A stretch of DNA of 20,937 nt. It comes from a virus. Lineage: Duplodnaviria; Heunggongvirae; Uroviricota; Caudoviricetes. A model generated the notes under the pieces. It was not told the origin of the DNA and searched no databases. It was given only the letters and a program-made list of their open reading frames with translations. Below are positions 1-20,937 of this stretch, in pieces. A program made the translations under genes and the position numbers. The stretch is from IMG/VR virus record IMGVR_UViG_2713896832_000003; one strand, given 5' to 3'. Each line of letters begins with the position of its first letter. Position 1 is the first letter of the stretch.

Positions 1-147
1 AATTAGGGCAGCCTTTTCGCCTGCCGGGAGTCACATTTTTCTGCATATCTGACACTTTGGTTCCCACTACTTATTTGGTGGACACCACTTTGTCTAATTT
101 GTCAGATTCTGACCAGACGGTTCAGGCTGTACGCTTACGTTAAAAAT

Positions 148-603
148 GTGATTGTTGCCGATCGCATTGATGAACGACTGGAAAAAGCGAAAGAGAGCGG
201 GGCAGACTGGGCGATCAATAACAGCCAGACACCGCTTGGCGAGATTTTCGCTGAAAAAGGCATCAAGCCGACATTAATTATCGATGCGGCTTGTCATCCT
301 TCTATCCTGAAAGAGGCCGTAACGCTGGCTTCTCCAGCGGCACGTATTGTATTGATGGGCTTCTCCAGTGAACCGTCTGAAGTGATTCAGCAAGGAATTA
401 CCGGAAAAGAACTCTCTATTTTCTCTTCACGCTTAAATGCAAATAAATTTCCGGTTGTTATCGACTGGTTAAGTAAAGGGTTAATTAAACCAGAAAAATT
501 AATTACCCATACGTTTGATTTCCAGCATGTTGCTGATGCCATTAGTTTATTTGAACAGGATCAAAAACATTGCTGCAAAGTCTTACTCACTTTTTCTGAA
601 TAA
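148..603 (+). CDS. Zn-dependent alcohol dehydrogenase family protein, C-terminal 151 codons (RspB-like); 5' part looks truncated or degenerate within this window
   Basis: Translation (VIVADRIDERLEKAKESGADWAINN ... HCCKVLLTFSE) matches the second half of the Rossmann/C-terminal region of medium-chain Zn-dehydrogenases. The frame is open from nt 7 to 147 but that stretch lacks the Gly-rich GxGxxG motif and is preceded by an in-frame TAG at 4-6; the first in-frame start is GTG 148. Confidence 0.55.
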   Translation: MIVADRIDERLEKAKESGADWAINNSQTPLGEIFAEKGIKPTLIIDAACHPSILKEAVTLASPAARIVLMGFSSEPSEVIQQGITGKELSIFSSRLNANKFPVVIDWLSKGLIKPEKLITHTFDFQHVADAISLFEQDQKHCCKVLLTFSE

Positions 604-660
604 TACCAATAACGGCGAGTAAGTAGTACGCATCTTACCTCTTTTTTAGAGATAACCATT

Positions 661-774
661 ATGACAATAGAAAAACATGAAAGAAGCACTAAGGATTTGG
701 TGAAAGCAGCAGTATCGGGATGGCTGGGCACTGCGCTTGAATTTATGGATTTCAAGAGTCATGCGTGTTAACTA
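661..774 (+). pseudogene. 5' stub (37 codons) of an MFS metabolite:H+ symporter gene, ending at the prophage boundary
   Basis: ATG 661; MTIEKHERSTKDLVKAAVSGWLGTALEFMDF carries the N-terminal G-x-x-x-E-(W/F)-x-D-F signature of ProP/KgtP-type MFS transporters, then stops at TAA 772-774, 17 nt before the integrase stop codon. Below the size cut-off of the ORF track. Confidence 0.4.
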
Positions 775-790
775 TTTGATAAATATTAAA

Positions 791-2086
791 TTAATTTTTC
801 ATTGCTTCGTTATGGGGCATGGTTGGGGCAAACTCGCTTAACTGTGTATTTAACAAAGCTACCTGTGCATTATTGTTTTCAGACATCCATTTTCCGTATA
901 CCTGAAATACCATTTGCGCATCTGCATGGCCCATCTGGTTTGCTATAAATGCCGGGTTAGCACCAGCTGTCAGCGACCAGCAGGCATAAGTATGTCTCGA
1001 CTGATATGATTTTCGATGGCGGAGTCCGGCACGTTTTATCGCTGCGTCCCACATCTGCCTTATTGAGTCAACGGTAAAATGGTCACCATAATTTTTTACT
1101 CTCGCTGACACTTCAGGTTGAAAAACAAAGGTGCATTTTTGTTTTTCTGTTCTGCCATACTCTCTGAGGTGAACATCAATGATATGCTCTTTGCTCAGTC
1201 TCGTTAATGTCATCTGACTCCGGAGAGCGTCGATTGCTGGCTTAATAAGATGAATGACCCGATTGGTTCCCGCCTGTGTTTTTGGTACCGTGAAACGGTC
1301 TTTTGCTAAATTTCTCCTGATCATCATTGTTCCATTTTTCAGATCTATGTCCTCCCATCCAAGTGCACACAGCTCACCAGGGCGAACGCCAGTATAAACA
1401 GAAACACACCATAAATTTTTTGCTTGCTGATTTCTGCACGCATCGATAAGACGGATAAATTCTTCCCGCGAAAGAGGATCCGGAATGGTTCTTGATTCCT
1501 TTAATGGCGAGATCCCCTTAAACGGATTATCTGCCAGGTAACCGTTATCAACACCAAACTGGAACACGGCGTTAAGATTTGTCATGTAATTATTTACAGT
1601 TACAGCCGATCTCCCTGGTTGTGTAACAATATAGTTACTTTTGGGGATCTGGTATCCAGTCAGTAACTCTTTACGAACCTCCAGTAATTTTTCTTTATTA
1701 ATCGATGAGGCAAGATTTTTTTCACCGATTATGCTCAGGATATTTTTGATGACGGCACGGTATGTGTTGAGTGATGTTTTGGCGACTTCAGTTTCTTTCA
1801 GTGCCAGAAATTTTTCAGCCAGTTCTTTTATGGTTAAATCTTGTCGGGCCTCACCAAATTTTTCCAGATTGCGTGAGGAGGGAAACTGTTTTGCATAGTC
1901 GAAAACACCAGTTTTTATTGCGTAACAAACAGAGGAGCGTAGTTCACCTGCAACGCGCCTGTTTTTTGCTGTGTCAGGAACCCCCAGGTTTTCCCTGACT
2001 CTTACGCCTTTATAAACAAACCAGATACGTAATTTCCCTCCATGGTTTTCCACGCCTGTCGGATATTTCATTTCAACTTCTCTCAT
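791..2086 (-). CDS. int: phage integrase, tyrosine recombinase (lambda Int family)
   Basis: 431-aa ORF with the C-terminal catalytic region of tyrosine recombinases (R...HxxR...Y; ...YQSRHTYACWSLTAGANPAFIANQMGHADAQMVFQVYGKW). Probable true start is the second ATG (2071, MKYPTGV...) behind a purine-rich GAGAGAAG. Adjacent to the disrupted host gene as expected for an att-int arrangement. Confidence 0.9.
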   Translation of the reverse strand: MREVEMKYPTGVENHGGKLRIWFVYKGVRVRENLGVPDTAKNRRVAGELRSSVCYAIKTGVFDYAKQFPSSRNLEKFGEARQDLTIKELAEKFLALKETEVAKTSLNTYRAVIKNILSIIGEKNLASSINKEKLLEVRKELLTGYQIPKSNYIVTQPGRSAVTVNNYMTNLNAVFQFGVDNGYLADNPFKGISPLKESRTIPDPLSREEFIRLIDACRNQQAKNLWCVSVYTGVRPGELCALGWEDIDLKNGTMMIRRNLAKDRFTVPKTQAGTNRVIHLIKPAIDALRSQMTLTRLSKEHIIDVHLREYGRTEKQKCTFVFQPEVSARVKNYGDHFTVDSIRQMWDAAIKRAGLRHRKSYQSRHTYACWSLTAGANPAFIANQMGHADAQMVFQVYGKWMSENNNAQVALLNTQLSEFAPTMPHNEAMKN

Positions 2087-2105
2087 TAGTTAGTGTGGCT
2101 TTTAG

Positions 2106-2357
2106 TCAAGTAAGATGACGTCTTGGTCTCGCTGATGCCTGGCGCTCAATCCAGCGATCAATTTCTTCCAGGTTGTAAAAGCATGGACTGTTATCCCATG
2201 GCATACCGTCATGAGCGACATGCTTATATTCCCTTCCTTCCATAAACGATTTTTCCCGGGCCTTTTTTAACGTACCTTTTTTTATTCCTTTCAGCGCAAT
2301 TAACTGCTCTTCGGATACCCATTTGCCGGGAGAGACAATCATGATTACTTCGCTCAT
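2106..2357 (-). CDS. excisionase-like small DNA-binding protein
   Basis: 83-aa ORF immediately upstream of and co-oriented with int (19-nt gap), the position and size class of xis genes. Assignment by context; no strong motif recalled. Confidence 0.55.
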   Translation of the reverse strand: MSEVIMIVSPGKWVSEEQLIALKGIKKGTLKKAREKSFMEGREYKHVAHDGMPWDNSPCFYNLEEIDRWIERQASARPRRHLT

Positions 2358-2429
2358 CGATTTCTTTATCTCTTACATTAGACGAGCGCCGGTTGCAGAA
2401 TACCAGTCACAACCGGCGACAGTTGAACA

Positions 2430-4901
2430 TTAAGAATCAGCCTGACTCGGGATCAGTTTTTGCCAGATAACTGAAACGTATTTTGCCTGGTAACGGGCGT
2501 CATCAAGTGCATTATGGCGCTCACCTTCGAATTGAATAGCCGTTCTGGCATCGAAGTCTATGACTTTCCCCAGCTCAACGATTGTGCGTACATCGCGATC
2601 GTTGTAGTAACGCCACGGGCAGGGGATCCCCTGCCGTTCGTATGAACGGCGCAAAATCGTGTTGTCGAAGTTGGCTCCATTCCCCCAAACCTGAACAAAA
2701 AATTCACCGGAGTTTTCGTCGATAAATTCCCGCAATTGTAACAGTGCATCATCTAACGGGATTTCATCGGTCATAATGGCAGATTGCGCTTCGCGTGATT
2801 GCTTAAGCCACCATTTAATGGTGTCCCGATCAATGACTCCGCCAGCAGTTTCCAGATCGATAGTCTTACTAAATTCCGGTCCCATATCTCCGGTTTGCGG
2901 ATCGAAAAATATTGCACCTATTGAGGTGATCGGGGCATCAGGATTTTTTCCCATGGTTTCAAGGTCGATCATTAGATGGTCACACGTCCTGCTGGTGGAT
3001 GTGATTTCGTGATGACCGTTCACCTTAATTGGGTGATCTGCCGTCTCGCCAGTTTCATTATCGCTATTGTGATGCTGATTGCCGCCAGTGTTCTCCTTGT
3101 GTGGATGTTCAGCGCCTTCCATTTCCTCCGGATCATCTTCCTGAACTTCAACCTGATACTCTTCATCGAATGTTTCTTGGTATGTTGCGTCGCCCATCAC
3201 CGCGCCACAATCAGGGCAGTTGCCGCCGCCGGTCTGACCGCAGGCGGTGCAGACTTTTTCCACTTCCTGTTGCGCTACTGGTTCAGGCTGTTTCGTTTCT
3301 GGCTCGTTTTGTAACGCATTTGGACTGTTTTGTTCCGCTTTTTGGTAGTTCCGTTCCGATTCATGCTGGTTCTGGTTCACAGAATCGCGGGTCTGGATCC
3401 CCTTAACCCATTTCGGATCATTCGGGTCACTAATCCCTTCAACAAATTCACCACGTGATGCAGCAAGCAACTTATCAGCGTCAGGCTGGCTGATATTGGC
3501 TGCCTGCATAATTTTGTTTACTTCGTCAGCGGTAACTTTTATCGGCTCTGGTTGTTCTGAATCTTCAGCGGTATCTACATTTTGCGGTAAGCCCGTGTAT
3601 GTGCCATTTTTTCGGGCAAAATATTCTTCTTTTGTGATTTCAGTGGCGCCAGCAGCCAGTGCCTTATCCAGACCAGAAAGTTTGTTTGCGCGACCGTATT
3701 TTTCTCCGTCCTTATCTGCGAAGAGGAAATAGAACGGCCCCTCACGCTCTACAGATGGTTCAGCTTCCGGCGCGGTTTCATTTTTTGGGATATCAGATAC
3801 CTCAGTTTCCACTGCATCAGTTTGTGTTTCTGATGACTGGAGAACATCAACAGTGCCCAGGTCTGTTTCTTCATTCTCAAACACGCCCTTTGTCGTCAGG
3901 TATTCGCAGATATATTTGTTCAGTGCTACGGGATCTTTGTGAATGTCGATCGGACGCTCACGGACAAGGCCAAAAATAGTTTGGCGGTCGTAGCGAAGGG
4001 CATCAGGCTGTTTGCGCATTGATGCCGAGATACGCTTCCAGTCTTCGCGGTCGTTGTCGATAACTTCTTTTTTTGCCCAGCGATGGATGCTGCCGTCAAT
4101 GTTTCCGGCATCCACATCACCAGGCCAGAGAGCGTAGGCCAGTTCGTCATCCAGTGTTTTCCATGTCTGCTTGTATTCGCGATGAATGGCAGCAATGACC
4201 GGGCTGATTTTTCCTGTTGAATTTTCAGTGTACTGTTGATTGGCTCTGGCGCGTGCGAGATCAACAACAGACGTGTATTTTCCGGTTTCCTTGCGTTCAC
4301 CTTCGCGACGTTTTTTCCAGATGCGCATCTCTGCCTGAATTTCGGGCCATTTAGCACCAGGAATACATTTATGCTTAACCCACCCAATGGCGTGCAACTT
4401 AAGCTCCGGATACATGGCGTTAACTTCTGGCATTTTCATCAACGCTTCAACGATATGTCCGTCGAATGTTGCCATGTCTTCCTGCAACAATTCCTGTGCG
4501 CTAATAACCATATCAACGGTGATGTTTTCACATGTGTCGAACTTAACCATGACAGCGTTCTGTACTTCAGGGGCCAGCTTGTCAAAAGTGACGTTCATCG
4601 GATCGGATTCAGTCTCAACCGGGACAAAAGAAGCAGACTCCTCATCCCAGCGGTTTTCCTGCATATATTCAGCATCCCATGAATCGAGGGCAGGGCGGGG
4701 TATGCCAGGTTTATCCTCGCAGACAATAAATTTATAAGCGCAGTCCTGAGCAGCCGGATAATGTTCCAGGAATTGCCAGTGAAATTTTGCTCGAGCACGG
4801 CGTTCGTCGCCAGCTTCAATGGCTGTGGCTACAGCCACAGCGCCTTCTTCCCTTGTTGCCAGTTCGTCAGGAATAGCGGCGCAAATAAAGACTTTACTCA
4901 T
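2430..4901 (-). CDS. exodeoxyribonuclease VIII-like protein: RecE-like central region with a DnaQ/DEDDh-type 3'-5' exonuclease C-terminal domain
   Basis: 823-aa ORF. The central acidic/Q-rich segment with zinc-ribbon CTACGQTGGGNCPDCG resembles the RecE middle region as I recall it. The C-terminal ~180 aa carry DEDDh-like motifs (MIDLETMG...; ...WGNGANFD...; ...HNALDDARYQAKY). Confidence 0.8.
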   Translation of the reverse strand: MSKVFICAAIPDELATREEGAVAVATAIEAGDERRARAKFHWQFLEHYPAAQDCAYKFIVCEDKPGIPRPALDSWDAEYMQENRWDEESASFVPVETESDPMNVTFDKLAPEVQNAVMVKFDTCENITVDMVISAQELLQEDMATFDGHIVEALMKMPEVNAMYPELKLHAIGWVKHKCIPGAKWPEIQAEMRIWKKRREGERKETGKYTSVVDLARARANQQYTENSTGKISPVIAAIHREYKQTWKTLDDELAYALWPGDVDAGNIDGSIHRWAKKEVIDNDREDWKRISASMRKQPDALRYDRQTIFGLVRERPIDIHKDPVALNKYICEYLTTKGVFENEETDLGTVDVLQSSETQTDAVETEVSDIPKNETAPEAEPSVEREGPFYFLFADKDGEKYGRANKLSGLDKALAAGATEITKEEYFARKNGTYTGLPQNVDTAEDSEQPEPIKVTADEVNKIMQAANISQPDADKLLAASRGEFVEGISDPNDPKWVKGIQTRDSVNQNQHESERNYQKAEQNSPNALQNEPETKQPEPVAQQEVEKVCTACGQTGGGNCPDCGAVMGDATYQETFDEEYQVEVQEDDPEEMEGAEHPHKENTGGNQHHNSDNETGETADHPIKVNGHHEITSTSRTCDHLMIDLETMGKNPDAPITSIGAIFFDPQTGDMGPEFSKTIDLETAGGVIDRDTIKWWLKQSREAQSAIMTDEIPLDDALLQLREFIDENSGEFFVQVWGNGANFDNTILRRSYERQGIPCPWRYYNDRDVRTIVELGKVIDFDARTAIQFEGERHNALDDARYQAKYVSVIWQKLIPSQADS

Positions 4902-4994
4902 TTTGTTTTAACCTCATGACAGATTTAAGGATGAACAAATCCCTGCCATTGCTGGCATATAAGAATGAAACCGGATATTTATTACGGAACTGTT

Positions 4995-5186
4995 TTAAAG
5001 ACCTGCCGGGATTTCGATATTATCCTGGTTAATAACTTTATCGACCGGGTAACAGTTACCGGGAATTTTCTGTTCGGTTGCTGCAGTCATACACTCCTGC
5101 ATTGTCCTGTGAACACTGACTGCAATATCAACTGGCACTCCGGAAACAAGAAAAACTGTCAGAACAAGCGCAAATGCTGAATTCAT
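4995..5186 (-). CDS. ydfD: YdfD-like small protein (63 aa, N-terminal hydrophobic segment)
   Basis: The ORF track gives 81 aa, but the internal Met (MNSAFALVLTVFLVSG...) start at 5186 forms an ATGA overlap with the dicB stop, implying translational coupling. Size and position match ydfD downstream of dicB in Qin (recalled). Confidence 0.5.
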   Translation of the reverse strand: MNSAFALVLTVFLVSGVPVDIAVSVHRTMQECMTAATEQKIPGNCYPVDKVINQDNIEIPAGL

Positions 5187-5371
5187 TGTGCACATCCTTT
5201 TGGCATCAGACGTAAACGAGCCAGCATTGAAACAATGCATATTTTATTTAATAGCTCCCGTTCTTGTTTTCTCTTGTTAATGGCATCTTCAGTAAATACA
5301 GGGTTACTGATAGTGACACCAATTTCAAAACAACCTTCAGACGTATTAACGTTTGGTAATAACGTTTTCAT
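5183..5371 (-). CDS. dicB: DicB cell-division inhibitor
   Basis: 62-aa ORF MKTLLPNVNTSEGCFEIGVTISNPVFTEDAINKRKQERELLNKICIVSMLARLRLMPKGCAQ, matching my recollection of Qin DicB in length and sequence. Confidence 0.75.
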   Translation of the reverse strand: MKTLLPNVNTSEGCFEIGVTISNPVFTEDAINKRKQERELLNKICIVSMLARLRLMPKGCAQ

Positions 5372-5419
5372 TATCGCGTCCTCAACAATGAATTTTGTGA
5401 TGCAGTGCCTGGTGCCTCC

Positions 5420-5460
5420 AGGTGACGTTAACCAGTTAACAATTAACGTCGGATATCCGG
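5420..5460. promoter_or_regulatory. palindrome-rich divergent control region between the leftward dicB operon and the rightward replication operon
   Basis: 8-bp inverted repeat GACGTTAA (5423-5430) / TTAACGTC (5443-5450) and the 10-bp palindrome CGGATATCCG (5450-5459), in the ~250-bp gap between divergent operons. Confidence 0.3.
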
Positions 5461-5475
5461 ATTAGTGATTTCAGG

Positions 5476-5697
5476 TTGTATCGTGAGATCAGTGATGGAA
5501 AAAGTATTACGTACATGATCGCCGGGTTAAATAAAGAATATGGCGATGTGGTGGAATCCGGACTGCTTTTTGCAGATCCTGCCGTTGTAGATCGTGAAAC
5601 TGACGAACTTATAGAAAAAGCAATTGCTTTCAAGCTTGCGTATCGACAGCAATACCAACAAAAAGCTGGATGGAATTATGAGTCTTCTTTTTGCTGA
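5476..5697 (+). CDS. hypothetical small protein (TTG start as listed; internal ATG at 5515 possible); uncertain
   Basis: 73-aa ORF with protein-like composition, whereas the overlapping minus-strand ORF 5436..5633 is Ser/Thr-rich and low-complexity. No motif recognised; overlaps the start of the replication gene. Confidence 0.25.
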   Translation: MYREISDGKSITYMIAGLNKEYGDVVESGLLFADPAVVDRETDELIEKAIAFKLAYRQQYQQKAGWNYESSFC

Positions 5698-6643
5698 ACG
5701 CCCACTGGTTATAAACACGCAGCTGGCAATGAAAATTGGCTTAAACGAAGCCATTGTTTTGCAACAACTGCACTACTGGTTGAGAGATACCAACTCCGGC
5801 ATGGAATGTGATGGTGTTCGCTGGATTTATAACACAACGGAACAATGGCTGGAACAGTTCCCATTCTGGTCAGAGTCAACGTTAAAGCGCGCGTTTGCAA
5901 GTCTGAAAACGCTGGGGCTTTTGCGTTGTGAAAAGCTCAATAAATCAAAGCGCGATATGACCAATTTCTACACGATCAACTACGGGAGCGAGCTTTTAGA
6001 TGGTGGCAAATTGAGCGAATCCATCGGTTTAAAATGCGCCGCTCCATCAGGTCAAAATGACACGATGGAAGAGGTCAAAATGAAACGCTCCATTGGTTCA
6101 AAACGACTCAATGTCATCGGGTCAAAATGGCCTGATGATCTTACAGAGAATACAACAGAGATTACTACAGAGAATAAAAAGACTTCTCGTCCGGAAGCTT
6201 CGCAACCGGACCCGCAGACGGTTGAACAGGATTTTTTAACCCGACACCCTGACGCGGTTGTGTTCAGTGCGAAAAAACGCCAGTGGGGCAGCCAGGAAGA
6301 TTTGGCGTGTGCGCAGTGGATCTGGGGGCGAATCGTGAGTCTTTACGAGCAGGCCGCCAGCGATGATGGCGAGATTTCGCGACCGAAAGAACCCAACTGG
6401 ACCGCATGGGCCAACGACGTGCGCACAATGCGGATGCTGGATGGCAGAACTCACAGACAAATTTGTGAAATGTTTGGTCGGGTGCAGCGGGATCCATTCT
6501 GGGTAAAAAATATCATGAGTCCGTCAAAGCTTCGCGAAAAATGGGATGAACTGGTTATCCGCCTGGGGCGTTCGTCTGTACAGCGTTGTGTGAATCATAT
6601 TTCTGAGCCGGATACCGAAATTCCGCCGGGCTTCAGGGGGTAA
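5624..6643 (+). CDS. phage replication initiator (lambda O-like replisome organizer)
   Basis: N-terminal winged-helix-like region (MSLLFAERPLVINTQLAMKIGLNEAIVLQQLHYWL...) typical of phage initiators, and the iteron array lies inside the gene as in lambda O. Likely true start is ATG 5678 (MSLLFAERPLV). Confidence 0.75.
   Translation: MLSSLRIDSNTNKKLDGIMSLLFAERPLVINTQLAMKIGLNEAIVLQQLHYWLRDTNSGMECDGVRWIYNTTEQWLEQFPFWSESTLKRAFASLKTLGLLRCEKLNKSKRDMTNFYTINYGSELLDGGKLSESIGLKCAAPSGQNDTMEEVKMKRSIGSKRLNVIGSKWPDDLTENTTEITTENKKTSRPEASQPDPQTVEQDFLTRHPDAVVFSAKKRQWGSQEDLACAQWIWGRIVSLYEQAASDDGEISRPKEPNWTAWANDVRTMRMLDGRTHRQICEMFGRVQRDPFWVKNIMSPSKLREKWDELVIRLGRSSVQRCVNHISEPDTEIPPGFRG
6020..6129. repeat. origin-like iteron array: five 17-bp direct repeats (consensus TCCATCrGGTCAAAATG) at exact 23-bp spacing
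   Basis: Copies start at 6020, 6043, 6066, 6089 and 6112. A 23-bp period is not a multiple of 3, so the repeat is a DNA-level signal rather than an amino-acid repeat. Followed at 6140-6180 by A/T-rich ACAGAGA(A/T)TA direct repeats. Confidence 0.65.
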
Positions 6644-6683
6644 GTGTTAATTTCTGGTCATGAGGTAATTTTCAGGAGGGCTT

Positions 6684-7106
6684 GTGGCAAAAGTTTTTAC
6701 ACAAGAAGAGCGGGAAAAAATTAAAGGGCAGGTTGTTGAACTCGTACGCCGGAGTGGGCGTGAGACGTTACGGCAACTGGAAGTCAAGACAGGTGCGACA
6801 AGATATCTGATGAGCGTTCTCGCAAGAGAGCTGGTTGCCAGCGGCGATGTATACAACTCTGGTTACGGGTTATTCCCGTCTGAACAGGCGCGTAAGGACT
6901 GGCAAAATGCCCGTAAAAAGCTCTCAAGGGCAAAGCTGAAGGAACCATCTGCGGTTGATCCGGACCTTATCTGGTCATTACCTGACGGAGAAATACGTCG
7001 TTACGACAGGCGTCATAATATGATTTGTACTGAGTGTCGTAAAAGCGAAGTTATGCAGCGCATATTGTCGTTTTATCAGGGGGATGTCCGGTATTTATTG
7101 AAGTGA
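6684..7106 (+). CDS. hypothetical phage protein, 140 aa
   Basis: GTG start 6 nt after an AGGAGG RBS (6672-6677), 40 nt downstream of the replication gene; basic, protein-like composition. Confidence 0.6.
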   Translation: MAKVFTQEEREKIKGQVVELVRRSGRETLRQLEVKTGATRYLMSVLARELVASGDVYNSGYGLFPSEQARKDWQNARKKLSRAKLKEPSAVDPDLIWSLPDGEIRRYDRRHNMICTECRKSEVMQRILSFYQGDVRYLLK

Positions 7107-7174
7107 CGAGATTAAAGTGCATTAGTTCAGATGCAAATTGACATTTTGTGGCACAGGGTAGAGCTAGCGTGGTT

Positions 7175-7198
7175 GTCCGCTTTGTGCCAAGAGCGGAC
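7175..7198. repeat. palindromic repeat, copy A (GTCCGCTTTGTGCCAAGAGCGGAC)
   Basis: Imperfect hairpin with GTCCGC(T) / (A)GCGGAC arms, between the convergent 6684 gene and the GIY-YIG gene; two mismatches to copy B. Confidence 0.5.
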
Positions 7199-7235
7199 TT
7201 TGCAAAATGGGGGTTATTTCAATCAAAACGTAACG

Positions 7236-8180
7236 TCACAACCAGCCGACGCTCTCTCGCCATTTATAATTAGTAACTTTATCATTTTCGCTTATTTTTT
7301 TAGATATAGAGCGCGGCTCTCTTCCTAGATACTCAGATATTTCTATCGGGGACAAATCAAAATCAACAAGCATGACTCTAAGTTTTTCCATTTCCTTTAA
7401 AGTCCAAGGCTTGCCATAATTTTCATAAAGAGATACCTTATGCTCCCTGATAGTTCGCTTTCTCTGAGTTTCACTTTCCCTCTGAAAAATCTCGCTTTTA
7501 AATTGTGAACGGAACTCTTTACAGAAGTTGTTATCAGTTTTTTTGTTATATAGATTGCTAAAAATAAGCTGGGATGCCGGGTCTAAATCAGGTGTGTTAA
7601 TAATGAAAACTTTGACCTTTTCCATATAGGGATATTCAATTTTACCCAATATGCTTAATTGCTTTATATTAAAAAAACCTCTCAAATCAAAAGATTTAAT
7701 GAGCTTTGATTGGATTACACTTTCAATCCTGCTTGCATTTAAATAACAGTACTTTGCCATTGGAAGGGCCCATACTACCAGTTGAGGAATATATTTTTCT
7801 AATGCAATGCTCTGCCAATCAGTATCAAAGGTTTGGCTTTTTGCTAGCATGTTTTTCGGCAAATCAGAATACATTGTGGTAGATGCCCATATCTTATAAT
7901 CATTCGCCAAGGCTTGATAGTATTTTGTGTGGTTATGAATTTTATAAGCTGACATGAAGCGATAAACGTCTTCGTCGTGACCAGCGTCGTAAATTGTTCG
8001 ATTTCCTCTAAGATAACCGTCGTAATGTTCGGTTATCCTTCTACCTACATTACAACTTACCCCAACGTAAACCACACGACTGAAAAGTCCTTTATGGACA
8101 ATAAGATAAACTCCGCTACAGCCAGATTTCCTGGCCTCTGATAGAGAACCTAAAAATCTCCATTCCATAATTAAATCCAT
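7236..8180 (-). CDS. GIY-YIG nuclease-domain protein with a C-terminal putative HTH region
   Basis: N-terminal SGVYLIVHKGLFSRVVYVGVSCNVGRRITEH fits the GIY...YIG...R...E pattern of GIY-YIG nucleases. The C-terminal ~60 aa (PWTLKEMEKLRVMLVDFDLSPIEISEYLGREPRSISKKIS) are HTH-like. AT-rich coding sequence. Confidence 0.7.
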   Translation of the reverse strand: MDLIMEWRFLGSLSEARKSGCSGVYLIVHKGLFSRVVYVGVSCNVGRRITEHYDGYLRGNRTIYDAGHDEDVYRFMSAYKIHNHTKYYQALANDYKIWASTTMYSDLPKNMLAKSQTFDTDWQSIALEKYIPQLVVWALPMAKYCYLNASRIESVIQSKLIKSFDLRGFFNIKQLSILGKIEYPYMEKVKVFIINTPDLDPASQLIFSNLYNKKTDNNFCKEFRSQFKSEIFQRESETQRKRTIREHKVSLYENYGKPWTLKEMEKLRVMLVDFDLSPIEISEYLGREPRSISKKISENDKVTNYKWRESVGWL

Positions 8181-8348
8181 AATTATTGCTACTGTTTTTG
8201 TTTATCATTATTTTCGTGAAACTTCAACAATTTTATCCAAAAGCTAAGGGCAAAGACTTATATAATTATACTTGTCATCGTTAGCGATTATATAGAGTAG
8301 TGGCGCTGACCTGCTCCCTGGTGATTCACACAGAATGCTGTTAGTAAT

Positions 8349-8372
8349 GTCCGTTCCTCGCTCTCAGCGGAC
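8349..8372. repeat. palindromic repeat, copy D (GTCCGTTCCTCGCTCTCAGCGGAC)
   Basis: Same arm sequences as copies A, B and C; about 170 nt upstream of the GIY-YIG gene start. Confidence 0.45.
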
Positions 8373-8390
8373 CTTCAGCTCAGTGATATC

Positions 8391-8414
8391 GTCCGCTCTG
8401 TGCAAAGAGCGGAC
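8391..8414. repeat. palindromic repeat, copy B (GTCCGCTCTGTGCAAAGAGCGGAC)
   Basis: 8-bp arms GTCCGCTC/GAGCGGAC around an 8-nt spacer; starts 42 nt after the start of copy D. Confidence 0.5.
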
Positions 8415-8727
8415 GTTGGTATGCAAGAGCCCTCCAAAAGTTGATGGTTGGTTTGCAGGGGGGCTTAAAGAAACTGCACTTATCAAGTTGAAGTTCTGTA
8501 TTCAGCGAAATCGTAGCACTCTGACGATAAGTAACTCCGGTACTCCGCTCTTCGATGAAGAACCAGAGTAATCCCCCCGAAAAACCAGCGCATCAAAATT
8601 GGATCTTCAGCGGTAGCTTATCGGCTATCGGAAGTACAGGTGTGGATTCGTGGTGAATTGCTTTGATAATAAACGATTAATACGGAAAAACGCATTAATC
8701 ATTTATTAGCTTTTAGTAAACCACAAT

Positions 8728-10077
8728 TTATTCCGTTTTACATATCATAGTAGTCGATTGGAGAATATAGTTTCTGGGAATGTACTCTTCAAAGTGTTCG
8801 TCCTTTTTAAATACATGAACTACATTTGGGAATAATTGATAGTCAACAGGGTGTATAGCGTTTGGATTATGGTACATGTACATGGCTGTACACCATGGTT
8901 CTTGATAGTTAGGGTCACTTACATCGGCTGAAAATGGATGTGGGGCTGCATCCTGATCAGTTTTAACACCACTGACGTACACTTTGAATCCACTCGCCTC
9001 TACACCTGCAAGAATTCCCATCCGGTTAAACTTAGGTATGGTTGCTTGAGTAGTGAGTAAAACGGCAGAAACATAATTATTTTGTTCTGAGCCAAAAAAG
9101 TTCGACTTGATACTTCTATTTTCATCTGTATGTCTTTCAATAGAAATGCCTGACTCAATATCAATCCCGTACAAATAGCTATGCAAGGCTTCGCTTGAGA
9201 AGGCCATGGACATTCTTTTTGAATAATCCTGCATTGCTATGACAAATGGTTTGTTCTTTGTATGGTTGAGTTCCCAGTAATGAACTTTCTCTGGCTCAGG
9301 GCAATGCCGGACTTTTTTTAATAAACTTCTTGCAAACTTAAAAGGCATGACATTTAGAACATGTTTTCTTAATTCATCCATCTGTTCATCGTTAATGACT
9401 TTTCTTTCAAGAGGGGCTTCTGCTTCAGCAATGCTTACAGCCTCTACAGCAATTTCCACTCCAAATTTAGATAGCAGAAAATCTGGTTGATTGTATTCTC
9501 TATTCATTTCAAAGTCGAGTTCATAAAATACAGCGTTCAAATATAATTCAAATAACCTTGAATTAAATGCATCACTTTGAAAATCCCTTATAAATATTCC
9601 ATCAGGATCTTTGAACCAGTATGCAAGTTCCTCAAGAACAATATATGCAGGGAAATGAAGAGGGTCTTCGAGGAGCATTTTTATATAAACATTCCTTTTT
9701 TTCGCTGGGACCTTACTCAAGAATAATGAAAAAGGTTTGGTTGATTCATCGCCTTGCATGAATGTACCATTTTGGTGCTGCGCCAGCATCTTTGGTATGT
9801 CATCGTTCAAATTATTAAGCAAGACATCCATTGAATCAAATGAAGCCAAGACGTTTATTGCTCTGAATTTTTTATCTAAATCCCGACCTAAGACTATTGC
9901 GTTAAAATCTTTATCAATATTGCATATGATTATTGTGGATAACAATGTTATCCCATTCCCCTCATATTTAAACCAGCGTATCTCCTCAGAAAATGTCTTA
10001 AGGTAAGGTGAGCGACCGTAAAAATAAATATCAAATTGTTCTTTGCTGATCTCACTGAAGTGTAATCCTGCGTTCAT
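8728..10077 (-). CDS. hypothetical protein, 449 aa, no recognised domain
   Basis: Long AT-rich ORF with an AAAAGGAA RBS before the ATG, upstream of and co-oriented with the GIY-YIG gene. A hairpin-plus-T-rich terminator candidate lies on the minus strand around 8672-8700. Confidence 0.7.
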   Translation of the reverse strand: MNAGLHFSEISKEQFDIYFYGRSPYLKTFSEEIRWFKYEGNGITLLSTIIICNIDKDFNAIVLGRDLDKKFRAINVLASFDSMDVLLNNLNDDIPKMLAQHQNGTFMQGDESTKPFSLFLSKVPAKKRNVYIKMLLEDPLHFPAYIVLEELAYWFKDPDGIFIRDFQSDAFNSRLFELYLNAVFYELDFEMNREYNQPDFLLSKFGVEIAVEAVSIAEAEAPLERKVINDEQMDELRKHVLNVMPFKFARSLLKKVRHCPEPEKVHYWELNHTKNKPFVIAMQDYSKRMSMAFSSEALHSYLYGIDIESGISIERHTDENRSIKSNFFGSEQNNYVSAVLLTTQATIPKFNRMGILAGVEASGFKVYVSGVKTDQDAAPHPFSADVSDPNYQEPWCTAMYMYHNPNAIHPVDYQLFPNVVHVFKKDEHFEEYIPRNYILQSTTMICKTE

Positions 10078-10361
10078 ACCAATTCCTTTTCAATGAATAA
10101 TTGGCCTTTAGGAGTGATTCCCTTTGTCTTTAATTCAGTTCTAACTAGTTCTTTAATCCAATAGCCTAAGCTCATCATGCAGTTGGATCATAAGACAACG
10201 CCCTATAGTGCTCGTGATACTATAGGGCATCTGACCACACTGTTAACTGGAGTAACGACTATGGCAGGAATACAGCATAACCAAACTCACCCCAAACTTA
10301 CATAGCGCTTTCTGGCCGTGAGCATAACAAGGTCCACTCCTCGCTCATAAGGGACAACCAT

Positions 10362-10394
10362 ACTCAAATCTCCCACATTGCAGGAGATTTGAGT
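10362..10394 (+). promoter_or_regulatory. 12-bp perfect inverted repeat whose right arm covers the RBS of the recombinase gene
   Basis: ACTCAAATCTCC (10362-10373), 9-nt loop, GGAGATTTGAGT (10383-10394), ending 1 nt before ATG 10395. Would sequester the Shine-Dalgarno sequence in the mRNA. Confidence 0.4.
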
Positions 10395-10997
10395 ATGAAC
10401 ACGTCACCGTGGAACAAAGACCGTATCATAGGCCAAAAAAGACCACTTCAGATATCTCATATCTGGGGTATCCGAATCCGACTTGAACTGGAAGGTAAAA
10501 CTCGCGATTTAGCTCTGTTCAACATGGCCCTGGATAGTAAGCTTCGAGGCTGTGATCTGGTCAAACTCAAAGTATCTGATGTTGCATATGGTGGCTCTGT
10601 TTCAAGCAGAGCAACGGTGTTGCAACAGAAAACCGGTAGCCCTGTTCAATTTGAGATAACCAAAGGGACAAGAGAAGCTGTTGCTGCATTGATACAGCTT
10701 AGCAATTTGCACAGTAAAGACTTCTTGTTTCGGTCTAGGGTCGGAACTAACCAGCACATTTCAACCCGGCAATACAACCGAATCTTTCATGGGGGGGTAG
10801 AAAAGCTTGGTCTCGAAGATTCGCTTTACAGCACACATTCCATGAGAAGAACAAAACCTTACCTGATCTACAAGAAAACCAAGAATCTCCGGGTGATCCA
10901 ACTTCTGTTGGGTCATAAGAAACTGGAAAGCACAGTCCGTTATCTGGGCATTGAAGTCGATGATGCGTTAGAGATTTCTGAATCGATTGAAGTCTAA
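10395..10997 (+). CDS. FimB/FimE-like short tyrosine recombinase (catalytic domain only, ~200 aa)
   Basis: Contains the tyrosine-recombinase catalytic residues in order (LRGCDL; QQKTGSPVQ; HSMRRT; LLLGHKKLESTVRYL) but no N-terminal core-binding domain, the FimB/FimE architecture. The ORF track starts at TTG 10389; ATG 10395 with an AGGAG RBS is more likely. Confidence 0.8.
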   Translation: MNTSPWNKDRIIGQKRPLQISHIWGIRIRLELEGKTRDLALFNMALDSKLRGCDLVKLKVSDVAYGGSVSSRATVLQQKTGSPVQFEITKGTREAVAALIQLSNLHSKDFLFRSRVGTNQHISTRQYNRIFHGGVEKLGLEDSLYSTHSMRRTKPYLIYKKTKNLRVIQLLLGHKKLESTVRYLGIEVDDALEISESIEV

Positions 10998-11003
10998 GGT
11001 TGT

Positions 11004-11025
11004 CAGGGCTGCAACAGCAGCCCTG
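11004..11025. terminator. hairpin just after the recombinase stop (CAGGGCTGC-AACA-GCAGCCCTG)
   Basis: 9-bp perfect stem 7 nt after the TAA; no clear U-tract, so terminator function is uncertain. Confidence 0.35.
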
Positions 11026-11356
11026 TGCCATAAGCGGAAGTATTTAACAACTATCAGTGTTGTTCAACAGATAAAGGGGCACTTGATTTTTTCTGTTCTC
11101 AGGAAATGATAAAAGCGCGTCGGTTCAAGCCTGCTTAACGGGAGTTTGTTAATCCTGTTGCCGTGACGTTTTGACACCATTATGATGGGGAGACACTTAA
11201 TGTATGAAGGTTCCGCCACTTATACCTGTCCAACAACTGCCTCGGATGTTTCTTTGTATGAATAAGTGGTAATGAGTAGTGAATCGCTAACAGTCACCCG
11301 AACAATCGGTGCCTGCAATTAATTCTATATTCTAAACGAGGGGGAGATTATTACAC

Positions 11357-12337
11357 ATGAAATTTAAGGACAAGAACCTTAAGGCTCTCGCGGAATGTAT
11401 CATAGGAGATAATAAGGCATTTCTGTATCGTTCAAGCAGTCACATCACTGAATTTTTCCAGGACTGCGGCATGGATGTTACTCATGACGGATCCACTCGG
11501 TGGAAATGGACGGCCCAGAGGCTTGAAGAACTTCTTTATGAGCCACAGTCAAAGCCACATACTTTGCCGGAAAGGTTTGTTCATGTGCTCAGAACTTTAA
11601 TGTTAAAAGAAGATGCAATGGATGACGATCCAGGAAGATTAAAGGCGCTTGAAGAACTGAACAAGCCTTTGATGCGGGAAGGCTATGAGGCATTCTATGG
11701 TGACGATCGCCTTTTGTATATACGCCATACCGATACCAAAACGGTTTCAGTCAGTAATAACCCTCATCGGCCCTTAACGCCTCACGAAGTAGAATGCAGA
11801 AGGTTACTGACCGCGTTTCTTGATACCTGCTCAGAAGATGAGTTAATAGAAGATATTCTCCTTCCTTTATTCCGGCAACTTGGTTTTCACCGGATAACAG
11901 CAGTGGGACATAAAGATAAAGCGCTGGAATACGGGAAAGACATCTGGATGAAGTTCACACTGCCAACTCAGCATGTTCTTTATTTCGGCATTCAGGCAAA
12001 AAAAGGTAAGTTGGATGCGTCCGGTGCCAGCAAATCTACGAATTCAAACGTGGCAGAAATCTTCAACCAGGTACTGATGATGCTTGGCCATGAAATATTT
12101 GACCCAGAAACAAATAGAAAGGTGCTGGTAGATCATGCCTTTATCGTTGCTGGCGGAGAAATTACTAAACAGGCGAGGAACTGGCTGGGCGGGAAACTTG
12201 ATGCCAGCAAAAGAAGCCAGATAATATTTATGGACCGGGAAGACATTCTTAATTTATATACTGTAAGTAATGTACCTCTGCCAACAGGTGCTCTCATCTC
12301 TGATGATGCCGTTAAGAACGATGATATTCCTTTCTAA
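11357..12337 (+). CDS. hypothetical protein with an Mrr-like (PD-(D/E)xK, D...QxK) nuclease motif in the C-terminal half
   Basis: Strong RBS GAGGGGGAG before the ATG. Motif ...EYGKDIWMKF...HVLYFGIQAKKGKL resembles the Asp...Gln-x-Lys catalytic signature of Mrr-type restriction endonuclease domains; the N-terminal ~160 aa are unassigned. Confidence 0.65.
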   Translation: MKFKDKNLKALAECIIGDNKAFLYRSSSHITEFFQDCGMDVTHDGSTRWKWTAQRLEELLYEPQSKPHTLPERFVHVLRTLMLKEDAMDDDPGRLKALEELNKPLMREGYEAFYGDDRLLYIRHTDTKTVSVSNNPHRPLTPHEVECRRLLTAFLDTCSEDELIEDILLPLFRQLGFHRITAVGHKDKALEYGKDIWMKFTLPTQHVLYFGIQAKKGKLDASGASKSTNSNVAEIFNQVLMMLGHEIFDPETNRKVLVDHAFIVAGGEITKQARNWLGGKLDASKRSQIIFMDREDILNLYTVSNVPLPTGALISDDAVKNDDIPF

Positions 12338-12561
12338 TCAGAAGTACGTCTTTTTCTGAAAGAATACGTGATAGGTAGCCACACCACACCTTTAGTGACC
12401 CCTTAATCTGGTAATATAACAGCCCGTATGAATGTCCGCGGCATCGCGGGCTGAAATTTATTAAAAATACTTATTCATCAAGCTGGAGTAGTTTGCCGAG
12501 TAACTGTAAACGCCCAACTTAACCGGACCATTCACTTTTAGATTGCTACCAGCAAACCAAC

Positions 12562-12585
12562 TTCCGTTTCTCGCTCAAAGCGGAC
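12562..12585. repeat. palindromic repeat, copy C (TTCCGTTTCTCGCTCAAAGCGGAC)
   Basis: Closest to copy D; lies ~225 nt after the Mrr-like gene at the right edge of the AT-rich island. Confidence 0.45.
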
Positions 12586-12764
12586 TAGAAGGTTAGCTTG
12601 CGTCGGACTTGGCGTATTTAAAGAAGTGCTGGTGGTAACTGGTTGTTGTGTTCCATTTCTACAAAACAAAATCACAGAAACTATACCCAATAGTTATATT
12701 GAATCAATGATGAGACAGCCTCATATTTATCAGAACTGGTGTACGTCCAATACAGGAGGTTGTC

Positions 12765-12854
12765 GTGCTGGTTCTCAAATATGCGCTAGCTATTGCGGCT
12801 GTAATGGCAATTTATTGTCTTGCTATTGTTCTTACGGATCGCCTTTCTGATTGA
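12765..12854 (+). CDS. candidate small hydrophobic peptide, 29 aa (MLVLKYALAIAAVMAIYCLAIVLTDRLSD)
   Basis: GTG start 5 nt after a perfect AGGAGG (12754-12759); single predicted transmembrane-like helix. Not in the ORF track because of size; overlaps the listed 12626..12850 Cys-rich ORF in another frame. Confidence 0.3.
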   Translation: MLVLKYALAIAAVMAIYCLAIVLTDRLSD

Positions 12855-13065
12855 TTTTATATTGGCGAGGTGACGGGAGTTAAGTAGAATTGCTGCGGGT
12901 GCTTGAGGCTATCTGCCTCAGGCATGAACACCAAAGGCAGATAGAGAAAAGCCCCAGTTAACATTACGCGTCCTGCAAGACGTTTAACATTAATCTGAGG
13001 CTCAATCTATGAACGGCAAATCTAGGTTAGCCTCTTACGTGCCGAAAGGCAAGGAGAAGCAGGCT

Positions 13066-13221
13066 ATGAAGCAGCAAAAGGCGATGTTAATCGCCCTGAT
13101 CGTCATCTGTTTAACCGTCATAATGACGGCACTGGTAACGAGGAAAGACCTCTGCGAGGTACGAATCCGAACCGGCCAGACGGAGGTCGCTGTCTTCACA
13201 GCTTACGAACCTGAGGAGTAA
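13066..13221 (+). CDS. hokD: Hok/Gef family membrane toxin HokD (RelF)
   Basis: 51-aa product MKQQKAMLIALIVICLTVIMTALVTRKDLCEVRIRTGQTEVAVFTAYEPEE matches recalled HokD; AAGGAG RBS at 13051-13056. The listed ORF 13009..13221 is an in-frame 19-codon upstream extension. Confidence 0.85.
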   Translation: MKQQKAMLIALIVICLTVIMTALVTRKDLCEVRIRTGQTEVAVFTAYEPEE

Positions 13222-13290
13222 GAGACCAGGCGGGGGAGAATCCCTCGCCACCTCTGATGTGTCAGGCATCCTCAACGCACCCGCACTTAA

Positions 13291-13320
13291 CCCGCTTCGG
13301 CGGGTTTTTGTTTTTATTTT
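13291..13320 (+). terminator. rho-independent terminator after hokD
   Basis: CCCGC-TTCG-GCGGG stem-loop followed by TTTTTGTTTTT. Confidence 0.6.
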
Positions 13321-13436
13321 CAACGCGTTTGAAGTTCTGGACGGTGCCGGAATAGAATCAAAAATACTTAAGTAGCGCGCAGGGATAAGAGGGATGGTCC
13401 CTTAAAGGGGAGAGCTAATTATCCGGAAGGATTCTG

Positions 13437-13688
13437 ATGATGAACATCGAAGAACTGCGTAAAATTTTTTGTGAAGATGGCCTCTATGCTGTGTGCGTTG
13501 AAAATGGAAATCTTGTTAGTCATTACCGCATTATGTGTTTGCGAAAGAATGGGGCTGCGTTAATTAATTTTGTGGATGGTCGAGTGACAGACGGATTTAT
13601 CTTGCGCGAAGGTGAGTTTGTCACTTCATTACAGGCACTGAAAGAGATTGGAATAAAAGCAGGCTTTTCAGCTTTTGCAGAAGAATAA
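13437..13688 (+). CDS. rem: Rem-like small protein, 83 aa
   Basis: GGAAGG RBS; 83-aa ORF directly downstream of hokD, matching the size and position of rem in Qin (recalled gene order hokD-rem-ydfU-quuQ). Sequence identity is not independently verified. Confidence 0.5.
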   Translation: MMNIEELRKIFCEDGLYAVCVENGNLVSHYRIMCLRKNGAALINFVDGRVTDGFILREGEFVTSLQALKEIGIKAGFSAFAEE

Positions 13689-13754
13689 ACTCATCTACAA
13701 TCTTGCGCGGGGCTGAACTCCCGCTGAGTAACACCGTGCCACCGGAGAAAACCG

Positions 13755-14033
13755 ATGGCACGCAACGTAAAATATTACAATTCTGATAATTCGCCCGTTC
13801 TTGCCTGCACGCACGAGCGGTATTCTCACGCATTCAAGTCTGAATGGTTCCAGCACCCTCCATGCACTGAAGAGCAGGCTGAATGGATAATTCAGTGTTA
13901 CCGCAGGCGCGGATACGAGGTTAAGAAAGCTCTTAGTCTCGACTACCGTCACTGGATAATCTCAGTCAGATTGCCTTACTCCGAACGCCCACCGCGTCCG
14001 TCCCGTACATTCCAGCAACGCATCTGGAGGTAA
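13755..14033 (+). CDS. hypothetical phage protein, 92 aa
   Basis: GGAGA RBS; its stop overlaps the RBS of the next gene, giving a tight operon with the downstream genes. Confidence 0.55.
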   Translation: MARNVKYYNSDNSPVLACTHERYSHAFKSEWFQHPPCTEEQAEWIIQCYRRRGYEVKKALSLDYRHWIISVRLPYSERPPRPSRTFQQRIWR

Positions 14034-14034
14034 C

Positions 14035-15084
14035 GTGCGGGTATTACTTCGACCTGTTCTGGTACCGGAACTCGGGCTGGTGGTCGTTAAGCCGGGCCGT
14101 GAATCCATGCCGGTATTCCACAATACCCGGGTACTGGTGGAGCCGGAACCGAAAAGCATGCGTAATCTGCCGTCCGGGGTCGTTCCTGCCGTTCGCCAGC
14201 CGCTGGTGGAAGACAAAACATTGCTGCCGTTTTTCAGTAACGCACGGGTAATTCGTGCTGCTGGTGGTGCTGGTGCATTGTCTGACTGGCTGTTGCGCCA
14301 TATTAAATCCTGCCAGTGGCCACACGGCGATTATCATCACAGCGAAACCGTCATTCACCGTTATGGTACCGGCGCAATGGTGTTGTGCTGGCACTGCGAC
14401 AACCAGCTGCGTGACCAGACATCCGAATCACTCGAGCAACTTGCTCATCAAAACCTGTCAGCATGGATGATTGACGTCATCGGTCACGCAATAAGCGGTA
14501 CGCAGGAGCGTGAATTATCTTTGGCTGAATTATCCTGGTGGGCGGTCCGCAATCAGGTGGCGGACGCGCTACCGGAAGCGGTATTACGTGGTTCGCTGGG
14601 GTTGCGTGCGGAAAAAATCCGCTCAATGTACCGTGAAAGCGACATCGTACCGGGAGAGCAGACCGCCAACAGCATACTGAAACAGCGCACAAAAAATCTT
14701 GCGCCGCTGCCTCACGCCCACCAGCAACAGAACCCACCACAGGAAAAGACGGTGGTCAGCATTGCCGTTGATCCTGAGTCTCCGGAATCTTTCATGAAAC
14801 GACCTAAACGTCGCCGCTGGGTTAACGAGAAATACACACGCTGGGTGAAGACACAGCCGTGTGCGTGTTGTGGTAAGCCAGCCGACGATCCCCATCACCT
14901 GATTGGTCATGGTCAGGGCGGAATGGGGACAAAATCTCACGATATTTTCACGCTACCGCTGTGTCGGGAGCATCACAACGAGCTTCATGCGGATCCTCTG
15001 GCGTTCGAAGAAAAGCATGGTTCTCAGGTTGATTTAATTTTTCGTTTTCTTGATCACGCCTTTGCAACTGGCGTGCTTGGGTAA
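14035..15084 (+). CDS. ydfU: YdfU-like (DUF968-type) protein with a C-terminal Cys/His HNH-like motif
   Basis: GTG start 5 nt after GGAGG; 349 aa; C-terminal ...CACCGKPADDPHHLIGHGQGGMGTKSHDIFTLPLCREHHNELH. Sits between rem and rusA/Q as in Qin-type prophages. Confidence 0.75.
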   Translation: MRVLLRPVLVPELGLVVVKPGRESMPVFHNTRVLVEPEPKSMRNLPSGVVPAVRQPLVEDKTLLPFFSNARVIRAAGGAGALSDWLLRHIKSCQWPHGDYHHSETVIHRYGTGAMVLCWHCDNQLRDQTSESLEQLAHQNLSAWMIDVIGHAISGTQERELSLAELSWWAVRNQVADALPEAVLRGSLGLRAEKIRSMYRESDIVPGEQTANSILKQRTKNLAPLPHAHQQQNPPQEKTVVSIAVDPESPESFMKRPKRRRWVNEKYTRWVKTQPCACCGKPADDPHHLIGHGQGGMGTKSHDIFTLPLCREHHNELHADPLAFEEKHGSQVDLIFRFLDHAFATGVLG

Positions 15085-15096
15085 AAGAGGTGACTG

Positions 15097-15471
15097 ATGC
15101 TCATAGATTTGGTTTTACCTTACCCGCCGACGGTGAACACTTACTGGCGACGCCGTGGCAGCACATATTTTATCTCGGAGGAGGGAAAGCGTTATCGCCG
15201 GGCTGTGGCGCTTATTGTTCGCCAGCAGCGGCTGAAATTAAGCCTGTCCGGAAGGCTGGCGATAAAGGTGATTGCAGAGCCACCGGATAAGCGTCGTCGC
15301 GACCTGGACAATATCCTGAAAGCACCGCTGGATGCGCTGACGCATGCGGGAGTGTTAATGGACGATGAGCAGTTTGATGAAATCAATATCGTTCGTGGTC
15401 AGCCAGTATCTGGTGGACGTCTGGGGGTGAAGATTTACCCCATAATGCATGAAGAGCAGGTCAAAAAATGA
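15097..15471 (+). CDS. rusA: RusA Holliday junction resolvase
   Basis: 124 aa with LPYPPTVNTYW ... RRDLDNILKAPLDALTHAGVLMDDEQF, the characteristic RusA motifs; AAGAGG RBS. Confidence 0.9.
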   Translation: MLIDLVLPYPPTVNTYWRRRGSTYFISEEGKRYRRAVALIVRQQRLKLSLSGRLAIKVIAEPPDKRRRDLDNILKAPLDALTHAGVLMDDEQFDEINIVRGQPVSGGRLGVKIYPIMHEEQVKK

Positions 15472-16289
15472 AACTGGAAGATTTACCGAAATACTACTCC
15501 CCAAAATCCCCTGGCCTGACCGATGCATCGGCCTCAACGTCAAAAGATGCGCTGAGTATCACTGATGTGATGGCCGCGCAGGGCATGACACAGAATCGGG
15601 CTGAGATGGGTTTTTCTGCGTTCCTGGGGAAAATGGGCATCAGTATGAATGACAGGGCGCGGGCAACAGAATTACTGGCAGATTATGCACTCAGTCGGTG
15701 CGATCGTGTGGCGGCGTTGAGAAAGCTTCCGGCAGAAATAAAACCGGTAGTGATGCGCATTATGGCTTCGTACGCTTTTGAGGATTATGCCCGCAGCGCA
15801 GCGAGTAAAAAGCAGTGCCCTTGTTGCTATGGGGAAAAATTTATTGAAAGCGTAGTTTTTACAAACAAGGTCCAGTATCCGGATGGTAAGCCGCCGGTAT
15901 GGGCAAAGTGTACGAAAGGTGTGTATCCGTCTTACTGGGAAGAATGGAAAAAAGTCAGGGAGGTGGTAAAAGTTGCCTGTCCGGAGTGTGGCGGAAAGGG
16001 TGAGGTTTCCACCGCCTGTAAGGATTGCCGTGGGCGTGGTGTCGCCATTCATCGTGAAGAGTCGGTAAAACGTGGTATGCCTGTTATCAGAGACTGCCAG
16101 CGTTGTGGTGGTCGTGGCTATGAAAGACTACCATCAACGGAGGCATTTAATGCTATATGCGAGGTGACAAACCAGATAACACGCGCGTCATGGGAAAAAA
16201 CAGTTAAGAAATTCTATGATGCGCTGGTGACCCGGTTTGATATTGAAGAAGCATGGGCTGAGCGGCAGTTAAAAAAGGTAACTAGGTAA
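15468..16289 (+). CDS. late-gene antitermination protein Q
   Basis: 273 aa with Cys-rich zinc-binding clusters (CPECGGKGE...CKDCRGRG...CQRCGGRG); ATGA overlap with the rusA stop; followed by a late-promoter-like sequence and terminator. Confidence 0.85.
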   Translation: MKLEDLPKYYSPKSPGLTDASASTSKDALSITDVMAAQGMTQNRAEMGFSAFLGKMGISMNDRARATELLADYALSRCDRVAALRKLPAEIKPVVMRIMASYAFEDYARSAASKKQCPCCYGEKFIESVVFTNKVQYPDGKPPVWAKCTKGVYPSYWEEWKKVREVVKVACPECGGKGEVSTACKDCRGRGVAIHREESVKRGMPVIRDCQRCGGRGYERLPSTEAFNAICEVTNQITRASWEKTVKKFYDALVTRFDIEEAWAERQLKKVTR

Positions 16290-16294
16290 CAAGG

Positions 16295-16322
16295 TTGATT
16301 TTTCCGGAATCTGTGGTAAATT
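16295..16322 (+). promoter_or_regulatory. PR'-like late promoter candidate (-35 TTGATT, 16-bp spacer, -10 TAAATT)
   Basis: Hexamers 5 nt downstream of the Q stop at lambda-like position; the Q-utilisation site would overlap. Confidence 0.4.
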
Positions 16323-16371
16323 CGTCATAACGATGGGCGTTTTATGCCTGACGTTAGAAGAGTTTCTACAA

Positions 16372-16393
16372 CCCGCCGCCGAGCGGGTTTTTT
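16372..16393 (+). terminator. tR'-like rho-independent terminator
   Basis: CCCGC-CGCCGA-GCGGG hairpin followed by TTTTTT, ~70 nt downstream of the candidate promoter. Confidence 0.55.
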
Positions 16394-16432
16394 ATTGCGG
16401 AATTAATTATGGACCGTTATTATTCTGCTCCC

Positions 16433-16508
16433 GGCCCTTTAGCTCAGTGGTGAGAGCGAGCGACTCATAATCGACAGGTCGCTGGGTCAAATCCAGCAAG
16501 GGCCACCA
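16433..16508 (+). tRNA. tRNA, anticodon CAU, Ile2 (ileX-like)
   Basis: 76 nt; 7-bp acceptor stem GGCCCTT/AAGGGCC, 4-bp D stem, anticodon loop CTCATAA, discriminator A and encoded CCA. Resembles E. coli tRNA-Ile2 as recalled, but has two mismatches in the anticodon stem and G at T-loop position 54. Confidence 0.7.
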
Positions 16509-16509
16509 A

Positions 16510-16586
16510 CCGTCACCAGTTCATCAGGAAAGAGCGTCAACCCTTTAAGTTGAGTGTGCGAGGTTCGAGTCCCCGGTGGCGGTCCA
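16510..16586 (+). tRNA. atypical tRNA-like gene, anticodon loop CCTTTAA (anticodon UUU if functional); possibly a pseudo-tRNA
   Basis: Folds as a cloverleaf with encoded CCA, but has C1-G72, C at position 8, C at position 33 and one T-stem mismatch. Confidence 0.4.
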
Positions 16587-16588
16587 GT

Positions 16589-16664
<76 letters not shown>

Positions 16665-16667
16665 TAT

Positions 16668-16742
<75 letters not shown>

Positions 16743-16748
16743 GTTAGA

Positions 16749-16794
16749 GTCTTTCAGTCTGCGATGATGGGAAATCCCGGAGTGACTGAAAGAC
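16749..16794. repeat. 11-bp perfect inverted repeat hairpin (GTCTTTCAGTC ... GACTGAAAGAC) immediately after the last tRNA
   Basis: Arms at 16749-16759 and 16784-16794 with a 24-nt loop containing GGGAAATCCC. Confidence 0.45.
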
Positions 16795-16801
16795 GTTTAA
16801 G

Positions 16802-16874
16802 TTATGAATGATCGCTTTTTTTTGCAAAATTGCTGTGCAGAAATACTAACCTTCGGGCAGGCGATCATTCATAA
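16802..16874. repeat. 14-bp perfect inverted repeat pair (TTATGAATGATCGC ... GCGATCATTCATAA) separated by 45 bp
   Basis: Arms at 16802-16815 and 16861-16874; the spacer begins with T8. Confidence 0.45.
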
Positions 16875-16948
16875 GCACTCTGCTTTTATTCCGATTAACT
16901 GTGGGTGGTTTGTTGGATAGAGTGCTTTCCTTACTGTATATATTGTTT

Positions 16949-16975
16949 CGCCCGCTTTTGCGGGCTTTTCTTTTC
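16949..16975 (+). terminator. rho-independent terminator candidate upstream of the J fragment
   Basis: GCCCGC-TTTT-GCGGGC hairpin followed by TTTTCTTTTC. Confidence 0.5.
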
Positions 16976-17034
16976 AAATCCCTTTCATTTCTCAGTGTAA
17001 AACTACGCCATCCGTTATTTGCGGAGGTGAGGCT

Positions 17035-19197
17035 ATGAAATCCATGGACAAAATTTCAACGGGCATTGCCTATGGCACCTCCGCAGGCAGTGCTGGCTAC
17101 TGGTTTTTACAGCTGCTCGATAAAGTCACGCCCTCACAGTGGGCAGCAATAGGTGTGCTGGGTATCCGCACCGGCGGGCGCGTGCTGGCGGTAAACAGCC
17201 AGACCCGGACGCTGACGCTCGACCGTGAAATCACGCTGCCATCTTCCGGCACCACGCTGATAAGCCTGGTTGACGGGCAGGGGAGTCCGGTCAGCGTGGA
17301 GGTTCAGTCCGTCACCGACGGCGTGAAGGTGAAAGTGAGCCGTGTTCCTGACGGCGTTGCTGAATACAGCGTATGGGGGCTGAAGCTGCCGACGCTGCGC
17401 CAGCGCCTGTTCCGCTGCGTGAGTATCCGTGAGAACGACGACGGCACGTATGCCATCACCGCCGTGCAGCATGTACCGGAAAAAGAGGCCATCGTGGATA
17501 ACGGGGCGCACTTTGACGGCGACCAGAGCGGCACGGTAAATGGTGTCACGCCGCCAGCGGTGCAGCACCTGACCGCAGAAGTCACCGCAGACAGCGGGGA
17601 ATACCAGGTGCTGGCCCGCTGGGACACGCCGAAGGTGGTGAAGGGCGTGAGCTTCCTGCTTCGCCTGACCGTGGCAGCGGATGACGGCCGTGAGCGGCTG
17701 GTCAGCACGGCCCGGACGACGGAAACCACTTACCGCTTCACACAACTGGCTCTGGGGAACTACAGGCTGACAGTCCGGGCAGTAAATGCGCGGGGGCAGC
17801 AGGGCGATCCGGCGTCGGTATCGTTCCGGATTGCCGCACCGGCAGCGCCGTCGCGGATTGAGCTGACGCCGGGCTATTTTCAGATAACCGCCACGCCGCA
17901 TCTTGCGGTTTATGACCCGACGGTACAGTTTGAGTTCTGGTTCTCGGAAAAACGGATTGCGGATATCAGGCAGGTTGAAACCAGCGCGCGTTATCTTGGT
18001 ACGGCACTGTACTGGATAGCCGCCAGTATCAATATCAAACCGGGCCATGATTATTATTTTTACGTTCGCAGTGTGAACACCGTTGGCAAATCGGCATTCG
18101 TGGAGGCTGTCGGTCAGCCGAGTGATGATGCATCAGGCTATCTGGATTTTTTCAAAGGCGAGATAGGGAAAACCCATCTGGCTCAGGAGCTGTGGACGCA
18201 GATTGATAACGGTCAGCTTGCGCCTGACCTGACTGAAATCAGGACGTCCATAACGGATGTCAGCAATGAAATAACACAGACCGTCAATAAGAAACTGGAA
18301 GACCAGAGTGCAGCGATCCAGCAGATACAGAAGGTTCAGGTTGATACAAATAATAACCTGAACAGCATGTGGGCAGTGAAGCTGCAGCAGATGCAGGACG
18401 GACGCCTTTATATTGCGGGTATCGGTGCCGGTATTGAGAACACCCCTGACGGCATGCAGAGTCAGGTGCTGCTGGCAGCAGACAGGATTGCGATGATTAA
18501 TCCTGCGAATGGCAACACAAAGCCGATGTTTGTTGGTCAGGGCGATCAGATATTCATGAATGAAGTGTTCCTGAAACGCCTGACGGCCCCCACCATTACC
18601 AGCGGCGGTAATCCTCCGGCATTTTCCCTGACATCAGACGGGAGACTGACGGCGAAAAATGCGGATATCAGTGGCAGTGTGAATGCGAACTCAGGAACGC
18701 TCAACAATGTCACGATTAACCAGAACTGTACGATTAAGGGCATGCTGGAGGCGACCCAGGTCAGAGGAGATTTCGTTAAAGCTGTATCAAAAGCCTTCCC
18801 GAAAAAAGTCGGTACGTGGGGTAACACGGAAACACCAAACGGTACGGTTACAGTAACCATCAGCGATGATCATAACTTTGACCGCCAGATTATTATTCCG
18901 CCCATTATTTTTAACGGTATAGCGTATGACGATCCGGGGAGCGGAAATAACCCAGGAGGCACGCGATACACGGGTTATGGTTTTGAAGTTCGCAAAAACG
19001 GCGTATTAATCGCATCCAGAGAAACTAAAGGGGCCATTCCCGGTAGTTACAGTGCAGTTATTGATATGCCGAGTGGCAGGGGAAGCGTCACTCTGGAGTT
19101 TAAGATTTTCCAGAAAGGCAATCAGGGGGCAGGCAATATCACCGACTGTACGGTGATTGTGACCAAAAAAGCGGCTTCCGGCATCAGTATTCGTTGA
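17035..19197 (+). CDS. host-specificity (tail tip) protein J, C-terminal ~720 codons only
   Basis: Extensive match to the recalled distal part of lambda J (...[36 protein letters not shown]...; ...[26 protein letters not shown]...). ATG 17035 has a GGAGGTGA RBS; the upstream in-frame sequence is not J-like and runs through a terminator hairpin. Full-length J is ~1130 aa. Confidence 0.85.
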
Positions 19198-19267
19198 AAT
19201 ATTTATAACCCCAATAAAGGGCGTCAGGAATGACGCCTTTTTTATTGCAGAAAAGCGAGAGGTAATT

Positions 19268-19663
19268 ATGCGTAAAGTTTGTGCAGCAATTTTGTCCGCA
19301 GCCATTTGTCTGGCCGTATCCGGTGCGCCTGCATGGGCGTCTGAACATCAGTCCACGCTGAGCGCGGGGTATCTTCATGCCCGGACCAACGTTCCCGGCA
19401 GTGATGATCTGAACGGGATTAACGTGAAATATCGTTATGAGTTTACGGATACGCTGGGGCTGGTGACGTCATTCAGCTATGCAGGAGACAAGAATCGCCA
19501 GCTGACCCGTTACAGCGATACCCGCTGGCATGAAGATTCCGTGCGTAACCGCTGGTTCAGCGTGATGGCGGGGCCGTCTGTGCGCGTGAATGAATGGTTC
19601 AGCGCGTATGCGATGGTACTGGTGGAAGAACTATCGAGCAAGCACGTGCGAACTTGCGGGTAA
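19268..19663 (+). pseudogene. lom: lom (Ail/Lom outer-membrane protein), 3'-truncated at about codon 118
   Basis: N-terminal 118 residues match recalled lambda Lom (signal peptide ...AAICLAVSGAPAWASEHQSTLSAGYLHA...NEWFSAYAM), then diverge into 13 unrelated codons and a stop. Lom is ~206 aa. Confidence 0.75.
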
Positions 19664-20937
19664 TGTATGAGCAAAAAGCTGGCCTTGCTAATACTGACCT
19701 AAACACCCTTACCGGTGAATATTCTGGTTTCTATCAACAACCAACGAGCGCTTACGCAACAGAAGAGTTAAATTACCCAATCGGTCTGGCGGGCGCTTTA
19801 ATAGTGCTCCAAACGAGAGCCAACACTGCTTCTTCCTGCGTTCAGGTGTACCACCCTTATAATAATCCGGGAATTACTTATAGACGAATATATGAAGGAG
19901 GTAGCGGTACCTGGTCTGAATGGAAGAGAGATGTATCAACAGAAAGGGTTGAAGAGGGAAAAGAAACAACTTACGTATATTCTACGTATTCTTCAGGCGC
20001 ACCACGCTTACAGGTTTCCAAATCTGGTTTGTGGGGTTGTCATAATGGCACTGGCTGGTTGCCATTAGCTGTTGGGCAAGGAGGTACAGGTGCGACAACA
20101 GTAGAAGATGCGCGAAACAACTTAAGTCTTGGCGAAAGTAGCGCAGTTAAATTTAAAAACCTTACTTTAACCGAAGCGCTCGACACGACATTAGGACTGC
20201 TTACAAAAACAGGACGAGACTGGAACACGCAGCATACTGATAACATTAATAAATTTATACCAATTGCAGGCAGTACAAACGGCCCGGCAGGCTCTATGGT
20301 TCTTGGCGGCATTCATGTTCAATTTAGTAAAAATTATGCTGTGCAGTTCGGAGGCCGCAATTCCGGTTTTTGGGGAAGAACAATTGAAAATGGAACGACA
20401 CAGGAATGGAAGAAATTACTAACAGTAGACGATCTCAATTCATCTACCGATCTTGCTGTCAGGTCATTAACCACATCTAACCCGGTAAAATCTGGCGGAG
20501 GGCGAATTGATGTCCTTGGAAGCACGTCAGACTATAGCAAAATGGATTGCTTTGTACGTGGGTTTGATAGCACCGGTAATTCTCTCGTGTGGGCGTTGGG
20601 TTCATCAGTCGGCGTAAGTAAGATGCTATCGCTAAAAAATTTCTTTAGCGGAGCTGAGATACTGTTAAATGGTAATGACGGCGCGGTTCAACTCAAAACA
20701 GGTGCTGTTAACGGGGCTACAGCGCAGACGCTCACTATCAACAAGAATGAGGTTAACTCAACCGTTGATTTAACCCTTACAAAGCAATCAGGGACTGGTA
20801 ATCGTTTTGTTTTACAGAACTCAGGTAATGCAGAACTACCGTTTTCTGTCAGGGTGTGGGGTTCCAGTACTCGACAAAACGTTTTTGAGGTTGGAACGTC
20901 TGCTGCGTATCTGTTTTATGCGCAAAAAACGTCAGCA
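19594..20937 (+). CDS. tail-fibre-like protein, partial (runs off the window end)
   Basis: Open frame (≡1 mod 3) from ATG 19594 (alternative ATG 19663) to the window end; not in the ORF track because no stop is reached. Gly/Ser/Thr-rich with repeated ...GG(R/A)T(I/V)E(Q/D)AR(A/N)NL... motifs typical of side tail fibres; overlaps the lom remnant in another frame. Confidence 0.55.
   Translation, partial: MVQRVCDGTGGRTIEQARANLRVMYEQKAGLANTDLNTLTGEYSGFYQQPTSAYATEELNYPIGLAGALIVLQTRANTASSCVQVYHPYNNPGITYRRIYEGGSGTWSEWKRDVSTERVEEGKETTYVYSTYSSGAPRLQVSKSGLWGCHNGTGWLPLAVGQGGTGATTVEDARNNLSLGESSAVKFKNLTLTEALDTTLGLLTKTGRDWNTQHTDNINKFIPIAGSTNGPAGSMVLGGIHVQFSKNYAVQFGGRNSGFWGRTIENGTTQEWKKLLTVDDLNSSTDLAVRSLTTSNPVKSGGGRIDVLGSTSDYSKMDCFVRGFDSTGNSLVWALGSSVGVSKMLSLKNFFSGAEILLNGNDGAVQLKTGAVNGATAQTLTINKNEVNSTVDLTLTKQSGTGNRFVLQNSGNAELPFSVRVWGSSTRQNVFEVGTSAAYLFYAQKTSA

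Follow-up and report, generated by a model that had tools for sequence, protein, structure and literature searches.

Cryptic lambdoid prophages of Escherichia coli such as Qin (Kim), DLP12 and Rac are remnants whose morphogenesis genes have gone by way of internal deletions. Qin of strain K-12 occupies the chromosomal site between rspB and a truncated ydfJ, carries the markers dicB, ydfD, hokD, rem, a DUF968/ydfU-like gene, a rusA-like gene and Q, and presumably retains the lysis-region genes essQ-ydfR-rzpQ. The lysis protein closest to the one discussed here is the S21 pinholin of phage 21, which has an MKSM dual start and a first transmembrane segment followed by a second that is reportedly the pore-forming helix. 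Tip attachment protein J of lambda joins an N-terminal tail-tip body to Ig-like, tail-tip fibre and receptor-binding domains, and is encoded alongside partner tail genes. In the stretch between Q/pR' and the lysis genes of related elements, structured RNAs closed by an intrinsic terminator have been described, namely STnc100 (Rfam RF02076), IsrK/IsrJ and StxS from pR'. Stable RNAs linked to tRNAs include 3'ETS-leuZ of E. coli and the 'species 1/2' RNAs from the end of the T4 tRNA cluster.

The locus described here was analysed within a stretch of 20,937 nucleotides from a caudoviricete record (IMGVR_UViG_2713896832_000003), hereafter the window. A first-pass annotation had drawn attention to positions 16743-17037, where the Q-tRNA block seemed to be joined directly to the middle of J across a spacer rich in inverted repeats.

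The Prophage and Its Late Region

The window belongs to a Qin-like cryptic E. coli prophage of the lambdoid type and represents its late region. The wider context was read from the RefSeq annotation of the identical locus in strain UK_Dog_Liverpool, in which rspB flanks the prophage on one side and a truncated ydfJ on the other, as at the Qin locus (rspB / ydfJ'). The gene order given by RefSeq/PGAP is int-xis-recE-ydfD-dicB ... hokD-rem-DUF968-rusA-Q-tRNAs-S'-'J-lom'-'stf-'tfa, so that the insertion site, the dicB/ydfD/hokD/rem/Q-type genes and the loss of morphogenesis genes are all those of a Qin-like element; no lysis or morphogenesis genes are annotated across the entire prophage. The element was found in E. 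coli 042 and related strains. It differs from Qin in its deletion endpoints (S codon 43 to mid-J, and lom' to 'stf) and in the presence of a tRNA array and of a PD-T7-1 defence gene, and its S gene is reduced to 43 codons, in contrast to the essQ-ydfR-rzpQ segment that we take K-12 Qin to retain. The features that precede the spacer are as follows.

15468-16289, + strand: late antiterminator gene Q, intact, 273 aa, Qin/QuuQ-like (Pfam PF03589 Antiterm, E = 6e-55)
16290-16432, + strand: putative late promoter region, directly 3' of Q
16370-16389, + strand: first intrinsic terminator, tR'-like, from a terminator scan (AACCCGCCGCCGAGCGGGTT then TTTTATT)
16433-16742, + strand: phage tRNA array of four genes called by ARAGORN, Met/Ile2(CAT), an odd 'Lys(TTT)' slot, Thr(TGT) and Gly(TCC)

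Q, named 'antitermination protein' in RefSeq, and the tRNA array thus sit immediately 5' of the spacer, as had been noted. The segment 16290-16432 is presumed to be pR'/tR' from its placement just after Q. Only three of the tRNAs are backed by Rfam and PGAP, the slot at 16510-16586 being called by neither.

The Deletion Junction and the Chimeric Reading Frame

Downstream of the spacer, a single reading frame runs through parts of two genes, and a further scar lies beyond it.

17023-17030, + strand: native Shine-Dalgarno sequence of holin gene S, GGAGGTGA, identical in phages PhiR47_1 and 689R5
17035-17162, + strand: 5' fragment (codons 1-43) of a P21-type class II holin (pinholin) gene S (Pfam PF04971)
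17161-17162: deletion junction, a 2-nt GG microhomology of S (nt 127-128 of 216) and J, from a three-way alignment
17161-19197, + strand: 3' ~60% of the tail-tip/host-specificity gene J (Pfam Ig_J, Ig_J_second, Phage_Tail_Tip and Ig_GpJ_C)
17035-19197, + strand: in-frame S'-'J chimeric open reading frame, 720 aa
19268-19616, + strand: 5' fragment of lom (Pfam Ail_Lom) fused to a side-tail-fibre gene remnant (C-terminal part)

The junction was aligned base by base against the intact S genes of 689R5 and PhiR47_1 and the intact J of 569R4, and the breakpoint was found 127 nt into the open reading frame rather than in the spacer. In BLAST searches against phages the S-side match ends at 17162 and the J-side match begins at 17161, with no phage record covering 80% or more of the query. 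In PhiR47_1 the homologous points are separated by 18,666 bp, and in the APEC E12053 prophage by ~18,658 bp. The first-pass annotation was right that lysis and morphogenesis genes are missing between the Q/tRNA block and distal J (~20 kb by its estimate for a lambdoid late operon; ~18.7 kb here, with packaging, head and tail genes included), but its placement of the join is not borne out: alignment to intact lambdoid phages put the breakpoint at 17161-17162, outside the spacer, and codons 1-43 of S intervene between the Q-tRNA block and J.

The first 43 codons of the frame are those of a holin. PF04971 matches residues 5-43 at profile positions 1-39 of 64 (E = 1.4e-17), and the nucleotide identity to intact S genes is 95.6-97.7%, ending at 17162, that is, at nt 128 of 216. 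The product begins MKSMDK... with the MKSM dual-start motif, the same as in PhiR47_1 and 689R5, where GGAGGTGA stands ahead of a full-length S; the native dual start and Shine-Dalgarno sequence of a P21-type holin are thus both present. The fragment shares with the S21 pinholin the dual start and the first transmembrane segment but is cut within the second transmembrane domain (after WAAIGVLG), and falls short of the ~64-71 aa and two transmembrane domains of a full-length holin. PGAP labels it 'phage holin, missing C-terminus', and it cannot be a functional holin. The ribosome-binding site had been judged well placed before the ATG at 17035, and it is, at the head of a 720-codon frame; the ATG, however, opens S and not the J fragment.

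On the other side of the junction, J homology starts at codon ~486 of 1131 (PhiR47_1 numbering). Four J families were detected above their Pfam cut-offs in residues 165-719 (E = 2e-25 to 3e-42), and the fragment retains the C-terminal module of lambda-type J: two Ig-like domains, the tail-tip fibre domain and the C-terminal receptor-binding domain. Unlike lambda J, it lacks the N-terminal ~485 residues (the tail-tip body) and has no partner tail genes (M, L, K and I) upstream. PGAP labels it 'missing N-terminus'. The J-lom segment is 99.2% identical to phage 569R4 without gaps, and the J protein is 99.7% identical to that of the same phage.

A second join, lom'-'stf, lies at ~19615/19616, where homology to both 569R4 and PhiR47_1 stops (at 19616) and where only positions 1-119 of the 199 in the Ail_Lom profile are matched. 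PGAP gives partial pseudogenes on either side of it, and this scar is further decay of the same prophage.

The simplest reading of the main junction is a single-step deletion. One illegitimate-recombination event of ~18.7 kb, probably mediated by the 2-nt GG microhomology, would have taken out the 3' 40% of S and the 5' ~43% of J together with all that lay between them, namely ydfR, R, Rz and the genes for terminase, portal, head and tail; the stumps of S and J would have met in frame by chance, and the ribosome-binding site and dual-start ATG (17035) native to S would now lead a 720-codon S(1-43)::J fusion with the C-terminal ~678 aa of J. The junction was found in 111 of 5,426 complete E. 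coli genomes, the best-scoring 30 of the junction records found being 100% identical, and its presence in 111 independent complete genomes makes an assembly artefact unlikely. No genome with an undeleted ancestor at the rspB/ydfJ locus was identified. RefSeq already annotates both halves as partial pseudogenes.

The Spacer and Its Predicted Structured RNA

All the sequence features that had been listed for the spacer (hairpin, inverted repeat, terminator, ribosome-binding site and ATG) were found where they had been placed. The spacer is made up as follows.

16743-16935, + strand: conserved predicted structured RNA trailing the tRNA array, from fold z-score, base-pair changes and fixed position
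16749-16794, + strand: H1, hairpin of the structured RNA and an optional module, with 11-bp perfect arms (16749-16759/16784-16794)
16802-16874, + strand: H2, core hairpin of the structured RNA, holding the 14-bp perfect inverted repeat (16802-16815/16861-16874, 45 nt between arms)
16877-16923, + strand: H3, core hairpin of the structured RNA
16950-16965, + strand: intrinsic terminator ending the structured RNA, 5' of S (GCCCGCTTTTGCGGGC then TTTTCTTTT)

The spacer (16743-17034) is 98-100% identical in the intact phages PhiR47_1, 689R5, 606R7 and phi467 and in an APEC prophage, in all of which it is followed by a complete holin (S)-YdfR-lysozyme (R)-Rz cassette and then by terminase through J. 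In PhiR47_1 and 689R5, the two intact phages that were aligned, no difference from the window was seen in any hairpin, in the terminator, in the ribosome-binding site or in the ATG. The 98-100% identity in intact phages marks all these features, the 14-bp repeat included, as native. By its sequence, the 292-bp spacer is the normal late-operon leader after the phage tRNA array and is uninvolved in the deletion.

The repeats are not chance features. When a 358-nt stretch was folded, a z value of -5.9 was obtained and none of 100 shuffles folded equally well, so that the inverted repeats and hairpins exceed chance expectation. Across 49 distinct sequences, pairing was kept in 98.2% of cells, and 14 of 57 pairs showed changes on both sides, compared with at most 5 in the slid controls. 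The H2+H3 core was retested on a second, independently anchored sequence set, in which 97.0% of cells were paired (40-49% when slid) and nine pairs were changed on both sides. Over the two sets, slid partners gave 39-49% pairing, and the base-pair changes are mostly traceable to a small number of deep clade splits. Many G-U pairs are invariant and would be A-C if read on the opposite strand, which suggests that the spacer is made as RNA from the + strand. The position of the element is likewise conserved: of the ~90 viral contigs that were inspected, most have its start 0-1 nt past tRNA-Gly, and a terminator-like hairpin follows H3 by 12-26 nt in 42 of 61 distinct homologous flanks, of at least four unrelated sequence types. 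Among the species representatives of the genome collection, those of E. coli and Shigella flexneri alone matched the strict H1 pattern. In the window the element is intact from 16743 to ~16970, within a cryptic prophage.

Several identities were considered for this RNA. All 4,227 Rfam families, including STnc100, IsrK/IsrJ and tRNA-like families, gave no match at E <= 1 over 16743-16935, nor over the element in five homologous loci, and a known RNA family was thus rejected; STnc100 matches occur directly 3' of the homologous element, in HK639-type loci only. A small open reading frame in H1 (ATGATGGGAAAT...) was discarded on alignment, since the clades differ by a 1-nt indel that changes the reading frame and displaces the stop. 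The asymmetric loop of H1 (5' GAUGA / 3' GA), which we take to fit the k-turn consensus, is not put forward as a kink-turn: its columns are fixed by the retrieval pattern itself, and a variant that was retrieved independently alters the key G and the C-stem pair. The put-type antiterminator RNAs of HK022/HK639 are located in early operons, and nothing of relevance came up in a literature search on HK639. Finally, the convergent prophage sRNAs reported by Tree et al. 2014 (PMC4104026) map to the moron site and to the opposite strand, whereas the G-U pattern of the spacer favours the + strand.

In its placement between Q/pR' and the lysis genes and in its closure by an intrinsic terminator, the element is comparable to STnc100, IsrK/IsrJ and StxS; it differs from them in having no sequence or structure match to these families and in being tied physically to the 3' end of a tRNA array. 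In the latter respect it resembles 3'ETS-leuZ and the T4 'species 1/2' RNAs, in which structured RNA abuts the last tRNA of a cluster and is releasable by tRNA 3' processing; the likeness is a positional analogy, and release and stability are putative for the spacer RNA. By the pairing statistics, then, the spacer is a conserved predicted + strand structured RNA of two to three hairpins outside the Rfam families, which is the one new result of this analysis, and a candidate for an undescribed late-leader or tRNA-trailer RNA. It is possible, although we would put this at somewhat below even chances, that it represents an undescribed phage ncRNA family, with an H2/H3 core, an optional H1 and a terminator, fused to the 3' end of the tRNA array in the Q-dependent late leader and freed by tRNA 3' processing as a stable RNA of ~200-230 nt with its own function. 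Such an RNA may act, for example, as an sRNA or sponge, as a protein binder, or as a processing or stability element of the lysis mRNA.

Alternative Explanations

It is very probable that the locus is a Qin-like prophage with an ~18.7-kb deletion, an S'-'J chimera at the join and a native leader as spacer. The explanation first proposed, a breakpoint inside 16743-17034 with the inverted repeats as a recombination scar or as the ends of a MITE-like insertion, takes its appeal from perfect 11-bp and 14-bp repeats that are real and non-random. It is hardly credible, given that the homology switches outside the spacer and that the spacer with both repeats accompanies a full lysis and morphogenesis region in the intact phages. 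Moreover, compensatory substitutions in the arms are those expected for an RNA stem, the element is fixed in position after tRNA-Gly, and it occupies a median of one place per genome (530 E. coli genomes) and was never found on E. coli plasmids. A search for other copies of the 14-bp repeat had been suggested; within the window the 14-mer occurs only as its two arms, and the dispersed copies, variable context and presence/absence polymorphism of a MITE are not properties of the spacer element. The idea of a short J-family gene that begins naturally at 17035 may be practically discounted: nothing except the good ribosome-binding site and ATG recommends it, while Pfam and a 96-98% nucleotide identity to S genes both identify residues 1-43 as holin S, no phage record spans both halves at 80% coverage or more, and both are flagged incomplete by PGAP. 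The position is a natural gene start, as that idea supposes, but of a holin, and the lysis and morphogenesis genes that should then exist elsewhere in the same prophage are not annotated there. A better case, although still an unlikely one, can be made for illegitimate or short-homology recombination of two prophages, one giving Q-tRNA-S and the other J-lom. The S side is nearest to the PhiR47_1/APEC type (96-98%), whose J genes are only 90-93% identical, and the J-lom side is nearly identical to a different phage, 569R4; nevertheless, lambdoid genomes are mosaic, so that one ancestor with such an S and such a J is entirely plausible, and S and J are arranged and oriented as in one colinear late operon. 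The identity of the locus is unaffected either way.

The chimera itself was weighed as a gene and as a relic. Its frame is open throughout all 720 codons, and 490 contigs encode exactly this product, under the GenBank names 'host specificity protein J' or 'hypothetical protein'. A domesticated, functional S'-'J gene, in which the first holin transmembrane domain would serve as membrane anchor or signal for the J receptor-binding fragment (for example in superinfection exclusion via receptor masking, or as a tailocin-like accessory), would explain both the open frame and the widespread allele, and the in-frame fusion, intact ribosome-binding site, intact upstream Q and complete J C-terminal domains accord with it. 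We nevertheless consider it improbable. An in-frame join has a prior of one in three, the spread of the identical product fits clonal inheritance (the best 30 junction records being alike), the adjacent lom and stf are truncated too, which argues for general decay, and two intrinsic terminators stand between the late promoter region and the frame. At 99.2% identity, the J fragment is too near to the J of a live phage for selection after the deletion to be detected, and therefore neither selection nor decay is readable from it. We infer that the chimera is a non-functional relic, which would be transcribed only if a Q-modified RNA polymerase passes the terminators at 16370-16389 and 16950-16965.

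Implications

The deletion is of little weight in its own right, being another documented and ordinary case of cryptic-prophage decay. It does carry two cautions for the annotation of such elements: a good ribosome-binding site and ATG before a truncated domain can come from a different, decapitated gene, and striking hairpins beside a deletion need not have caused it. Of modest value are the in-frame fusion of the first pinholin transmembrane domain to the J receptor-binding region, which is fixed in an E. coli lineage of clinical relevance (042 and relatives), and the unannotated, covarying candidate RNA joined to phage tRNA arrays, which adds to the small set of late-leader RNAs that comprises STnc100, IsrK and StxS.

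Breakpoint of the Deletion

The 720-codon open reading frame that begins at ATG 17035 was found to encode a holin-type protein over its first 43 residues and J from there on. Residues 5–43 matched the Pfam family 'Bacteriophage P21 holin S' (PF04971; profile positions 1–39 of 64 only; E = 1.4e-17), and residues 165–719 carried the four J modules Ig_J, Ig_J_second, Phage_Tail_Tip and Ig_GpJ_C. When 16290–17500 was compared by megablast with 50,697 phage records, no record spanned both halves; phages annotated 'holin protein S' matched up to window position 17162, and a separate set annotated 'host specificity protein J' matched from 17161. The breakpoint was mapped against intact lambdoid phages, as the first-pass annotation had suggested. 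Base-by-base three-way alignments with the intact S of phages 689R5 and PhiR47_1 and the intact J of phage 569R4 placed the switch at the dinucleotide GG 17161–17162, the sole sequence common to both parents at the join. By the coordinates of PhiR47_1, the S part runs to nt 128 of 216, the J part sets in at nt ~1458 of 3396 (codon ~486 of 1131), and the homologous points lie 18,666 bp apart in that phage and ~18,658 bp apart in the prophage of APEC E12053; the deletion is thus real, with a size near the one first guessed. The Q–tRNA block had been described as joined to the middle of J in the spacer 16743–17034; the loss was borne out, at ~18.7 kb, but the junction lies inside the reading frame. 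The deletion begins within the holin gene, 127 nt downstream of its ATG. ATG 17035 and its ribosome-binding site, previously assigned to a J fragment, are those of S and are unchanged in PhiR47_1 and 689R5.

Sequence Features and Origin of the Spacer

Every feature that had been listed for this region (11-bp arms, 14-bp arms, terminator-like hairpin, ribosome-binding site and ATG) was found in the window.

Features of the spacer and its surroundings
15468–16289, + strand: intact antiterminator gene Q (Pfam Antiterm)
16433–16742, + strand: tRNA array, upstream of the spacer
16749–16759 and 16784–16794: perfect 11-bp arms, as first described
16802–16815 and 16861–16874: perfect 14-bp arms, 45 nt between them
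16950–16965, + strand: GC-rich hairpin, then a T-run (intrinsic terminator, terminator scan)
17023–17030, + strand: ribosome-binding site GGAGGTGA
17035 (ATG)–19197, + strand: 720-codon open reading frame

The fold of 16743–17100 gave z = −5.9 against dinucleotide shuffles, and the listed hairpins exceed chance. A perfect 10-bp stem (17020–17029/17076–17085) pairs the S Shine–Dalgarno sequence (TGCGGAGGTG) with S codons 14–17; resembling the sdi structure of lambda S in concept, it may exert translational control of the holin's dual start, and a different local hairpin was favoured over it in the minimum-free-energy fold. Within the array, ARAGORN called a tRNA-Lys(TTT) at 16510–16586, where the Rfam tRNA model and PGAP both called nothing. 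In related phages the same slot was called Lys, Arg, Phe, Leu, '???' or 'Stop'; this tRNA-like position is either degenerate or changing fast.

The complete genome of PhiR47_1 has the order tRNA-Met/Lys/Thr/Gly, a 291-bp gap, holin S, YdfR, lysozyme R, Rz and terminase, continuing to J. The spacer aligned with PhiR47_1 and 689R5 at 99% identity, with both inverted repeats, terminator, ribosome-binding site and ATG unchanged; sensitive BLAST found it in full in four phages (98–99% identity) and as a partial copy (77%) between Q and the holins of phage HK639. Among 5,426 complete E. coli genomes, it was present in 530, with a median of one copy and on no plasmid, and the S–J junction was present in only 111. 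APEC E12053, which lies outside the 111, carries a 100% identical spacer followed by the full lysis and morphogenesis region. A search of the window for further copies of the 14-bp repeat returned only the two arms, and the hairpin unit gave one weak match among 72,556 plasmids. Since the spacer is native to intact phages and an intact prophage, present at a median of one copy per genome and not dispersed, the proposals that its inverted repeats mark a deletion or recombination scar, or the ends of a mobile insertion, were rejected. Of the original interpretation the deletion therefore survives, without the placement of the junction or the meaning given to the repeats.

Identity and Decay of the Prophage

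An identical locus, annotated by PGAP in RefSeq, was found in strain UK_Dog_Liverpool.

Gene order at the UK_Dog_Liverpool locus
Left flank: rspA-rspB
Prophage: int, xis, exonuclease (recE-like), ydfD, dicB, ..., hokD, rem, DUF968, rusA, Q, tRNAs
After the tRNAs: 'phage holin (missing C-terminus)', 'phage tail tip domain protein (missing N-terminus)', 'Ail/Lom (missing C-terminus)'
Distal end: 'S74 peptidase tail fibre (missing N-terminus)', 'tail fibre assembly (missing N-terminus)'
Right flank: ydfJ (missing N-terminus), ydfI

By position and gene set, this is a Qin-type cryptic prophage; its PGAP annotation lists genes of neither lysis nor morphogenesis and shows two or more additional internal truncations. 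Two of the annotated pseudogenes map to window 17035–17163 and 17161–19197, so that the breakpoint was already annotated, and the joining of Q and tRNAs to mid-J is ordinary cryptic-prophage decay at the Qin locus. The J–lom block (17161–19616) is 99.2% identical to phage 569R4 without gaps, and homology stops at 19616. A second internal deletion scar lies there (region 19268–19616 and on to the window end): lom is cut after ~116 codons (Pfam Ail_Lom profile positions 1–119 of 199) and runs straight into the C-terminal portion of a side-tail-fibre gene (S74 peptidase). In public assemblies, 490 contigs encode exactly this 720-aa product, under the GenBank names 'host specificity protein J' or 'hypothetical protein'. 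The best 30 junction-bearing records listed were 100% identical across the junction, which fits clonal inheritance in a lineage including EAEC 042. In the viral contig L116 (IMGVR_UViG_2537561935_000023), the same truncated holin was seen (match ending at nt ~128), with Q and RusA 100% identical; evidently the cryptic prophage itself has been binned as an IMG/VR viral genome.

A 449-aa reading frame (8728–10077, − strand) strongly matched the anti-phage system PD-T7-1 (PADLOC PDLC04073, E = 7e-157) and occupies the expected place of the immunity/replication region. Its neighbours lie at 7236–8180 (−), 10389–10997 (+) and 11357–12337 (+); two (314 and 326 aa) had no Pfam match, and the third is a short 202-aa integrase-family frame. 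The region looks like a defence or cargo island within the cryptic prophage.

The S–J join has 2 nt of microhomology, is in frame and keeps the S translation signals; the holin has lost its second half, cut within TMD2 after WAAIGVLG, and J its N-terminal ~485 residues. A single illegitimate, microhomology-mediated deletion inside one late operon probably produced this arrangement. Recombination between two different prophages is possible, since the closest S-side and J-side relatives are different phages, but was judged unlikely against such an internal deletion, and would leave the nature of the locus unaltered. The chimera would be an inert relic, and for it to be transcribed, Q-modified polymerase would have to get past two terminators (16370–16389 and 16950–16965). 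That the chimera is functional was considered very improbable, an in-frame join being expected one time in three; it keeps this small probability because its J portion is so close to live-phage J that neither selection nor decay would show.

A Predicted Conserved RNA Downstream of the tRNA Array

A 15-mer of hairpin 1 served to retrieve spacer homologues from IMG/VR, and BLAST filtering of these gave 48 distinct sequences of several clades (75–100% identity). RNAalifold predicted three hairpins, H1 (16749–16794), H2 (16802–16874) and H3 (16877–16923), of which H2 is a three-way element with the 14-bp inverted repeat as its outer stem. Standard pairs filled 98.2% of cells, compared with 39–45% when partners were slid by 1–3 columns; both sides had changed in 14/57 pairs (1–5 in slid controls), and the covariation score was 0.219 (0.05–0.08 slid). 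Numerous G-U pairs show no variation and would become A-C on the other strand, so that the RNA is predicted to come from the + strand, in the sense of the tRNAs and late operon. As this retrieval had fixed part of H1, a second scan was anchored on the H2 and H3 loops. It recovered H2–H3 straight after the tRNA-Gly CCA end without H1, in other upstream contexts and with divergent H1, and the core is therefore H2 plus H3. For this core in the combined set, 97.0% of cells were paired (40–49% slid) and 9 pairs had changed on both sides, a count non-significant against shuffles (349/500); the majority of compensatory substitutions go back to a small number of deep splits between clades.

H1 has an asymmetric internal loop (16761–16783; 5' GAUGA/3' GA) between a G-U/C-G stem and a U-G/G-C stem, which fits the kink-turn consensus; however, the retrieval pattern had fixed these columns, and the key positions are not preserved in L139, an H1 variant that was retrieved independently.

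In most of ~90 viral contigs the element begins 0–1 nt past the final tRNA of the array, and it lies at variable distance upstream of at least three kinds of lysis cassette. Of 61 distinct flanks, 42 have a terminator-like hairpin that starts 12–26 nt past H3; the others mostly have weakened forms of the same terminator, and at least four unrelated terminator sequences are in use. At E ≤ 1, no Rfam family hit the element, either in the window itself or at any of five homologous loci. The known sRNA family STnc100 (RF02076) was absent from the window in the Rfam search; in HK639-type phages it scored 52–53 bits (gathering score 47) just downstream of the element's terminator, in the late leaders of HK639 (L006, 2754–2959) and the loci L136 (317–514) and L053 (340–546). 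A near-threshold IsrJ-like match lay directly after Q in HK639. The late leaders of lambdoid phages seem to be built as series of RNA modules, each bounded by a terminator. The predicted spacer RNA is analogous to STnc100, IsrK and StxS, as well as to the tRNA-trailer RNAs 3'ETS-leuZ and T4 species 1/2, by position only.

In our reading of these alignments, the spacer would be a late-leader RNA of modular build, attached to the tRNA array, and possibly, rather than probably, represents a genuine, undescribed functional RNA family. This conserved candidate tRNA-trailer RNA is the sole potentially new item at the locus and, if genuine, would be of moderate interest for phage-RNA specialists.
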